IMG/VR virus record: IMGVR_UViG_3300010970_000163
Source: an uncultured virus (IMG/VR IMGVR_UViG_3300010970_000163)
Lineage: Duplodnaviria; Heunggongvirae; Uroviricota; Caudoviricetes
Length of the DNA stretch: 64,000 bases
Strand: one strand, 5' to 3'
The notes under the pieces: generated by a model
Told to the model about the DNA's origin: nothing
Databases searched by the model: none
Seen by the model: only the letters and a program-made list of their open reading frames with translations
Program-made: the position numbers and the translations under genes
In this document: positions 1 to 64,000 of the stretch, piece by piece
How positions within the stretch are numbered: the stretch's first letter is position 1
Layout of the letters: the number at the start of each line of letters is the position of its first letter

Positions 1-2
1 AA

Positions 3-3000
3 GAGTACGATAAGTTAGAAGAGGGTTGGGCTAATGATGACACGGTAACCATACCGTTCAAGAACGAGACCTCAGGACCTGCAATAAGCAACTCTGAGAG
101 AAACTACGACTTAATACCTCAAGTTGCAAAAGCAATTGAATATTTACCCTCTAATGAGTTCGCGATAGCTAATTATGTGGAGGGTTATGACAAGATAGAG
201 GTGAGTAATGGTGATTTTCAGTTTACTATTGACAGGTACGCAATAGAAGATACAGCATTTACAGTTCCTGAATGCAGATATTTTTTAATTTATAATACAG
301 CTGAACCAACAACAGGCAATCACACAAGTATTATATCATTTGCTGGAATTGATAATATATTTAAATATAGATATCAACCAGGTGATGTTTTGATCTTTCA
401 ATTTAGAAAATATGAGGCTGTTTATATTAGTAATCAAATATTATCATTACCTACTATTTATTACACTATTCCTGCAATAGATCCTGTTCTTTATCCTACT
501 GATCAAATTAAAAACACGTATTTATGTGATGATTTTATTAACTACTTAGCTTCACAAGGTATAGACAGTACTCTCGCTCCTTCAGGATCTTACTCTTATG
601 ACGGGTTAACAATAAATTATGATACTGTTAGATTGACTAATCTCATATGGTTTGATCTAACCGAAGCTCAAATTGCATCAACAAATACAAATAGTCTAGA
701 AAGAGAGATTATATATTTAAGAAAAAACAAGGCGATTAGAACATTTAAAACAGGAGCTACACACGAATTTGGTATTCAATATTACGACAGAGGGAATAGA
801 GACGGAACTGTTGTTACAATTCCTGTAGGAGAAGTGTACAATCCTTTTAACACAGATTTTACCAACAACCAATTAAACACCCCAATAGGATTTGACAAGC
901 AACCGTATTACACAAATATGAGTTTAGAAATATTTGATGGATTTCAGCCACCAGAATGGGCTACAAACTATCAAATAGTTTACAAACCTTCAACAAATAT
1001 TGCTAATTTCCAACAGAGGTCTATTAAAAGAATAGAGTTTCTTTCTGACTCATCAGTAAATTTGGTATTAGATGATTTTTACAAGAATGAGAATGGTCAA
1101 TTCCCAGGGGCTTCTATAAACCAAACTCCATCTAAAGGTGATTTGGTTCGTTTTGTAAGAGAAAGAGCAATGTTTAATTCGGATAACACTACGCATCTAA
1201 TAACAGGATCTTCAGAAAGTCCTGCGTCAACAGTTGTATTTCAAAATGTTAATCAGCTTGATGTGTATTTTGCTTATTTTCTAGGTGATGATTCCGTTTC
1301 TTATCCAGGAGGAGCATTAGTAAACACGTCAAATAATATAACGCAATTATTTTCTGACGGATTAGAAATATTTCCACTTACAGATGAAGGGTATATTAAT
1401 GTTATTCAAGGTGGTGATTATATATTTAATTTAAATCTTGATGCTCGGATAAGAGCTACTGCGGCACTTAATTTACAAGATGCTTTATTGGAATTTTACT
1501 ATGAAATAAACGGATCAGGATCTACTCAGTTTGCAAGTTATACTTTTGATCCTTTGGGAGATGATTACGAGACATTTTCTTTGGATTATAATAACATTAT
1601 TTCATTAGCTACTAATGATCTTCTTACTATTTATGTTAAGTTTCAATACGATTCCATATCTCCATTCCCTGCGTATGTTGAATTAGATTTTCTTTCTTTA
1701 ACCATAAACGCCTCTTTAATTGACGCTAATTACGATAACTCTCATTATTACCCTAATTACGTAACGCAGGAAGATAATTTGATTCAAGAGTTAAATGTAT
1801 TGGCATATGATCCAGCAGGAGGGCCTAATGGAGAAGAAATTATAACGGTAAATTATTTTGACGCTAGTTTAATAGGTAGGTACTTGGTATATCAAGGATC
1901 TAATCCGAATAGACAATTAGTTTCTGGTGGATTTCAAGTAGAGATATATACTCCTAAAAAAGAAAATGAGAATGATCCTTGGTTTGAAACAGGAATAGAG
2001 TTTCCTGTTTTAAATCCTCACACTCCAAATCGTGTTCACGGTGGAGATACTAATCAAGNNNNNNNNNNNNNNNNNNNNNNNNNNNNNNNNNNNNNNNNNN
2101 NNNNNNNNNNNNNNNNNNNNNNNNNNNNNNNNNNNNNNNNNNNNNNNNNNNNNNNNNNNNNNNNNNNNNNNNNNNNNNNNNNNNNNNNNNNNNNNNNNNN
2201 NNNNNNNNNNNNNNNNNNNNNNNNNNNNNNNNNNNNNNNNNNNNNNNNNNNNNNNNNNNNNNNNNNNNNNNNNNNNNNNNNNNNNNNNNNNNNNNNNNNN
2301 NNNNNNNNNNNNNNNNNNNNNNNNNNNNNNNNNNNNNNNNNNNNNNNNNNNNNNNNNNNNNNNNNNNNNNNNNNNNNNNNNNNNNNNNNNNNNNNNNNNN
2401 NNNNNNNNNNNNNNNNNNNNNNNNNNNNNNNNNNNNNNNNNNNNNNNNNNNNNNNNNNNNNNNNNNNNNNNNNNNNNNNNNNNNNNNNNNNNNNNNNNNN
2501 NNNNNNNNNNNNNNNNNNNNNNNNNNNNNNNNNNNNNNNNNNNNNNNNNNNNNNNNNNNNNNNNNNNNNNNNNNNNNNNNNNNNNNNNNNNNNNNNNNNN
2601 NNNNNNNNNNNNNNNNNNNNNNNNNNNNNNNNNNNNNNNNNNNNNNNNNNNNNNNNNNNNNNNNNNNNNNNNNNNNNNNNNNNNNNNNNNNNNNNNNNNN
2701 NNNNNNNNNNNNNNNNNNNNNNNNNNNNNNNNNNNNNNNNNNNNNNNNNNNNNNNNNNNNNNNNNNNNNNNNNNNNNNNNNNNNNNNNNNNNNNNNNNNN
2801 NNNNNNNNNNNNNNNNNAGGTCTCAGAGAACTTACCAGTTCAAAATGAGATCCCTGTATTTGCTATGACTAAGCCAAATAAGATATTCTTAGTAGGAAAT
2901 TACACAAGTGTTCTTTCTGAAGGAGATGCGATTATTATTGATGGATCTACTAACCCTGAAAATAATGGAGCTTTTGTAATTGATACAATATCATTTAATT

Positions 3001-3662
3001 CAGGAACAGGAGCTACTGAGATACAAGTTGCCAATCCTCCAATAGGTTTTGATAATGAGACCGGAGAAGGCGTTGTGTTGTATTATTACGGGGAGTACAG
3101 CGAGTCAAATGGTGAAGGTCTTTCTTATTCATACGAGAGAAACAGATGGATTACTCGTCTTGATCACGGGGTGGCTTTTGCAACTCAACTAGGTAGTAGA
3201 GCTTACTCTACAGGCGGTGGAAACATATTTGATTTTGGAGAGTTGTTTGAAGAAAACTACGGAGGTGAATTAACTTTCTTAGGCACCTCAAGAACACAAC
3301 AGTTAGACTTTATTTTCAACGATAACCCAACTGTTGTTAAAAGATTCTATACCCACTTGCAACAGGCTAACTATCCATTTTACGTGGAGGTATCTGTGCC
3401 TGCTAATCAAACATATCCTACAGGTATGGCTAGTAATATCCCCTCAGCAGTTTTAAAAAATCAAGAAGGGTACTACGTTTCAAGATACTTCAGAGACTTA
3501 AACGATCCTGCTTTCACCTCTCCATTAGAGGCGAGAGTTAACGGTAGAGAGCTTAGAGGTTATGTCTTGAAACACGTTTTAACAAACTCTGATACAAGCG
3601 TTAAAAAAATTCTTATGAATGTAGGTGTTAACTTCGCGGCATCGGAACCAATAATACAGTAA
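3..3662 (+). CDS. Tail stabilisation/hub protein (P22 gp10-like, crAss-like type); 5'-truncated and interrupted by an N gap
   Basis: Frame is open from position 3 (NYDLIPQVAKAIEYLPSNEFAIANYVEGYD). It also has FKTGATHEFGIQYYDRGNR and a C-terminal NGRELRGY motif typical of crAss-like tail stabilisers. It would follow the ring proteins at the far end of the window. Gap 2059-2817, so frame continuity is unproven. Confidence 0.75.
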   Translation, partial: EYDKLEEGWANDDTVTIPFKNETSGPAISNSERNYDLIPQVAKAIEYLPSNEFAIANYVEGYDKIEVSNGDFQFTIDRYAIEDTAFTVPECRYFLIYNTAEPTTGNHTSIISFAGIDNIFKYRYQPGDVLIFQFRKYEAVYISNQILSLPTIYYTIPAIDPVLYPTDQIKNTYLCDDFINYLASQGIDSTLAPSGSYSYDGLTINYDTVRLTNLIWFDLTEAQIASTNTNSLEREIIYLRKNKAIRTFKTGATHEFGIQYYDRGNRDGTVVTIPVGEVYNPFNTDFTNNQLNTPIGFDKQPYYTNMSLEIFDGFQPPEWATNYQIVYKPSTNIANFQQRSIKRIEFLSDSSVNLVLDDFYKNENGQFPGASINQTPSKGDLVRFVRERAMFNSDNTTHLITGSSESPASTVVFQNVNQLDVYFAYFLGDDSVSYPGGALVNTSNNITQLFSDGLEIFPLTDEGYINVIQGGDYIFNLNLDARIRATAALNLQDALLEFYYEINGSGSTQFASYTFDPLGDDYETFSLDYNNIISLATNDLLTIYVKFQYDSISPFPAYVELDFLSLTINASLIDANYDNSHYYPNYVTQEDNLIQELNVLAYDPAGGPNGEEIITVNYFDASLIGRYLVYQGSNPNRQLVSGGFQVEIYTPKKENENDPWFETGIEFPVLNPHTPNRVHGGDTNQXXXXXXXXXXXXXXXXXXXXXXXXXXXXXXXXXXXXXXXXXXXXXXXXXXXXXXXXXXXXXXXXXXXXXXXXXXXXXXXXXXXXXXXXXXXXXXXXXXXXXXXXXXXXXXXXXXXXXXXXXXXXXXXXXXXXXXXXXXXXXXXXXXXXXXXXXXXXXXXXXXXXXXXXXXXXXXXXXXXXXXXXXXXXXXXXXXXXXXXXXXXXXXXXXXXXXXXXXXXXXXXXXXXXXXXXXXXXXXXXXXXXXXXXXXXXXXVSENLPVQNEIPVFAMTKPNKIFLVGNYTSVLSEGDAIIIDGSTNPENNGAFVIDTISFNSGTGATEIQVANPPIGFDNETGEGVVLYYYGEYSESNGEGLSYSYERNRWITRLDHGVAFATQLGSRAYSTGGGNIFDFGELFEENYGGELTFLGTSRTQQLDFIFNDNPTVVKRFYTHLQQANYPFYVEVSVPANQTYPTGMASNIPSAVLKNQEGYYVSRYFRDLNDPAFTSPLEARVNGRELRGYVLKHVLTNSDTSVKKILMNVGVNFAASEPIIQ
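2059..2817. other. Assembly gap (N run)
   Basis: 759 consecutive N bases. Confidence 1.
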
Positions 3663-3670
3663 TTTTTTTG

Positions 3671-3678
3671 TATATTTG
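3671..3678 (+). promoter_or_regulatory. Bacteroidota sigma-ABfr -7 box (TATATTTG)
   Basis: Matches TAnnTTTG, 20 nt upstream of the ATG at 3699. Confidence 0.6.
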
Positions 3679-3698
3679 AACTTTAAATTTATATTGAC

Positions 3699-4391
3699 AT
3701 GATCAGTTTAGCAGCATTAGGAGCAATACAAGCGGCAGGCCAGATAGGCTACGGTCTATATCAGCAAAAACAAGCTAAGGATCTTCAGAAGAAACTTGGT
3801 CCTCAGCCTACGTATGATTTTGACTTTGCTAAGAGAGGAGTTGCAGGTCAGTTAAACCTTGCTCAAGGCGAGATGCCTGGTGTTACTCAACAATTACAAG
3901 GCGTTAATCAGAACGTGGCAAACACTACTCAAAACATTCAGAACATGGCTCCTTCAGGAGCAGCAGGTCTTGGTGCTTTAGTTGGTGTAAATGCTAACGC
4001 TAATCAGTCATACGCAGATATTATCGGTCAGGGAGCTATGATGAAGCAAGGTCTTCTCCAAAACTATTTACAAGGTGTTGGGGGACTCCAAGGTTATGCA
4101 GACAAGGCTTTCGAAACCAACAAATTAATGCCGTATAGAGATCAAAGAGCTGAACTCTTACAGCTCCAAGAAGCAGGAACTCAAAATATCGGAGGTGGTA
4201 TAGCCTCAGGTTTTGACACTATCGGATCTTCAATTGCGGCTAATTCTGTAGGCAACTTAACTACTCAAGCTGTTACTCTTAGAGGGTTAAATCTAAGTGA
4301 GCAAGTAGTATTAGATGCGGTAAAAGGGTTGTCTCCAGACGATGCTACATATAAATTATACAAAACAGCTTACCCACAATACGTTAAATAA
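3699..4391 (+). CDS. Putative ejection/pilot internal virion protein
   Basis: Gly/Ala/Gln-rich with a hydrophobic N-terminus. First of three genes after the tail hub, as in podovirus ejection cassettes. Confidence 0.55.
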   Translation: MISLAALGAIQAAGQIGYGLYQQKQAKDLQKKLGPQPTYDFDFAKRGVAGQLNLAQGEMPGVTQQLQGVNQNVANTTQNIQNMAPSGAAGLGALVGVNANANQSYADIIGQGAMMKQGLLQNYLQGVGGLQGYADKAFETNKLMPYRDQRAELLQLQEAGTQNIGGGIASGFDTIGSSIAANSVGNLTTQAVTLRGLNLSEQVVLDAVKGLSPDDATYKLYKTAYPQYVK

Positions 4392-5878
4392 TGGCATTAG
4401 AAACAAACGCTAGAATACCGAGTCCGTACGTATATCAACCTGTTGATTTTGGTGGGAAAATAGACGCGGAAGCTGCTAATAAGGCTGCTGCTTTAAAGGC
4501 AGGCATACAGGCTAAAAAGGATTTAAAGACAAAGAATGATGCTGCTCTTGCTGTAAAACCAACTTGGACTACAGAAGGAGTTTTAAATGGTGCCATAGAA
4601 AATAAGGCAAATCAAATCCGTGATACGTACAGCAAAATGGCAGCAGCAGGTATTCCTATTTGGGATGCAACTACTCCAGAGGGATCGGCCTTTGCTGAAG
4701 AGATTGCTAGCCTCAATAAATTCTCTAATGAGATGAAGGGTTATGAGCAGAATATCAATGAGATCGAAGCTGTTAAAGGAGCTGATAACGATGCTTATAA
4801 TTATTATGTTGGTAAAATAGGAGAGGCTAAAGATCCAGCAGCTGTAGATGCAGTTGTCACTTCTTACAGAGAGAATAAAGATCTCCTAGCTAAGGCTCCT
4901 GATCTTCAAAAAGCCGTAGCTGCTACTGTGAATATCACAGCCAAAACCAGTGAAATAGTAGATATTACTAAACTTGGTAGATTTGATCAGGTAGAAATAA
5001 AAAAATCCATACCTGATGATAAGATAGCAGACGTATTTCAAGTGGCTAAAAATAGTGAAGCTTCTAAATTAGAAGAGAAATTGTATAATTTCAAACAGAA
5101 AAATGGAATACCAGATGCTGATTTTGATAAGTTCAATTCCTATGATGAATATTTAATGGATCAAGTTAAAGACCAAATAGCTTTAACCGCAAGTACTAGC
5201 CCTCAATTAAAGAGTCAATGGCAAATTAATATTAACAATAATGCAGGCGGCACTCAAACAACTCAGACAGGAAATCCAGTTTATGTATTCCCTGGTGATG
5301 CTAATAAGCAATATCAAGCTGTAGATTTAGCAGGAGTAATTCAAAAAGGGAATACAACGTATGTTCCAATTTCAGTAGATGCTTCTGTTCTTCAAGCCGT
5401 AGGTCAAACGTCAGATATGATACTTGACGAAAACAATAAGAGATATGTGAAATTGGATGAAATGTATAAATTCCAAGATAAAGATAGCCCAGCCGCAATT
5501 CAAAATATAAGTTGGGTTTGGTCTGACAAACAAGCTAAGGATAAAAATTGGAATCCAAAAGAAGGTAATTACAAAACACCTAGTGGGTTAGATGTAAAAG
5601 GCAAACCGTCAGAAGTGTTGTGGGATCAAGCTGGAAATGGGTGGTCTGCTATTGAAGATAGCCAAGGTAGAAAAACTTATGTTTTAATATACTCCACAAA
5701 AGATAAAGCTTATGGAGACCAAACACCTGCCTCTAACTCGGTTACAGCAAATGCCCAAGAATTTTTAGGTACATTTACAGATGCAGGTATCTTAAAACAA
5801 GATGTCTTAAAAAATCCAGCAGGATCTATTTTCAGTATTTTTGATAAACAACAGGGTTTAACAGCTAATGAGTTGTAA
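4391..5878 (+). CDS. Putative internal virion/ejection protein
   Basis: 495-aa ORF coupled to the previous gene (TAATG), lying between the pilot-like and giant proteins. Confidence 0.5.
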   Translation: MALETNARIPSPYVYQPVDFGGKIDAEAANKAAALKAGIQAKKDLKTKNDAALAVKPTWTTEGVLNGAIENKANQIRDTYSKMAAAGIPIWDATTPEGSAFAEEIASLNKFSNEMKGYEQNINEIEAVKGADNDAYNYYVGKIGEAKDPAAVDAVVTSYRENKDLLAKAPDLQKAVAATVNITAKTSEIVDITKLGRFDQVEIKKSIPDDKIADVFQVAKNSEASKLEEKLYNFKQKNGIPDADFDKFNSYDEYLMDQVKDQIALTASTSPQLKSQWQININNNAGGTQTTQTGNPVYVFPGDANKQYQAVDLAGVIQKGNTTYVPISVDASVLQAVGQTSDMILDENNKRYVKLDEMYKFQDKDSPAAIQNISWVWSDKQAKDKNWNPKEGNYKTPSGLDVKGKPSEVLWDQAGNGWSAIEDSQGRKTYVLIYSTKDKAYGDQTPASNSVTANAQEFLGTFTDAGILKQDVLKNPAGSIFSIFDKQQGLTANEL

Positions 5879-5906
5879 GAATAAGTAATAATTATTTTTT
5901 TCTTAT

Positions 5907-5914
5907 TATCTTTG
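5907..5914 (+). promoter_or_regulatory. Bacteroidota -7 promoter box (TATCTTTG)
   Basis: TAnnTTTG upstream of the giant gene. Confidence 0.55.
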
Positions 5915-5939
5915 TTAAACTATAAAAACAAGTTCACTA

Positions 5940-8900
5940 ATGGCTAGTACAAAAGATCTATACAACGATTTAAAGGGTAACCCACTTATTAAGATTAATG
6001 ACGATTACGAGACATTCAATCTAAAATTACAAGATGCGAATTACCTTAAAAAGTTAGAAAGTGCTTTAGCTTCTATTGGTGATGACATCAACGCCTACGA
6101 CATTCCTAAAAAAAAAAAGGATGGCGAGGTCGAATCATCTCAGCCTACAGAGCAGCCGTCAGCGACTACAGAGCCAACAGAGACGGCTGGTGTTAATGTA
6201 GATCCAGAGACAGGCCGTGAATTAGGTGCCGATGAGGCGTTTATCAAACAAGGTTATGAGGACCGTGGATCACATTGGTTCAATAAGACTACTGGTCAAA
6301 TTATATACAAGAAGAAGAAAGAGGTAAATCAGAAGCCTGAGATGCCTGTTACTGATTTACAGGCTCCTCCTGAAGCTCCTGAAATGCCTGAGACTCCAGA
6401 GCTTGTTGCTCCTGAGAAGCCTATTGAAGAGCAGGTATTAGAAACACAGGCAGCTCAAACTCCAAATACGGATGTTAACAACTTAGATAAAACTACTGTA
6501 GTAGGTAGTGTTATTTCTGAGCAAGAGCCAGATGCTAATAAAGCAAACAAGATTGTAACTGACGCTAACGCTGTTGCAGGAACTGCTCTCAAGAAGAAGA
6601 AGAGAGGCACAGATGCTAATAAAGCTATTATAACCTACTCTCCGAGTTCCGCAAGTGATATTGTATATGTGTCTGATGGAGACAAGGTTGTTTCTATGGA
6701 TAAGAGAAGTGATAAGTACTCAGATATTATTGCGACTAACCCATACACTGTTCAATTAAAAAACTCAGAGGCGTTTAAGGATCTCATTCAACTCCAAAAA
6801 GAAGGAAATAAACAAGGTTATCAAAACTATTTAGAGACGGCAGGAAATCCAGCTGCACAAGAAATTGCTGACCGTGCCTTCGGTGGTTTTACAAGTGAGC
6901 CTATAATGGAAACTACTATCATTAGTGGAAATAATCAAGATAGACCAACTCGCATCTCTAATAACCCGTTAAACAAATTAAAGCTAGATAACCTCTTCGG
7001 AGCTGCCGAGAACCTATGGAATAATATCATCAATAAAAATGTAGACAGACCTTGGCAAACAGAACAGGAGTATGATGCAGAGGATTTTATTACTAATGTT
7101 GATCCTAGTTTAAGTGAGGAAGAGAAGCAAGCACAACAACAGTTTGACGCTTCTATGTCTGAGGAAACCATGGTTCCAAAAGGTCCTAGACAATTATCTT
7201 TTCCTTCATATGTTCACACGAAAGAAGATAATGAAATCGTAACAGAACAAGAGCAGAAGCAAGAGGAGAAAAAGAGAAGAGCTACTATAGAATTTATTAC
7301 TACGAATCCAGAGACAGGAGAATTAGAGTTGGGTGATGTTAATGATTTAACAGAACTTGAAAGATATAATTTTTATAAAAATGGATCGAAAGTTTTCTTA
7401 CAGAAATGGGAAGAAGAGAAGGCGAAAGAAGTTAGATCTACAATGGAAAACGCTCAGGCTCTTGCAACGGGGAAGCCGGTGAAAATGTATAAAAGCGACT
7501 TTTTAAGTAATCCTGCAAATCAAGCTATTCATAATAAAATTAAAGATAGCAAGTTTGCTCCTAAAGAGGGAGGATCGGAATTAGAAATTTCTCTTGCTGA
7601 AATAAGCAATAAACAGGCTGATGCAGACTATAAAAATCTTCATCAGAACGGTTATAATAATGCGTACAGTACTGAGATAAGAACTCCATATGATATTCAA
7701 TCAGAGTTAGATAACATCGATAAGATTTTAGATGCTCAACCTAAGATGTCTTATGAAGAGAAGATGAAATTGTATAAGCAGAAGGAGAGCTTAAATCAGG
7801 CACTTCTAAATGTTTATGAGCAAAATATTAAAGACTACGCTACATATTTAAGAAATACAGGTCACGAAAAAGCAGCGGCTGATATGCTGTCTACTTATGA
7901 TTATTACAAGAGAAAGACTGGTGGTTTCCAAACGATGCCTGTAAAGGAATTAAGTGATGCCGACAAACGAGCTATCATGAATATCCGCAGTCAGGCTGTT
8001 AATACAACCATGCGTTATTTACAGACTAAGTATCAGACTCTCTCAAATAATGTTGACATAAATGCGTATCAGAAGTTATCTAAGAAACCATTAGAGCAAG
8101 TAGCTAAAGAATTTGAATTTCTTAAGTCTATCGGTGCTTTAGACGAGAATGGCAATATTAATCCATCTGCTAAGATTAAGCAGAGCGATCAAGTTAAGTT
8201 TAGTGATGCTATTCTTAAAATCAATTTAGCTAAAGATCAGATCGCAAGTGCAGCAGAGGCTACAGGAGCAACTCCAGAGAATATTAATGAATTAACTCGC
8301 CTTGGTCAGAAACTAGGTAATCTTCAGAATACAGAAACTTCATTCTATCAAAAGAATGCAATGGAGGATCTTAAAGAGGAGGATGAGAATGATAAAAGAA
8401 ACCAAAAGATAGCGGAAGATAGAATGAAGTCAGAGGACTTCTTTACGTCCTTCTTTTACACGGCATTATATGGAGGAACGAATTTATTTATCCCTGGTTT
8501 ATCAACTCTCATTAAGATTGGTAAAGTGCCTGATATCCTTGCTGATGCTTTAGGGGATGAGACTCAATTATTTGACCAATGGTCTGCATATATCGATGAG
8601 ATGATTAAGGATATGAATGCCTATCAACCTAAAGATATGACAGGTCTTTCTGGCACTCAAAAATTCTGGTTAAATACAACAGCAGGAATCAGTAATTTAG
8701 GAGCTTACGCTGTTTCAGGACTTGTAGGTGGACCTGCATTAACAACCCTAATTATGCTTTCGGATCAAACTGATGAAGCTAAAGCCAATGGATTGGATGA
8801 TGATGAGGCTGCGGCATGGGGTTTATTTACTTCAATGATTCTCGGAAGAATAAATCAATTAGTACCTGATTCTAAAAGCTTCTATGACGCTTTAAAACCT

Positions 8901-11900
8901 TCTACTAAAATTATATTGAAAGCATGGGCTAAAGGCAATTTAACTCGTCCCGAAGCAATGGGTATGTTAAGTAAAGCAATCCTTCCTAGTCTTGAAAAAC
9001 ACCTTAAGAGAACATTAGGAGAGACTGGAGAGGAAATGCTTGAAGAAATTGTCAATCAATTAGGAGGAATGGCTGGTAACTATGTATGGGATAACGCTTC
9101 ATTCAATAAAGATTTTGATCCTAACTCCATTATAGAAGCAGGTGAGAGTGCTGCTTCACTAACAACAGTTTTAGGAGTGTTTCAAAAAGGCGGCAAGAGA
9201 AGTGCAGTTGAACAGAATGTTTTATTAAGTTTTTCTCAAAATAAAAACTACATACTACGAAATGTATCTTCTAATTCTCAAGAAGAATTAAATGTATTAG
9301 ACAAACAATTAACAGAGCTTGAAGCTATGGAAGTTGGTTTACAGTCTATGCCGGGTTACACAGATTTGAGTAATGGAGAAAAAGCTGAAGTGCTATCTGA
9401 ATTATATAGAGCCGAAGCTATAGAGTTAGGTGCTAAGAACAGAGGTCTAGGTAAAAAAGATCCTGGATTTATTGAGGCAGAAAGAATCAGAGAAGAGGTA
9501 TTAAACTCTCTCAAAGCTCCTAAGAAAGGAGAGATACCAACACAACCAGAACTACAAAAACCAAAAACAAATGCCGTACAAGAGCCAAGCACAACAGAAG
9601 TTCTTCCAAGCCAACAAGGCGAAGTTAGAGAAACAGGGCGTAAACGTCAAGGAGTGGAACCAAGCGTCCAAGGGGAAGAAGTTGCCCAAGAAGGTGGGAA
9701 GAAAAAAGTAAATTCAACAGAAGAGTCTCAAGCCTATGTTGATAAATTAACTGAGGTTAAAAAGAACGATCCTGAAACTTACTGGTCAGTGAGTATCCCT
9801 GAGGTTGAGGATGTAGAAAACGGCACCATCATTACAAATGAAGATGGGCAGGCTGTTGTTGGAGAAGATGGTGATATTAAAGCTGTCTATAAGAACCCGG
9901 ATAGTGAGGCTAGACGTGTCTCTGACACTCTATTAAAAGAGGCTATTAAGGCAGGAGGTACTAAGTTAGATAACTTTGACATCTACCTCACTAAGCTATA
10001 TCTAGAAAACGGATTTAGAATTGTTTCTCGTCTTCCATTTAACGAGGAATTTGCTCCTGATGGATGGAATAAAAAGAAGCATGGTACTCCTGATGTAGTG
10101 GCCATGATCTACGATCCAGAGGGTAAGTTAGATATTGAGGAGAAGCAATTTACAAACGAGCAATACGATGAGGCAATAGCTTACCGTGATACTTATGTAG
10201 ACGCTCAAAAACAAGCTTATCCAAAGACTACTGAAACAGATACAGAAGCTAAAGCTCAAGAGGAAAGAAAGTCAACTGCTGATAAGATCAGAGGTCTAAA
10301 GAGTGAGGGTGGTAGAGCTTATAGTGCTGCTCTTGGTATTCCTATTGCCATTTGGGATGGTGCTGTTGAGCTTATTGCTACCTCTATAGAGGCTGGCGAG
10401 AGCTTTGTTAACGCAATAAACAAGGCAAAAGAATATCTTAAGCAACAATTGGGTGATGATTACAATGAAGATGTTGCTGAAGAGTTTATGGATGAGGTTA
10501 TTAACCAATCTCCTGTTCAATTAAACAATACAGATAAGGTTAAAGGAACTCCTGTAAAAGTAAATCCTGATGGTCATAACCTTTCTTTTGTAAAAGAAGA
10601 AGACTTGATTGATATCGATGCTTTAATTAAAGACATTGAGGCAAAAGGTGAAACCGTGTGGTTTTGGGTAGCCGATCAGTTAGGAAGAGGTTATTACATG
10701 GATTCGAAGACAGGAGAAAAGCATTATTTAGATGCAGGTCCTTCTTACGCTTTAGATCCTAAAAACAGAGAGAAGAATGTTATTTGGGCAAGTGGGGTTG
10801 AAGCAACAACATTAAACAAAAATATTGCCGCTGCAGATTATATATTTGTAATTAGCGGATCTGCCGATAAGAGTAAATTATTTAATAAGGCTGTTTTTCA
10901 AATTTTTCAAGATAAGATTGGTGATTACGACACATTTAAAAAAGAAGTGTTAGCGTCTAAAACAACCCAGGCAATTAAAGACGTGTTAGAAGCTCATGAT
11001 TCATGGGAAACTTTAATTGAAGATGCTTCAGTAGACAATCCAAAAACAGGAAAAGTAGGCACGGGTAGAAAGAAATTTTTAATTGAACTTGTTGAAGCTT
11101 ATAATAAACCTAATACTAATCTTCACAAAACATTAAAAGAAAGAAATGCTTTAATAAATGTTGATGAACTTAGAGATGGGTTTTACGCAGACAATAATTT
11201 TGATCAAAATGATATAATGCTTGTTTTAAAGCCTGAGAAATTAGGGGATAAATCAGAGCATTCAACATATGAAAATGATTTAATTGGTGAAGTTGTTGGG
11301 GTTCCTAATAAGAAGATAAACGCATATGATATTCTTCCTGATAATTTAAGAAAGGAAACGAATAAACAAAGAACAACGCAATCACAATCTATAGCTCCTT
11401 ATGGATCTGGAATACGAAACATTTCAGCATCTCAAAACATAGCACGTGGATTAAGAGAGGCTGCTGATTTAATTAGAAAAGGTAAGAGAGGCGGCCTTGC
11501 AATGAATCCTATTGATCCATTCTTAGAAGTTGTTGCTAAGGCTCTTGAGGCAGGTGCTTCTCTAACAGAGGCTATTGCAAAAGGTATAGAGGCATTCAAG
11601 AACTCTGACTTCTACAAGAACTTAACTGCTCAAGAGAAGAGTAAGGCTGTAAACGATCTTAAGAAGGCAATGGATGAGCAGATTGCTCCGACTATTGCTA
11701 ATCTTATCAACGAAGAAATGTTGAAGGGTAAGGGTGTTTACACAGCTTCACAAAATGTGAAGAAGGAGATGATTAAGGAAGGCGTAATTGACGAGGTAAC
11801 ATTTGATCGCATCGTTGGGAAGGCTGAAAAAATTGTTAAAGCACAGGCAGAACAGATGATAGTAGACGCTACAGATAAAGCTGTGGAGGACATTAGATCA

Positions 11901-14900
11901 GGTGCCGGTTTAGACAATGCGTTGAATGCTCTTTCTGACTTTATTAATAATGAAGTTGGTTTCTACAAATCTCAAGATAAGACTCTTAAGAAAGACTTGG
12001 CTGATAAGGCTAAGGCTAACGTGATGGATCAGTTGGCATCTAAGATAGCAGGCGATGCTAAGTCTTACATGGAGGTTGAGAACATGAGTAAGGCAGATGC
12101 TATTGAGAAAGCTTTGGGAGACGCTACATCCGCAGGTATGGAGTTCTCTACAGTAGATCAATTGCGTGAATCAGTTAAAAACTCTCTCGATAAAATCAAG
12201 TCTAAAGATGCCGCTGAGGCTAGAAAGAATGAGCCTGTGGTTACCACTACTGATAAGCAGATCATGAAGGATAAGCTTAAGGCTATGGACGCTGCTCTAA
12301 AAGAGGCAGTAGCTAAAGCAAAGCAAGATAAGAAGGATGAGAAAGAGATGCGTCAATTAGTTCGTAATTGGGTGAAGGAATATTTAAAAACCTCAGGTAT
12401 CTCGGCTAAGATTTCTCCTACTCAACTGAAGGCTATCGTTTCAAGGGCAAACGGACTTGTTGCTGACATGACGGACACGAAGATGAAGGCTCTAGTAGAT
12501 TACGTTGAGAAGGTGGTTGCTGATCAGGAGTACGCTCAAATGATTAACGATCTTGAAAAGAACAAGAAGGGAGCGAGTAAGAAAAGACACAACCAGTACA
12601 CGGAAGCGGTGAGAAGATATCTATCTCTTCCCCTCGTGAACTCAGATGGCACCCCTCTTATGAATGATCAGGAGTTAAAGGCGTATGCTGAATCTGTTGC
12701 TCGTTTAAATCAAAGCGTTCCTGACCATAGTCGTATGGACATGGTTCTTGCTACTCGTGTGTTAAACGATTACAATGACATTCCTTCTAAGTTAGAGAAG
12801 TCTGATTTTGATGATGCTGTTACTGATATTAAGAACTCTACTATTAGTGATTTAACTGAGTACAATGAATTTGTAAAGAAGGTTAATAAGGCGAAGAGAA
12901 TACTCGACTCTCTCTACAACAACGGTAAAGTTACAGAGGATGAGTACAACGATGCTTTAAATGAATTGTATACCAAGGAGAACGGTCTAAGAGTTTATGA
13001 GGCAGATCATAACGATCAAATTGACTTACTTAAATATGATTTGATTAAGGATATTTTAGATATATCTGACTATGTAGACAAGTCAGGTTTTATCGGTCAG
13101 CAAGCAGAAGTTTACAAGAGATTAGAGGTGATGTTAAAGACAACACCAAGTATGATTAGAAGTCTCGATGTTAAAGATCTCGTTAAGTTGACAGAGGTGA
13201 TGGATCGTATGGCTGATGGTTTTGTAGCTGAGAAAGAATTGCGTGAGATCGTAAACAAAGCTGAGACGAGAGGTCAGAAGAAAGGGGAGAGCATTGTTAA
13301 TCAATTAGCTTCTATCTACAAGTCTTTAAACACTCCTGACTTGACTAAGTTGAGAAACTTACTTAAACTAACGGAGCCTGCTCAAATAGAACGTGTCCTT
13401 GGACTTGCCTCAGGACCTATATACAATAATATTATTCAACCAATCAACTCGGCATTTACTAAAATGCGTAAGAACACAGAGAGATTGATGGATGACTATT
13501 ACAAGGCTCGTCAAGAGAATAAATTTAAGGGGGATGTTGTTGTTAAGAGATCTGAGTATGATAAAGGAATCGGATCTAAGTTAAGCGGTAATATTACAGT
13601 TAAGGCTGATAAGTATTACAGTACTCGTGTTGCCATGTTGTCTAGCATCTTCGACTACGCTAGCAAGGCTATGGATCAGAAGGCAGATACAAAAGACTTC
13701 TGGGGCGAGAACTTAGAGAAGGCTGATGTTAAAAAGGCTTACCACAACGATGGTTCTCTCCACATTGTTAATGACATTTATTCTAAATTAAATAACGATC
13801 CTCGCTTCCAAACGAATGGCAAATTAGATTACACTAAGATCTACGAAGCATTTGTTCAGGATCCTAAATCTGTAATGACAGAGTCTGAATATAAGTTATA
13901 CGAGGCTACTCAAAAAATAAATAAAACAGAAATTGGAGAGGCTTTAGTAAGTGCCAATGCTATCCGTGGTATCAATGGAGAGATCAGTGCCGTACACTAC
14001 CCAAGAAAGTCTCTCGGAAAATCTTCTGCGGAAGATGCTGACTTAGTTGCAGGAACTGGAGGAAAGGTTGGAGGTCTTCGTGCAGGATCTTCATACGCTC
14101 GTGTGCTTGAGACTCCTAAAGATGCTATCGATTTAAATCTTGACAGAGTAATGGCAACTCAGATCTATGAAGCCTCTCGTGATTTATATTTAAACGATGC
14201 CATTCAACAGACAAATGAGGTATTCAGAAACGCTAAGGAGAATGCTAACCCTGACGAGAAGGCTATATTACAAGCTATTCAAGACTGGAATAGAAAGCGT
14301 GTAGACTTTGAATTAGAAAAATCTGCTAAGAATGTTGTTACTCGTTTATTTGCAGGTTTTGCTCCTTACGCTTTAATAGGTAAGGTAAGAACTCCTACCG
14401 AGTTTACAACCAACCTATTGGCAGGTATATTCAACCAAATTAGTAATGTTGCTAAGATAGGACCTAGAGCTTTAGTAAGTCCTATTAATCCTCTTCAAAC
14501 ACAGGAGGCTAAGAAGATAATGGAGAAATTTGATAGCCCCGTTCAGTTTATGAGTTGGAGTATGAAGACATATGCAACATACGGCAAGGGGAAGGTGGAT
14601 AAAAATTACCTATCTTCTTTCTACAACAATGCTGTTAATGTGTTAATGAATATCTCCGGTCCTCTAACAGTTGGAGAATGGAAGGCAGACTTTGACGCTA
14701 AATTCCAAGAGTTAACAGGAGAGAGGTACAACGAAGCCAAACACTTTGATAATGATGAATATTTCTACGCTATGCAGAAAGCATCATCATATGCAAACCA
14801 ACAAATTGAAAGAATTAAAGGTGGCGCATTCAAAGGTCAAGGAAAACAATTCGTTGCCACTAATCCTATAACAGATATCAAGAAGATATTCCCTGGTGTA

Positions 14901-16382
14901 AAGATTAAGGATGAAGAGGGTATGGTAAGTGCCAATGACACCTTTGCTCAAATGACCAATATGTTCAACAACTTTGTTGGGCGTGATGTTAAAAACTTTG
15001 TTTCTGGAGGAAAGCAAGCGGCTACACTTAAAGATGTTACAGGTGGATTTAAAGATATGTTAGGTTCCACTTACCGATTAGGATCGTACTACGTAATATA
15101 CAATCTTATTGACGCTGTAATGAAATCTGCTCTTGGAGATGACGAAGAAAAGAAAATGGGTGATAAGAAGGTAGAGATGTTTACTACTCCTGAAGGGCAA
15201 TGGGAAACTGCATTTAATACGGTATTAAACCTAGCTACAACAGTGGCTACTTCTAAATACGGGGCTAATGGACGTGCTATTGCTGTAGCTGCTTTAAATA
15301 CTTTATATAATTCTACAGATAATCCAGATCAAAAAGAAAGAGCTGCTGCCGCTTTAAAGTCTATGTACTTCCAAGATCCTATTGATACTGAGAAATTTGG
15401 AGCTGCCGAGAAAATTATTTATACTACGGCAACGATGTACATTCCTCCTGCTGATGTCATTGCTGATCAATTACAGAGAGAGTTTGAAAGATTAGCAGGA
15501 AGCGATAAATATAAGGGAGCTACTATTACAGATTTCTTTGATCAGGCAGGTAAGTTTGTTAATGATCCTGAAGTTGTAGAATTTAATAAATTCCTAGCCG
15601 GTTCATTAACATTAGCTACTCAGCTTGCTGTTTTGTCAGGTAAACCTATTCCGTTCTTAAAGGATATAGTGAAACTTGTTAAGAAAGATGTTCAAGACAA
15701 GCAGAACATAATTATCTTAAATAAGAATGGAGAGAACATGGTTGAAGGGGTACTTGATTTTGACATTGATGGAAATGGATTGGTTTCTGTAACTGTTGAT
15801 ATTCCTGGAATGCCTGCTGATCAGAAGAAAATTATTAATGAATCTCTCTCCAATGTGGCTAGTGATAAATTTAACAAACTGATTGAGAAAAACAAGGAGC
15901 GTATAGATAAAATGCCTGAGGGTAATATTGAACAAGAGGCTGAAAAGTTTGCGCAAATTCAGTATTACGCAGATTTAGCTAAACATCAGGCTAAAGTAGA
16001 AGCTAAACTTGCTAAACCAGAAGATGCTCCGAAAGAACCTACTTTATCAAGTGACTATTTTGAAAACAAAGAGGCGAAAGAGAAGATGGTAAAACAATAC
16101 CAAGAGGCAAGAGCTAAACGTAAATTCTCCTCTGCATCTAAACTGTCAACAACAAGAGATATTCAAGAGGGTATACAACAATTGATCGATAATAGTGAGT
16201 ATAAAGATGTTTACAACTCTCTTAATCCTAATAAAGTTGAGAATATTGGAGCGATAAAAGCGATGAATGCCTACTTCAACGATCTCTACCAATACAATGT
16301 AACACCTGTAATGGGGAAAGAACCAAAGGCAAAGGATTATTTTTATAAAGATTCTAACGGAAAAATAACTCCTGTTGAATAA
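5940..16382 (+). CDS. Giant (3480 aa) polyvalent internal virion/ejection protein with a GNAT-like domain
   Basis: Mostly helical. GNAT-like segment at about 9720-10220 (GDIKAVYKNP...AIKAGGTKLDNFDIYLTKLYLENGFRIVSRLPFNEEFAPDGW). Last gene of the ejection cassette. Confidence 0.65.
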   Translation: MASTKDLYNDLKGNPLIKINDDYETFNLKLQDANYLKKLESALASIGDDINAYDIPKKKKDGEVESSQPTEQPSATTEPTETAGVNVDPETGRELGADEAFIKQGYEDRGSHWFNKTTGQIIYKKKKEVNQKPEMPVTDLQAPPEAPEMPETPELVAPEKPIEEQVLETQAAQTPNTDVNNLDKTTVVGSVISEQEPDANKANKIVTDANAVAGTALKKKKRGTDANKAIITYSPSSASDIVYVSDGDKVVSMDKRSDKYSDIIATNPYTVQLKNSEAFKDLIQLQKEGNKQGYQNYLETAGNPAAQEIADRAFGGFTSEPIMETTIISGNNQDRPTRISNNPLNKLKLDNLFGAAENLWNNIINKNVDRPWQTEQEYDAEDFITNVDPSLSEEEKQAQQQFDASMSEETMVPKGPRQLSFPSYVHTKEDNEIVTEQEQKQEEKKRRATIEFITTNPETGELELGDVNDLTELERYNFYKNGSKVFLQKWEEEKAKEVRSTMENAQALATGKPVKMYKSDFLSNPANQAIHNKIKDSKFAPKEGGSELEISLAEISNKQADADYKNLHQNGYNNAYSTEIRTPYDIQSELDNIDKILDAQPKMSYEEKMKLYKQKESLNQALLNVYEQNIKDYATYLRNTGHEKAAADMLSTYDYYKRKTGGFQTMPVKELSDADKRAIMNIRSQAVNTTMRYLQTKYQTLSNNVDINAYQKLSKKPLEQVAKEFEFLKSIGALDENGNINPSAKIKQSDQVKFSDAILKINLAKDQIASAAEATGATPENINELTRLGQKLGNLQNTETSFYQKNAMEDLKEEDENDKRNQKIAEDRMKSEDFFTSFFYTALYGGTNLFIPGLSTLIKIGKVPDILADALGDETQLFDQWSAYIDEMIKDMNAYQPKDMTGLSGTQKFWLNTTAGISNLGAYAVSGLVGGPALTTLIMLSDQTDEAKANGLDDDEAAAWGLFTSMILGRINQLVPDSKSFYDALKPSTKIILKAWAKGNLTRPEAMGMLSKAILPSLEKHLKRTLGETGEEMLEEIVNQLGGMAGNYVWDNASFNKDFDPNSIIEAGESAASLTTVLGVFQKGGKRSAVEQNVLLSFSQNKNYILRNVSSNSQEELNVLDKQLTELEAMEVGLQSMPGYTDLSNGEKAEVLSELYRAEAIELGAKNRGLGKKDPGFIEAERIREEVLNSLKAPKKGEIPTQPELQKPKTNAVQEPSTTEVLPSQQGEVRETGRKRQGVEPSVQGEEVAQEGGKKKVNSTEESQAYVDKLTEVKKNDPETYWSVSIPEVEDVENGTIITNEDGQAVVGEDGDIKAVYKNPDSEARRVSDTLLKEAIKAGGTKLDNFDIYLTKLYLENGFRIVSRLPFNEEFAPDGWNKKKHGTPDVVAMIYDPEGKLDIEEKQFTNEQYDEAIAYRDTYVDAQKQAYPKTTETDTEAKAQEERKSTADKIRGLKSEGGRAYSAALGIPIAIWDGAVELIATSIEAGESFVNAINKAKEYLKQQLGDDYNEDVAEEFMDEVINQSPVQLNNTDKVKGTPVKVNPDGHNLSFVKEEDLIDIDALIKDIEAKGETVWFWVADQLGRGYYMDSKTGEKHYLDAGPSYALDPKNREKNVIWASGVEATTLNKNIAAADYIFVISGSADKSKLFNKAVFQIFQDKIGDYDTFKKEVLASKTTQAIKDVLEAHDSWETLIEDASVDNPKTGKVGTGRKKFLIELVEAYNKPNTNLHKTLKERNALINVDELRDGFYADNNFDQNDIMLVLKPEKLGDKSEHSTYENDLIGEVVGVPNKKINAYDILPDNLRKETNKQRTTQSQSIAPYGSGIRNISASQNIARGLREAADLIRKGKRGGLAMNPIDPFLEVVAKALEAGASLTEAIAKGIEAFKNSDFYKNLTAQEKSKAVNDLKKAMDEQIAPTIANLINEEMLKGKGVYTASQNVKKEMIKEGVIDEVTFDRIVGKAEKIVKAQAEQMIVDATDKAVEDIRSGAGLDNALNALSDFINNEVGFYKSQDKTLKKDLADKAKANVMDQLASKIAGDAKSYMEVENMSKADAIEKALGDATSAGMEFSTVDQLRESVKNSLDKIKSKDAAEARKNEPVVTTTDKQIMKDKLKAMDAALKEAVAKAKQDKKDEKEMRQLVRNWVKEYLKTSGISAKISPTQLKAIVSRANGLVADMTDTKMKALVDYVEKVVADQEYAQMINDLEKNKKGASKKRHNQYTEAVRRYLSLPLVNSDGTPLMNDQELKAYAESVARLNQSVPDHSRMDMVLATRVLNDYNDIPSKLEKSDFDDAVTDIKNSTISDLTEYNEFVKKVNKAKRILDSLYNNGKVTEDEYNDALNELYTKENGLRVYEADHNDQIDLLKYDLIKDILDISDYVDKSGFIGQQAEVYKRLEVMLKTTPSMIRSLDVKDLVKLTEVMDRMADGFVAEKELREIVNKAETRGQKKGESIVNQLASIYKSLNTPDLTKLRNLLKLTEPAQIERVLGLASGPIYNNIIQPINSAFTKMRKNTERLMDDYYKARQENKFKGDVVVKRSEYDKGIGSKLSGNITVKADKYYSTRVAMLSSIFDYASKAMDQKADTKDFWGENLEKADVKKAYHNDGSLHIVNDIYSKLNNDPRFQTNGKLDYTKIYEAFVQDPKSVMTESEYKLYEATQKINKTEIGEALVSANAIRGINGEISAVHYPRKSLGKSSAEDADLVAGTGGKVGGLRAGSSYARVLETPKDAIDLNLDRVMATQIYEASRDLYLNDAIQQTNEVFRNAKENANPDEKAILQAIQDWNRKRVDFELEKSAKNVVTRLFAGFAPYALIGKVRTPTEFTTNLLAGIFNQISNVAKIGPRALVSPINPLQTQEAKKIMEKFDSPVQFMSWSMKTYATYGKGKVDKNYLSSFYNNAVNVLMNISGPLTVGEWKADFDAKFQELTGERYNEAKHFDNDEYFYAMQKASSYANQQIERIKGGAFKGQGKQFVATNPITDIKKIFPGVKIKDEEGMVSANDTFAQMTNMFNNFVGRDVKNFVSGGKQAATLKDVTGGFKDMLGSTYRLGSYYVIYNLIDAVMKSALGDDEEKKMGDKKVEMFTTPEGQWETAFNTVLNLATTVATSKYGANGRAIAVAALNTLYNSTDNPDQKERAAAALKSMYFQDPIDTEKFGAAEKIIYTTATMYIPPADVIADQLQREFERLAGSDKYKGATITDFFDQAGKFVNDPEVVEFNKFLAGSLTLATQLAVLSGKPIPFLKDIVKLVKKDVQDKQNIIILNKNGENMVEGVLDFDIDGNGLVSVTVDIPGMPADQKKIINESLSNVASDKFNKLIEKNKERIDKMPEGNIEQEAEKFAQIQYYADLAKHQAKVEAKLAKPEDAPKEPTLSSDYFENKEAKEKMVKQYQEARAKRKFSSASKLSTTRDIQEGIQQLIDNSEYKDVYNSLNPNKVENIGAIKAMNAYFNDLYQYNVTPVMGKEPKAKDYFYKDSNGKITPVE

Positions 16383-16397
16383 AAAAAGTGTAAATTT

Positions 16398-16904
16398 GTG
16401 ACTATGAAAAAACCAGTAAAATTATCTTCAGAGATTGTAAACTTACTCCTCCCTCGTTTGAAGGATGAGTTTACAGCTGCTTACTTTTATCGTTCTGCAT
16501 CTAACTGGTGTAATAATGTAGGATTTTTCAAGGCAGGTACTTTCTTTGCCAAGGAATCTGAGGACGAGTTTGGTCACGCTAAGGAGATTGAAAACTTCTT
16601 AGTTAATTGGAATGTAACTCCAGAGTTGCCGACAATTGCAAAGCCTACTTTAACTTTCTCTAATCTATCTGATGTAATCTCTCAAGCCTATGAAATGGAG
16701 TATGCTCTATACGAAGCGTATGAAGAGACGAGTGTGAAGATTTTTAAGACAGAGGATCTCTGCGTGTTTGACTTCCTTCAAGGATACAGAACTAAACAGA
16801 CTAAAGCTGTTGCTGAATATAGCGATATGATTAATATCCTAGAAGGCATCAACTTGGGAAGCAAGTTTGAAATGTTAATGTTAGAAGAAAACTTATTTGG
16901 ATAA
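16398..16904 (+). CDS. Ferritin (FtnA-like)
   Basis: Four-helix ferritin pattern: DEFTAAYFY...W...G...FF.KES.DEFGHA, plus EMEYALYEAY. Probable start is the ATG at 16404, after a TAAATTTG box at 16391-16398. Confidence 0.8.
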   Translation: MTMKKPVKLSSEIVNLLLPRLKDEFTAAYFYRSASNWCNNVGFFKAGTFFAKESEDEFGHAKEIENFLVNWNVTPELPTIAKPTLTFSNLSDVISQAYEMEYALYEAYEETSVKIFKTEDLCVFDFLQGYRTKQTKAVAEYSDMINILEGINLGSKFEMLMLEENLFG

Positions 16905-17395
16905 TGACAGTCTTAAGTAAATACGCTACTTTAGAGGAGTGCAGTAAGTCAGTTACAGCCTCTCGTCTCGGCATCGACAATAACCCTCCAGTAGAGGTTA
17001 GAGATAACCTAAGAGAAGTGTGTACGAAAATATTTGATCCATGCCGTGAGTTTATTGGTGGTCCTCTAGGGATTGCCTCAGGTTATAGAAGTCCTAAATT
17101 AAACAAGGCTGTGGGCGGTTCAAAGACATCTCAGCACATGAAGGGTGAGGCTCTTGATATTGATTGCGATGTGTTCAATCATAGCAACAATAAGGAGTTG
17201 TTTCTGTTTATAAAGGACAACCTTAATTTCGATCAAATAATAGCTGAGTTTAAGAATGGATCAAACCCGGAGTGGGTTCATGTATCTTACTCTCGTCTTC
17301 ACAATAGAAAACAAGTATTAATCGCCACGAAAAAAAGTGGCAAGACAGTTTATCTACCATATTCAGATAAGTTGTTTAAAGAAATATACGGTTAA
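16904..17395 (+). CDS. Endolysin, peptidase M15 family
   Basis: SGYRS..LN.AVGGSKTSQHMKGEALD and WVHVSY zinc-peptidase motifs. Confidence 0.9.
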   Translation: MTVLSKYATLEECSKSVTASRLGIDNNPPVEVRDNLREVCTKIFDPCREFIGGPLGIASGYRSPKLNKAVGGSKTSQHMKGEALDIDCDVFNHSNNKELFLFIKDNLNFDQIIAEFKNGSNPEWVHVSYSRLHNRKQVLIATKKSGKTVYLPYSDKLFKEIYG

Positions 17396-17397
17396 TT

Positions 17398-17649
17398 ATG
17401 AACTTTGAACAGGAAATCACATTGATACACGAAGAACTTCAAGATATGAATAAGAAGATTGACCGTATTTATAACGTGTTGATCGGAGACGAGCAGATGA
17501 AGATTGAGGGCCTTGTAGATAAGGTGGCTCAACATGATCGTTTCATACAAAGACAAAAGATTAGTCAAGCTCGTATAGCTGGTATAGCTACAGGCATGGG
17601 AATTTTAGGTGGTGTTCTTGTGGAAATGATCATGAAAATGTTCGTATGA
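17398..17649 (+). CDS. Putative holin/antiholin (coiled coil plus C-terminal TM)
   Basis: Single C-terminal hydrophobic helix; adjacent to the endolysin. Confidence 0.5.
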   Translation: MNFEQEITLIHEELQDMNKKIDRIYNVLIGDEQMKIEGLVDKVAQHDRFIQRQKISQARIAGIATGMGILGGVLVEMIMKMFV

Positions 17650-17891
17650 AATGGTTAAAATCTCTGCTAAGTTCTGAGGGAGATGCAAGTTCTAAAAGGG
17701 TTAGTGCCATACTATCTCTACTTGTTTGTATATCAATGGCATATATCGCTACTTTTACAGAATATAAATGCCCGGAGTATATGTTTGAGGGCTTATTAGT
17801 TATTGCAGGAGGAGGTTTGGGACTTACAGTTATTGAGAGTATCTTTACACGATATAAGAAGAAGGATGACACACCGTCCGAAGAACAATAA
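17646..17891 (+). CDS. Putative holin (two TM helices)
   Basis: SSKRV motif, two hydrophobic segments and a charged C-terminal tail; lies in the lysis cassette. Confidence 0.6.
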   Translation: MKWLKSLLSSEGDASSKRVSAILSLLVCISMAYIATFTEYKCPEYMFEGLLVIAGGGLGLTVIESIFTRYKKKDDTPSEEQ

Positions 17892-17905
17892 AAAACAAAG
17901 CACAC

Positions 17906-18769
17906 ATGAGTTTTAAAATACCTTTCTCTCTCTCCTCAGAGGAGAAGGCTCTGATGGATCTCTACACGATCTTAAATAGCCAATTAAACAGCCCTACATC
18001 TTCCTGGTCCCTAGTTAAAGAGGAGACATTAACTCCCAAGAGTGCTAGGGTAAGTGGTTTTATCCGTGTTGTAGAGAATGGAGTTGAGAGATCCTCAGAC
18101 TCATTTACAGCCATATGTGATGACGGAAGGCCACGGGAGGTGATTACAGCCATAGCTACGATAAAGTTGCTTGTAATGTGCTGTACGGCACTAGGTATAC
18201 CTGTAGAATTTCAATTTGAAAAGAATAAAAAACCAACAGAATATCATGAAGTTAAGTCATGGAAGACGGTGGCTGAAGATCATGCCTTGGATCCTATTAT
18301 GGTTGCTAAGTGCGACACTATTAAGTCTCTTCGTAGGTATTGTAAGCCCCTTAATTTCCCTATCGGCCAGGCTCTGGAAGAAGTTCAGAAGAAGTTTGAG
18401 TCGGAGAGGGTAACAACTAAGCAGTTCTTTGAGTTCCTCTACGGAGAATCAAATTACAATAAGATCAAGTCAAGCTTTAAAAAAAGAAAGGCCACTCGAA
18501 TTGATGTACAAAATAACGTACAAGAAGAGAGTGATAGTAGAAGAGAGGAGGTAATCCCCCCGGTATATGTGCCGGAACCTATTGTGTCAACCTCTCGCTC
18601 TCACACAGATGCTAAGTACGTGATTGGCAAAATGATAAGCCACGGTGTAAATAGTTCAACCTTCGGAAAAATTAGTCAGACTATGGCTGATAAATACGGT
18701 AATTTTCAGTACTTTTGTATTAACGCATCTGAAGATGAGATTGCGTCAGTACTAATGCTTGTAAGTTAA
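17906..18769 (+). CDS. Hypothetical protein
   Basis: 287-aa ORF with an ACACAC-ATG leader, coupled to the tail fibre gene. Confidence 0.6.
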   Translation: MSFKIPFSLSSEEKALMDLYTILNSQLNSPTSSWSLVKEETLTPKSARVSGFIRVVENGVERSSDSFTAICDDGRPREVITAIATIKLLVMCCTALGIPVEFQFEKNKKPTEYHEVKSWKTVAEDHALDPIMVAKCDTIKSLRRYCKPLNFPIGQALEEVQKKFESERVTTKQFFEFLYGESNYNKIKSSFKKRKATRIDVQNNVQEESDSRREEVIPPVYVPEPIVSTSRSHTDAKYVIGKMISHGVNSSTFGKISQTMADKYGNFQYFCINASEDEIASVLMLVS

Positions 18770-21543
18770 TGTCAAATAAGAACGTAACTAGGATTGAAAG
18801 GCTGTCCTCAGGGATGGTTAAACTGTATAATCGCTCCAATGTCATTGGGGCTTTTAGTGCATTGAACTCCATCTCTATTGGGTATGAGAATAACAATGCT
18901 AGAACGATACAGTTTACAGATAATGGCAATACGATTTCTTTTCAACTATTTAATTTGCAGGAGATTATCGGCAGCACGACAAGTGTTACATACACTCCAA
19001 TAGATACAACGAGTACAGGACCTAACTATAACGATAGGGTTTTTGAAGTATTTGATTTTTTATCCTCCGAGGTATTCCAAGGATTCTCTCCTGGACCTAC
19101 ATATGTGGGAGGTGTTGTTGCGGCTTATCCAAACTTCGCCTCTTTTCCGGTAACAGGTACTCAATCAGTAATATATATAGACGAGGCAGATAATAGTGCG
19201 TACTACTGGGACGGAACTTCCTACCAACTTTTGGTATCAACAGGAGTAGAGCAATATGCAACATTTGCATTATTCCCAGTAACCGGATCGGCTAATGTCA
19301 TCTATATTGACATGAGTACGTTTGAGCCATACGTTTGGGATGGTGCAGCTTACGTTTCTTTAACCGATACGGCAACAGTTGCTTGGGGTTCTATTACAGG
19401 AACTCTCGCTGCACAGACCGATTTGCAAGCCGCCCTAGACGCAAAGTTTGACGATCCAACAGGAACAACTTCTCAGTACATAAGAGGTGATGGTTCTTTA
19501 GCAACCTTCCCTGCATTAACTGGTTATGTTCCATACACAGGAGCAACGACTAATGTAGACCTAGGAGAGTTTGAGCTTAAAGCAGGGCAGTTAGAATTGG
19601 ACCAAACTCCAACAGGAACAGCAGGTGTTGCTGTAATGCGTTGGAATGATACTGATGGTACTGCTGACCTTGGATTAAAGGGAGGTAATGTAACCCTTCA
19701 GGTAGGTCAGGAGATGCTCATAAGAGCTGTAAATAAGAGTGGTGGAGATTTACTTGAGGCTAACTATCAGGCGGTTCGTTTGAGGCTTGTTAGCGAGGGT
19801 GGGGCAGCAGGCCAACGTCTAGCCGTTAAACTTGCATTAGCCGACAGCGATATAAATTCAGCTACTACAATAGGTCTTGTAACTGAAACGATAAATAATA
19901 ATCAGGAGGGATTCATAACCACTATTGGTAATGTTAGGGAGATTAATACAACAGGATCTCTTCAAGGAGAAACGTGGGTAGATGGTGATATCCTCTACCT
20001 CTCTCCAACAGTAGCCGGTCAGTTAACAAATATAAAGCCTGTAGCTCCCGACCATCTTGTAGTGGTTGGATATGTAGAATATGCTCACGCTATTCATGGA
20101 AAAATATATGTTAAGTGTGATAATGGGTACGAGCTTGATGAACTTCATAATGTTTACATCAATGCTCCTACAACATGGCAAGTATTAAGATACGATGCCA
20201 CGGCAGGTTATTGGACTAATAGTTCTTTGACGGCTTCCATAATTCCTAGCGGAATCGACGCCGCTAAAATCGGAGCAGGAACAGTTGACAACACGGAGTT
20301 TGGCTATCTAGACGGAGTAACTTCCTCAATTCAAACTCAGATAGATGGCAAGGTCCCAACAACGCGAACGCTGACCATTAACGGCACAACACAAGACTTA
20401 AGCGCAGATAGAACATTCACGATAGCGACAGGCTTAACGGTAGGCACTACACCAATAACAAGCGGAACGGTAGGTCGTGTGTTGTTTGAAGGGACGGGCA
20501 ATGTATTGCAAGAATCAGCTAACTTCTTTTGGGACAATACGAATAGTAGGTTGGGTATTGGAACTGCAACGCCTTCAGCAATTATTCATTCAGTAGGTAG
20601 CGTAACTGCTGCAACTGCAATAGCGAGAGGAAATTACTTACAACCTACACTTATTGCTTCAGCGAATAGTGATGTGTTAGTAGGATTAGAAATTAATCCA
20701 ACTTTTACAAATGGTGCTTTTACAGGGGTTAAAAATAATTGGATTAATTTAGTAGGTAACGCCTCTGTCAATTTTACTAATCAACTATACTTAAAAAGGG
20801 GAGACATTGATGTTTTATTTGCATCATCGGTAGAAACACAACTGAAAACAGTTTCATCTTCATCGCCATTAAAATTCTTTGTTGGAAGCACTTCACAACA
20901 CGCACAATTCTTTGCTACTACAGGCAACCTTCTCCTCCAAAACGGAGGAACTTTTACAGACGCAGGTTACAAGTTAGATGTGAATGGAACGGCGAGGGTG
21001 ACGGGTGTATTAACTGCTCAAGATAATATACGACTTTGGAATAGCAGTGCAGGAACAGCAGTAAAAACAATATCTGCATATTGGACATCAGGAATCCCTT
21101 ATGGATTAAGAATAATGGATTTAGAAAGCAGTGTGTCAAATGTGGGTAATGGTTATGGAATAAGATTAGGTAATGGTTTTTCTGTTAATCATACATCAAA
21201 TCAGTATGATCAAGTACAGATAAATAATAATTTCAACCCTATAAGTGGAAATGGTTCGTTATCGTTGTTGGTTGTTAATCCTACCATCAACCAAACAGGT
21301 GGCGCGAACGGAATAACAAGATGTTTACATATAAATCCAACAGTAACAGCAGCAGCAGATTTTAGAGCAATTGAAGTATCAAGTGGTATAACAATTCTTG
21401 GTGCATCTACAACGGCTAAAGCATCGTTAAGAATACCAAGCGGAACAGCACCTACCTCACCTGTTAACGGAGACATTTGGTTTGATGGGACTAACATAAA
21501 AATGCAAATAGGCGGAGTAACAAAAACATTCACTTTAATATAA
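18769..21543 (+). CDS. Tail fibre/receptor-binding protein
   Basis: Thr/Gly-rich. Has tandem FPVTG..VIYID..Y.WDG..Y repeats, RLGIGTATPS and KLDVNGTAR fibre motifs, and a C-terminal APTSPVNGDIWFDG. Confidence 0.8.
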   Translation: MSNKNVTRIERLSSGMVKLYNRSNVIGAFSALNSISIGYENNNARTIQFTDNGNTISFQLFNLQEIIGSTTSVTYTPIDTTSTGPNYNDRVFEVFDFLSSEVFQGFSPGPTYVGGVVAAYPNFASFPVTGTQSVIYIDEADNSAYYWDGTSYQLLVSTGVEQYATFALFPVTGSANVIYIDMSTFEPYVWDGAAYVSLTDTATVAWGSITGTLAAQTDLQAALDAKFDDPTGTTSQYIRGDGSLATFPALTGYVPYTGATTNVDLGEFELKAGQLELDQTPTGTAGVAVMRWNDTDGTADLGLKGGNVTLQVGQEMLIRAVNKSGGDLLEANYQAVRLRLVSEGGAAGQRLAVKLALADSDINSATTIGLVTETINNNQEGFITTIGNVREINTTGSLQGETWVDGDILYLSPTVAGQLTNIKPVAPDHLVVVGYVEYAHAIHGKIYVKCDNGYELDELHNVYINAPTTWQVLRYDATAGYWTNSSLTASIIPSGIDAAKIGAGTVDNTEFGYLDGVTSSIQTQIDGKVPTTRTLTINGTTQDLSADRTFTIATGLTVGTTPITSGTVGRVLFEGTGNVLQESANFFWDNTNSRLGIGTATPSAIIHSVGSVTAATAIARGNYLQPTLIASANSDVLVGLEINPTFTNGAFTGVKNNWINLVGNASVNFTNQLYLKRGDIDVLFASSVETQLKTVSSSSPLKFFVGSTSQHAQFFATTGNLLLQNGGTFTDAGYKLDVNGTARVTGVLTAQDNIRLWNSSAGTAVKTISAYWTSGIPYGLRIMDLESSVSNVGNGYGIRLGNGFSVNHTSNQYDQVQINNNFNPISGNGSLSLLVVNPTINQTGGANGITRCLHINPTVTAAADFRAIEVSSGITILGASTTAKASLRIPSGTAPTSPVNGDIWFDGTNIKMQIGGVTKTFTLI

Positions 21544-21548
21544 TTACA

Positions 21549-21803
21549 ATGGCTAAAATTCAACCAATCACCTTCCCACTAAATGCGGGAACGGCAACAG
21601 AAATGACAGTTCTAATCTTGAACTTCCAAACAGACGCAACAACTTGCACTACCTATTACGAATTAAAAACGAACGAAGGCGCTGTTTTGAGCAATGGCAA
21701 CTACACTTTGACCGAAGAAGAATTTACAGCGTGGGGCGAGGACAACACGTGGGTAGAGCAATGCGTAGCAAACGCAATAGGTGTTGTAATTACAACCTTT
21801 TAA
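21549..21803 (+). CDS. Tail fibre accessory/chaperone-like protein
   Basis: Small acidic ORF directly after the fibre, with similar codon style to the distal fibre half. Confidence 0.5.
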   Translation: MAKIQPITFPLNAGTATEMTVLILNFQTDATTCTTYYELKTNEGAVLSNGNYTLTEEEFTAWGEDNTWVEQCVANAIGVVITTF

Positions 21804-21830
21804 TCGTATATTTGCTCAAACACAAATAAC

Positions 21831-21977
21831 ATGAAGGACATTGTAATTACCCCAGAACAAATGAAGCAGCTTGATGCTTTTATCCAGGAGATGCCTGTTA
21901 AGTACGGCATCCCTCTCATCAACTTTTTCAACGACATTGCCAAGGCGCAAAACGGAGAAGAGGTTGCTGAAAAATAA
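21831..21977 (+). CDS. Small hypothetical protein (48 aa, not in ORF track)
   Basis: MKDIVITPEQMKQLDAFIQEMPVKYGIPLINFF..., preceded by a TATATTTG box at 21807-21814. Confidence 0.6.
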   Translation: MKDIVITPEQMKQLDAFIQEMPVKYGIPLINFFNDIAKAQNGEEVAEK

Positions 21978-22116
21978 ATGATAAAACATTTGCAATTGCA
22001 GAATTAAGTTTTGTATATTTGTCATCATTGTTTTATCTTTCATAGATTTATTGATTATTGATTTAAGGGCAGATAAGGGGGAGCAATCCTCCTTATTTGT
22101 TTTAAACACAACGCCA

Positions 22117-22536
22117 ATGAAGTGCCAAGCCGAAGAGTGTTTTTGTACGGATTTTAACCGTACATTCTGTAAGAACTACAGAGAGGATGCGAAACCTAAG
22201 TCAAAAGGTCTCAAGAGAACTCAGTTCAAGAAAAAGTACAAGGCTACCGGAGAGATGGATCTCTTCAAACATCTATGGGAGACTCGAAAACATCGCTGTT
22301 ACGTCACAGGAAGAGAGTTGGAGTTCTCTCCATCAATCTGTTTTCACATCCTTGGTAAGGGAGCTTTTCCTGCCTATCGTCTCAACCCTTCCAACATCAT
22401 CTTTGTCAATGCGGAGTATCACACAGATTGGCATACCTTGTCGAGAGAAAAACTGTTACAGAAAGATAGCCGTTGGGCTTATGTATTCAAGCTTTACGAG
22501 ATGCTCAAGATAGCATATTACTCAGAAGGCTTGTAA
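22117..22536 (+). CDS. HNH-like nuclease (NinG/RusA-type role possible)
   Basis: CYVTG...CFHILGKGAFPAYRLNPSNIIFV..EYH resembles a degenerate HNH fold. Start reassigned to the ATG at 22117. Confidence 0.55.
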   Translation: MKCQAEECFCTDFNRTFCKNYREDAKPKSKGLKRTQFKKKYKATGEMDLFKHLWETRKHRCYVTGRELEFSPSICFHILGKGAFPAYRLNPSNIIFVNAEYHTDWHTLSREKLLQKDSRWAYVFKLYEMLKIAYYSEGL

Positions 22537-22560
22537 CATTTTTATATGTATATTTGTTAC

Positions 22561-22854
22561 ATGAGAAACTCATTAACAGGTACTAAAAAAGGCAAATCAG
22601 AGAGTGCCAAATACTTTCAGTCTAATCCAAAGGCGAAGGCTAAGAAAGATGCGTATAACAAGGAATATCACTCTACACCAGAGAGGCGTAAGTATCGTTC
22701 AGAATTGAACAAGGCTAACCGAAAGGCCGGCACAACTGGAAATAAGGATGGTAAGGACATGAGCCATACAAAGAAAGGAGTGATAGTACGAGAAAAGCAA
22801 TCAACTAACCGCGCGAGAAATGGGCGTAATGGAAAAAGCACTAAAAAAGAATAG
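22561..22854 (+). CDS. Small basic HNH-like protein
   Basis: Lys/Arg-rich with DGKDMSH...NRARNG; -7 box at 22549-22556. Confidence 0.5.
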   Translation: MRNSLTGTKKGKSESAKYFQSNPKAKAKKDAYNKEYHSTPERRKYRSELNKANRKAGTTGNKDGKDMSHTKKGVIVREKQSTNRARNGRNGKSTKKE

Positions 22855-22914
22855 GAAGTTATATTTTTTTATGTTATTTTTAGTGGATTGACAGAATCTT
22901 GATTATATTTACAT

Positions 22915-23922
22915 ATGGCATTTACTCAAGAAGAAATAGATTTCCTAATAGAAAATTACCCAGAAAAAGGAAAAATGTGGTGTTGCGAACAGTTAAATAA
23001 ACCTGAATCGCAAATAAGAACAAAAGCAGCAATTTTAGGACTTAGAATAAATAGAAAATCTAATTTTTTTATTGACTTTCAAAAAAGAGCAGCAGAATCA
23101 AAAAGAGGCAAAAAAAGACCTGAGCATTCTGCACTTATGAAAAAGTTAGTTAAAACGAAGAAATTTGATAGGTTTAGAATAACAAGCGAAGAGGATAAAA
23201 TAAGAATATCCATAACAAACAAAAAATGGATAAAAGAAAATGGGCATCCTAGAGGAATGTTGGGTAAGACACACAGCGAAGATTTAAAGAAAAAAATGTC
23301 TGAGCGTTCAAAAAAAATGTGGCAAGATCCAAATTCAATACTAAACAGCCTTGAATATAGACAGCGAGTATCTAACAGAATGTCAAAACTAATGAATTAC
23401 AGATTAAAAAACAGTGCGTCAAGCATATACAGTAAATCAAAAAAAGGTACTATATCAATAGGCGGTAATATTTTTTTTGCAAGATCTTCTTGGGAAGCTA
23501 ATATTGCTTCGTATTTAGAATTTTTAAAACAAAATAAAGAAATAGCTGCCTGGGAACATGAGCCTGAAACATTTTGGTTTCATGCAATTAAGAGAGGTGT
23601 TAGGTCTTATTTGCCTGATTTTAGGATTACAAATAATGACGGGAGTATATACTATATAGAGGTAAAAGGTTGGATGGATAATAAATCTAAAACGAAGCTG
23701 AAAAGAATGAGTAAATATTACCCTGATGTTGTTTTAGAATTAATAGACTCAAAAAGGTATAATGCAATATCTAAAAATAAAGGTGTTATTCCTAATTGGG
23801 GAATGCTTGATTCTATAGAAGATAACAGAACTGTAAGAAAGTGTTTAATGGAAGAGTGTGATCAACCACATCATTCGAAAAATCTTTGCAGAAAGCATTT
23901 TTACCTGAAGTATAAAAAATAA
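22915..23922 (+). CDS. Free-standing homing-endonuclease-like gene (NUMOD3-like repeats plus PD-(D/E)xK nuclease)
   Basis: GKTHSEDLKKKMSE motif, RSSWE, YLPDF...YIEVKGW and a C-terminal Cys/His finger. Much more A-rich than its neighbours. Confidence 0.75.
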   Translation: MAFTQEEIDFLIENYPEKGKMWCCEQLNKPESQIRTKAAILGLRINRKSNFFIDFQKRAAESKRGKKRPEHSALMKKLVKTKKFDRFRITSEEDKIRISITNKKWIKENGHPRGMLGKTHSEDLKKKMSERSKKMWQDPNSILNSLEYRQRVSNRMSKLMNYRLKNSASSIYSKSKKGTISIGGNIFFARSSWEANIASYLEFLKQNKEIAAWEHEPETFWFHAIKRGVRSYLPDFRITNNDGSIYYIEVKGWMDNKSKTKLKRMSKYYPDVVLELIDSKRYNAISKNKGVIPNWGMLDSIEDNRTVRKCLMEECDQPHHSKNLCRKHFYLKYKK

Positions 23923-23935
23923 TTTATTGTGAGTA

Positions 23936-23979
23936 GAAGGTGATAGTAAAACCACTTTCATGGTTTTACATTTACCTTC
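23936..23979. terminator. Long hairpin between convergent transcription units
   Basis: GAAGGTGATAGTAAAACCA-ctttca-TGGTTTTACATTTACCTTC. Confidence 0.55.
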
Positions 23980-24298
23980 ATTCCTTCATCTTAAATATAA
24001 TATCAATAACCCTCTGTCTATTCTCTTCATCATCTATAAAGTGTAGCATCTCATTGAGGGACTCTGAGACACTATCCGAGTATGTAAATTTAATAAAGGA
24101 TGGATCAACTAGGTGAAGATCACCATCCACAGATTCAACGATAGCGACAGACTCTCCACTTGAGAAGCCCCATGAGTGGAAGAAGCCTGTCCTTGCGCCA
24201 TCGAAATGAACCATATTGTTTTCGCCATCCCACTTAAAGCATAAGCCTTTCTCGATAGCGACACCGGTCCAATATTTAACCCTTCTGTACGTCTTCAT
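23978..24298 (-). CDS. Hypothetical protein
   Basis: 106-aa ORF with GFFHSWG...AIVE..DG motif. Confidence 0.6.
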   Translation of the reverse strand: MKTYRRVKYWTGVAIEKGLCFKWDGENNMVHFDGARTGFFHSWGFSSGESVAIVESVDGDLHLVDPSFIKFTYSDSVSESLNEMLHFIDDEENRQRVIDIIFKMKE

Positions 24299-24551
24299 CT
24301 TCTATTACAAGAAGTATATCTCCCTGAGCGATTAAACCGTACTTAACATCATTCTCCATTATCCACGTCACCTTTTTATCGGCAAACTTAATACGGTCAT
24401 TCATCTTAACCTCTGTTACTTCCTCTCCCATAGAGATTACAATGCCCTCATCAGGCACGTTGCGAGATACAAAGTCAGTGTGTAATACATCAGACTGAAT
24501 GTTTTTCTTCGTTACAAGTTTAAACTTAACTCGATCAAATAGTGGTTGCAT
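24276..24551 (-). CDS. groES: GroES-like co-chaperonin
   Basis: MQPLFDRV...EGIVISMGEEVTEVKMNDRIKF...YGLIAQGDILLVI. Confidence 0.85.
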   Translation of the reverse strand: MQPLFDRVKFKLVTKKNIQSDVLHTDFVSRNVPDEGIVISMGEEVTEVKMNDRIKFADKKVTWIMENDVKYGLIAQGDILLVIEDEDVQKG

Positions 24552-24558
24552 ATATTTT

Positions 24559-25008
24559 TTATTTTAAAAGTTTAGCAGTTAATAAAATACCCCCTGTAAA
24601 GGCTACAGGAACGCCAAGGATCGTAGCTGTCTTCCATCCCCATCTCTTACCATTCATCTTCCAGTACTCATCCTCTAAAGAGATGTAATCCATGGACTTC
24701 TGATCGTATAGGAGATTAAGATTCTCGTATTGCTTTTCCTTTGCCTCAAGTGAGAGCATATACTGATTGGCAATATCTTCAGCCAAGGATACCTGCTCAT
24801 TAAGATTGTCTATCTTCTCCATATTTGTTTTGTACATGGACCGGTAGAATTTCTCGGAGGCAAATACCTTATTGATTATCTTGACATCCTCAGTCTTAAG
24901 GCAAGTCAAAGTATCCCTCCCGATCAAGATCCTTGAACTCTGCGAGGTTAGTTGAGAGAAGACCTGATTGCTGATTAGGAGTAGCAAGATCAATATACCT
25001 TTTTTCAT
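24559..25008 (-). CDS. Putative spanin-like membrane protein
   Basis: Signal peptide, coiled coil and C-terminal TM; overlaps the next gene. Confidence 0.45.
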   Translation of the reverse strand: MKKGILILLLLISNQVFSQLTSQSSRILIGRDTLTCLKTEDVKIINKVFASEKFYRSMYKTNMEKIDNLNEQVSLAEDIANQYMLSLEAKEKQYENLNLLYDQKSMDYISLEDEYWKMNGKRWGWKTATILGVPVAFTGGILLTAKLLK

Positions 25009-25324
25009 CTTTGTATTTATTTTTATTCGTTTGTTCCTTACTCTCTATGAAGATTACATCTCCCTTAAGTGTGGACATTCTGTTCTGGAGATCAACAATG
25101 TTTTGTTTGTGTCTGTCTATCTCTTCCTGTTTGTCCTGTATTTCTTTCTTAAGGTTGTTCTCGTATAGAGTGTTGTCCTGTTTTCTTTTTACGCTACGTA
25201 AGTGCAAGAAGGCAAATAAGATGAGAAAGAAGAAGGCTATAGAGACTATAGCCAACTCCTGTTTATTTATCCTTATTGTCCAATTCTTCCTTAATAGCCT
25301 TAGCTTGTTGAAGAGCTTGTTCAT
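24896..25324 (-). CDS. Putative i-spanin-like protein
   Basis: N-terminal TM followed by a long coiled coil; overlaps its partner gene. Confidence 0.45.
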   Translation of the reverse strand: MNKLFNKLRLLRKNWTIRINKQELAIVSIAFFFLILFAFLHLRSVKRKQDNTLYENNLKKEIQDKQEEIDRHKQNIVDLQNRMSTLKGDVIFIESKEQTNKNKYKDEKRYIDLATPNQQSGLLSTNLAEFKDLDREGYFDLP

Positions 25325-25628
25325 GTTTGTAAGTTTTAATGATTTGTACAACGTCATGATACGAGAACCATGGTAGAGTGGCGATCTCCTGAACCAATTC
25401 CTCGGCATCCTCTAAAGCCTTGAGGTAAAAACCTCCACCCTCTATATCAAAGAGGGCAGTGGCTAACACCTTGTACTTTTGTTCAGCAGCCTTGATAAAT
25501 TGATTACCCTTCATCTTAACCTCCTTCTCCCAAAAGGGAGGGCCTATGTGGTCAGAGATATTAATAAAGGCATTGGCATGGATAACAGATGCAATGATCT
25601 GGTGTTTCTTGTGATCGTCTAAAATCAT
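25263..25628 (-). CDS. Hypothetical protein
   Basis: 121-aa ORF coupled to the exonuclease gene. Confidence 0.6.
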   Translation of the reverse strand: MILDDHKKHQIIASVIHANAFINISDHIGPPFWEKEVKMKGNQFIKAAEQKYKVLATALFDIEGGGFYLKALEDAEELVQEIATLPWFSYHDVVQIIKTYKHEQALQQAKAIKEELDNKDK

Positions 25629-26314
25629 CTATTTGTAAGTATTTCTATTAAGTGTTTCTTATAAGCTACTGCCTTCTCAAGAACGGTATCAATAACTTCC
25701 TTTGTGTTGCTCTGCAAATGTACGGGAATTATTGCCATCTTGTTCTTACCATCCATGCGAGGATCGTAAGATATGAACATACCTTCTTCCTTACCGGCTA
25801 CTAGCATATTCATTTGTAGTTGCCACCAGTATGCCTTTCTCTCCTTGAGCAATTCAGCCTCGTCCTTTATGAGTAGGTTCTGAACGTGGTTCTCAAAGTT
25901 GTAGGGACATTTGATCTCGATCACACCGAAGCGTGAGCATAGGCCGTCCGGTGATCCACCTGCGTGGTCTCCATAAGGAATAAAGCCTGTTGAATCCACG
26001 GTAGACTCCATAAGTTCAGCGTATAGGTTACAGGCCTCAGCCTCGTGGTCCAATCCCCAGTCTGTAGCGGCAGAGTTAGTAGTCTGCTCAACTCCGGCCA
26101 TCTCCTCGGCAACCTTAGACATGACGTAAGACTTAGCTGTCTCAGACATCTCTCCCTTCTCACGGGCCTCCTTTGATTGAGGGTTTGTTAGTAGCTTGTA
26201 GATCTCAGATGAGGTAAACTTACCCACACGAGCGTTGAACCAAGCCTGTGACCGCTGATCTGCGGCCATAGCTTGTTCCTTTAAAATTTCGTTCAGTAGA
26301 TTATTCACTATCAC
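25625..26314 (-). CDS. YqaJ/lambda-type recombination exonuclease
   Basis: QRSQAWFNARVGKFTSS, WGLDHEAEA, GGSPDGL, IEIKCP and YWWQLQ motifs. Confidence 0.92.
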   Translation of the reverse strand: MIVNNLLNEILKEQAMAADQRSQAWFNARVGKFTSSEIYKLLTNPQSKEAREKGEMSETAKSYVMSKVAEEMAGVEQTTNSAATDWGLDHEAEACNLYAELMESTVDSTGFIPYGDHAGGSPDGLCSRFGVIEIKCPYNFENHVQNLLIKDEAELLKERKAYWWQLQMNMLVAGKEEGMFISYDPRMDGKNKMAIIPVHLQSNTKEVIDTVLEKAVAYKKHLIEILTNR

Positions 26315-27170
26315 CTCCTTTCTTGTTCTTAGCCTTAGCCTTCTCGATAATCTCTTTCTTCTGCTCAGGATCGATCATAACTGACTCGTCAGATAGTGCC
26401 GCCTCAAGTTCCACGACATTAGTAGTCTTCTCAAGTAGACGTTCAATCTGCTCCTCGCTCATCTTAACGTACTCGACAGTCTTGTACTCCTCGTTATCGA
26501 TAGAGATAGCAGTGTTAACCTTCTCAATCTTATCTAAAGCGAAAGATGATTTAGGTATAGACTTCCAGCCTCTCTTCACAACAGTCTTACGAGCCATCTC
26601 ACCGTAGTCAGAAGACCATGGGCCAATATCCTTACGGCCTGTCTCTGAACGATTCTTAATGGCATCAATCTGAGGTTTCCACATGATCTCGAATAGCTTC
26701 TCGTCATTGTGTAGTACGAAGATTGCGTACACAGCTATCACATCGCTGTCCTTAAAGGTCTCCCCCTTAGGTCTGTGAATAATCTCAGGGTTTGTCCCCT
26801 GAACAAACTCGAAGTCATCCCCTCGGTAAACTACCGAAGATGAGACAGACTTGATAATCCCCGTGTCAGAGATAAGTTTAATCATCCCCTGATATCCCGG
26901 CATTAGCTTCGCGTTGCCCTTGAAAGGAACTAGGTAAGCCAAGTTCATCACAGGGTTCAACGATAACTTTGTTAAGGCACAGTTGAAGACTGCCATGGCC
27001 ACAGATTGTGGGTTTGAATTTGCTAGAACAGAGTTGTTGTTAGCAGCTTGGATGGCGAAAGACATCTCTCTCATGAGGACTTCTTCTCCTCCCATCAGTT
27101 TAATCATTTCCTCTCTGCGAGGTTCGATGAACGGCATTACCGTCTTTGGTGAAATTGTTATGTTTGACAT
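26301..27170 (-). CDS. recT: RecT-family single-strand annealing protein
   Basis: LSLNPVMNLAYLVPF...GYQGMIKL and PW..DY.EMARKTV motifs. Confidence 0.92.
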   Translation of the reverse strand: MSNITISPKTVMPFIEPRREEMIKLMGGEEVLMREMSFAIQAANNNSVLANSNPQSVAMAVFNCALTKLSLNPVMNLAYLVPFKGNAKLMPGYQGMIKLISDTGIIKSVSSSVVYRGDDFEFVQGTNPEIIHRPKGETFKDSDVIAVYAIFVLHNDEKLFEIMWKPQIDAIKNRSETGRKDIGPWSSDYGEMARKTVVKRGWKSIPKSSFALDKIEKVNTAISIDNEEYKTVEYVKMSEEQIERLLEKTTNVVELEAALSDESVMIDPEQKKEIIEKAKAKNKKGGDSE

Positions 27171-27189
27171 TTTGTGTGTAATTTACTAA

Positions 27190-30100
27190 TTAATAATCGT
27201 CTCTCTCGAAGTCTGCATCTTCTTCCTTAGTGCATTCGTAGCACAGCCCTATCTCATCTTCTATTTCGTCTTGAATCTCTGAATCGGAAAGACCTTCGTA
27301 CTCTGGATTGAATCTTCGTAAGTCTGCAATGCGGTCATTGATTGCATCTTGTTCGCAGTAACGGCAGTAGTCACTCATATGATTTATTTTTTATTGGTTT
27401 ATACAAATATACAAAAGAATTATAAACTTTTACAATTCCTCTCGAAAAAAGTTTCTAACAATTCTATGTGTTCTTTATGTTCCTCCTTAATCTCCCTTCC
27501 GTCAGGGCTGAAAATCCTCTTGAGAATCTTCCTCCTCTGATCGATATCCATAGGGTAGAGAGCAAGGTCAAAGGCCAGATAAGCCTTAGGATCATTTTTC
27601 ATTCCGGTCCTAGTCAGTATGGCAAGCACTCTTTTGTGAAGGTTGTCTAACTCCATGTACTTCTCGGCACGGGTTCTATATGTCTTACTACGAGAAAAGT
27701 TTGCCATTGTTTCTATCTTCAGTTCGTTCTATACATTTCTTAATTGCTCTCCAATCTTCCACATCCTCCTCGTTAAATTTAGGTGTACCGAAGAAGAGAG
27801 ACATCATCCTACTTATATGCTTCTTGTCATAATCTGGACGGAATACCAAGAGAGCCTTCCGAGGGTTTATATTCCTCTCGGCAAAATACAAGAACCATTT
27901 AGCCCTTTTTTTGTGTACTGATTTCATCTATTACCTTTTCAATTTTTGAGCGTAATTCATCTACCTCGTCACAATACTCGATCAGCCCCTGTAGTAATAC
28001 TTCGATCTTCTCCCTGTTCTTTAGAGGCTTTTTCCGGCCAACAAGATCGTTCATATACCTAGTTGAGAGGCCTTTCTTCTTACATATATAGTACATATTT
28101 ATTACGTCAGCATGAGACCTACATGATGAAATAAGATAATCTAAAACGTGCTTGGGTATCTCTTGTTGCCCTATCTTATTTTCTTCCACGCCCCCCTTAG
28201 CTTTATTGTCTCCTACTATCATCATCGGCCCGTTTTTTTTCGGTTTGTGCGTCTGAACGCCAGACGTTTTCTGAAGTTGTGCAAAAATATGCTCACCCTG
28301 ATTCGTGTGTACGTCAGGTCTAATTTCCTATCGGTTTCTTGCTTAATCATGTGCGTGTGTTTTTTAATTAGTGAAATAGTGTTTAATATATTGTGTTACA
28401 AATATAGTGAAAATAAAAAAAGGGAATAGGCAATTAAGCCTACTCCCTCTTTCGTTAACCAATAAACACCACGAACTAATTGTATTGTAAATGTTTCTCT
28501 AGGAAGATAATCTCGCTGTCATCGAACGGACTCCAGTCTCCAGCTGAATCTTCATCAGCCTCCATGTCGAAGGTGTAGGCGCAGTTCTCAATTGTAACTT
28601 CTTCCTCGTCCATGTTAATGTAACCTTGCAGGTACACCTGAACTTCTTTCTTGCCTGAGTCCACAACGTGAACTGAGTCAAAGGCTAGTAATCTTCCTGA
28701 CGGGTAAACGTCTAGTTCTACTTGGTCTGCTATGTCTTTAATGAAGTACTTCATAATTTGCCCTCCAATTCGTTTATCTCGTTTGTTAATTGTATTAATG
28801 CCTGCTTCCTCTTCTCAAGAGTCTCTCGCTTGATTCTGGCCATGTCCTCCTGATACGTCTCATGCCATGCAGATAGAGATTCCAATACGGCAGAGGTAAG
28901 AGAGTCGAGAACCTCCTCAATGTTTGTGGCGTAGTGGAACTCCAAGGTAACCCCTCGGTAATTCGAGAAGTTAACCTTGAACTCAACCTCACCGAAGTTG
29001 AAGTACACGGAGGTGAACTCCCTCTCCTTATCGGCATTCATTTGGTGTATCCTAACATTAGGCGTGTGTCTCACTATCTCTCCAATGATGGAGTAATTCT
29101 CATGCATATCTGCAACATTACGTGCAATGCTAATTAGCTTTTCGATTTGTGTTTTCATGTGTGTAATTAATTAAGTAAGTTTTTAATTGCTGAAGCAAGA
29201 GGTATACTCATGAGTAAACCTATGCCGATTAATGTTATTGTCATGGACTCCAAAGAGATTCCCGTGTACAAGATAATGATCAGGACAGCGGCAATTCCAT
29301 ATGCAATTCTCTCGTTACGCATTTGCACCTCCAGTCAAGAACTCAATCTTGTTATTCTCTGCAAGGAATTTCTTCCCTTCAGTAGTTGTTACTGAGTGCA
29401 AATACATTTCAGGGTTTGAGCGTGTCCCTACATTCTCGCTTAAGTAGTCTTCAATCTCGTGAACTACTCCGTTAATTTTAACTTTCATCATGGCATTATG
29501 TTTTTAAATTGTTCTTGGTCTTTTTTCCATTGTTCATATTCAGCAATGGCCTGAGAGAAGGAGGATAGTAAGAGGTTTCTCCTCTTGTACTCCACCTTCC
29601 TGTTTTGGTGAACCTCTAGCGTGTACGTCTCACCCGTCTTATTGAAGAAGAATGTTGTCTCGTTCATAGGTGTGTATTCGTTAGTTCTAGTTCAACCCTG
29701 TAATCGTGTCCTCGTCCTCCAGATTCGTAGGTAACGAGATTACCTTGATAGGTAACCTCGACTTCGTAGCCTAACTCGTCTGTCATCTCGAAGAATCTGG
29801 AGAGAGCCTTGTCTCGTGTGTGGAATACAATGTCTTGTATGCCTCCGATATGTTCTTGCATTGGGCGTTTCTTAATTGTTAGTACATTCATGTGTTTAGA
29901 TTTTAGTTGATTCGATTAGTGTGTAATACTCATCATATAGGTCGTTGAAGATATCTTGCGCCTCTTCGGTGTATTTCTCCCCCTCTTCAGATTCCTCCCA
30001 AATTTGTATGCGGTCATAGTGTACTCTTTCAAGGTGTGCCGAAGCAAGTTCAGAAGCAAGTTCTACGGCATTAATGGTGATTTCGTGTGTGTTCATAGCA

Positions 30101-31638
30101 ATGAAATTTTAGGGGTTGTTTTAGATTTATTCTTAAAGTAATGTACTGCTTCATCTAGACTACTGAAGTACTGCTGGTCTGAGTGGTTGTAAAGTTTATT
30201 TCCATTGCTCAGGTATAGCTCTTTGCTCTCCTCGTCCCACACCGACTCGACAATTGTATCATGTTCAATGGTGTAGTAAGTGTCTCCCTCGGTAAAAGGG
30301 TAGCTCCAATCAGAGTCATGTAATTGAGCCAGAAAAACAATGGTCTTTACTGCCTCTAGCGTATCTGAATCTTCAAACACCTCACTCTCCATCAAGTCAT
30401 TTCGTACCTGAATGGAAAGTGTATTGATTACTTTGAAGATATCTTCCTGTGTTACTTGTTGTGTGTTCATGTGTTTATTGTTTTTTTTTAGTTTATACTT
30501 TCTTTGTATCCTACGCTAATTCCAATGTCAAGTCCTTGCTCCAGAGCCTCGGTTAATTGCCCGTGAGATTCAATCAGGGACTCTGAGTCATCGTCATATA
30601 AAGCGAATAATTCAAATAATCCTGATGTGTAAATTTCCTTTGCCTTGCCCGTTACTAACAAGTAAACGAACCCGTCTTTCATTGTCTTTGTTGTCTTGTT
30701 TTTCATATGTTTATTAGTTGTTAAATGTTTCTTCCGCTAACTCTGTTACCTCTCCCTCAGGAGAAATAAACCCTGCGTCTATCATGGCCGAAGCTACTCG
30801 TCCATAGTGTCCCTGAAGACTCCAAGCCATTTTAGTTTTTACTAGGTCGGCAAAGAAGTTAATTGTCTCAGCCTCGTTCAGCTCCCCTGATTCGTAGGCC
30901 ATTAGTGTGTTAATGTTCATGTGTGTGTATTTATTAGTTAAGTTTCTCAATTGTCAGTACGTCCATCATTTTTCGGTACATAAGTTTCGTGTAGTTCATA
31001 ACGTGTACCTCGTTATTGAAGTTCACCTCACTCACTACCACTCTCCCGTAGATTTGAACTCGTAGTTCTACTTTAGCCCTGCAGGGAAAGGTTATTGCTC
31101 CCTTTAACATCGGCAATTTCATGTTGTGATAAGTTGTTTTCATTTTACGTTTATTGAATTAAGTACATTTTTGAACCCCTTGTACACGGCCTGCTTGTAG
31201 GCCTTACTATCATGGCCTAGAACACTCGACATCATTAGGCTAGTCATCGAGGCGTAACGGAAAACAATTTCCTTGTACACATGTTCGAATGTCTCCCCGT
31301 TTCGAAGGGCTGTGTACAATTCCTCCTCCGAATTTATCACGGGGTTAGTGAAGGACTCTTCCTGATTCGCTCTCATGTGTGCATCAGCGATTTGTTTCTG
31401 AAGTTTAGTAATACGTTCCATGTGTGATTTATTTATTTGGTTATTAGTACTCGCAGTGAATGATTTCGATTTCCATTTTAAACGTATTCCCTAGAGACCA
31501 CGCATACATTTTATCATTTGTTATTTTCAGTGAATTGTGTCTCGCATGTGATAAGAGAATACTGATTGCTCTTGCTTCACTCTGAAAAACTGATGAATTT
31601 GTTAATTCACGATTGGTGTAGAAATTTACTTTGTACAT
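27190..31638 (-). other. Cluster of about 18 small co-oriented hypothetical early genes
   Basis: Tightly packed minus-strand ORFs of 40-135 aa with A/C-rich leaders, including 27190-27378, 27420-27707, 27688-27927, 27899-28225, 28476-28754, 28751-29158, 29664-29891, 29896-30096, 30093-30470, 30488-30706, 30714-30950, 30934-31143, 31140-31421 and 31444-31638. Confidence 0.75.
28416..28452 (-). terminator. Intrinsic terminator
   Basis: Minus strand GGGAGTAGGC-ttaatt-GCCTATTCCC followed by a T run, downstream of 28476-28754. Confidence 0.7.
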
Positions 31639-31651
31639 GTTTATAAATATT

Positions 31652-31729
31652 GGTTAAGAGCGAACCCCGTAGGGCCTGAGCATGCACTCGTTTAATCGCT
31701 TTCGTCCACTCAGGACTCATCAGTTAACC
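31652..31729 (-). ncRNA. Type I hammerhead ribozyme (HH-B)
   Basis: GGUUAA-CUGAUGA-GUCC ugagu GGAC-GAAA-GCGA...UCGC-UC-UUAACC: complete core with three stems and a CUC cleavage triplet. Confidence 0.9.
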
Positions 31730-32070
31730 TAGAACTCTATGAAGTACTCTGCATCAAAGGTGTATTGCTCTCCTTTGAACTCAGGGTTATACACTAGCGT
31801 TCCCTCCTCGTTGAACTTCATCCCTATGCACTCTTGTGTGAACTTCATGCACATGGCACCCACTAAAATTCTAGCACTCTCCGAGTCCATGGCGGTGATA
31901 ATTTTAGCGACCAAGGTCGGTTCAGGATTAGTAATGTACTCTCCAAGGTCTTCTCGTGTAGCGACTATCTCACCCTCGAAGGCGTGTACCAAGGCACGAG
32001 TAATTAGTTCGAAAGAGTAAGGGTTATTGTTTAACCCGATGTTCAGTTGAAATACGTTCATGTTTTCCAT
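31729..32070 (-). CDS. Putative S-adenosylmethionine lyase (SAMase), anti-restriction protein
   Basis: GEY...EPTLV...MCMKFTQECI...GTLVY matches in order the T3 SAMase pattern as I recall it (GCY...EKTV...AC...EQDCV...AGLVY). Early-region location fits. Confidence 0.65.
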   Translation of the reverse strand: MENMNVFQLNIGLNNNPYSFELITRALVHAFEGEIVATREDLGEYITNPEPTLVAKIITAMDSESARILVGAMCMKFTQECIGMKFNEEGTLVYNPEFKGEQYTFDAEYFIEF

Positions 32071-32086
32071 GTGTTTATTGTTTATT

Positions 32087-32140
32087 AGTTAAGACACGGG
32101 CGAACCCGTGTTTCGTCTCTCTAAGACTCATCAGTTAACC
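32087..32140 (-). ncRNA. Type I hammerhead ribozyme (HH-A)
   Basis: GGUUAA-CUGAUGA-GUCU uagag AGAC-GAAA-CACGGG uucg CCCGUG-UC-UUAACU: canonical GUC cleavage site and a UUCG tetraloop. Confidence 0.93.
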
Positions 32141-32145
32141 TTTAT

Positions 32146-33002
32146 CTACTGAACTCTTACCTCCCATCCATAGCCTCGGTACTTAGCCGCCCATATATGT
32201 AGCTCCTCGGCAGGAATGTACTCCGCTGTTGGTGAAGCGTCGCCAATAGCTTTCTTCCAAAAGATATCCTGCCCGTTGCGTATATCGAAGGTGAATATCA
32301 TAACCTCTCTCGGTTCTTCGTACACCTCGTCCATGTAATCCTGTAGGACGTTGAACATCCTTTGTCTCTCCGCGTCATCCGAGTAAGCGTACTCGATAAA
32401 GTCTCTGATTTGGTCATCCGCATTTTGCTTGTTCATAGTTTCTAGTTGTTTATTGTTTATTGATTATTTGTTTGTTTGTTTTTAGTTAACTCTCTCCCAC
32501 TCACCAAGGCAGTGAAGGTAAAAATACTCCCGAAGATAACCCCGAACATTGCAAGGGGTGTAAGGGTAAGCACAAGAGATAAGGCAATAGCCACGAGGCT
32601 AAGTTCTAAGATAGTTTTCATGTGTTTTTATTTTTTTATAGTTAGTGTACGTTTAACGTGTGATAGCCCTTGAAACATTAAGAACCTCTTAGTTATTTGC
32701 AAGGCATCAGCTCGGTCTGTTGCATTAATAGTCGTGCTATCTATCTCCTCTCCCCCCTTAGTGAATAGGGTTAAAATCCATTGTTTTGTTTCCATGATTT
32801 TTGAATTATTTGGTTATACTTTTTTAGATTCGATTAGGTTGAAATAGTCCATGTATAGTATGTGAAATATCTCGTTAGCCTCTTCGGTGTAATATTTTCC
32901 GTCCTCCTCCCAAATTACTATTTTATCCGTATACACTCTCTCAAGGTGTAAGGAAGCTAATTCAGAGGCAAGGTCTTGTGCGTTGATTGTTCTAGTAAAC
33001 AT
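32146..33002 (-). other. First early genes (32146-32436, two short ORFs at about 32456-32620 and 32627-32795, and 32814-33002)
   Basis: Co-oriented small ORFs downstream of the promoter at 33398-33430. Confidence 0.65.
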
Positions 33003-33025
33003 AATTGTGTGTATTTATTGGTTAG

Positions 33026-33086
33026 CGAAACGTAGGGACTCGAACCCTACAACCTCTCTCACGAGCAGGTCTCTCCAAGCGTTTCA
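33026..33086 (-). ncRNA. tRNA-like element (acceptor plus T arm, no anticodon arm)
   Basis: UGAAAC/GUUUCG stem stacked on GUAGGG-UUCGAGU-CCCUAC (6+6 bp), a GG-containing D-like loop and a GNRA hairpin. Confidence 0.65.
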
Positions 33087-33098
33087 GTGTTTCCGATA

Positions 33099-33109
33099 TG
33101 TCAAAGAAC
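33099..33109 (-). promoter_or_regulatory. boxA-like antitermination site
   Basis: GTTCTTTGACA resembles rrn boxA (GCTCTTTAACA) and lies at the end of the early leader. Confidence 0.6.
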
Positions 33110-33110
33110 T

Positions 33111-33392
33111 ACAGGCTTTATACGCTTTCCTGTTATGCGTCTCAGTCTCTCTAAGATACCACCCTTGCTCAGTTAGGCTCTTAGCTATAGTGTAGGTGAC
33201 TGATAAACTCTACCTTGACGTGTTTTCTCGGATGCGTCTTTTCCCCGTGTCGTTAGGCATACTTGCTGTATTACTTACTAGCTTTTCTCTACACACTCAG
33301 TTCTGATATCGCATCAGTACATGTGGTGAATACTTCGTGTATGTGACTCCTAAACGTTATTTCAATTTGTCAGTATCAATTCCGTTGAATGA
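33111..33392 (-). ncRNA. Putative structured leader ncRNA
   Basis: About 280 nt with no ORF after a promoter. Helix CGUUUAGG..CAUAC/GUAUG-CCUAACG, hairpin CUGAU-gcgau-AUCAG, and motifs shared with 40583-40797. Confidence 0.45.
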
Positions 33393-33397
33393 TGGAG

Positions 33398-33430
33398 CAA
33401 ACCTACAACCGTTCTAAATGTTATTCCAAA
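33398..33430 (-). promoter_or_regulatory. Major early promoter (Bacteroidota -33/-7)
   Basis: TTTG-N21-TAGGTTTG on the minus strand. Confidence 0.8.
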
Positions 33431-34345
33431 TATATTTTAAACTATTTTCAAAATACGTTCTGAAACCCGCATTTTATGCACCCACTTTTTTCATTTTTGC
33501 TCTACAGCCCAATAGATTCAATACCTCATTTTGAAAAAACCAATGAATACAAGGCCTGCAGAAGCAGTAAAGAAACATATAAAATGGCAAAAAATACGCA
33601 TGAAAATAGAAACGTAGCAATAGCAAGGGTTTGAGGTGTAGTATGATTAAAAATGTGAGGATTGGCAGGACTTATAGAAGCTCACGAAATGCGTTGTGAA
33701 AAGGTTTTATTGTGCCTGATTTTAGAAAAAGCTTCAACTGGTGAGCGTGTTTTTTGATAGGTCGGAGTATTTCATGTGGTAATATGTGGTATTTATTATG
33801 CCGATAATGATACACGAAACGTATTAGGTTTTGAGGTTTAGTTCAGGGGTTATTTCATGGCAAAATATGTATTGAAATGTGCCGATAATTGAGAGTGAAA
33901 TGTGGGTGAATTTGCGGTGGTATTTCGCACCTGATTGGAGGGGTTATTTCGAGGGTTATTTTGTGCCGTGTTCGAATGTTAATTCATGGCATGAGTGAGA
34001 GGTTATGTTTTGGGGTTCATTGAGGTGCTATAGAGAGACGTTCACGGGCTGTATAATATCTAGGCATGAGAGAGAGTAATACACCACGTTTGCGGGCTTG
34101 TATCGAGGTCATGCTTTGCCGAGGTGAGAGGCTTGGGATCCCACTATTGACGCGGTGTGTAGCGATTTGTTATGCCGAGAGGTTGAGGCTTGGCTTGGGC
34201 TGTTTCTCAGTGTTGACGCGGTGTTCAGAGCTTTGGGGCTTGACTTTTGGGGTTGCTTTGGCCTAGGCCGGGGTGGGTTCGTAAACACGCATTTCCTGTG
34301 GCCGAGGGGGGTGGCCTAGCGTGGGGGAAACCCCCTTCCCTAAAC
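33431..34345. other. Long non-coding region, putative genome terminus/packaging site or origin
   Basis: About 900 nt without a credible ORF, G/T-skewed on the + strand, with short direct repeats and a GC-rich end. Confidence 0.45.
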
Positions 34346-34430
34346 AGCCTGCATATATCCCCTTTTCGCTTTATTTATCCCTTGATTCCCTTTTCGTGGT
34401 TATGTAAAGATACGAAATGTAATGTAAAGA

Positions 34431-34607
34431 TTATACTTCCGCTATGATAATAGTCTTTCCGTAGACCTTCATTAGCTTCTCCATATCGCTGAATGAGATA
34501 TCGATTGTATTGTTTTCTACTTTGTATAGCCAGGAGGCTGACTTATTTATAGATCCTGCCGCTAGTTCTAGTGACATCTTTTTCTCCTTTCTAATCTTTT
34601 TAAGCAT
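34431..34607 (-). CDS. XRE-family HTH regulator (58 aa, not in ORF track)
   Basis: MLKKIRKEKKMSLELAAGSINKSASWLYKVENNTIDISFSDMEKLMKVYG; own -7 box at 34627-34634. Confidence 0.8.
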   Translation of the reverse strand: MLKKIRKEKKMSLELAAGSINKSASWLYKVENNTIDISFSDMEKLMKVYGKTIIIAEV

Positions 34608-34687
34608 AATATATTTCCTTTGAGTACAAATATACTCGCATTTTGTTTACCTAGAGTAAAAATATGCTTATATTTGCTTAAAACTAC

Positions 34688-35215
34688 ATGGTTATGGATA
34701 AGATTTCTGTAAAAGACTTGGCTTTATTTTTTGATATTGACGCTCGTGAGTGTGTAAATTACCTTCAGATGTTTGAGAGGGATAATGGTTTGCGTTTAGT
34801 TGAGCCTGCTATACTTGATGCTTTTATACCCCAGGTTCTTCATGACAAGATAATGCGGATGTATAACAAGTTCAATAAAAACTTACTTGATGAGTCTTAT
34901 GTTATATCAGAGGCTTGTGGTCATATACCTATTGTTCCTACTGGCCCTAACATTTACTTCTTGCTTTTAGACAATGTAGTAATCTATATTGGCCAGAGTG
35001 TTAATGCCGTTACTAGGATAGGTAATCATATTGAGAATGGGCGTGTTTTTAATAGGACTTATGTCCTGCCTACTGTTAGTGGTCAATTAGATGTAATGGA
35101 GCTGTTATACATAAATACCTTTCAACCTAAGGAGAATGTTGTTGGGTTGTCCAATAAGACTATCTTCAAGCATATTTTAGGGAGAGTCACTATTAGTGAG
35201 AACGATTTAGTGTAG
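34688..35215 (+). CDS. GIY-YIG domain protein
   Basis: IYFLLLDNVVIYIGQS...RIGNH...E.LYI..FQPKEN; -7 box at 34669-34676. Confidence 0.7.
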   Translation: MVMDKISVKDLALFFDIDARECVNYLQMFERDNGLRLVEPAILDAFIPQVLHDKIMRMYNKFNKNLLDESYVISEACGHIPIVPTGPNIYFLLLDNVVIYIGQSVNAVTRIGNHIENGRVFNRTYVLPTVSGQLDVMELLYINTFQPKENVVGLSNKTIFKHILGRVTISENDLV

Positions 35216-35301
35216 AGGGGGGGGTGGTATCGCAAAATGCGTTTCTTGCATAATGCTAAACCTATCGATATCGAGTGGCTTAAAAAAAATTTTTTCTGGA
35301 G

Positions 35302-35615
35302 TGTCGAATATGTGTCTACGTTTGGGTAGTGTGGCTATCCAGTTGGTTACAATTACTAACCATCTTGCTGGAGTCAACTAAATGGTTCAGGAAACTTGAC
35401 ATTTGGTTTTTATGGAAAAATTCATGCAGTAATTCGGCAGGATTCCGAATTGGTGTGGATTATTTTCCACAATAGGGCATGTTCTGGTGATTATTTTCCA
35501 CGATCAAACATTTGCCAGTAGATGTGGTTTACTGTCTTTTGTTAGTTGTCCGTTTATATCGGACAGGTGTTATAAATAACATCTAGCTCATTTAAATATG
35601 CAGAACTGGTCTGTG
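35302..35615. repeat. Array of short non-identical inverted repeats
   Basis: Examples: TGGTTA-N7-TAACCA, AATTCGG-N7-CCGAATT, TGTGGA-N6-TCCACA, CAGTAG-N7-TTACTG, TGTCCG-N7-CGGACA. Confidence 0.7.
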
Positions 35616-35640
35616 GAGAGAAAATGACTATTAAACCATG

Positions 35641-36207
35641 TTATTGTTTTTTAAACCTAACCCTTTGACCAGAAACTTTTGTTTTGATTTCAGCCTCCTT
35701 GAGGGCTAATACACATTTTACTAAAACGTGAAGTCCTACACCGTATCCATTTTCAAGTTGCACCAATGTAGATCTTGCTACCCCCATTCTTTTCGCCATG
35801 TCCGCTTGGGTTATTCTCCTGTACAGCCTTTCTTTTTTAACTATGTGGGGGATGTTGCTCATTATTCTATATAGTTCCTCGAAGTCTCTACCATCTTGAT
35901 CTGACCTTGTTTCAACTAATTCATTAGGGAGGGACTGCACGTTTAAAAGGTTGGGGTTAATGTCATGGTAGTAGGCTATCCAGTATTTTTCTCTAATCGC
36001 CAAATCATCGAGGTATTCTACCTCTTCTATGATGTCTATCTTTGGATATAGCCAATTCTCCTCTAGCATTTTAACCCACTCATTAACTTGAGTAGAGTGT
36101 GAGTTGGTTAAATGTTTCAGAGGTCTTTGTTCCCCCACTGTGCTTTTGCCTATATACTGGTAGACATCGTTTCTTGGATCTCGTAGTCCGTAGATTATGT
36201 TCTTCAT
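35641..36207 (-). CDS. GIY-YIG nuclease fused to XRE HTH
   Basis: IIYGLRDPR...YIGKS...REKYWI, then ITQADMAKRMGVARSTLVQLENG. Start reassigned to 36207; -7 box at 36231-36238. Confidence 0.75.
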   Translation of the reverse strand: MKNIIYGLRDPRNDVYQYIGKSTVGEQRPLKHLTNSHSTQVNEWVKMLEENWLYPKIDIIEEVEYLDDLAIREKYWIAYYHDINPNLLNVQSLPNELVETRSDQDGRDFEELYRIMSNIPHIVKKERLYRRITQADMAKRMGVARSTLVQLENGYGVGLHVLVKCVLALKEAEIKTKVSGQRVRFKKQ

Positions 36208-36398
36208 TATCAAATGTATTAAATATAATACAAAGGTATGAAATATCGTACAAACGAACAAGTGGATTTACACTATAATGTGATTTTGGAGTGTTTAATT
36301 CATATGGGCCTATGTTGACCTTTTTCCCGATTTTGTCTTAATATAATTTGTCTTTTACGTCACAATTTTTCGTGTTTTTGTGACTTGTAAGGGACTTT

Positions 36399-36875
36399 TT
36401 ATTTCTTTCTACTTGCCTTGACTCTTTTCTTGTCTGCCTTGAACTGTTCGGATTGGGTGTATAGCTTACCAGCCTTCTTGTCCTCTCGGTACATTTTGTT
36501 AGCAGACTTCTTTGCGTCCCCTTCCTTCCACTTCTTTCCGTATGCGAACTTCTCTGCTCTCTTGGCTGACTTGAACCCGACTACCTCTCCTCTCTTCAAT
36601 GCCTCATCGTATGCTTCTTGAGGCTTGTCTTCGAGGTTGGTCCATGTCTTTCCACCGTTGTTAGGGAAGATGGTTGGGTTTACTTCGTATGGTCTCTTTC
36701 TGTTCCCAGTCTCTCCAGAGGATAGGAGAACTGTTGAGGAAGGTCCTTCTGCGTTCTTCATGGGAGTTACTCCCTTTCTCATGTCTCTGAGTGCCTTTAC
36801 CTTGCGAGAGACGATGAGTCCATCCTTAGTTTTCGGTTTCTTTGGTCCTGGGTTGAAGTAGTCTTGTGCTTTCAT
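36399..36875 (-). CDS. Basic hypothetical protein
   Basis: Lys-rich 158-aa ORF. Confidence 0.6.
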   Translation of the reverse strand: MKAQDYFNPGPKKPKTKDGLIVSRKVKALRDMRKGVTPMKNAEGPSSTVLLSSGETGNRKRPYEVNPTIFPNNGGKTWTNLEDKPQEAYDEALKRGEVVGFKSAKRAEKFAYGKKWKEGDAKKSANKMYREDKKAGKLYTQSEQFKADKKRVKASRKK

Positions 36876-36930
36876 GTTGTAAATTTATAAAAAAAAGGCT
36901 CTTGCGAGGCTTCTCTAGTGTAGAATAATT

Positions 36931-37317
36931 CTATTTCTTTCTGTTAAGATTCTTGATATTCTCTAAACTCTTCTGAGTGTATTTTTTTGTAGAATCGGAC
37001 GCTTCGTTAAATAACTTTTGATTTTTTTTATAACCATCAACTCCCGTTTTTACACTTGCATCTCTCATCCCTTTACTATAATTTGAAGGGATTTCTTTTT
37101 GCATTTTCAAACCTGCTATCATTCCTTGTGCAGATTCTAGTCTTTTGCCTTGGTAATAGGCAGCTTTTTTCTCGTCAGTCTTTGGCTTGTATTTAGTTGA
37201 GGCGATCTTATTCATATTGTCCTTTGCTTTAGCGACAACTCCCTTTCCAGGATCAGACTTCTTGGCAACAACTTTCTTAGGAGCTGCACTCATTTTTGCT
37301 GTTTTCTTAATGGCCAT
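36931..37317 (-). CDS. Basic Lys/Ala-rich hypothetical protein
   Basis: Likely start MAIKKTAKMSAAPKK; -7 box at 37343-37350. Confidence 0.55.
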   Translation of the reverse strand: MAIKKTAKMSAAPKKVVAKKSDPGKGVVAKAKDNMNKIASTKYKPKTDEKKAAYYQGKRLESAQGMIAGLKMQKEIPSNYSKGMRDASVKTGVDGYKKNQKLFNEASDSTKKYTQKSLENIKNLNRKK

Positions 37318-37357
37318 TTTTGTATTTATTATTAATAATACACAAATATACAAATAA

Positions 37358-40300
37358 TCACTTATCTCCCAAAATTTCTTTGAGTTGAGAGAGAATATCT
37401 GTCTGAGCCTGTCCCCAGAACATATCGCAGCTTCCGTCTGCCTTGATTGGAGGCTCTGTAAAGTAGGCCTGGTAGTATTCATCAGCCGGTGCTGTAAATC
37501 TATGGCACTTCTCTCTGTGTGGACAATCTGTCCCCCTGCACTTACTTATGTCGCTCATAGTCACCTCCAAATGTTTCGTTGTAGTATTCTTCAAATCCAC
37601 CATTATACTTGTTTTTACAAGCATCGAATTTAGAACATTCCTCCCAAGATATTTCCCAAGTTTGTTCCTGCTCCTCCTTGTGCATTGCTTTATGTTCTTC
37701 AAGCAAATCGTTAATGTCATCACCATTACCTTTTAGGAATCCTTTTTCATATAAAGCAATAGCAAATAGGTCTATGGAACTTTGTTTCTTCTTACTCATT
37801 TTTGTTAGTTCTATTGGAGGTTGAGGAATAGTGCTTCCCATAAAATCCCATACAATTTCTGATGCGTGTAAAAATTTTGCTCTGCCACAATGCTTACAAA
37901 TTGTAGGGGGAGATACATCAGTTCTTGATTCAAATATGCAATCACTCATTGTTACCTCCAAATGTTTCGTTGTACACTTCATTAAAAGTTCCCTCTCCCG
38001 TTAGTTGGAAGTTTCTACCACACTCAAACATTACTTCTTGCTCTGCTTTATGTAGTTCTTTGATTTGCTCAAATTCACCACTTTCTTGCATAGAGATGTA
38101 TAACTCTACATCTGATTCAAGTATTGCTTTCATTAAAATATCAATACTGCTTTGTTTCTTTTCCATAATTTTTATTCTTTAAAGTTATCAGTGATTATTG
38201 CTGCAAAGGAAACAAAACCTCCAGCAAATAAAATAAAACAAAATACAATTGGAAATGTGCCTGTTTGCTCTTGATACCATTGAGCAAATATTGGAGTTAA
38301 TAGTGAGCTAATTAATGTTAGTGCAAACATTATGTAGAGTTTTGTTGCTTTACTCATTGTTGTTTATTTTTTAGTTATATCAATCCATTGCCATCCTAAG
38401 CATACCTTCATCATTGTGCGATGCTGTAATTTCTTTTCCATAATTTTTAGTTTAAATTTTTTCAATTTCTTGTTCAATTTCTTGTTTAACTTCTTTCCAA
38501 TAATCTTTAGTGTTCATAGGCCAAAAAGAATCATAAACAGGACTTGCTGTATTAATAATTTCATCTACTGCTATCAAGGCACACGGTATCGCTAAATCTG
38601 TATCATAGCCTACTTCTTTAAGCATTTTGGTTACTAACGCATCTGCTTTTTCTTTTGGTGTCATAATTTTTAGTTTTTAGTTAAATAAACATAAGTAACA
38701 ATTACAAGTGCAATAAGTAATATTACGGTTGAAAGTTGAGGGTAAACAGTCATCAATGATGATAAGAATAGTATTGCAATTGCAAATGCTACTGATAATA
38801 AAAATGCTTTGATTTTGTTCATAAATTATTTATTTTAGTTTTTATTTTTTTTAATACCACTCTAAAATGTTAATCATGTGTGCGTAAGGGAAGTGCAAGA
38901 TAAAAAACTCGCCTGATGCAAGGTATACAGCACACATCTCAGGATCAATTTCATCATTTTCATCACCAGCATATTCTCTCACACCAACGATACTTGAGGT
39001 GAGTATCCTTACCTCTGCTTTAACAGTGCAGTTGTTATTACCAGTAAGGTCCGACAGTTTGCTGTTAATCAGTTCAATTTTGGCAGCTATAAATTTGTGC
39101 TTCATAGATTATTTATTTGATTTAGTTATTGTGTGTTTTGCAAATATATTAACATTTTTGTAATTATTGCAATACGTATTTCTACGTATTAATCTGCCCA
39201 TACCCAGTACCCGATCATTCTATTGTCAAGTTACTTTCCTGTAGCTCCTGGCGTATGTACTCTCTTATCCTGTAGCACACGTCCATTTCAGCTTCTGTTG
39301 CTTCTCCTGATCCTTGTATGGCGGCTCCGTATTTATGCACGCTACGGAGTTTTTGGTCGAGTTCCCAGAGGAACATCTTGTACTTAGATCCATCGAGAGC
39401 TGTACGCAGTTCTTCTGCCTCTTCTACCCGGTCAAATTCTATTGTTACTTTGCTCATAGCTTTTCTATTTCTTTGATTACCTTAAACCAGTATATGATTC
39501 TGATGGCGGAGCTGTCGTCGTACTTATGCTCCTTGACCTCCTCTAGCATTTCTTTCACAGCTATTATTGCGCAGTGCTTCGCATCCTCTTTAGCCTCCTC
39601 ATCGTAAAGCAGGCCTGCTCGGAGGTATATCCAATATTTGTCGACTAGCTCCTTTGCCTTTAATTTTGCTGTCATAACTATTCAAATGTATTCGTGTAGT
39701 ATTCCTCAAATTGCTTCTCGAAGATCTTTTTCAAGCGAGGGACTTTAGTCACATGAGCGAGATACAGGTCCTTCATCTCCTGCTTATGCATCTCCTTCAC
39801 CTTCTTGAGTGCGGCATTCCACTCCCACTTATCTCTTGGGGTTTCCCATAGAATTTCGAAGAGGACATCTACCGAGGTTTGCTTCTTGTTACTCATTGTT
39901 CTTTTTTAAGTATCTCCACAATGTCTTTAATTGCTTTTACAGCACAAAACAATGTAGATTCATTATCGTCATACCTTACTGCATCTCGTTGAGAAAGTGG
40001 ATAAGACACTTCACATTCGTTGTTATCAATAACAACTCTGATTCTTAATTCGTTAGTGTCACTCATAGCTTCTCAATCTTAATTGTTCCCATAGTACCAC
40101 TCGGTAATGCTGGAGAGGAATAGACATTGTTCCAGTCGTTGTCTATTGCTAGTCGGTGCATTATAGTCCTAGAAATTTGATAGCAGTTTCCAATAAACTC
40201 GGTGCTGTTGTAGCCATAACTTTGATTATCTGCAAAGTCGGGGAGAAGAACTCTTTTAGCCTGTCTTAGCAATTCCTCGGCTTTATTACGTCTTTCTAAA

Positions 40301-40449
40301 AACTCTTCAAACGGAAGACCTTCTAACATCTCCTCAAGAGTATTTCTTAACTGCCATTGTCCAGAGGCAAATCGAGATAAATCATCCATGCAATCTGCAA
40401 TCAATCCCATTTGCTCCTCCGATAATTCAATCGTGTACTTTTTGCTCAT
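37358..40449 (-). other. Second cluster of small hypothetical genes, including paralogous families
   Basis: Co-oriented ORFs, including 37942-38166, 38172-38357, 38452-38664, 38851-39105, 39215-39457, 39454-39675, 39678-39896 and 40063-40449. Confidence 0.7.
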
Positions 40450-40464
40450 ACCTTTTATTTTAGC

Positions 40465-40579
40465 AAAGGAGAAGGGATTCGAACCCTTATGTAGCTGCCA
40501 TTATAGTGACCACACCTTGTTCAGATGCTTTTTGCTATCGGTGCTATAACCATCCGATGTACCAATACGCTACTCCTTT
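40465..40579 (-). ncRNA. tRNA-like RNA with expanded central region
   Basis: 7-bp acceptor AAAGGAG/CUCCUUU, canonical T arm AAGGG-UUCGAAU-CCCUU, U8A9 and D-like UUGG. About 115 nt with no standard anticodon arm. Confidence 0.65.
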
Positions 40580-40582
40580 ATG

Positions 40583-40797
40583 TGCCTTTTTAAACGACGT
40601 CGAGAAGGCTAACTCTATCTCCTATACGATGAGAACAGTTACTTGAGCTTGTGTCAGAGGCTTACTGTGTTTTACGATCCACCGGCCTTGTGGCTATTAG
40701 TTTCTCTTTCTTATTCATTTGAGAGAGTACCCAAGTCAAAACCTCTAACTTAATCTCATCGGAGAGATCCTCGCTAAAGGTCTTGCGGAGCATTTTC
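40583..40797 (-). ncRNA. Putative pseudoknotted structured ncRNA
   Basis: 10-bp UUAGAGGUUU/AAGCCUCUGA and 8-bp ACUUGGGU/GCUCAAGU helices in crossed order, plus several hairpins; no ORF. Confidence 0.55.
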
Positions 40798-41073
40798 TCA
40801 TACACTAGCTGCTTCACTATCTTCATCTGTATCTTTTTCTTCTAGTGAGGCGCGAAATAATCTTGCGTAGTTTTGAAATTCAGGATTGTTTCTCAGTTCT
40901 GTTAAATGAGGATAAATTGAAGAGTCCAATAATTGGTCTATTAGATTTTTTACAGACTCAATAATTTCTTCATTGCTTGATTCTATATTGAGAGCTAATA
41001 GTTCAACTATTAATTTTTCAAATGAGTCAGCAAAGGCTTCTACACCACCGCTTGTTAAATTTAATTGTTTCAT
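40798..41073 (-). CDS. Hypothetical protein
   Basis: 91-aa ORF after a -7 box at 41089-41096. Confidence 0.6.
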   Translation of the reverse strand: MKQLNLTSGGVEAFADSFEKLIVELLALNIESSNEEIIESVKNLIDQLLDSSIYPHLTELRNNPEFQNYARLFRASLEEKDTDEDSEAASV

Positions 41074-41350
41074 TTTGTATTATTTTCACAAATATACGAA
41101 TAACAGAAAACAATATGCAAATTAAGTTATTAACAATTTTAAATATTATTGGGAAGTTTGTATTCCTCTCCTGAGTCGAGGCTAGACTTATAATCTTTGA
41201 TTATGTCGCATAGGAGTGGCTTCTTGCCGATCTGAGAGCAGCCTAATTGATGAGCGTTATAGTACCCACATTCAGGGCATTTACTTTTTTGCTTTTTCAT
41301 GAGTGCAAGGTAATATTTTTTTTAATACCTTTGTTTGTATAAATAAAAAA

Positions 41351-42368
41351 ATGGATAAGCCACGTAAAAATAAAGAGAGTGTAAAAAGCCCACTTGCTTA
41401 CAATAAAAAAACTGGTGTTTTAACCAGAGGCAAAACTACATACGATAGCTCTACAGGAGAGCAGGTAAAGAAAAATTTATCTGTTACTATGCCTTGGAAG
41501 AAGGGTACAGGTAAGGATCGCTTCTACAGTATGAAGGAAGTTAGTTCCTTAGCTGGAGGAGAGAAGAAAGTACTTAAGTCGAGAGAGGTTAAGGTAGATA
41601 ACAAAGGCAATAAGATTAAGACTAAGGTTGATGGTAATGTTACCATGACTAAGACTAAGAAGGCCGGAGGGAACTCTCGTATCTCCATTACCGATGCTAA
41701 CACAGGTAGAAAATATTCTGCTAAGAATGCAATAGCAGCTAATAGAAAGGTTAACAAATTAAAGAGATCATAAGACATGGCAAAGGTTCAGAGTACATCC
41801 AATTTTAAGAAGAAGCCAAAGGTTAAAAGACCAGGCGTTCACGCTAAGACAAAAATGTCTCAGTGCAAGACTTCTAAGAATTATGCTAAACCCTATAGAT
41901 CACAAGGATGATGAAAGACTCAAGATTGACGAGAGCAGGTGTTACTGGTTTTAATAAGCCTAAGAGAACTCCAGGACACGCTAAGAAAAGTCATATTGTT
42001 GTAGCTAAAGAGGGGGAGACTATTAAGACTATCCGCTTTGGACAACAGGGCGTAAAGACTAATCAAACTGCCGGACAAAGGGAGGCGTTTAAGTCTCGTC
42101 ATGGCAAAAATATTGCTAAAGGAAAATTAAGTGCTGCGTATTGGTCCGACAAAATAAAATGGAGTCCAAGTAAGACAGCTCAACCTAAAAACAAAAAATG
42201 GGTAAAGGGATCATGAAAAAAGTAAATAAGTTGGGAGTTGAGAACTCTCTATGGAACAATATCCGAAAAAAGGCAGAGATGAATAAGAAGACTGGTGCTA
42301 AACCAAAGGCTGCTACTGCCGCTATGATAAAACAAGAAAAAAAGATTAAGAGTAAAAGTAAAAAGTAA
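41351..42368 (+). other. Operon of four small highly basic proteins (41351-41773, about 41777-41911, 41908-42216, 42213-42368)
   Basis: Lys-rich coupled ORFs after TACCTTTG at 41326-41333. Confidence 0.65.
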
Positions 42369-42393
42369 TATCTTTGTTTAAACATTTTATACC

Positions 42394-42729
42394 ATGAACG
42401 CATTCGATTTAAATAGAAAGGAATATATCCGGGTTAATAATAATAATTCAAGTGAATTAACTGATTTTAAAAAAGTTACATTTCTAACTTCCTTTGTTAT
42501 AACCGCAGATTCTGATAAATATCTACCCACTTTATACGAAGGGAGTCAAATTCTTTCTTCTAACGACAATCTCTTTACCAATATAGCACAGTATTGTACA
42601 GATACTTACGCTGATGGGAATGGATATGCTTGCTACATTTCAGAAATGAGTGTTTTGCATAATGATGTTAATATAAACATTCCATACGCAAAGGTAAATG
42701 TGTATGCTATGGATGGACGTGATCTTTAA
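42394..42729 (+). CDS. Hypothetical protein
   Basis: 111-aa ORF after TATCTTTG at 42369-42376. Confidence 0.6.
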   Translation: MNAFDLNRKEYIRVNNNNSSELTDFKKVTFLTSFVITADSDKYLPTLYEGSQILSSNDNLFTNIAQYCTDTYADGNGYACYISEMSVLHNDVNINIPYAKVNVYAMDGRDL

Positions 42730-43642
42730 ATAGAATCTCGGTTCATAAAGATAGACTTAATAGAATCGTAAGATAATTTGAATAGGCGTGGGTTTCCCAT
42801 GCCTATTTCTATTACAACATATTTCGGTAATAATTCATCAACCTGTCTTATAGACATTACATCTCGGATATCAAACATGGTGGTAACCAATTGTTCCGTT
42901 GGCGTGAGGTCAAAGAAGTCTACCCCTCCAGTATTGGTTAAGACTTCCATAGCCTCAATGTAGTAGCCTTTAATCAACATTTGGACGTAAGATATACCTG
43001 ATTAATCTTCGTAGGTTCTTTGCGTCTCTATAGGAGAGGGCGATTAGTTGTCTGCCTGTCTCATTAGTTATGGCAATATCTACTCCGGCTCCATTAGCCC
43101 ATTCAGTAACCTCCAACATTTTGTTCTCTTCCTTATCGTGGAAGTAAGAAACCTTAGTTTTTTTTGTGTGCATTTTCTTTAAATCTTAGTAATTGATGTT
43201 GATCGAGTACATACGAATCTCCTGTTCCAAGGTTACGAATATTCTCCTCTAATTTAACGTCCTGTGATCTAGCCCATCCTTCAAATCGTACAGTATAATC
43301 ACTCTCTACAATAGCAAGAACATACATATCCATTGGACGAGCGTTTAGCTTGACAATCAAACGGCCATTCTTTAGGCGAGTGCTTTTGATATCTATTGTC
43401 AAATTTTTATAGATACAATCTGGCTTACCTGCCGTATCATCAGCAAAAGACAGATCAAAGTGAATGTTGTGCCATTTACAGAAGGCGTATTCAGATAGAC
43501 ATCCATCGAAGTCTATTTCAAACCCTGACTTATCTGCGGCAAACTTTTGATCCGTGACATTATTTTTTCTACTGAAGAAAGATCTTGTGGAGGCGAGTGT
43601 TCGGAGGAAATGTACTTCCGATTCGTGCAATTTAATTATCAT
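42726..43642 (-). other. Three hypothetical genes (42726-42980, 42970-43173, 43154-43642); the last is PD-(D/E)xK-like
   Basis: Overlapping co-oriented ORFs; KPDC...TIDIKST in 43154-43642. Confidence 0.55.
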
Positions 43643-43736
43643 GACGATAATCCTGTTTTATTGTTATTATCTCCGTCTAAAAACGATGCTACTGCAATAA
43701 CACCAGCTATTGCTATAGCTAAAAGAAACCAGTCGT

Positions 43737-44111
43737 TCATAATAAGAATTTTATATTAGGTGGTGAGTATGATGAGGATTTGATTACCTTTCCGTATTCA
43801 TTATACAGAGGTTTCCCATCTTCTAATTTTGACATATTAGATCTGTGAATCTCATTAAAGATATCCTCCAATTTGTTTTGAATGCCGTGACGGATAGCTG
43901 TACCAATTAATACGTACAGCATATCACCAATGGCATCAGCTATTTCCACTAAATTTCCATCAGCAGCGGCATCTGCATACTCCTCTAATTCCTCTAAAAG
44001 TAATCTGTACTGGAGGACGATCTCGTTGCGATCTAAATTAGTAGTCTCGCTTCTAATAGGTAGATTGAAGGATGTGTTGAACTCCTCTACCTTTTCAATT
44101 AAATTTTTCAT
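43737..44111 (-). CDS. MazG-like nucleoside triphosphate pyrophosphohydrolase
   Basis: LLEELEEY...EIADAIGDMLYV...EIHRSNMSKL...GKVIK. Confidence 0.88.
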   Translation of the reverse strand: MKNLIEKVEEFNTSFNLPIRSETTNLDRNEIVLQYRLLLEELEEYADAAADGNLVEIADAIGDMLYVLIGTAIRHGIQNKLEDIFNEIHRSNMSKLEDGKPLYNEYGKVIKSSSYSPPNIKFLL

Positions 44112-44401
44112 TGTGTGTTTTATTTTCTTTTACAAAGATATAAAAGAATTTTATAAAGTCAATTAACAGATATTAACACGAGCGTGTTATGATCCACAGT
44201 AGAGGCATCCCTCCTCGTCATCATCATTTTGATTTAAGGAGGTGCGTAGAGCCTCCATTTCTACCTGAGCATCCGTCCAATCAGGGTGCATATTCTTAAT
44301 TAGGTGTTTTAAAAACATCAAGTTATTTTCCATATTTTTTATCTTCTTCGTATTCGTAATCCATTAAAGTAACAATCACAGGAGTGTAAGTCTCTGTTTC
44401 T

Positions 44402-44864
44402 TCATTGTATGTCATCCATAGCTCTTCGTAAGTATACGGCAAGGTCGAGGGCTTCTTCATAGGCTTCTTTTATCCAATCTTTCAAAATTAAGTCTTTTCG
44501 ATCAACTGTGGTCCCATATTCTTTCAAACCTTTTTCCTCTCTCTTACGAAGATCTGCAATTACACTTTCAAGAGTATTTGAACTTTTTTCATCCTTGTAA
44601 TTGTACTTGATTTTGCTTATAGTTGTCTTACTCTGCTCCATGTGTTTCGTAGTGTTTAACAATAATATCTTCAACAAATCTTTTCTTCATCTCGTTCCAA
44701 CCACCCCAATCTGTCTCACTTGAAGATGGGTGAGCGTCTACTTCATATGCCGTTCCTGCGAAGTTTACGATCTTCGTTAGAGTGTATGAGTACTTCATGT
44801 CTAAAATAACTTCACCATTAAAATGGTAGATAGTTTGATGCGGTTTGTCAATTGTAATTTCCAT
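44402..44864 (-). other. Two small genes (44402-44677, MazG-like helical; 44628-44864, hypothetical)
   Basis: R...GLKEYGTT.DR.DL...WI.EAYEEALDLAVYL in the first ORF. Confidence 0.55.
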
Positions 44865-44871
44865 TGTGTTT

Positions 44872-45384
44872 TTAGTGTTTGATTTTTAACTTGAAGATTA
44901 AATCGTTATATGCCTGTCTTGGTTGGCGGTATCCAAGCTCCTCCATTTTTTCAACAAAGTACTGGACGATCATTCTATCTTTCCATGATGTTTCCATAGA
45001 GTCCTGAAACATATTAATTCCGTGCAGAATGGTGGCGTGATTTTTATTTCCAAACTCACTACCAATACCCTCTAATGTTACAGGTAATGTTTTGTACATC
45101 ATCCAATATACTAAACGTCTGTAGAGAATATTCTCTTCTTTTCTATTCATCTCACCTGTCGCGTTATAAACTTTGATAGCTAAATCTTTCATGAGATCAA
45201 TGTAGCTCCTCATATTAGTTCCTAAAGCAACATTGTGTATCACATGACTAAACTTATCAGCTTCTTCTTTTAAGTGAGGAACATAAAGAATTAGATCGTG
45301 AATGAATCTTTCTTTCCTCTCATTCGGCACATACTCTAAGATGTCTCCAAAGTGAATTTCTTTTTTTTCTTTTTCTGTTGTCAT
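44872..45384 (-). CDS. DnaA C-terminal (domain IV-like) HTH protein
   Basis: TLEGIGSEFGNKNHATILHGI matches the DnaA S(L)..IG..FG.RDH.TV.H signature. Confidence 0.8.
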   Translation of the reverse strand: MTTEKEKKEIHFGDILEYVPNERKERFIHDLILYVPHLKEEADKFSHVIHNVALGTNMRSYIDLMKDLAIKVYNATGEMNRKEENILYRRLVYWMMYKTLPVTLEGIGSEFGNKNHATILHGINMFQDSMETSWKDRMIVQYFVEKMEELGYRQPRQAYNDLIFKLKIKH

Positions 45385-45396
45385 TTGTTTTTTTTG

Positions 45397-45846
45397 TTAT
45401 TTGATTTGATTAAACATTTCCTTTACTTGATCTAGTGAGTGTTTTTGAATAAAATCCCAGTAGACGAATTTGTATAAATTATGTAGATATTTCTCTCGGT
45501 ATTTTTCAGTACTATTTGGCTTTCCGAGACCAAGCTCCTTGCAAGTTCGATTACTTGCGTTTTTCTTGATGTTTTCATTTACTTCTTTTTGTATCAAATT
45601 ATTATTTCGCAAATATCTAACATTTTTCTCACAAAATGCAAATAAAACTTCAATTATTTCTACATATTTTTTATCAACACAGATATAAACAGCCTCGACA
45701 TTCTCGTAGAAGTCTTGTTTTGAGCCACTTAGCTCCCCGTTCTTATAGGATGTAATTGCCACCTGTCTAAGTCCGTATTGAAATGCCGGATCAGAATGGT
45801 ATATCTTCGTTTCCATAAACGTCATCATTTTTTTGTTCATAATCAT
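45397..45846 (-). CDS. Hypothetical protein
   Basis: 149-aa ORF overlapping the end of the primase-helicase gene. Confidence 0.55.
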   Translation of the reverse strand: MIMNKKMMTFMETKIYHSDPAFQYGLRQVAITSYKNGELSGSKQDFYENVEAVYICVDKKYVEIIEVLFAFCEKNVRYLRNNNLIQKEVNENIKKNASNRTCKELGLGKPNSTEKYREKYLHNLYKFVYWDFIQKHSLDQVKEMFNQIK

Positions 45847-47539
45847 TTATTGGACTAAAACGCTCCTCGCTTCCAATCTCAGTGAAACGCTTGCACTTTA
45901 CATCGTATAGGAATCGCACCTCTCCAACTCTTCCCACAAAAGACCACCTAATCTTCTGAATGTGGACCTGTGTCTCTCCAGTTGCGTAATCTCTATAGAC
46001 CACAAAACCATTGTCACATTTGTTGAAGAAATGTGCTGAACCTGCGATGTCGTAGAGAGTAGGGACAACATAGGCTCCATTCTCTTTTCTAATTTTTGTC
46101 GGGTGTGCGACAAGGAAAACGTGTACTCCATAACGATCTTTAAATCTTTTTACTTTTGTTAATGCCTCTGATATATATTGTGTCTCGCTCATACCTTTCG
46201 GCACTTGGTGTTCTACATAGTTCCAAGGATCTATTACGAGACAATTGATTCCGTTTCTTTTCACAAGTTCTGCTGCTTTGTCGAGGATACCATCAATGGT
46301 AACATCCATCTCATCGATCTTCATAAAGAAGAACATGTCCTCCACAAATTCACGGGCAACATCAACCTCCTTCTCAGTCATCTTATTAATCGGATTGTAG
46401 GAGAAGAAAGACTTGCCTATAAATAACTCAGCCAACTCTGTGAATAGAATCTCTGTAGGTTGCTTCTCAGGAGAGAACATGGCCACCTTCCATGAGTGCT
46501 TTGCGGCAAGTCGTACAATAATATTACTTAAAAATGTAGACTTACCAGCGTTGGGAGTACCTGTAATTATTGTAAACTCTGAACCTCTAAAAGAAATATG
46601 TTCATCAAGCATTGGATAGCCAGCCTTAAGACCTGTTGGAAAACCGTTAAGATATATATCGTTTATCTTATCACGTACATCATTTACTTTTTCTATTCCT
46701 TCTATCGGTATCTGATAAGCCTCAGCTATTACTTTTTGTAGCATCTCAGGACCGTATGTGAGAAGAATCTCATTGGCATCCTTACATCCGTCAATAGAAT
46801 TTACATACCATATTCTCTCTCTACCAAGTCTCCTTGTCAACTCATCGCGTAGAGAAAGTCCTGCTGAATCGTTATCGGTAAAAATGATGATTTTATCCTT
46901 GTCTGCAAAGTCATCAATACAGTTATCGAGATACTTTAAGTTCTGATTACCTTTTGAAGCCCCGTTTGGGACGCTTACGACAGGGTAGATTCCACTTTCG
47001 TGCATCGAGAGGCAGTCCATTTCACCTTCAACGATTACACACCATTTATAGCCCTCTAATGAGGTCAGATTGTAAAGGATCAATTCTGCCCCTGATACCA
47101 TTCTGAAATTCTTCTCAGCGTCTCGGTATTTTACATTGACAAGAATGTTATTTTTAAAGTAGTTGAAGCAGATAGCATTTCTCTTCTTTTGAACCTGAGG
47201 AAAGAACTGCTCCTCCTCCGTGATTTTAAATTGGAGAAGTGTGTTATTGGATATCCCTCTTGACTCAAACCAAGATACAACCTTATCGCTCACCTTCTGA
47301 AGTCGAGACACGGGCATTACATATTCAACTTTCTTCTCGTTTAGATTGACACTCTTGCCTTCTGATGCCGAGCATGACGGGTAGTGACACTTGTACACTC
47401 CCATCTCCACGTTAACAGATAGACTCTTGTCCTTCTTGTTCGATCTGCCGTCCACACAGAAAGGGCAATTAACCTTCTGCTGTCCTGAGATGTCCTTGCA
47501 CTTAATTCCTAGTGCTGTTATTTTTTGGTAGTTGCTCAT
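45791..47539 (-). CDS. Primase-helicase (T7 gp4/Twinkle-like)
   Basis: Zn finger CPFC, TOPRIM VEGEMD/DND..G/KDANE, Walker A GTPNAGKS, VIDPWN and VAHPTK. Confidence 0.95.
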   Translation of the reverse strand: MSNYQKITALGIKCKDISGQQKVNCPFCVDGRSNKKDKSLSVNVEMGVYKCHYPSCSASEGKSVNLNEKKVEYVMPVSRLQKVSDKVVSWFESRGISNNTLLQFKITEEEQFFPQVQKKRNAICFNYFKNNILVNVKYRDAEKNFRMVSGAELILYNLTSLEGYKWCVIVEGEMDCLSMHESGIYPVVSVPNGASKGNQNLKYLDNCIDDFADKDKIIIFTDNDSAGLSLRDELTRRLGRERIWYVNSIDGCKDANEILLTYGPEMLQKVIAEAYQIPIEGIEKVNDVRDKINDIYLNGFPTGLKAGYPMLDEHISFRGSEFTIITGTPNAGKSTFLSNIIVRLAAKHSWKVAMFSPEKQPTEILFTELAELFIGKSFFSYNPINKMTEKEVDVAREFVEDMFFFMKIDEMDVTIDGILDKAAELVKRNGINCLVIDPWNYVEHQVPKGMSETQYISEALTKVKRFKDRYGVHVFLVAHPTKIRKENGAYVVPTLYDIAGSAHFFNKCDNGFVVYRDYATGETQVHIQKIRWSFVGRVGEVRFLYDVKCKRFTEIGSEERFSPINDYEQKNDDVYGNEDIPF

Positions 47540-48273
47540 ATTTTCTTGAAGTATCCTTGTTCTGCTCTATCGATTTCTTGTTGTGTTTTTAAATGCGTTC
47601 CTCCGAATATGTCTCTTACCTTAAACTTTCCCTCTTGAATCTTGTATTGATCCTTAAACCAATTGTTCCTCATCTTGCTCTTCCAGTTTAAGACTTTGTT
47701 GCCATAGCTATCGGTCCATCCTAAATCGACATAGTATCCATAACATTTGATTGCCGTTTCTTCGTTATAACCATTTTCTTTAAAGAACGCCTTTACTTCT
47801 TCCTCAGTGGGTGGCACAAAACTTTTCTTCTTCGATTTTGCCAATATATTATTTGTCTTTGTATTAACTTCTGTATTTGTATTAATACTCTGTCTTTGTA
47901 TAGGCATACTTTGACCGAGGTCGGCAAATGCCGATGTCGGCTTTTCCCGAGTGTCGGAATCTTCTAATATCGGCTCTTCGTACACAACGTGATTCCAGCC
48001 CTTAAACACCTTTGTCTTAGTGTCAATTACTTTTACGCTAACTATGTAACCCTTCTCTTGAAGCTGTTTAAACACACGATCAATAGTACCCTTAGAGTCA
48101 GGCATATTTTCATGCAACTTTGATTTGTACAATATCCAATCTTCTGGCAATGAAAGCAAGTAAACAAGAAGACCTCTTTCCTCTATTGTTAAACTCTTTG
48201 ATCTAAGAACATCGTTCTTAACCATTGTAAAATCTCTTATAGATTTTGCTCTTACAATTTGTCCTGTGTTCAT
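47536..48273 (-). CDS. Replication initiator-like protein (N-terminal HTH)
   Basis: FTMVKNDVLRSKSLT..ERGLLVYLLSLPEDW, and a C-terminal FVPPT.EEV...GW...NWKSKMRNNW domain. Confidence 0.8.
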   Translation of the reverse strand: MNTGQIVRAKSIRDFTMVKNDVLRSKSLTIEERGLLVYLLSLPEDWILYKSKLHENMPDSKGTIDRVFKQLQEKGYIVSVKVIDTKTKVFKGWNHVVYEEPILEDSDTREKPTSAFADLGQSMPIQRQSINTNTEVNTKTNNILAKSKKKSFVPPTEEEVKAFFKENGYNEETAIKCYGYYVDLGWTDSYGNKVLNWKSKMRNNWFKDQYKIQEGKFKVRDIFGGTHLKTQQEIDRAEQGYFKKI

Positions 48274-48279
48274 AATGTG

Positions 48280-48371
48280 AAAAAAAATGCCCCGAAGAAC
48301 AGGGAGGTAGAGGACTCACCTATTCAACAGGGCTAATATTTTTTGTTTATTTTGTCGGCCTCTACTCCAAC
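48280..48371 (-). promoter_or_regulatory. Leader with two hairpins (terminator plus complementary kissing loops)
   Basis: Loop AGUAGAGG is complementary to terminator loop UCCUCUAC; U8 tract; -7 box at 48376-48383. Confidence 0.65.
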
Positions 48372-48390
48372 GAAACAAATATAATGCTTT

Positions 48391-48609
48391 TTACGCTGCT
48401 CTCCAAATACGAACACCGCCATCCATAGTTCTTGCGGTAAGCTCGTAGTTTCTTTTCTTCTTTTGGTAGAACAATTTAGCTAGGTACTTTGAAGTCTCTC
48501 CTTTAACGAAGAAAGAATCACCTACTTCTAATTCAGGCAAGATGTATTCTGTCTTGCGGCCTCTTCCACTGCTATCTGGGATCGGAATGTTTTTGTCAAT
48601 ATTCAACAT
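48391..48609 (-). CDS. Small putative DNA-binding protein
   Basis: IDKNIPIP...LEVGDSFFV...GVRIWR, a common small phage family. Confidence 0.65.
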   Translation of the reverse strand: MLNIDKNIPIPDSSGRGRKTEYILPELEVGDSFFVKGETSKYLAKLFYQKKKRNYELTARTMDGGVRIWRAA

Positions 48610-48776
48610 GGTTTTTTTATTATGTGTGTTTTTACTTTTGCAAATGTAATGACATTCTTACAAATATTCCAAATAAATTTTAATAACAAGTTAACCCACT
48701 CTTGTTGAAAACTATTAAAACCATTCCTTTACATTACAAACTTTATTGTTAAATTTGCAAAACAAAATTACATAAA

Positions 48777-49121
48777 ATGAATATTAAAGGAAAAATCAAA
48801 TCGGTAGGCAACACCGAACAGAAGAGTGCCAAATTTGCAATCAGAACATTTGTTGTTGAGATTGAGGGTAAGTACCCGGAGTTGATTGAGTTTCAACTTG
48901 TAAACAACAACACGCTCATTATCGATCCATTTACGGCAGGAGATGAGGTTGATGTTCACTTCAATCTAAAAGGCAGAGAGTATAACGGAAGAGTATATAA
49001 TTCTCTTCAGGCATGGAAGATTGAGGGAGAACCTAAATCAAACACAAATGAAACAGCAACACAAGAAAACGCCCCTCAGACCACAACCGAGACAAAAGAA
49101 GACGGAGACCTCCCATTCTAA
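48777..49121 (+). CDS. Single-stranded DNA-binding protein (DUF3127-like)
   Basis: OB-fold pattern FNLKGREYNGRVYNSLQAWKI and acidic DGDLPF tail. Confidence 0.88.
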   Translation: MNIKGKIKSVGNTEQKSAKFAIRTFVVEIEGKYPELIEFQLVNNNTLIIDPFTAGDEVDVHFNLKGREYNGRVYNSLQAWKIEGEPKSNTNETATQENAPQTTTETKEDGDLPF

Positions 49122-49130
49122 TGTTAAAAG

Positions 49131-49158
49131 AAAGTCCCCCTTGTTTAGGGGGATTTTT
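49131..49158 (+). terminator. Intrinsic terminator after SSB
   Basis: GTCCCCC-ttgttta-GGGGGAT followed by TTTT. Confidence 0.65.
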
Positions 49159-49182
49159 GTATTTTTGGATAAAATAAAATCT

Positions 49183-49524
49183 ATGTTCTTCAAATCCAAA
49201 AAGAAAAAAGAGGGGGATTTAACTCCATTGCCAGTTCTTTGCAGTACATATTGTGTTGTTTGGAATAGCGAAGAAGAGATTGAAAGTAATCCAGGTCAAG
49301 GCCTGTATGCAGACTTTGTTCCTATTATTTTTGATGTTACCAAGGTAACTGCAATACAAGCTGATGTAGAATTTAGAAATGATGGATCAGCGGCAGTGGG
49401 ATCTAGAACATTGTTATACTTAGTAGGTTCTAGTGAGCCTTTGATAATTGACTGCCCGTATAATACTTTTGTAGAATCATTCACTCTTTTAAAATCAAAC
49501 GAAGCTTATAACAACACTAAGTGA
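49183..49524 (+). CDS. Hypothetical protein
   Basis: Likely start MFFKSKKK after the terminator. Confidence 0.55.
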   Translation: MFFKSKKKKEGDLTPLPVLCSTYCVVWNSEEEIESNPGQGLYADFVPIIFDVTKVTAIQADVEFRNDGSAAVGSRTLLYLVGSSEPLIIDCPYNTFVESFTLLKSNEAYNNTK

Positions 49525-49555
49525 TGTTTAACTTTAAATACTTTAAACAAGCTAT

Positions 49556-50713
49556 ATGACAATCTCCAAATTAGTACAGTTACTTCACTCTAGGCCAGGT
49601 TATTTAAAGTCAGGTCCAAGTTACATAGCGAGAAAATTTAAAGTCAGTTTGAAGGACGCTACAGCAGCTTTAAAATCTGCACGAGCTGAAAGAAATGAAG
49701 TTAATAGAAAAGTTGTAAAGGTTGAGCTAACCAATGATTCTGACAATGTTATAACTGAGTTTGAGCAGTATTTAGATAAAAACGGTATTGATCATTCTAT
49801 GGTTAATTCTGTTAAATACTGGCAAAATATGAAAGGAGAACAGAGGTTCTCTGTAGTAACAAAAAGCGAAAGAAGAGCAGAAGAGATTCAGAAAGATATT
49901 GAAGAGTTTGCGGCTAGTTACAGTCCTAAAGCTAGAGTAATAACTAAAGGTAGAGGACATGACTACAAAGTGAAGTCAACTTTAGAAATTTCTCTTCCTG
50001 ATATTCACTACGGCAAGTTAACAGATATTACCCTAGAGGAAATGGAGAGGCAATTCCTTGACACAATTGAGGACTTAGTTAATAAGGGGAAAGGGTTGAA
50101 TATTGAAAGAGTTCTTCTACCTATTGGAAATGACGGAATGAATACAGATGGAATGAGAATGTCTACAACAAAAGGGACTCCTCAACATGATGTCATTGGA
50201 TGGAAGGAATCATTTAAAGGTTATTGGACTCTAATAGTTAGGGCAGTAGATTTCTTAAAAGATGTAGCTCCAGTTGATATAATTGTTGTATCTGGAAACC
50301 ATGACTACGAGAGAATGTTTTATGCCGGAGATGTTTTAGCAGGTTGGTACCGCAACGATCCGAATGTAACTGTAGATAACTCTACAATGCCTAGAAAATA
50401 TTATAAGTACGGGAAAAACATGATAATGTTTACCCATGGAGATAATGAAAAACCTGCTGATATGCCACTAATAATGGCAACTGAGCAACCTGAGATGTTT
50501 GCGACAACTGAATTTAGAGAGGCTCATTGTGGGCATTATCATAAGGAACAGGTAAACGAATACCGAGGTGTTAAGGTGAGATTTCTCCCATCGATATGCG
50601 CATTAGATGAATGGCATAAAAAGATGGGTTATCAATCACTCAGAGCAGCTCAGGCATTTATTTGGAATCACGATGAAGGCCTTGAGGGGTATTTACAAAG
50701 TAATGTTAAATAA
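49556..50713 (+). CDS. Calcineurin-like metallophosphoesterase
   Basis: DIHYG, GND, GNHD, THGD and GHYH motifs. Confidence 0.88.
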   Translation: MTISKLVQLLHSRPGYLKSGPSYIARKFKVSLKDATAALKSARAERNEVNRKVVKVELTNDSDNVITEFEQYLDKNGIDHSMVNSVKYWQNMKGEQRFSVVTKSERRAEEIQKDIEEFAASYSPKARVITKGRGHDYKVKSTLEISLPDIHYGKLTDITLEEMERQFLDTIEDLVNKGKGLNIERVLLPIGNDGMNTDGMRMSTTKGTPQHDVIGWKESFKGYWTLIVRAVDFLKDVAPVDIIVVSGNHDYERMFYAGDVLAGWYRNDPNVTVDNSTMPRKYYKYGKNMIMFTHGDNEKPADMPLIMATEQPEMFATTEFREAHCGHYHKEQVNEYRGVKVRFLPSICALDEWHKKMGYQSLRAAQAFIWNHDEGLEGYLQSNVK

Positions 50714-50934
50714 AAATATGAAATTATACATTTTGTCATTTGACACTGCCTATGAGACAGTGAATACTGGAGAGGCAACATTATTGACTCCTAATTTTAC
50801 ACAGTTAAAAAATCACTAACAAAAAATGGGGTTCGTTAACCCCACTTTCTGCACACAAATAAAAAACACACATTATAGGACCAGAACAGTCCTATACAAA
50901 AGTATCTCAATTTCACACACGAAAAAAACATTAT

Positions 50935-51564
50935 ATGAAGTATTTGAATTATTTACCTGTTATTTTAAATGATGGAAATCATTTAGTTACGGGTTTAAAT
51001 GTTGGGGATGTTAGAATACATATGTCGCTTCATCAAAATGGTCAAGACGCGGAGTATTGGACAAACATTGATTGCACAGTACACTCTGATTATTTAACTT
51101 GGAAAAAGGGAGATAGCGTATTCATTAAGTACAATGAGATCCGAGAGGTATGCGGTGTGTACGGAGTTTCAAACAGAATTATTTTTGATGGAGATGCAAA
51201 GGTTCATCTCATCAATCCAGAGTTTGTTTATCTTACAATACGTGACGGGGAAATTATTGTTCCTGACGGATTCTCCCTAGTTCTTCCGGCAATAGAAGAG
51301 AAGAAAAAAAGTGAGTATATTATCACGCTTCAAAAGGAAGAGGAGGATTCATTTGAGAAAGATGTATGGAAAATAATAAAGGTAGGTGGACCAAGCCCAT
51401 TGAAAGAGCTTACCTTTGGAACAGACGCTATTCCTCAAGAGGGTTGGTACGTTAAGGTGAAAAAAGATCGTGGTGTTCCACTAGAAGCTCATTTAAATAA
51501 AAAGCTTAAGGAGAGATATTTTTTAATTAGACACAATGAGGTGATGGCTTATGAAATTCGATAG
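50935..51564 (+). CDS. Putative tandem GroES-fold chaperone
   Basis: C-terminal half resembles GroES (LVLPAIEEKK...IIKVG...YFLIRHNEVMA); heads the packaging operon. Confidence 0.45.
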   Translation: MKYLNYLPVILNDGNHLVTGLNVGDVRIHMSLHQNGQDAEYWTNIDCTVHSDYLTWKKGDSVFIKYNEIREVCGVYGVSNRIIFDGDAKVHLINPEFVYLTIRDGEIIVPDGFSLVLPAIEEKKKSEYIITLQKEEEDSFEKDVWKIIKVGGPSPLKELTFGTDAIPQEGWYVKVKKDRGVPLEAHLNKKLKERYFLIRHNEVMAYEIR

Positions 51565-52216
51565 TACAGAGTTTGAGAAATTAAAATATCCGATCCATAA
51601 GATACCTATGGATCAGCCTGTATTATTTGAGTTTTCTGACCTGTCTAAATTCTCTATAATATTTTCGGCAAATGATTTACCTAAGCAATTAGATCCAGAT
51701 CTTGTTTTGAGATATTTAATATTGATGTATGACTTAGGATCTCCTGGTCAGGGAATTCCCGATTTAAAGAGAAGAAAGACATGGGCTATGCAATGCCTGA
51801 ATATTGAACCTCCATATCCAAAGCATATTACGGATATGCTGTCGTGGAAGATTAAAGGGGTAAACAGAAGGGCAATATATTTCTTACTACTTATGGGTGG
51901 TGAGCAGTACATGGTTTGGAAGTCAGCCGAGGAAGCCCTATTGCGTTACACGGAATTAGAGATTAAATTAGAGGCAGAAGATGAGGCTGCTCAAGCTAAA
52001 ATAGTTCAGGCAGAAAAGACTCGAAGAGAAATTATTAATATGACAATGAGTCAAATTACTTCCTCTAAGAATGAGTTTTTGCAAGGTGAAAAAAGTAAGG
52101 ACCTTGATGATGAGTTGACTGAGTTTACTTTGCTCGATTCACTCGGCATCAGACCGGAAGAATATATTCGTGAATTTCAAGATAAGGGGGATGTATTCCC
52201 TGACATAGATGCGTGA
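51551..52216 (+). CDS. Putative terminase small subunit
   Basis: Helical 221-aa ORF immediately upstream of, and overlapping, the large terminase. Confidence 0.45.
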   Translation: MKFDSTEFEKLKYPIHKIPMDQPVLFEFSDLSKFSIIFSANDLPKQLDPDLVLRYLILMYDLGSPGQGIPDLKRRKTWAMQCLNIEPPYPKHITDMLSWKIKGVNRRAIYFLLLMGGEQYMVWKSAEEALLRYTELEIKLEAEDEAAQAKIVQAEKTRREIINMTMSQITSSKNEFLQGEKSKDLDDELTEFTLLDSLGIRPEEYIREFQDKGDVFPDIDA

Positions 52217-54617
52217 TAGTAAGTACCCATATCAAATAGCCGACAAGTCTGTGTTTTTAAACACGGACGATGAGGACTTGTTCAAAATTGAAATACCTGT
52301 TCCAACACCGGAGGAGTATTACAACTTGCCGTATGAAGACGCTATTAAAAAAATAGATGGCTACGGCAATCCCCCAGACAAGCAAAGATTTGAATATCAA
52401 GAGATGCCATCTAAACTAAAGGATGTTGAGGCTGTCATCAGAAAGAAAAAACAAATTAAGCCAAAGGATGTAGTCCGTCTTGAAGATATAGATGAGGAGC
52501 TGTTTAATAATGCTGCCTATTACTCCAAGGAAATTATTTGGATTAAGAAGCAAATAAGAAGGCACTACAAGGGTTATTTCTTTTTCAATAACGGTAAACC
52601 AACATACGTTCCCGGATGTATGTATACGTATTTAAATTTCTGGCCAATAGGTAATCCTAAGAATAAGAATGGCTTACCTGAGTATAGAGATAGAGATAGA
52701 AGATGGTTTGTAGGTGTAATGTATTCATATACAACACGAGACGGTGTATTTAAGTACAAGGTAGTTTATACCGATGGCAACGACTCCTTTGTTAGATACT
52801 TTAACAACAAGAAAAGTGTAGAAGAATTTAAAGAGATTAATCCACAATGCTATGTTGAGGAGGGTAACTTTATAGTTGATACAGGAGAAAGAACGATGTA
52901 CGGAGTTATCTATCCAAAGCACCGAAGAGAGGGAGCCACATCTCGTGCAGGATTTCTTAACTGGTACGTTACGGCAACTCTAGGTATTCAGCGTTTTGGT
53001 GGTATACAGAGTATGTCAGACTACCACTCCACTCAAGTATTTGTGGATCACATTGCAAAGCGTCTACGCAGAATGCCGTTCTTCTTTAAATTAATGACTG
53101 AAGGATCTTCCGTTCCAAAAGAGGCCATACAATTTACTGCCCCTGCAAATAGAACGGCAGGAGGTGTTGGAACAACTTCTCTCCCTCCACACGAGGGTTG
53201 GATAAATCATCGCCCATCAGGAGAGAGAGCATATGATATGGAGAAGCTCCACTTCATCCACCATGATGAGGTTGGTAAGGTTGATCCTAAGAACGGTATT
53301 AACGTCAATATCATTGATAGGTGGAGGGTTGTTATGAAGTGTCTTGCTCAAGGTCCTTATATCCACGGGCTTGGTCTTTTAACATCTACCCTAGGGGAAA
53401 TGGAGAAGGGTGGTGGTGATCAGATGAAAAGACTTATCCTCGCTTCCAAGTTTGAATCTCGTAATGATAACGGACAGACAGCCTCAGGTTTATTTACAAT
53501 ATTCTTTCCGGCATACGATGGCTTAGATGGTTTCATTGATGAATTTGGAAATTCTATTGTTGAGGATCCTAAGAGACCTGTTAAAAATAGTGATGGTCGT
53601 TTAGTTTCAATTGGAGCTAGAACATATTTAAAGAATAAGAGAAAGTCATTTGAGGCAAATGATGATCAGACTGGGTTGATTGAAGAGATGCAAAACTTCC
53701 CATTTACATTGAAGGAATGTTTCATGTCAGCATCAAAAGATTCATCTTTCCCTGTGTTAAAAATCAGAAGAAGAATTAGCGAGTTGACATTCCAGCCTCA
53801 CCTCACAAGAAAATACAATTTTGAATGGGAGTCAGGCCGTGGATCCCGTGTTATTCTAAAAGAATCGGATGAAGGTAAATTTATTATCTCTCATCTTCCT
53901 CCTCACGGATTAAGGAATCTAAAGGAGTGGGACTCAGACACAGAGTCATGGAGACCATCTTGGAATGTAATGAATAGATATGTATTAGGAGCCGATCCAG
54001 CGAAGTATGAGACGCATGAGGTGAGTGGTAAAAAGAAGTCGTTTCACGCAGGAGCCATGTTCTATAAAAGAGATATGTCTACCGATGGTGATAATGGCAC
54101 TGAAATAAAATTGCGTAGTCAATGGAATAGTGATAAATTTGTACTTACTTACAAACAAAGAGATGTAGGTAGAGAGGAGTATGCTGATGATATGGCTAAA
54201 GCTTGCGTATTTTACGGAGCTATGTTATATCCCGAGATGAATATTACTCACCTCTACGAACACTTCTTAGAGTGGAAGCTTAGCGGTTACTTGTTATACG
54301 ATATGAATGAGCAGGGAGAGAAAAAGCCATTGCCAGGTAGAATTACCACGGATGGTTCTAATAACTCAGCAAAACAGGATATCTTTGACACGTGGGAACA
54401 GTACTTGAAGGATGGATGTGAGTATGAGAATCATATTGAAATTTTAGAAGAAACGGCAAATATTGATGGCAGAGCAGAGATGACAAAGTACGATTTGTTT
54501 ACAGCTGGAGGCTACGCACTTTTGGGAAGTAAGTCATTATACCCTAAATTTGTAGAAATGAATGAAGAAGCTTCTAAAATTGATGGTGATTTATTTGGTA
54601 CTTTTGATTACTTTTGA
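52209..54617 (+). CDS. terL: Terminase large subunit
   Basis: KHRREGATS Walker A variant, HDEVGK Walker B, LTST, FFPAY and GADP nuclease motif. Confidence 0.9.
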   Translation: MRDSKYPYQIADKSVFLNTDDEDLFKIEIPVPTPEEYYNLPYEDAIKKIDGYGNPPDKQRFEYQEMPSKLKDVEAVIRKKKQIKPKDVVRLEDIDEELFNNAAYYSKEIIWIKKQIRRHYKGYFFFNNGKPTYVPGCMYTYLNFWPIGNPKNKNGLPEYRDRDRRWFVGVMYSYTTRDGVFKYKVVYTDGNDSFVRYFNNKKSVEEFKEINPQCYVEEGNFIVDTGERTMYGVIYPKHRREGATSRAGFLNWYVTATLGIQRFGGIQSMSDYHSTQVFVDHIAKRLRRMPFFFKLMTEGSSVPKEAIQFTAPANRTAGGVGTTSLPPHEGWINHRPSGERAYDMEKLHFIHHDEVGKVDPKNGINVNIIDRWRVVMKCLAQGPYIHGLGLLTSTLGEMEKGGGDQMKRLILASKFESRNDNGQTASGLFTIFFPAYDGLDGFIDEFGNSIVEDPKRPVKNSDGRLVSIGARTYLKNKRKSFEANDDQTGLIEEMQNFPFTLKECFMSASKDSSFPVLKIRRRISELTFQPHLTRKYNFEWESGRGSRVILKESDEGKFIISHLPPHGLRNLKEWDSDTESWRPSWNVMNRYVLGADPAKYETHEVSGKKKSFHAGAMFYKRDMSTDGDNGTEIKLRSQWNSDKFVLTYKQRDVGREEYADDMAKACVFYGAMLYPEMNITHLYEHFLEWKLSGYLLYDMNEQGEKKPLPGRITTDGSNNSAKQDIFDTWEQYLKDGCEYENHIEILEETANIDGRAEMTKYDLFTAGGYALLGSKSLYPKFVEMNEEASKIDGDLFGTFDYF

Positions 54618-54627
54618 TTATTAAAAT

Positions 54628-56958
54628 ATGAACGAATATACTGTACTGTGGCCTAAGGATGATATCGATCCTAAGAAAAAGAATAACAACTGGTTATCTC
54701 AAGTTGGCCGTGCCATTTTTTATCGTTATGAAAATAACAAAACGTACTACAGTCGTAATGACCTTGCTCGTTTATTTGAAATAAGAAACTACTCTGAAGG
54801 AAGACAAAGTCCTCAGAAGTACATCGATATGTGGGCTACTCGTGGAGATGAGAAGGCTAAGGGTAACTCTAATTTTAATAACGCGAATGCACGAAGCAGA
54901 CGTAAGGGATATGCAAATATTGACTTTACTCCATTCTCTATGGCTCCTGAGATCAAGAGAATTATTATGTCTGTATTAGGCACAGAGAATCAGAGAATAC
55001 AAGTAGACTCTATTAATCCTGATGCTCGCAACCAAAGAGCTTTAAAGAAGTACCAATTATACATTAAGAGCAAGTTAGATCCTATCTTAAAAAAGATAGG
55101 TAAACCTCAATTAGCTGAGAATGAGTTCGTTCCTGAAAACATTACAGAATTAGAGCTATATGAGACTCTTGGAGGTTTTAAATTAAACTTTGAGATCGGC
55201 ATTGAGAAGCTTGCTGAGTTTGGTTTTAAGAATAGCGACTGGACAAAGATTGAGCGTCAACTTAAAGATGATGCTATAAACTACGGGTTTATTGTAGTAA
55301 AAGATTATACTGATCCTGATACAGGAATGGCAAAGGTTAAGTATATTGATGTTACTAAATTTGTTTGCGCTTGGACGGATGAGAGCCAAGGGGATAACAG
55401 TCCATTTGGAGGTCACTTCCAAAAGTACAGTTTGCCAGAAGTTCGTAAGATTCTTCTTCAAAATGGATACTCAGAAGATGAGACTGAAGGTCTTGTATCA
55501 AAGATTGCTAAGTGGTCTTATGACACTGTTTACGCTAACGATAGATACGGTTGGTCATGGTACTCTCAAAGAGACACTATTACAGATCGTATGCGTTACG
55601 ATGACTTCTTTGTAGATGTTCTTGAGTTTGAATATATTTCAAAGGACAGCAACTACTTCAAGAAAAGAAATAGAGATGGAAGCGTGCAGTTCTATAAGGA
55701 TATGTTCGGTGATGTTGTAAACACAGAGAAAAAGAAAACGGTAGTTATTGACGGTCACTTCATATATGAAGGATACTTCTTGCCAGGTGCGAATATTACT
55801 GTAGGTGGTAAGCAGAAGAACATGAAAAGAGTTAATAAGCAAAAGCCACAACTCTCTTACCGTTTCCTAAGAATCCCAGGAAAGTCTATCACAGAGACGG
55901 CAATGCCTATCTATGACTCAATGCAAATCAACCACCTTAAATTACAGGCGGCTAAATTAGCAGCGGCCCCTAAGGGTATTGCAATTGATATCGGAGCTTT
56001 GAATATTAATAGTATCGCAGGTACTATGTACACTCCATTTGATCTTGTACAAGTTTACTCACAAACGGGTAACTTCTTCTACAAGTCTTCAATCTTAGGA
56101 GGTAAAGTAAATACCTCTCGTTCATTTGATGAGCTAGAGGGTGGTATTGGTAAGCAATTAGCTGAATGGATTACAGCGTATCAACACGATGTTGAAAAGT
56201 TATTGCAGATTACAGGTATCACTCCAACTATGGCTGGTTCTCCTGCTAAGGGTGATAAGCTTGTTGGTATTGCAGAGCTAGAGGTTGAGGCTACTAACAA
56301 TGCGTTATGGCCATTGCAACAAGGTATAGAACAATTGAAAATTAAGGCTGCTGAGAATATTATTCTACGTGCCTTAACTACAATGAGATACGATAAGGCT
56401 ACAAGAGATTACTATAGCGGTGTATTTGGACAAGCTTCTGTAGACGCTATGTTGACAGGATCTGAGATGACTCTTGATGAGTTAGGTCTCTCTCTTTCAA
56501 ATAAAGTTTCTCAGACTCAGAAGTTTAAAATTATGGAGGCAGCAGAGACTGCACTTAAAGTTGGCCGCAACGGAATGCCGGAGATCGAGCTTGCTGATTA
56601 CACTATGATCATCGAGATGTTGGAGAAGGGAAGAATCAAGGAGGCTACGTGGTACTTAAATTACAAGTCAGCTAAGAAGAGAAAGTATAACGATGAAATG
56701 GCTGCTCAGAATCAACAGGCACAATCTCAATCATTAATTGATTTAGAGCGAGCTAAGTTGGATGCTGAATTAGCTAAGATCGATGCTAAGAAAAACGCTA
56801 CTATTGAACAGGAGACTGTACTCTCTCAATTGAGAATACAAGAAGCTCAAGCTTTACAGGCTGCTAAGACGGAAGGTAATCTTGCCGAGTTAAAAACAGA
56901 AGCATTTCTTCAAGAACAGACCGGAGCAGAGATCACAGGATCTATGAGAAAAAAGTAA
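54628..56958 (+). CDS. Portal protein
   Basis: 776 aa after terL, RNYSEGRQSPQKY motif, C-terminal coiled coil. Confidence 0.85.
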   Translation: MNEYTVLWPKDDIDPKKKNNNWLSQVGRAIFYRYENNKTYYSRNDLARLFEIRNYSEGRQSPQKYIDMWATRGDEKAKGNSNFNNANARSRRKGYANIDFTPFSMAPEIKRIIMSVLGTENQRIQVDSINPDARNQRALKKYQLYIKSKLDPILKKIGKPQLAENEFVPENITELELYETLGGFKLNFEIGIEKLAEFGFKNSDWTKIERQLKDDAINYGFIVVKDYTDPDTGMAKVKYIDVTKFVCAWTDESQGDNSPFGGHFQKYSLPEVRKILLQNGYSEDETEGLVSKIAKWSYDTVYANDRYGWSWYSQRDTITDRMRYDDFFVDVLEFEYISKDSNYFKKRNRDGSVQFYKDMFGDVVNTEKKKTVVIDGHFIYEGYFLPGANITVGGKQKNMKRVNKQKPQLSYRFLRIPGKSITETAMPIYDSMQINHLKLQAAKLAAAPKGIAIDIGALNINSIAGTMYTPFDLVQVYSQTGNFFYKSSILGGKVNTSRSFDELEGGIGKQLAEWITAYQHDVEKLLQITGITPTMAGSPAKGDKLVGIAELEVEATNNALWPLQQGIEQLKIKAAENIILRALTTMRYDKATRDYYSGVFGQASVDAMLTGSEMTLDELGLSLSNKVSQTQKFKIMEAAETALKVGRNGMPEIELADYTMIIEMLEKGRIKEATWYLNYKSAKKRKYNDEMAAQNQQAQSQSLIDLERAKLDAELAKIDAKKNATIEQETVLSQLRIQEAQALQAAKTEGNLAELKTEAFLQEQTGAEITGSMRKK

Positions 56959-56987
56959 AATAAAACACACACACAAATAATACACGT

Positions 56988-58073
56988 ATGGAAAATGAAG
57001 TAAAAGCAACAAGCATCTTTGATGCCTTGGGGTTATCTCCTGAACAAAGTAATGTACAGGATAATTCTCCTGTAGTAAATAATACTACAGATAACAATGC
57101 TGCTCAAAATAATGAGCCTGTTGATAATGCGCCTATTGAAGAGCCTACATTTAAGGCATCTGATCTAAAGGCAATCTTTGGAGACTTCGAGTCTATCGAT
57201 TCTATCAAAGAGAAGTACATGACGATTGAAGAACGTGCTAAGAAGTTCGATGAATTTGAGCCTTATATCTCAGAGAGAGAAACTCTTGTTCGTCAATTAG
57301 AGTCTCCATTTGCAAATGAGAAATTAGCAAACTTAAATTCTTTCATTAAGAGTACAGGAATTAACGACTTAGATGTTGCCAATAAATTTGTTGGTAAGAC
57401 TGCATCTGAGATGCGTGACACTCCTATTCAAACTATGGCACTTGCTGAAGTGATTAAGGATCCTTCTCTATTGCAAGACTTGACTTTTGAAGAGATCTGT
57501 GAGACTATTGCAGAGGAGAATAACACCTATGTTAATGCCTCTAGTGAAGATATCCCAAAAACAATGAAAATGAAGTTGGGAAAAAATATCTCTATAGTAG
57601 AAGAAAAATTAAAAAATATTGGTGAGAATAAAGATTTTATTGCATCTTTGCGTGAACAAATTAACACTGAGAAAGAAGGTGTTAATAAGTTAGTTAGTGA
57701 TTGGAAGCCGATTGTAACAGAGGCATCAAAGATTAACGAACTTGACATTGAGATTGATGGTTTAAAGGTAAAGACTTCGGTGTCGGAGGAAACCAAAAAC
57801 CAAATTAATCAAGAGGTCATGGGAATTATTTCTGCGAACCCTTTACCTGCTACCGAACAGAATATGGATGCTATAAATTTGTACATCCGCACCCGTGCCG
57901 AGGCATTGGAGGCGAAGAATGTATATAAAGCTCTAATAACCGCTGTGAGAGGGGAGGCCCAAGAAGCAGCTCTTAGAGAGTTTCATAATGGATCGGAAGT
58001 AGTTAAACACGAGAAACCTGACGGTAAGTCTGAGAAGTCTCAACTACAGAGGTACTTCGAATCACAACAATAA
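56988..58073 (+). CDS. Putative scaffolding protein
   Basis: Acidic, disordered N-terminus; lies between portal and capsid genes. Confidence 0.6.
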   Translation: MENEVKATSIFDALGLSPEQSNVQDNSPVVNNTTDNNAAQNNEPVDNAPIEEPTFKASDLKAIFGDFESIDSIKEKYMTIEERAKKFDEFEPYISERETLVRQLESPFANEKLANLNSFIKSTGINDLDVANKFVGKTASEMRDTPIQTMALAEVIKDPSLLQDLTFEEICETIAEENNTYVNASSEDIPKTMKMKLGKNISIVEEKLKNIGENKDFIASLREQINTEKEGVNKLVSDWKPIVTEASKINELDIEIDGLKVKTSVSEETKNQINQEVMGIISANPLPATEQNMDAINLYIRTRAEALEAKNVYKALITAVRGEAQEAALREFHNGSEVVKHEKPDGKSEKSQLQRYFESQQ

Positions 58074-58103
58074 AAATGATTCATAAATTTTAAACTTAAG
58101 AAA

Positions 58104-59525
58104 ATGGCAAATACATTTGCTCCTGTTTCGGGTGAAGGTTTAAATGGCGGTCTATTATCGTTATTTGACGCTTCATACACAAGTGGACTTTTGGTTCCAC
58201 ATTACTTACGTACCTTGAAAAACAAGTACGGTGACAACGGTCTTTCTGACTTCCAACTTTTGATGGGATTAGGAATGAAGCGTGGTGTTCAAAACATCAC
58301 TGGATGGCACTGGGAAAAAGGTTTCTACGATGCTCCAATCAACGGTACTGTTGATGCAACTGGTGCTAGCCAAATCACTGTAGAAGTTACTGCTGAGACT
58401 GTAGGTTCTACTAACATCGATTTGATCTACGCTAAAGTTGGTCAAGTAGTTATGATTGCTAGCGAAGCTAGTCTTCCTTTGGCTCGTGTATCTGCTGTTT
58501 CTGCTCCTGTTGCTAACGTATACACTGTAACTCTTGATGCTGTTCAAACAGGATCTCTTACTGGAGTTACTGGAGACGTTACTTTGATCGTTGTAGGTTC
58601 TGCTTGGGCTGAAGGTTCAGACCAACCAAGTTCATCTCAGTCTTTCTGGACTAAGTACAACTGGCAAACACAAATCTTCAAGGAGACTTATGAGTTGACT
58701 GGTACTCAAAAGACTAACGCCCCTCAATTCATGGAAGTTGAGTACGGTGATGGTCGTACTAAGAAAATGAACGGTTTCTTCTACGAAGGTCAGGACGAAG
58801 CTGAATATCGTTTGATCAAGCAAATCGCTTTATCAATGATCTTCGGTCAAGCTCAAACTAACGCTGCTGTTCCTCAAACTTTCTCTGGTCTTGATGCTGA
58901 GATTGGTGCAAGAGGATACACTGCTGAAATCGGAGCTGCTGCTGGTGACTTTGGTGTTGAAGATTTGCGTACAATCGCTACTGAAATGTCTAAGCGTTAC
59001 TCTAGCAACTTGTTCTTGACTTGGTTAACTCAAGAGTTGTACTCTGAAATCAACCAAGACGCTCAATCTACAGGTTACTTCGCTAATGCTAACGTAAACG
59101 CATTGAACTCTTCAGTTGCTGACGTATTCTTCGGTGGTAACATGAGTGATGTTGAGGCATTAACCGGTACTTTATCTTATCAAGGTTTGATCGTTGATGG
59201 ATACAACTTCATGTTGAAGCAAGCTCGTTTCATGCAAGATCCAACTACTTTGGCTGCTGTTAACACTAACGCTTTACGCAGACGTGGATGGGTTATTCCA
59301 TTGAACAAGATGGCTGATGCTGAAGGTGTTCTTCGCAACCGTATCGAGTTGGTTTACAAGGAAATGAACGGATATAGCCGCTTCATGGAAATCACTGACG
59401 ATGGACGTGCTTCTGCTCGTAAGATCGGACCAAGTGATGTTGCTAAACTTTACTTGTCTTCAGACTTAGGATTTGACTTCTTCGTATTGGAGCAGTTCAC
59501 TAAGCTTAGCCCAGTAAATCCATAA
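58104..59525 (+). CDS. Major capsid protein
   Basis: VGSAWAEGSD, QIFKETYELTGT motifs, highly biased codon use, strong terminator downstream. Confidence 0.88.
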   Translation: MANTFAPVSGEGLNGGLLSLFDASYTSGLLVPHYLRTLKNKYGDNGLSDFQLLMGLGMKRGVQNITGWHWEKGFYDAPINGTVDATGASQITVEVTAETVGSTNIDLIYAKVGQVVMIASEASLPLARVSAVSAPVANVYTVTLDAVQTGSLTGVTGDVTLIVVGSAWAEGSDQPSSSQSFWTKYNWQTQIFKETYELTGTQKTNAPQFMEVEYGDGRTKKMNGFFYEGQDEAEYRLIKQIALSMIFGQAQTNAAVPQTFSGLDAEIGARGYTAEIGAAAGDFGVEDLRTIATEMSKRYSSNLFLTWLTQELYSEINQDAQSTGYFANANVNALNSSVADVFFGGNMSDVEALTGTLSYQGLIVDGYNFMLKQARFMQDPTTLAAVNTNALRRRGWVIPLNKMADAEGVLRNRIELVYKEMNGYSRFMEITDDGRASARKIGPSDVAKLYLSSDLGFDFFVLEQFTKLSPVNP

Positions 59526-59542
59526 TTTTTGGATTAATATAT

Positions 59543-59578
59543 AAAAAGGGGAGGTGAGTTTCTCCCTCCCTTTTTTTT
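59543..59578 (+). terminator. Intrinsic terminator after capsid gene
   Basis: GGGGAGGTGAG-ttt-CTCCCTCCC followed by T8. Confidence 0.8.
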
Positions 59579-59618
59579 CTTTTCACACACAAAAAAACAA
59601 CACAAAAAATCACACACT

Positions 59619-60482
59619 ATGCTATTTATGGACGGTGAAAAATTCTCGCTTGATGCAGAGGATTTAAATCAACTTAAGTCTGTATTCCCAGACTTCATGT
59701 TAAAAAACAAATCTGTTAGAATGACTCACAATGGTGATTCAGTAAGAAAACTACAGACAAACAACCCAATCATTCCAATGGTATTTGCAAAACCTAAACA
59801 TGGGATGTTGCTGTTTCATAATTTTGTAGATCCTGTAACAGGAGAACAAAGAGAAGTTCGTTTTAGCGATGGACCTCCACAATATAGAAATGACGGACGT
59901 AAGGTGTTTTCTGCTAAGTCTATGCCTATCGATGCTAATTTCATTTTCGATCCACGTAAGGATAAGGAATTGTTGTGGTATGTATATAACTTTAGCGGTC
60001 TTTTTGCCAATGGTTTAAAGGGAAGATTCAACTCTCCTTATAAATTCTTAATGGTTGAAAGAGAGGCTACAGAGAAAGCAAATGCACAAATGGCTGAAGC
60101 TCGCGCTAAAGTAGCTATTGCAAACTTGACTAAGGAGCAATTGATTGCTTTTGCTAAGGGCAATGTAGGTGTTAATGCTGACGATACTAAAGAAGTAATT
60201 ATCTCTCGTATCTACTCTGCAATGGACAAGAAAGCTGAGTACCGCGAGTATGTAATTGACACTCTAACTCCTCCTCAAAATAACGATATCCTCGATATCA
60301 TTGAGAAGGCATGGAACTTAGATCGTTTAGTGCCAAGCATGGATGGAACACAAACAATTCTCATCTATAATGGCAAAGAAGTAACTCTTGCAGATCTTCC
60401 TGTAGACGATAAACAAGGACTGGCAGACTTCCTATCTAAGGACAAAAAAGCCTTAAACCTTGTTAAGAAGGCTATTAGCTAA
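59619..60482 (+). CDS. Conserved capsid-module protein (crAss gene-75-like position)
   Basis: Synteny only. Confidence 0.5.
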   Translation: MLFMDGEKFSLDAEDLNQLKSVFPDFMLKNKSVRMTHNGDSVRKLQTNNPIIPMVFAKPKHGMLLFHNFVDPVTGEQREVRFSDGPPQYRNDGRKVFSAKSMPIDANFIFDPRKDKELLWYVYNFSGLFANGLKGRFNSPYKFLMVEREATEKANAQMAEARAKVAIANLTKEQLIAFAKGNVGVNADDTKEVIISRIYSAMDKKAEYREYVIDTLTPPQNNDILDIIEKAWNLDRLVPSMDGTQTILIYNGKEVTLADLPVDDKQGLADFLSKDKKALNLVKKAIS

Positions 60483-60504
60483 GAATATTTTATAAAAATC
60501 TGAA

Positions 60505-60535
60505 ATGGGGTACAGTTTGTACCCTATTTTTTTTT
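60505..60535 (+). terminator. Intrinsic terminator
   Basis: ATGGGGTACA-gtt-TGTACCCTAT followed by a T run. Confidence 0.7.
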
Positions 60536-60564
60536 ATCTTCGTGGTATAATTCGTAATAAAAAA

Positions 60565-61959
60565 ATGGCTACTACATTACACTTTAACATAACCACTAAA
60601 AAGGTCAAAGTTGATCAGGACGTTTCTCAAGATTTGTATGGTATTATCACAGGACCATCAGGTGTTGCTTTCGTTACAAAAAATTCATTAGGAAATGAGT
60701 TGATTGATGGAGACGTTGAATCTATTTATTTCAACCTTCCACTTGACACGTCAAATAGTATTGTGTACGGAAATTACACGTTGAAGTATGGAACTGCGGT
60801 GATTAATCCTAATGATCCTGAGACATATACATCTGTGTCTTTTACTTATTTAGGTGCCGATGTTTTAACTGCTTGTTTTACTGTAGAGCATAATTGCGAT
60901 TATTACCCAACTGGTTTAATTACAGCTACAGACAGCACGTATTACGGGGATAATTCAGGAACGGCAACTAGCCCAGAGATTCTTTCTCGCACGTTATCTC
61001 TATACTACCCAGATGGTTTGGTTAATCCAACACCTGCTGTAAATCCTGTTGAAGGTGTTCAATCTCCTATTACTACAGGATCTTATGCATTAACTGTAGA
61101 CACTCTTGCTACAGGAATGTGGACAGCTATCATGGATGTAGAACTTTTGTATACACAGCAAGATGATCTTGTTATTGAATATCAATTAAAGAAAACATTA
61201 AACCACAACGTAGCTTGTGTAGGTCAATTATGTTCAATTAACGGATGTATAGATGGCATGACTCAAGCGTTTAATTCTGATGTTGCCTGTGGTGTTACAA
61301 CTCCTCGTTACGCGAAGCAATTGACCTTGATTAATGCTTACTTCTCTCAATATCAAATGGAGAGAGCTTGTGGCAATACAGCTAAGGCTAATGAGTATTT
61401 AAACTTAATGAATGAGTTAGTTAGCGGCACATCTACTTGCAATTGCTCTTCTGGTTCTTGTTCAGGCTCTTGCGGATCTTCTTGCTCATGTGATTCATGC
61501 GGAGATGATAATACCCCACGTTGGATTAACACTCCAGGATCTACTACTCAATCTGTACTAGAGCAGATGCAGAATGATATAACTACTATTGAAGGTGATG
61601 TTGTAACTTTACAAGAAGATGTTGAAGCACTTCAACCTACATATAAAGTTTACACGGCTTTGCTTTCAACTTTTGAAGATAATGCCCCTACTGCTGAAAT
61701 ACTTGAAAACACTATAGGCTCTATCGTATGGACAAGAGTATCTGAGGGATTTTATCAAGCTACTTTATCAAGTGCTTTTACATTAAATAAAACCTTTGTT
61801 TTAGTTGGTCCTTATGATATAAATAATGGAAATGTTTGGTTTGTTAAACACGCTTTACAATCCGTTAATTCTATTCTATTATATGCTTTTGATGAAGGTG
61901 GCAATCTAATTGATGGATTAGGCACTAATGTTTCAATTGAAATTAGAGTTTATAACTAA
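60565..61959 (+). CDS. Putative virion structural protein with a Cys-rich linker
   Basis: Likely start MATTLHF. Has a CNCSSGSCSGSCGSSCSCDSC segment and a C-terminal YKVYTALL...IEIRVYN domain. Confidence 0.55.
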   Translation: MATTLHFNITTKKVKVDQDVSQDLYGIITGPSGVAFVTKNSLGNELIDGDVESIYFNLPLDTSNSIVYGNYTLKYGTAVINPNDPETYTSVSFTYLGADVLTACFTVEHNCDYYPTGLITATDSTYYGDNSGTATSPEILSRTLSLYYPDGLVNPTPAVNPVEGVQSPITTGSYALTVDTLATGMWTAIMDVELLYTQQDDLVIEYQLKKTLNHNVACVGQLCSINGCIDGMTQAFNSDVACGVTTPRYAKQLTLINAYFSQYQMERACGNTAKANEYLNLMNELVSGTSTCNCSSGSCSGSCGSSCSCDSCGDDNTPRWINTPGSTTQSVLEQMQNDITTIEGDVVTLQEDVEALQPTYKVYTALLSTFEDNAPTAEILENTIGSIVWTRVSEGFYQATLSSAFTLNKTFVLVGPYDINNGNVWFVKHALQSVNSILLYAFDEGGNLIDGLGTNVSIEIRVYN

Positions 61960-61965
61960 TAAATT

Positions 61966-62712
61966 ATGACACTAGACGTAATATACGAACAAGTTTATTT
62001 AAAGCTTGGAAAGGATGCCTACGGTAACGTAGTTACTCCTGATAGTTTTAATCAATCACTTAGCTATGCTAATATTGAAAAGTTGAATGACTTTTTAATA
62101 GTATTGGAGCAGGATGAGGAGATGATTGATAATCTACGTCCTTTTGTTGTTACTCTTGGTGACAATGCTTCATCTCCTATTTATTTGGATGAGTATGGAT
62201 ATGCTGTTCTTCCTTCAGATTACGTAAGATATGTTCAGAGTAGTCGTATGGATTACACTAACAATACAACGGGATCTACAGAAGTATACAGACATATTGA
62301 GATGCTAACGAACAAAGATTTTTCTTATCGTCTTAGCACCTCTCTTTACTCCCCTACACTGAGCAGACCGATTGCCACTGTACAAAACGAGAAGTTATTA
62401 GTTAGACCTAAGGGCATTAATGATATTAGTTTTACATATGTCAGAATGCCATTAACACCTAACTACGACTACGACTTTAGCGATATTACTTTCTTACCTG
62501 TATATCTCCCTCCAGGAACTGATCACGGCTCTTTACCTGACACTACAGTGCGTCCTGGATTTACGGCAGGTGATCCAAGTGAGAGCGTTGAGTTAGAGTG
62601 GCCAGAGGATGTGCATGATGATATCATCAATATTATTTACAAATTCTTCGCTATTAATCTTAAGGATATGAATAGCTTGCAGACTATAGAAATTGAAAAA
62701 GGTAGACCATAA
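61966..62712 (+). CDS. Tail ring/adaptor protein (P22 gp4-like)
   Basis: TP..FN, LPSDY, TYVRMP..P and ELEWPEDVHDDII motifs. Confidence 0.7.
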   Translation: MTLDVIYEQVYLKLGKDAYGNVVTPDSFNQSLSYANIEKLNDFLIVLEQDEEMIDNLRPFVVTLGDNASSPIYLDEYGYAVLPSDYVRYVQSSRMDYTNNTTGSTEVYRHIEMLTNKDFSYRLSTSLYSPTLSRPIATVQNEKLLVRPKGINDISFTYVRMPLTPNYDYDFSDITFLPVYLPPGTDHGSLPDTTVRPGFTAGDPSESVELEWPEDVHDDIINIIYKFFAINLKDMNSLQTIEIEKGRP

Positions 62713-63305
62713 TGACTAAGAGAGACCTGATAGATTTAATACAAGAGCGTTTGGCTAGTGGTGATGTTCCTAACGACATCATGGGCCGCTATAAATACCA
62801 AACGGTATCGGCTCTTATTGCTATTGTGTATCAAGAAGCAGCAACAGCTGACAACTCGGTACTCGGCACAATGGTACTGCCATATGACTTGGCTGTAACG
62901 TGTGAGAACGGTAAGTACATCAGTATGCTTACTGCGGCTCCTGCATACGGCCCAATGAGTGTTAAGTACGCTACAGATTCTTGTGGCAATACATACTACT
63001 CTCGTCAAAGCGATGATCAGAATTTATTCTTAACCAGAATTAAGAATATGTCTAAGCCTGAGTTCTATGTGCGTGGTAAGAAATTGATCTGGACGTGCAA
63101 TCCAAACTTTGATACTACTACAGTTTACATGGTTCCTAACTTCTTAGATATGGATGATAGTGAAGAGGCGGTAATGCCTAGTTCTATCTCAGCTATTCTA
63201 ACTCGTGTTGTTGAATTGGTTCGCGCTACAGATACAAGACCTCAGGAAGTTGTAAATAATACGAGTCAAGACAATACTCCTAAACAAACTAATTACGCTC
63301 AATAA
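62712..63305 (+). CDS. Tail ring protein
   Basis: Coupled to the previous gene; synteny with crAss-like ring genes. Confidence 0.55.
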   Translation: MTKRDLIDLIQERLASGDVPNDIMGRYKYQTVSALIAIVYQEAATADNSVLGTMVLPYDLAVTCENGKYISMLTAAPAYGPMSVKYATDSCGNTYYSRQSDDQNLFLTRIKNMSKPEFYVRGKKLIWTCNPNFDTTTVYMVPNFLDMDDSEEAVMPSSISAILTRVVELVRATDTRPQEVVNNTSQDNTPKQTNYAQ

Positions 63306-64000
63306 TGGAAGGTACTCCTGTAAAAAATATAGAATACGTAATTCAATCGGCACTCAATCGTGTTAAGGGACAGACTACAGAGATCCCTCGCTTAGAGCAG
63401 ATCGGTATAGAATGGATGAGTGAGGTTGTTAGAGGAACCACAGCGTTCCCTTGCCTTAAGGTGGCACACTTAGATATTAACTCAGTTAATCAAGTTGCCC
63501 TTCCTCCTGATATCATGAGATACACAAAGATCGCGCTTGACTACGGTGGACGTTTATGGACATTGGGATTGGATCCGAATATGTCTCTCCCTACAGATAT
63601 GCAGGCTTGCGATAGTATTCCTCAAGCAAGCGCAACAGATATTCAAACCGGGGTGTACTTTATTGATCACTCATGGAATGGAGTTTATTTCCCGGCTCTA
63701 TTTGCAGCAGGTGGTGGTTTTAACCAAGCTTATTACAGAGTAGATCCAACAAATACTTTTATACAATTAAGTAATGACATCCGAGGTGGTAAGATTGTTT
63801 TAGAGTATTTAAGCACTGGTGCTGATATCAACTCTCAGACTCTTGTCCCTCACTACTATATCGAGCCAATGAGAAATTACATCATTTGGCAATTAGCAGA
63901 ATTTGAGCCACAGAAATATCCTGTGAATGCTCAAAACAGAGAGAGAATTTATACTGAATCTATGGCAGATGCAGCGATGTCTCAAGGTAATACTATTGAT
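63305..64000 (+). CDS. Tail ring protein (3'-truncated; not in ORF track)
   Basis: Open frame MEGTPVKNIEYV...LPPDIMRYTKI...IVLEYLSTG running off the window. Confidence 0.65.
   Translation, partial: MEGTPVKNIEYVIQSALNRVKGQTTEIPRLEQIGIEWMSEVVRGTTAFPCLKVAHLDINSVNQVALPPDIMRYTKIALDYGGRLWTLGLDPNMSLPTDMQACDSIPQASATDIQTGVYFIDHSWNGVYFPALFAAGGGFNQAYYRVDPTNTFIQLSNDIRGGKIVLEYLSTGADINSQTLVPHYYIEPMRNYIIWQLAEFEPQKYPVNAQNRERIYTESMADAAMSQGNTID

Follow-up and report, generated by a model that had tools for sequence, protein, structure and literature searches.

Hammerhead ribozymes around a putative SAM-lyase gene are part of a set of predicted cutting devices at the leaders of early phage genes

A stretch of 64,000 nt from an uncultured Caudoviricetes virus (IMG/VR record IMGVR_UViG_3300010970_000163; here called the window) carries, on either side of a gene for a 113-aa protein, two short sequences that read as type I hammerhead ribozymes. 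The arrangement raises the question of whether the pair serves to excise and dose the message between them, as an earlier note had proposed for a toxic anti-restriction enzyme, or whether the bracket is one instance of a more general way of cutting an early transcript. The elements concerned are:

32087..32140 (−): HH1, a type I hammerhead, from direct reading, fold, descriptor scan and a weak Rfam match
31652..31729 (−): HH2, a type I hammerhead with a branched stem III, from direct reading, fold and descriptor scan
31729..32070 (−): 113-aa ORF with a predicted phage SAM-lyase fold; G43-x-Y45, E50, Q79-E80
32071..32092 (−): 22-nt A-rich leader, no Shine-Dalgarno sequence, starting with the 3′ strand of HH1 stem I
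31639..31657 (−): 19-nt leader of the gene that follows, its first bases being the 3′ strand of HH2 stem I
31658..32092 (−): predicted released RNA of 435 nt, comprising the 22-nt leader, the ORF and most of HH2
32146..32436 (−): 96-aa ORF upstream of HH1, no significant family match
31444..31638 (−): 64-aa ORF downstream of HH2, no family match

The hammerhead core (C3-U4-G5-A6-N7-G8-A9, G12-A13-A14-A15.1 and U16.1-H17) is intact in both elements, and when each is folded alone the minimum-energy structure is the hammerhead shape, with stems II and III closed and stem I open. By direct reading and descriptor scan, HH1 has a GGUUAA/UUAACU stem I, the core CUGAUGA, GAAA and a GUC triplet; its stem II is 4 bp with a 5-nt loop and its stem III 6 bp with a UUCG loop. 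HH2 combines a GGUUAA/UUAACC stem I and a core identical to that of HH1 with a CUC triplet, and its stem III branches into two small hairpins, as it also does in the relatives L003 and L007. Cuts are predicted between 32093 and 32092 in HH1 and between 31658 and 31657 in HH2, and the last base of the stop codon of the 113-aa ORF is the first G of HH2 stem I. The earlier claims of two complete ribozymes around one gene, of the cut coordinates, of a 435-nt release and of leaders of about 20 nt (here 22 and 19 nt) were all borne out. From hammerhead chemistry (PMC6765202), the released RNA would begin with a 5′-OH and end in a cyclic phosphate. Within HH2 (31663-31699, −), loop II and its closing bases, CCUGAGU, are by eye complementary to GCUCAGG in the branched stem III, a pairing that could give an alternative fold.

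The full descriptor matched the window twice, while 100 dinucleotide shuffles gave a mean of 0.03 matches and a maximum of 1, none having two. The loose core pattern alone was not significant in the window (29 matches against 23.5 expected), and the folding z-scores were unremarkable (−1.63 for HH1, −0.80 for HH2). Comparison with the Rfam hammerhead models, which the earlier note had put forward as a check, did not confirm the assignment: at gathering score neither element was reported in the window, and with E up to 10 HH1 scored 17.2 bits on Hammerhead_1 (RF00163; cut-off 34) and 26.4 bits on RAGATH-1-hammerhead (RF03152; cut-off 56.3), HH2 not being among the matches. Core CUGANGA, GAAA, UH and the open stem I are common to the window elements and both models; the differences are the scores of HH1, far below both cut-offs, the 4-bp stem II and the branched stem III of HH2. 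Rfam at its cut-offs therefore misses these ribozymes. A BLASTN search of HH1 against cultured phages gave one match, which was attributed to chance. When naked upstream sequence was included in equilibrium folding, predicted stem I pairing dropped to 0.00–0.10 for HH1 (50–350 nt added) and to 0.00–0.02 for HH2 (at least 100 nt added), so that activity of the two may depend on co-transcriptional folding or on ribosomes. The 5′ arms of both lie at a stop codon or at most 6 nt from one, and folding may on this ground too depend on the order of transcription or on ribosomes. We conclude that HH1 and HH2 look like genuine self-cutting hammerheads, their cleavage being a prediction from core and fold.

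Comparison with related ribozymes shows which parts of the structure are held constant. In 69 loci chosen by their SAM-lyase-like protein, near-identical loci included, we counted 59 distinct ribozymes of type I. Their stem I measures 6 bp in 57 cases, with compensatory variants, and reads GGUUAA/UUAACC in 38, and the predicted cut falls 18–26 nt before an ATG in all 59. In a sample not selected on stem I, GGUUAA/UUAACC occurs in 20 of 160 and the distance from cut to ATG is looser (14–32 nt in 95 of 155). A pattern without a pairing rule gave 146 matches, with stem II paired in 141 and the full type I fold in 139. The first base of loop II covaries with position 1.7, being U–A in 140 and A–U in 4 of 144 cases with no exception, the four A–U cases coming from about two lineages; HH1 and HH2 are both U–A. 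This covariation may reflect a tertiary contact of loop II with stem I, and recalls the contact between loop II and U1.7 in hammerheads of Schistosoma and sTRSV (O'Rourke et al., cited after PMC11875169). There, as here, an unpaired 1.7 following a 6-bp stem I is paired to a loop II base; in the account given by that source it is the last loop base, A, that meets U1.7, whereas in the window family the first loop base, U, would meet A1.7, in a geometry that is putative. A search for a pseudoknot of several bases joining loop II to the 3′ tail turned up no covariation beyond the single 1.7 pair.

The 3′ strand of stem I also opens a leader that reads UAAC(C/U)A and continues with A-rich bases. 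In the window this leader stands 18–23 nt before seven of the first nine early genes, at four of these seven sites without any device, and relatives likewise show it without one. Because the leader is common to early genes, the match between stem I of HH1 and stem I of HH2 is most simply a by-product of it. The earlier note had taken the shared GGUUAA strand as a sign of selection on structure; that strand is better accounted for by the leader, whereas structure-level selection is seen in stems II and III and in the loop II–1.7 pair. None of 50 leaders carries a Shine-Dalgarno sequence, and A occupies positions −3, −6, −12 and −13 in 30, 40, 36 and 39 of the 50, respectively. A at these positions helps initiation in Flavobacterium (F. 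johnsoniae), according to PMC6847099. The HH1 cut raises the predicted accessibility of the start region by little, from 0.68 to 0.73, so simple unmasking of the start site is unsupported.

The window encodes a terminase, a portal, a virion protein, a primase-helicase and RecT. Its terminase and portal match those of Pachyviridae (phi18:3, phi19:3, phi13:2, phi46:3 and Gundel_1), of elemo phages and of Panino at 20–28% identity, and because of these relatives and of the leaders we infer Flavobacteriia-type hosts for what is probably a podovirus. HH1 and HH2 sit in a run of small orphan ORFs that extends from promoter-like motifs to a terminator-like hairpin:

33398..33434 (−): two TAnnTTTG matches upstream of the early cluster, in a region conserved in relatives
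33026..33086 (−): 61-nt tRNA top-half mimic at the head of the operon, ∼22 nt before the first ATG
28456..28470 (−): 15 nt antisense to the early leader, immediately ahead of the terminator
28416..28453 (−): strong intrinsic-terminator-like hairpin that closes the early cluster

TAnnTTTG is a promoter motif of the Bacteroidota type. A single long RNA, begun at a promoter near 33.4 kb and ended at the terminator near 28.4 kb, would cover the cluster, and it is this layout that suggests that the cluster is early. Gene content varies among relatives: in L001 and L004 the 64-aa ORF is absent from its slot and a 93-aa gene comes directly after the ribozyme. Between the promoter motifs and the tRNA mimic lies a non-coding leader of ∼300 nt (33090-33400, −) with conserved blocks and with modules that are present or absent among relatives; it has no Rfam match. 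Elsewhere in the window, a 3,480-aa ORF in the virion module (5940-16382, +) has almost no family match and possibly encodes an ejected protein, and a run of N at about 2060-2810 breaks the first large ORF.

The element at the operon head consists of a 7-bp acceptor, a T arm and one irregular stem, with no anticodon arm; ARAGORN reports no tRNA in the window, and the element fails the canonical cloverleaf (D and anticodon arms). Its structure, drawn from the window copy, is kept in six distinct relatives, where 97.5% of cells pair and six pairs have changed on both sides, the sequences compared being related ones. Such mimics occur in 26 of the 69 SAM-lyase loci, although some calls may be degenerate tRNAs, and 16 of 18 distinct mimics end 14–23 nt before an ATG, seven of them at 22 nt. 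Sorted by device, 26 loci have hammerheads only, 16 have both, 10 have mimics only and 17 have neither; each shuffled set gave 0–1 devices. An independent pattern sample was less regular, with a hammerhead near 1 of 46 mimics and an ATG 14–30 nt away in 22 of 46. Viral contigs contain many elements of the mimic kind (46 of 107 distinct matches to the pattern), and the window itself has a second T-arm-like hairpin at 23460-23580 (−), with a degenerate acceptor stem and shortly before an ATG, that is not an ARAGORN call. In the pattern-found locus L017, a match to Twister-P1 (1765-1829, −; E 1.2e-7, below cut-off) shares a cluster with a type I hammerhead and a T-arm element.

The tRNA mimics would presumably be cut by RNase Z or P, which weakens the earlier suggestion that processing proceeds without host RNases, since elements needing host enzymes take the same slots as hammerheads. 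In mascRNA and menRNA and in mitochondrial tRNA punctuation, tRNA-like folds mark cut sites. The window element is alike in that a tRNA-like fold without a usable anticodon could mark a cut; those systems differ in being eukaryotic, matches to RF01684 here reach 17–26 bits against a cut-off of 42.5, and cutting here is putative.

What, then, is the protein encoded between HH1 and HH2? Single-sequence searches of Pfam, PHROG, PDB and Atlas left it unnamed, with no Pfam SAM-lyase match for the protein itself, and matches to MetJ and a glycosyl hydrolase were dismissed as noise. Of 125 homologues, 37 match the Pfam family S-AdoMet_lyase (PF23780; E up to 0.01, best 6.8e-7), and the best PDB match of the 125-homologue profile is T3 SAMase, a weak match (E 0.37) in which E50 and Q79 align with the T3 Glu and Gln. 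The predicted structure (pLDDT 93.9) is a ferredoxin-like fold of the PII type. Foldseek placed Svi3-3 (6ZM9) first (E 4.1e-4), and so did a wide VIA search (Z 10.8, rmsd 2.5, 98 residues aligned; next best 8.2), at an identity to any solved lyase of 12–20%. Guo et al. name conserved phage SAM-lyase residues (PMC7877911); mapped to Svi3-3 numbering by motif, the counterparts are G43, Y45, E50 and Q79, and in the 125 homologues G43 is kept in 97 (S in 22), Y/W/F45 in 125, E50 in 124 and Q79 in 125. The window protein resembles Svi3-3, T3 SAMase (7OCK) and PF23780 in fold, in an IGLN strand, in G-x-Y, E and Q-E-C/S and in the early location of its gene (PMC7877911); it differs from the two enzymes in sequence (∼15% identity), and its activity, which would be the cleavage of SAM to MTA and homoserine lactone, and a trimeric state are putative.

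A SAM-AMP lyase (an anti-CRISPR like AcrIIIB4) or a non-catalytic protein with a PII fold would account for the low identity and for the missing Pfam match. The Clostridium botulinum SAM-AMP lyase ranks third in Foldseek, and a catalytic Glu and Gln are common to both kinds of enzyme, whereas SAM-AMP lyases act specifically on SAM-AMP and have a distinct T-loop (bioRxiv 2025.04.28.651013). Nevertheless, Svi3-3 leads both structural searches, with a Z score of 10.8 against 6.6 for the SAM-AMP lyase, and the PF23780 matches of homologues together with the conserved G-x-Y/W/F, E and Q speak against both variants, which we regard as unlikely. The guess in the earlier note that the gene encodes a SAM lyase is supported by fold, active-site residues and family matches, and we consider it likely, the activity itself being a prediction. 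Such an enzyme would probably act against restriction or BREX, by analogy with T3, whose literature and not the window protein is the source of these roles. The Panino homologue (L330:2841-3191; PP540027.1, PANI_CDS0017) is annotated as a SAM-dependent methyltransferase, as is phrog_2226; a SAM lyase is the more likely identity for PANI_CDS0017.

The ribozyme pair might have evolved to excise and dose this message in particular. Some observations point that way: in the seven closest loci a type I hammerhead lies directly after the gene in all seven and also directly before it in five, across the 69 loci one lies directly downstream in 14 and directly upstream in 8, and a tRNA mimic lies directly downstream in seven. 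In the cultured phage elemoA_7-9A a hammerhead follows the homologue at a distance of ∼70 nt, high expression of wild-type T3 SAMase is toxic (PMC7877911), and ArdA-like and ArdC-like proteins are among the 8 of 147 representatives of downstream ORFs (at least 45 aa) that match Pfam. The wider survey argues otherwise. Of the 69 loci, 42 have a coding-strand hammerhead, of type I in 33 and of type III in 20, and none has one on the opposite strand; Rfam on 20 of the 27 hammerhead-free loci gave a single tRNA only. Type I ribozymes directly on both sides of the gene are confined to 5 of the 69, all close kin, and in 46 neither flanking slot is filled, a count that misses a few in which the stop codon overlaps the ribozyme. 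The closest loci carry two to four type I hammerheads each, spread across several early genes, so that ribozymes precede other genes too. Loci found by the ribozyme pattern contain a SAM-lyase relative in 5 of 80 and 2 of 80 cases, and ORFs downstream of hammerheads are diverse (199 distinct, in 156 clusters). In five of five whole records the core pattern occurs only one to four times, clustered within ∼2.3 kb beside the SAM-lyase gene. The survey that the earlier note had called for therefore found the association with hammerheads and, in only 5 of 69 loci, the tight bracket. A bracket specific to the SAM lyase does not hold in these sequences: the gene is one passenger, and a device built for this enzyme is distinctly improbable.

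We think it probable instead that interchangeable devices sever the early transcript where the leader begins, yielding short messages with defined ends that are independent of their neighbours. Some intergenic gaps would hold a cutting device, in the window HH1, HH2 and the tRNA top-half mimic, and the cut would fall at the first bases of a (U)UAAC(C/U)A leader, ∼18–26 nt before the AUG. After self-cutting by a hammerhead, the downstream message would start with a 5′-OH and a short leader free of structure, and the upstream message would have a folded 3′ end bearing a cyclic phosphate. Stability and translation of each message would then be independent of the neighbouring gene, which would suit a cluster in which genes are frequently swapped. 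Processing of an early polycistron, the role that the earlier note thought likely, is supported by the cores, the strand bias and the placement, in vivo cleavage being predicted from these. RNA ends with a 5′-OH or a cyclic phosphate have a protective effect; 5′-OH protection cannot be the common purpose, because the 5′ ends left by RNase Z would differ from those left by hammerheads. The presence of a tRNA mimic in a hammerhead slot suggests that what is selected is the cut itself. Against this reading stand the 17 of 69 loci in which the descriptors find no device, the leader alone at four of the seven window sites, the loss of stem I with upstream sequence, the looser distance of 14–32 nt in the sample unbiased for stem I, and the rarity of hammerheads near mimics in the independent sample.

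The matched stems allow another fate for the 435-nt RNA, namely that it re-forms HH2 with its own 5′ end and ligates into a circle. In sequence, UUAACU of the window can pair fully with the downstream GGUUAA, and in pattern-found loci 26 of 43 adjacent pairs are re-pairable against 5.1 by permutation. In those same loci, though, stems II and III within one locus resemble each other more as well, which is what duplication would produce, and in SAM-lyase loci the number of re-pairable pairs is that of chance (15 of 28, against 15.3 by permutation). The arms around the SAM-lyase gene in L001 and L003 mismatch next to the junction, the released fragment is not predicted to re-pair its 5′ end, and tRNA mimics could not self-ligate. 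Perreault et al. raised the idea of circles and detected none (PMC3088659). The cassettes might also be mainly mobile or recombination units that ferry early genes, cleavage being incidental or weak. Close relatives differ in gene content at the borders of the cassettes, the downstream ORFs form 156 clusters, arms from one genome resemble each other more in pattern-found loci, and stem I is unstable in long contexts. Against this, the catalytic cores, stem lengths and the loop II–1.7 pair stay constant although stems II and III have diverged, and this divergence reduces homology at the DNA level; stem II arms of adjacent hammerheads are identical in none of 27 pairs in SAM-lyase loci, and the strand bias is strict. 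We give circles and recombination units alike very little probability beside cutting at the leader.

An extended form of the preferred reading would make type I and type III hammerheads, twister and mimics all interchangeable, because only a new 5′ end at the standard leader would count, with that end read by a common factor, possibly the antisense stretch, and with anti-defence genes jointly turned on and off; we regard this as doubtful. The antisense stretch pairs best with the leader of the first gene (−16.4 kcal/mol), and other window sites pair as well. Its 8-nt core is kept before the terminator in four of five relatives searched, those four being the ones that hold the region, and it forms a hairpin loop in a short fold only, not in longer folds. 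Its role remains a lead.

Genes flanked by hammerheads are not new, having been known since 2011, when Perreault et al. described, in the main text of their paper, hammerheads flanking single prophage genes or short blocks, with one array around ardA; three tandem arrays cleaved in vitro and one in E. coli (PMC3088659). The window cluster shows the pattern of such an array, with several coding-strand hammerheads flanking single genes of varying identity, and shares with those arrays the position of several hammerheads between small phage genes, the proposed single-gene messages and the variety of flanked genes. Unlike the arrays as the main text describes them, the window family is uniformly of a short type I (6-bp stem I, 4-bp stem II, 5-nt loop, unpaired A1.7), a shared leader begins with the 3′ strand of its stem I, a SAM lyase is among the passengers, and tRNA mimics occupy some slots; this contrast rests on main-text descriptions, and the alignments and supplements of the 2011 paper may hold such sequences. 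A literature search of partial coverage gave no report of hammerheads next to SAM lyases, nor of any in these phages. The T7 and T3 early regions contain a full set of RNase III sites, with a link to gene 0.3. As proposed for the window, they sever an early polycistron that includes an anti-restriction gene at points between genes; they differ in needing a host enzyme and a long hairpin and in leaving a 5′-phosphate. Cutting of T7 early RNA by RNase III at R1.1 is mentioned in PMC6121014.

The role of most self-cleaving ribozymes of bacteria and phages is still open (PMC6765202). For this family the prediction is sharp: cleavage should fall on the first bases of the leader, ∼22 nt before the AUG. 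A single bracket is ordinary; the value lies in the shared leader, the interchangeable devices, the covarying loop II–1.7 pair and the cultured carriers. Among seven cultured records searched, three have a hammerhead (elemoA_7-9A, phi18:3 and phi19:3), and none was recognised in Panino, phi13:2, phi46:3 or Gundel_1. Because three cultured phages carry the cassette, the question of cleavage is testable in infection. In Flavobacterium phage elemoA_7-9A (Elemovirus), the type I element that follows the SAM-lyase homologue has a stem III mismatch and failed the strict scan, and a type III element, read by eye, precedes the first gene of the cluster. Cellulophaga phages phi18:3 and phi19:3 have type I hammerheads with the A–U swap at loop II–1.7, and in phi18:3 ardA is the fifth gene downstream of the hammerhead. 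The device slot also marks small orphan genes as anti-defence candidates. At L331:8378-8485 (NC_055852.1), a hypothetical protein of 35 aa annotated on the opposite strand (KNV10_gp68) overlaps the hammerhead and is probably spurious. SAM-lyase domains are also found inside proteins of 1,856–2,822 aa (P0038, P0090, P0103, P0115, P0151 and P0152), which are possibly anti-restriction polyproteins injected with the virion.

Follow-up and report, generated by a model that had tools for sequence, protein, structure and literature searches.

The window analysed here, a stretch of 64,000 nt from an uncultured virus, resembles most of a phage genome, with genes for a capsid-like protein, a primase-helicase, RecT and YqaJ. 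Within a run of small minus-strand genes, two sequences with the build of type I hammerhead ribozymes, hereafter HH-A and HH-B, enclose a single gene for a 113-aa protein (Table 1). The UAG stop of this gene shares a nucleotide with HH-B, namely the first G of its stem I. The 64-aa ORF located beyond HH-B had no homologue in 10 related loci. Elsewhere in the window, a 3480-aa ORF without a Pfam match (5940-16382, plus strand) lies next to a ferritin-like gene (16404-16904, plus strand). At 34030-34330, where gene orientation switches, the sequence is richer in GC and contains a direct repeat of 31 nt (34139, 34205); this is possibly an origin or packaging region.

Table 1. Features at and around the ribozyme-flanked gene, with positions in the window.
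Feature	Position	Strand	Remark
YqaJ exonuclease and RecT annealing protein	25625..27170	-	would shuffle cassettes at short homologies
64-aa ORF downstream of HH-B	31444..31638	-	no family found
HH-B, type I hammerhead with three-way-junction stem III	31652..31729	-	predicted cut after CUC at 31658
435-nt RNA expected from both cuts	31658..32092	-	between cuts A and B
Branched stem III insert of HH-B	31660..31699	-	UUAAA joining strand and two hairpins
113-aa SAM-lyase-like ORF	31729..32070	-	fold match and residues; probable anti-restriction enzyme
A-rich 22-nt leader left by cut A	32071..32092	-	starts with stem I 3' strand UUAACU
HH-A, type I hammerhead	32087..32140	-	predicted cut after GUC at 32093
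96-aa ORF upstream of HH-A	32146..32436	-	no family found
tRNA-like element	33025..33086	-	T arm and one other arm beside a 7-bp acceptor stem; no paired D arm

In both ribozyme copies the type I core (CUGANGA...GAAA...UH) is present, stem I being the open stem and the other two closed. Along HH-A, GGUUAA (32140-32135) is followed by CUGAUGA, stem II (GUCU/AGAC), GAAA and a stem III of 8 bp capped by a UUCG loop, and UUAACU comes after the GUC cut site. HH-B consists of GGUUAA (31729-31724), CUGAUGA, stem II (GUCC/GGAC), GAAA and a branched stem III; UUAACC lies 3' of its CUC cut site, and the next ATG is 19 nt downstream of the predicted cut. Local folding gave a complete three-stem hammerhead for each, and the native stem I of HH-B paired with a probability of about 0.9 in its local context. 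The branched stem III insert is common to four related loci (L003, L007, L122 and L144). In its three-way junction, the joining strand UUAAA is conserved and the turn reads UCAG or ACAG.

The motif is not a product of chance. A 16-nt segment common to HH-A and HH-B occurs exactly twice in the window without mismatch, and with up to three mismatches it gave 5 matches against 0.61 expected, a number reached in none of 100 shuffles. The type I scanner returned no match in 1.27 Mb of shuffled loci. Neither copy reached an Rfam gathering score: HH-A scored 17.2 of 34 and 26.4 of 56.3 bits (RF00163 and RF03152, respectively), with weak matches to RAGATH-1-hammerhead (E 0.26) and Hammerhead_1 (E 2.8), and HH-B was not listed. 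A motif and structure search found only these two hammerheads within the 64-kb window, and around the 435-nt unit a repeat scan recovered only a 31-nt ribozyme repeat. Given the intact consensus, self-cleavage is predicted at both sites. A sequence-only reading had described the resulting 435-nt fragment, with UUAACU at its 5' end and UUCGCUC at its 3' end, as delimited by two hammerheads, and our coordinates and folding agree with this description. The fragment consists of the 22-nt leader, the 113-aa ORF and the 5' part of HH-B, the conserved ORF alone occupying 342 of the 435 nt.

Searched alone, the 113-aa sequence had no Pfam or PHROG match at an E-value of 0.001, no usable Atlas match and, with a narrow alignment, no PDB match. 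A profile built from 124 sequences ranked the T3 SAMase first in the PDB, weakly (E 0.32), in an alignment that matched E and Q. The structure model of the protein (pLDDT 94.6) placed the phage SAM lyase Svi3-3 (6zm9) at rank 1 both in Foldseek (E 1.9e-4) and in a wide fold search (Z 10.7, next 8.5), with an rmsd of 2.5 A over 98 residues. Residues G43, Y45, E50, T52, Q79 and E80 match the Svi3-3 site. By motif order, Gly56, Tyr58, Glu69, Gln104 and Glu105 of Svi3-3, site residues named in the available text of PMC7877911, correspond to G43, Y45, E50, Q79 and E80; E50, T52 and Q79 are at least 90% conserved in the 124 homologues. With Svi3-3 and the T3 SAMase (7ock, 8bb1), the 113-aa protein has in common a ferredoxin-like fold and the order of the G-x-Y, E-x-T/S and Q-E residues, at 13-18% identity. 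Judging from the model, the protein is thus probably SAM-lyase-like, with a predicted activity as a SAM-destroying anti-restriction enzyme. Distant homologues (31-42% identity) occur near hammerheads of the same family at eight loci in other phages, these loci having been picked by the ribozyme pattern. A SAM-lyase-like domain was also seen within six proteins of 1800-2800 aa, which are possibly phage polyvalent proteins.

To place the locus among its relatives, we assembled the hammerhead family by scanning viral contigs twice for the pattern and by searching twice for related loci. At least 294 unique hammerheads share one build, and the native stem I is fully paired in 289 of those listed. 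The first scan fixed part of stem I; in the set that was not selected on stem I, it is fully paired in 160 of 165 members among the matches listed, with many compensated variants. The scanner recognises only copies whose stem II has 3 bp or more, and at least one copy (in L087) escaped it. Family arrays hold 2 to 9 copies, and several same-strand copies flank single or few variable genes in the window and in related loci, as in the clustered hammerheads known from phages. Among the matches listed, 195 of 284 unique members have an ATG 16-28 nt after the predicted cut, the other 89 being outside this range, and 15 of 48 ribozymes with at least 3 kb on either side have no neighbour within 3 kb. 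That the spacing to the start codon after the cut is fixed suggests that the new 5' end has a role. Across the 10 related loci, the hammerheads are mosaic and the gene content changes. The family consensus includes a UNANU loop II and, among the matches listed, an A at -7 (160/165) and an A at +6 (149/165) flanking the end of stem I; in sequence terms, this suggests a tertiary contact typical of the family. Five loci carry arrays of 5-9 hammerheads in 2-5 kb, one of which (L027) has five different stem I sequences within a single array.

Family members were found in Flavobacterium, Mucilaginibacter, Daejeonella, Pedobacter and Chryseolinea genomes, among 46 stretches that included many other groups. 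Because of these occurrences and of the A-rich leaders, the host of the phage is probably a member of the Bacteroidota. Six of the family loci come from cultured Bacteroidota (Flavobacterium granuli, Mucilaginibacter, Daejeonella rubra and Paraflavitalea). No cultured relative of the phage was found, and the nearest virus record, a 12.6-kb fragment (G001), is without a hammerhead motif.

The early cluster is preceded by a tRNA-like element, and 22 nt separate the 3' end of this element from the first gene. In the window and in eight related loci (L001, L003, L004, L006, L136, L142, L143 and L144), the element ends 21-23 nt before an ATG. Five of its 20 pairs show covariation in the nine sequences, and compensatory changes were observed in all three helices; the element was missed by ARAGORN and stayed under the Rfam thresholds. 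We consider it a probable second kind of processing site. Cutting at the 3' end of such an element by tRNA processing enzymes would give the same leader by other chemistry. Similar T-arm elements precede leaders in four further loci. Further upstream, a non-coding stretch of about 300 nt (33100-33440, minus strand) is conserved in L006 and L136 (84-91%) and contains two TAnnTTTG sites (33434 and 33405), which we take to be the Bacteroidota promoter motif. Among the 22 early genes that lack a ribozyme, 7 have leaders beginning with TAA(A)CYA; the corresponding count was 1 of 29 for plus-strand genes and 1.0 for shuffles, in which 7 was never reached (0/5000). These leader motifs could be remnants of lost ribozymes rather than a translation signal.

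The sequence-only reading had gone further, proposing that the excised piece closes into a circle. Its ends can indeed pair, as had been claimed: UUAACU matches GGUUAA of HH-B at all six positions, one of them a G-U pair, so that a hybrid stem I is possible. The hybrid stem is worth -3.4 kcal/mol, versus -5.6 for the native one. When the whole fragment was folded, the hybrid stem had a pairing probability of 0.003-0.016, a value of no weight because the native HH-B stem was equally low in the same long context (0.001-0.002). The 435-nt piece folds like its shuffles (z -0.17), and 48 related fragments had a median z of -1.0, with 6 of 48 below -3 (12 shuffles each). If a circle closed, it would rebuild an intact self-cleaving site. 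Pfam searches of 70 of the 74 called ORFs of the window found no RtcB, RNA ligase or reverse transcriptase; RtcB was found in none of 35 phage records and reverse transcriptase in none of 36. As a control, the RtcB search gave a match in the Bacteroides thetaiotaomicron genome, which makes a host ligase plausible. Type I retrozyme monomers ligate themselves in vitro to 1-3%, and to 30-80% with RtcB, according to the available text of PMC7229834; it is therefore quite possible that circles form in small amounts. Rolling-circle translation was considered as well and rejected: 435 is a multiple of 3, yet stops occur in all three frames. Nor are multiples of 3 over-represented in the unit lengths (28/109, among the matches listed).

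Other contigs with the same gene provide a comparison. Ten distinct contigs, each counted once, carry homologues of the cargo gene with at least 55% identity. A perfect hybrid stem is available in four of them, with the matched one-gene layout of the window in L004 and L005 and with two genes enclosed in L006 and L007. The remaining 6/10 have incompatible stems or a single ribozyme around the gene: an A-A mismatch occupies the second pair from the cut in L001, L002, L003 and L083, the upstream ribozyme of the gene was not found in L050, and the complete genome L144 (G019) has an upstream hammerhead and none downstream. In L144, a branched stem III stands directly before the cargo-gene leader, which is the order expected at a circle junction; such an order arises by DNA recombination as well.

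We then compared stem I between neighbouring ribozymes in both directions. In the set not selected on stem I, a complete hybrid stem I can form in 32 of 55 adjacent pairs in the forward (circle-making) direction and in 31 of 55 in the reverse direction, among the matches listed, pairs from one array not being independent in these counts. The first scan, biased on stem I, gave 53 forward and 49 reverse of 71 pairs among the matches listed. In arrays of at least three copies, the hybrid stem was complete in 52/79 forward, 47/79 reverse and 132/226 non-neighbour pairs; counted per array, forward exceeded reverse in 7, reverse exceeded forward in 7 and 42 were tied (both among the matches listed). 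Similar forward and reverse compatibility is expected from shuffling at the DNA level. Random family members would give a complete hybrid in 4.1 of the 55 adjacent pairs, against the 32 seen among the matches listed. Within genomes, cross-pairing was likewise complete for stem I in 32 of 44 pairs (0.17 for random members), for stem II in 13 of 44 and for stem III in 18 of 44, among the matches listed, and the excess identity of neighbours was 0.67, 0.24 and 0.51, respectively, the interval for stem III being an overlapping one. Something keeps stem I interchangeable within a genome. Beyond the 6-bp hybrid, 1.95 of 9 further positions pair, against 2.46 in random combinations.

Taken together, these data are best explained, with a probability of about 0.7, if the hammerheads are independent processing sites that yield linear single-gene mRNAs, in cassettes that are shuffled by DNA recombination. 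HH-A and HH-B would each cut a long early phage transcript about 20 nt before the next start codon. Every cut would remove upstream structure and leave the downstream gene with a short, standard A-rich leader that begins with a 5'-OH. Ends of this kind resist 5'-monophosphate-dependent nucleases. Both cuts together would release a linear mRNA for the SAM-lyase-like protein, with the hairpins of HH-B remaining at its 3' end. The tRNA-like element and the hammerheads alike would thus make a standard 5' end. At the DNA level, ribozyme copies may recombine through RecT/YqaJ at short homologies in the core and leader, and for a recombinant ribozyme to work, every 5' strand would have to be compatible with every 3' strand. 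Stem I would then be alike within a genome because the copies recombine as DNA and because its 3' strand doubles as the common start of early leaders.

An alternative is that the excised piece is closed, by the hybrid hammerhead or by a host RtcB, into a stable circular mRNA, and that this is the function of the tandem layout. The chemistry behind this idea is sound, and this part of the earlier proposal stands: the ends would be a 5'-OH and a 2',3'-cyclic phosphate, they pair at 6/6 positions, and type I retrozyme monomers close in vitro and are RtcB substrates, as far as the available text of PMC7229834 goes. The circle-junction order of L144 and a stem I that is more cross-compatible within genomes than stems II and III would also fit. 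The circle as the purpose of the layout does not follow, since there is no forward bias, four of the ten contigs have the A-A mismatch and two more only one recognised ribozyme, pairing does not extend past 6 bp, the fragment is not self-paired, and the phage records examined hold neither RtcB nor reverse transcriptase. Moreover, circles were looked for in such clusters by Perreault et al. (2011) and not detected (data not shown in that report; available text of PMC3088659). We therefore regard the functional circle as unlikely. It is similarly improbable that the cross-compatible hammerheads form an RNA-level cut-and-join system, producing translated circular mRNAs or new gene orders, with stem I sharing selected for joining. 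RNA-level hybrids would also explain why stem I is shared, which recombination explains by inference only.

Circles or spliced products could instead be minor by-products without function, or the cuts could mainly trigger decay of the upstream piece or tune the amounts of neighbouring messages. Self-ligation of 1-3% and the any-to-any compatibility of the stems would allow low-level joining, and ribozyme-triggered decay is known for glmS, according to the available part of PMC6765202. We nevertheless give these options only a slim chance, because it is the start codon after the cut to which the spacing is fixed. Spread of the cassettes as retro-mobile elements, i.e., true prokaryotic retrozymes copied from reverse-transcribed circles, would account for a ribozyme-gene-ribozyme layout with changing gene content; it is very improbable, given that similarity between an array's own segments appeared in 2 of the 57 arrays listed, both times as short patches and never as head-to-tail repeats, that reverse transcriptase was absent from the records searched for it, and that stems II and III travel now with the upstream gene and now with the downstream gene. 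Judged qualitatively, breakpoints scatter within the ribozyme and do not coincide with the cut site. Linear mRNAs from recombining cassettes are the reading that we retain.

The role of clustered phage ribozymes has been open since 2011 (in the available text of PMC3088659), and a 2019 review still calls the role of bacterial hammerheads "largely elusive" in the portion available (PMC6765202). The present locus offers a compact test case, with two canonical ribozymes, an assayable cargo, natural variants whose partners are matched, mismatched or missing, and an equally spaced tRNA-like element. Linear pieces would support the existence of natural "insulators" for swappable anti-defence genes, and an accumulation of circles would mean a genome-encoded circular mRNA of a DNA phage. 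In the literature searched, which covered few subscription papers, we found no description of natural circular mRNAs that derive from hammerhead clusters of phages.

Among known systems, the retrozymes were the model that the sequence-only reading had in mind. In the metazoan non-LTR retrozymes (Cervera and de la Pena 2020, available text of PMC7229834), tandem type I hammerheads lie a few hundred bases apart and leave 5'-OH and cyclic phosphate ends, as they are predicted to do here, where the tandem hammerheads likewise delimit a monomer with ligatable ends. The comparison fails on coding content, tandem repetition and self-pairing. Retrozymes are non-coding, occur in many head-to-tail copies and are highly self-paired, and their circles have been demonstrated (available text of PMC7229834 and PMC7761336), whereas the 435-nt piece is coding, present in single copy and no more structured than its shuffles, and neighbouring units are unrelated. 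Closer in proposed function are the type I hammerheads located just before an ORF in the UTRs of the fungal chryso- and fusariviruses, which are linked to shorter messages and translation, not to circles, in the available text of PMC13725137; these belong to eukaryotic RNA viruses and have other helix II lengths. RiboJ, an engineered hammerhead leader that raises protein levels 2-10-fold in E. coli (available text of PMC6206723), is a self-cleaving ribozyme that standardises the 5' leader, as proposed here, and being synthetic it is a functional analogy only.

The nearest counterparts are the clustered prophage hammerheads of Perreault et al. (2011), so that the ribozyme-flanked gene layout as such has been known since 2011. 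In the available text of that report (PMC3088659), several same-strand hammerheads flank single variable genes or short blocks, in one case the anti-restriction gene ardA, and cleave in vitro and in E. coli. The authors proposed the processing of single-gene mRNAs and also considered circular and spliced products, neither of which was detected (data not shown). Members of the present family may already be among the entries of Dataset S1 of PMC3088659. Unlike in those clusters, all copies here are of type I, with a fixed 6-bp stem I and a 4-bp stem II with a UNANU loop, and they are further distinguished by the distance of about 22 nt to the start codon, their scores below the Rfam thresholds, the branched stem III of HH-B and the SAM-lyase-like cargo.

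What the first reader, a model, noticed from the sequence alone, without database searches (positions are those of the whole stretch)
40583..40797. About 215-nt pseudoknotted ncRNA with a probable paralogue in the early leader
Seen: crossed helices 40739-40748/40654-40663 (10 bp) and 40729-40736/40641-40648 (8 bp). It shares with 33111-33392 the pattern GCCU..GACAC-N32/33-RUAGAGUU (40655-40611 and 33251-33206). In both, the GCCU segment pairs with an upstream strand. From memory the UGACAC...UAGAGUU pattern resembles the manA RNA motif of aquatic phages, but this is unverified and it could be a new class.
Basis: partly seen in the sequence, partly recalled or inferred. Interest (0 to 1): 0.7.

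Follow-up and report, generated by a model that had tools for sequence, protein, structure and literature searches.

The report
Phage RNA mimicking host AbiF antitoxin
A freshwater phage carries a small folded RNA, shared by very different phages, that displays a look-alike of the RNA its host bacteria use to keep the suicide enzyme AbiF switched off, so it is probably a decoy that disarms this anti-phage defence, though that is untested.

Summary
The real element is a 113-nt ncRNA (40583-40695, minus), in 72 distinct sequences from uncultured phages, podoviral to T4-like, often abutting tRNA genes. It has five helices, including a 3' H-type pseudoknot (12 of 20 pairs change on both sides), and a hairpin loop that is palindromic in 72 of 72, the signature of a self-kissing dimer. 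P2 variants match three loop classes found upstream of Abi_2 genes in Bacteroidia genomes (up to 16 nt exact); 0 of 50 carrier records encode Abi_2; bare copies of the hairpin are common in phages. Best reading: an orphan antitoxin mimic on a dimerising scaffold that blocks AbiF in trans (0.58). Against: the window's own P2 scores below Rfam detection, and 3 of 72 members lack P2 but keep the scaffold. The scan probably met this family before on other DNA, without the abiF link.

The parts
40583..40695 (-). The ncRNA (113 nt): P1 - J1/2 - P2 (abiF-type hairpin) - P3 - H-type pseudoknot P4/P5
   Evidence: 72 distinct sequences; 99.3% of cells paired, 12 of 20 pairs with two-sided change, 0 of 500 shuffles as high; ends set by changing flanks and by tRNA genes 4 nt away on both sides in L206
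40679..40693 (-). P1 hairpin, 4 bp, loop AAGGCCG with palindrome GGCC (predicted self-kissing loop)
   Evidence: 3 of 4 pairs change on both sides; loop palindromic in 72 of 72, core CGCG 35, GGCC 27, GCGC 5, GAUC 5
40669..40678 (-). J1/2, near-invariant single strand AUCGUAAAAC; role unknown
   Evidence: alignment A1; partly forced by my search patterns
40635..40668 (-). P2, abiF-type antitoxin hairpin: 5-bp outer stem, bulged A (40663), AGC/GCU inner stem, 11-nt loop CUCUGACACAA (40649-40659), 6-nt 3' bulge (40640-40645)
   Evidence: same geometry as the RF03085 consensus; only site of that strict geometry in the window, 0 in 100 random sequences; rank 2 of 127,958 sites with a host-only profile; 4 of 4 outer pairs covary; not detected by Rfam or by my host-only model on its own
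40618..40634 (-). P3 hairpin UCUC/GAGA with near-invariant loop AUCGUAUAG; role unknown
   Evidence: 1 of 4 pairs covaries, 3 never vary
40584..40615 (-). H-type pseudoknot: P4 GAG (40613-40615)/CUC (40602-40604), P5 GCCUU (40605-40609)/AAGGC (40584-40588); L3 holds GAC-GUC-GUU (40593-40601)
   Evidence: P4 1 of 3, P5 3 of 5 pairs change on both sides; P4 is extended to 6-7 bp in six insertion variants
40464..40579 (-). tRNA-like gene with an expanded anticodon/variable region, 3 nt downstream; its 5' processing would free the RNA's 3' end (inferred)
   Evidence: Rfam tRNA 29.3 bits, gathering 29; not called by ARAGORN
40662..40826 (-).
   Evidence: no Pfam match
40798..41073 (-). 91-codon ORF of unknown function, upstream in the same direction
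41089..41096 (-). TATATTTG, candidate Bacteroidota -7 promoter element for the unit (motif recalled, not from a call)
   Evidence: the pattern occurs 81 times against 69 expected, so weak on its own

Best explanation
A phage small RNA that acts as an orphan antitoxin mimic against the host's AbiF (Abi_2/AbiD-F HEPN RNase) abortive-infection toxin. It is co-transcribed with small early genes and tRNA-like genes and cut out by tRNA processing (inferred). P2 copies the abiF antitoxin hairpin and binds the AbiF active site in trans, so the toxin stays blocked when host antitoxin runs down during infection (inferred). The palindromic P1 loop lets two molecules kiss, offering two P2 hairpins to the AbiF homodimer, which binds two RNAs (inferred). 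P3 and the 3' pseudoknot give a compact, stable scaffold and may have a job of their own. P2 is a swappable cassette that tracks the antitoxin classes of the hosts. Shown: family, fold by covariation, P2 likeness to host antitoxins, absence of the toxin gene. Not shown: expression as a discrete RNA, binding, dimer, protection.
For: Rfam abiF matches in 18 of 40 carrier records at E<=1 per record, and by their coordinates all 18 fall in P2 (alignment). 23 of 301 Bacteroidia genomes have Abi_2; 18 of 25 such loci have the hairpin upstream by script, 24 by eye; two of these proteins match PDB 8VZ6 at E 2e-55 and 2e-62. Three P2 classes share 15, 16 and 16 nt exactly with host hairpins L514, L515, L516, against a control mean near 6.7 (the one control in 100 that reached this was drawn from the same host loci). 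49 of 72 members have the 11-nt-loop class. 0 of 50 carrier records encode Abi_2 (0 of 14 near-complete; control rings in 2 genomes), nor do 55 window ORFs scanned. Bare hairpins without toxin are common in viral contigs: 2 of 70 have Abi_2 downstream and 28 of 70 a tRNA T-arm within 200 nt (background 0 of 64); 7 of 27 of a second class carry the window's exact loop inside a host-type stem, 0 of 27 with Abi_2 downstream. L194 and L206 carry a second, nearly verbatim host hairpin right after a tRNA. abiF RNA neutralises AbiF in trans, stem sequence is free while stem pairing is needed, and AbiF is a dimer with two RNAs (10.1101/2025.04.15.648962; PMC12737573). Palindrome switching is the criterion used for the symmetric kissing loops of OLE and GOLLD (PMC12286853). 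94 of 97 nt identical between the window and a T4-like gp23 phage lacking any match to the window's terminase.
Against: No P2 reaches the Rfam gathering score (best 28 of 37 bits). The window's own P2 gives no Rfam match at E<=10 on 56 nt and no match to my host-only model at E<=10; its longest exact match to a host hairpin is 8 nt, reached by 11 of 100 controls, and one coding site outscores it in the profile scan. 3 of 72 members have P2 cut short yet keep P1, J1/2, P3 and the pseudoknot, and these parts are more conserved than P2, so anti-AbiF cannot be the whole job. Only 8% of sampled Bacteroidia carry Abi_2. Sequences are closely related, so cell counts overstate independent changes; 6 of 20 pairs never vary. 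RNAcofold's dimer pairs the 3' end, not the P1 loop (it cannot model kissing loops). RNA-library contigs show presence only.
Confidence: 0.58

Rival explanations
1. The scaffold (P1, J1/2, P3, pseudoknot) does the main job, for example as a self-assembling stable RNA or as a decoy for another RNA-binding defence protein; the abiF hairpin is a captured passenger, partly decayed in the window's variant.
For: Scaffold near-invariant while P2 is exchanged or cut short in 3 of 72; the pseudoknot also occurs alone after tRNAs (L480, L490) and in a second module (L049, L202, L247); window P2 below detection.
Against: P2 keeps its inner stem, loop start and 3' bulge across at least three classes that each mirror a host class, and the window's exact loop recurs in bare host-type hairpins; a passenger would not track host diversity. 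No host counterpart of the scaffold in 151 and 401 Bacteroidia genomes; ToxN not found in 251, with no positive control.
Confidence: 0.25
2. P2 is a cis-acting AbiF sensor or an AbiF cleavage site: bound or cut by host AbiF, it changes processing or expression of the downstream tRNA-like and small genes.
For: In hosts the hairpin is a cis attenuator and AbiF processes its own RNA; here it lies inside a transcription unit.
Against: P2 has no U-tract and is closed inside a scaffold; downstream neighbours differ widely between 75 contexts; in L206 it lies between two canonical tRNAs.
Confidence: 0.07
3. A self-cleaving ribozyme that processes the tRNA array, like theta ribozymes.
For: Starts 4-5 nt after a tRNA 3' end in 8 of 74 contexts; invariant single strands and a pseudoknot; theta ribozymes sit this way (PMC10879173 abstract).
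Against: No Rfam ribozyme match at E<=10; most contexts have no tRNA upstream; fold unlike HDV, twister, pistol, hatchet or hammerhead (comparison from memory).
Confidence: 0.07
4. One reading: a 215-nt manA-like RNA with crossed long-range helices and a paralogue at 33.2 kb.
For: The helices can form and the short pattern occurs twice.
Against: Chance level 30 of 300, arms in coding sequence, not compensated; no manA match; no model match at 33.2 kb.
Confidence: 0.01

Closest known systems
abiF RNA (Rfam RF03085) / AbiFr and RCd22, RNA antitoxins of AbiF (Abi_2, PF07751; PDB 8VZ6)
   Same: P2 has the same hairpin anatomy and loop words; variants match Bacteroidia host classes at 15-16 nt
   Different: No Abi_2 gene in the carrier, no terminator U-tract, A/U-rich outer stem, embedded in a 113-nt scaffold; below gathering score
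pseudo-ToxI of phage PhiTE (PMC3475682, abstract)
   Same: Phage non-coding RNA resembling a host type III antitoxin, without the toxin; near-verbatim capture also seen here (L194, L206)
   Different: Other toxin family (HEPN AbiF, not ToxN); single hairpin on a conserved scaffold among tRNA genes, not tandem repeats; many natural phages
Phage sk1 cos-site hairpin that inhibits lactococcal AbiF (as described in PMC13064643, passages)
   Same: Phage hairpin blocking AbiF
   Different: That hairpin is said not to resemble the AbiF ncRNA; P2 does
RNA anti-CRISPRs, e.g. rAcrVIA1 against Cas13 (PMC12948488, passages)
   Same: Phage RNA mimicry against a HEPN RNase system; AbiF is the proposed ancestor of Cas13
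   Different: Target is a toxin-antitoxin system, and mimicry here is by sequence as well as shape
GOLLD, ROOL, OLE (PMC12286853, passages) and manA (RF01745; bioRxiv 10.64898/2026.07.01.735769)
   Same: Phage-borne, near tRNAs; loop palindrome switching as in OLE L9.3 and GOLLD L21a
   Different: Far shorter, different fold, no Rfam match

Membership tests
manA (RF01745) | Match to the covariance model (gathering 55.2 bits) | tested here: not met
   none at E<=10 in 40300-41000 and 32500-34700; 1 weak match in 5 carrier records, elsewhere in the genome
manA (RF01745) | About 190-nt conserved RNA in 5' UTRs of metabolic genes of cyanophages and marine bacteria | tested here: not met
   113 nt, Bacteroidota-type phage, tRNA context
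abiF RNA (RF03085) | Score at or above gathering (37 bits) | tested here: not met
   best 28 bits in relatives; window none at E<=10
abiF RNA (RF03085) | Outer stem, bulged A, 3-bp inner stem, 11-nt loop starting CUCU, 6-nt 3' bulge starting CA | tested here: met
   49 of 72 members have this loop class
abiF RNA (RF03085) | Lies directly upstream of an Abi_2 gene as leader and attenuator | tested here: not met
   0 of 50 carrier records, 0 of 55 window ORFs scanned
abiF RNA (RF03085) | Binds AbiF and blocks its RNase | not testable with these tools
   needs binding and toxicity assays
Phage antitoxin mimics (pseudo-ToxI kind) | Antitoxin-like RNA in a phage without the cognate toxin | tested here: met
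Phage antitoxin mimics (pseudo-ToxI kind) | Expressed during infection | tested here: inconclusive
   close relatives occur in contigs of 4 of 4 RNA libraries laid, from 4 studies; contigs show no strand or ends
Phage antitoxin mimics (pseudo-ToxI kind) | Lets the phage escape abortive infection | not testable with these tools
   no cultured carrier among 50,697 phage records
Self-kissing RNA multimers (OLE/GOLLD type) | Loop switches between palindromes that cannot pair within one chain | tested here: met
   72 of 72; four core words; 21-25% of random 7-8-mers of the window hold a palindrome of 4 or more, 4-5% of 6
Self-kissing RNA multimers (OLE/GOLLD type) | Forms an oligomer in solution | not testable with these tools
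   needs SEC-MALS, native gel or cryo-EM
Self-cleaving ribozymes (theta/HDV, twister, others) | Match to a ribozyme model or catalytic core | tested here: not met
   no Rfam ribozyme at E<=10; core comparison from memory only

The most novel reading that the evidence does not exclude
Phage tRNA arrays serve as release platforms for a widespread arsenal of RNA antitoxin mimics against AbiF, the ancestor of Cas13. This 113-nt RNA is the elaborated form: a self-dimerising chassis with a swappable antitoxin cassette matched to the two RNA sites of the AbiF dimer, whose other conserved parts may be decoys for further RNA-controlled defences not yet described.
Probability: 0.4. Interest if true: 0.9.

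Novelty: new variant of a known kind. Interest (0 to 1): 0.8.

Why it matters
It gives a testable function to one of the many orphan RNAs in phage tRNA clusters, and points to a common RNA-based counter-defence against AbiF: one pattern alone found 78 distinct viral hairpins, nearly all without the toxin. It would also be indirect evidence that AbiF is an active anti-phage system in Bacteroidota, since unrelated phages keep copying its antitoxin and follow its sequence classes. Host toxin/antitoxin pairs matching each cassette are identified (L514, L515, L516), so the test is direct.

Tried and rejected
Rfam at gathering over the whole window: 0 matches. Cultured phages by blastn: only 2 chance 29-nt matches. 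The window's assembly is not held; nearest record G001 lacks the stretch. Folding the 215 nt and the 282 nt alone: z -1.57 and +0.83. RNAalifold on A1 recovers P1, P2 and P5 but puts an invariant alternative in place of P3/P4; I prefer P3/P4 because both have two-sided changes. A second self-kissing site at GACGUC: a GAC/GUU mini-hairpin fits 68 of 72, the palindrome 65 of 72, so left open. Host homologues of the scaffold: best other hits in 151 genomes lie in coding sequence (5 inspected); pseudoknot pattern 2 of 401 genomes, one the carrier contig, fewer than the reversed control. A strict host pattern for the window's loop class found 1 of 401 genomes. ToxN search uninformative. The 33.2-kb motif is not an abiF-type hairpin by descriptor. 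Alignment A1 used 61 of 72 sequences (11 long-insertion variants left out); model R2 used 18 of 19 host hairpins, and its alignment has several rows out of register. The Cell 2025 AbiF paper and the supplement of PMC5737381 could not be read; either could already mention phage abiF copies or this motif.

Full report
Setting. The window is a tailed phage genome: terminase, portal, RecT, primase-helicase and very large virion-type ORFs. Its terminase has distant relatives (25-28%) only in Flavobacterium, Cellulophaga, Tenacibaculum and Maribacter phages and one unnamed phage. The one genome contig carrying the RNA's core word is an 82-kb phage-like contig of a Bacteroidia MAG. The host is therefore most likely a member of the Bacteroidota (inference).

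The observation. Their 5' arms sit in a 54-codon ORF. Of 74 family contexts with enough upstream sequence, 11 have that ORF, and only the window and L031 keep all 18 pairs; the others change mostly silent positions without compensation. Rfam finds nothing at gathering in the window and no manA at E<=10 at either site. The family model finds nothing at 33111-33392, and the pattern is not kept there in three related phages. The 215-nt model and the paralogue fall.

The real element. Scans of viral and metagenome contigs and iterated nhmmer give 182 locus hits, redundant between scans, and 72 distinct sequences. The conserved part is 40583-40695. On 61 of the 72, five helices are 99.3% paired, 12 of 20 pairs change on both sides, no shuffle of 500 and no slid register comes near. 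Order: P1 hairpin, invariant AUCGUAAAAC, P2, P3 with invariant loop, then an H-type pseudoknot whose first stem is lengthened in six insertion variants. The sequences are closely related and some invariance is imposed by my patterns, so counts overstate independence. Carriers include complete 173- and 161-kb phages with T4-like gp23 and no match to the window's terminase, yet the window and one of them share 94 of 97 nt after P1: the RNA moves as a module. A tRNA T-arm lies within 260 nt downstream in 41 of 72 contexts and ends 4-5 nt upstream in 8 of 74; in L206 the RNA fills the gap between two canonical tRNAs. In the window a tRNA-like gene starts 3 nt downstream. Close relatives occur in contigs of four RNA libraries from four studies, which shows presence only.

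P1 loop. It holds a palindrome in 72 of 72 sequences, switching between UCGCGA, UGGCCA, UGAUCA, AGCGCU, GCGC, CGCG and GGCC. The inner pairs cannot form within one chain; the same argument was used for the symmetric kissing loops of OLE and GOLLD (PMC12286853, passages). A homodimer is likely (about 0.7, inference).

P2 is an abiF-type hairpin. A weak Rfam hit in one relative showed the RF03085 consensus, whose geometry the window's P2 follows exactly; it is the only such strict site in the window and none arose in 100 random sequences. The Rfam model hits 18 of 40 carrier records at E<=1, always in P2, never above gathering. In Bacteroidia, 23 of 301 genomes have Abi_2; their leaders carry such hairpins in several loop classes, and two of the proteins match the AbiF structure 8VZ6. 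Phage P2 variants mirror these classes: 15 nt exact with L514, 16 with L515, 16 with L516. A model built from host hairpins alone gave 21 matches at E<=10 in 60 phage loci: 13 in P2, 2 at extra bare hairpins, 6 elsewhere. The window's own variant is more diverged: no hit with Rfam or with that model, rank 2 of 127,958 with a host-only profile. But its exact loop recurs in 7 of 27 bare hairpins with host-type stems in other viral contigs (the loop was in the pattern, the stems were not). None of 50 carrier records and none of 55 window ORFs scanned encode Abi_2.

Mechanism. AbiF is a HEPN RNase toxin held off by this hairpin; it is a homodimer with two RNAs, the RNA works in trans, and stem pairing but not stem sequence is needed (10.1101/2025.04.15.648962, abstract and sections 10-12; PMC12737573 and PMC13064643, passages). 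A phage that makes the hairpin without the toxin is best read as supplying antitoxin, as PhiTE does with pseudo-ToxI (PMC3475682, abstract). The scaffold would free it from the transcript, stabilise it and, by P1 kissing, pair two copies. All functional steps are inferred. The main objection is that 3 of 72 members lack P2 and keep the rest, and that the pseudoknot also occurs alone or with another cassette, so the scaffold has a role I cannot name; I found no host counterpart.

Novelty. Searches found no paper on this RNA or on abiF-like phage decoys. Known nearby: one abiF RNA annotated in cyanophage S-CREM1 and three in phages in Rfam, with no decoy role in the passages seen (PMC9964418), and the sk1 cos hairpin, said not to resemble the antitoxin. 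The Cell 2025 AbiF paper and the supplement of PMC5737381 could not be read; PMC2864571 and PMC5737381 were seen as passages, the manA preprint as abstract and first half of Results, PMC12948488 as passages, PMC10879173 as abstract. Earlier scan notes seem to have met this family without the abiF link. Verdict: a real, uncatalogued phage ncRNA; not manA; works most likely like an antitoxin mimic; not a formal member of RF03085. New variant of a known kind, interest 0.8.

Noticed in passing
L537-L654 and L670-L699 (viral contigs); L194 337-375 minus, L206 688-726: Bare abiF-type hairpins without an Abi_2 gene are very common in phages, often starting right at a tRNA 3' end and keeping the host's 5' leader. 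A finding in its own right.
   Followed up: partly
window 40464-40579 minus: tRNA-like gene with acceptor, D-like loop and T-arm but an expanded middle; relatives carry other expansions in the same frame.
   Followed up: partly
window 33020-33109 minus: GTTCTTTGACATA (boxA-like antitermination word, recalled) followed by a small tRNA-like element with a T-arm; conserved in 3 related phages.
   Followed up: partly
   Followed up: partly
L049, L165, L202, L247, directly downstream of the RNA: A second ~80-nt module with the same pseudoknot, a short P3 and a hairpin holding ACCGUAAGAAC, close to the loop of host hairpin L523; probably a sister decoy.
   Followed up: partly
L480 about 298-330, L490 about 298-332: The pseudoknot alone, with a covarying first stem, just after tRNA genes.
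   Followed up: no
L028, L051, L062, L081, L107, L136, L187 downstream: A conserved ~100-nt module starting CUAUUAGUAAACUUUAG that looks twister-like by eye; no Rfam match.
   Followed up: no
L020, L029, L059, L212, L250, L369 and L037, L070, L146 downstream: Two more recurring small modules (UGUGUUGUUCCCUUGAGAAAGGAA..., GACAGC-GGAAAGAC...) in the same arrays.
   Followed up: no
L520 (host genome G165), upstream of Abi_2: Two abiF-type hairpins of different loop class in tandem before one Abi_2 gene.
   Followed up: no
window 16398-16904 and 24276-24551: Phage-encoded ferritin-like protein and Cpn10-like protein.
   Followed up: no
window 33900-34400: GC-rich, repetitive non-coding stretch at a change of gene direction; possible genome end or origin.
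   Followed up: no
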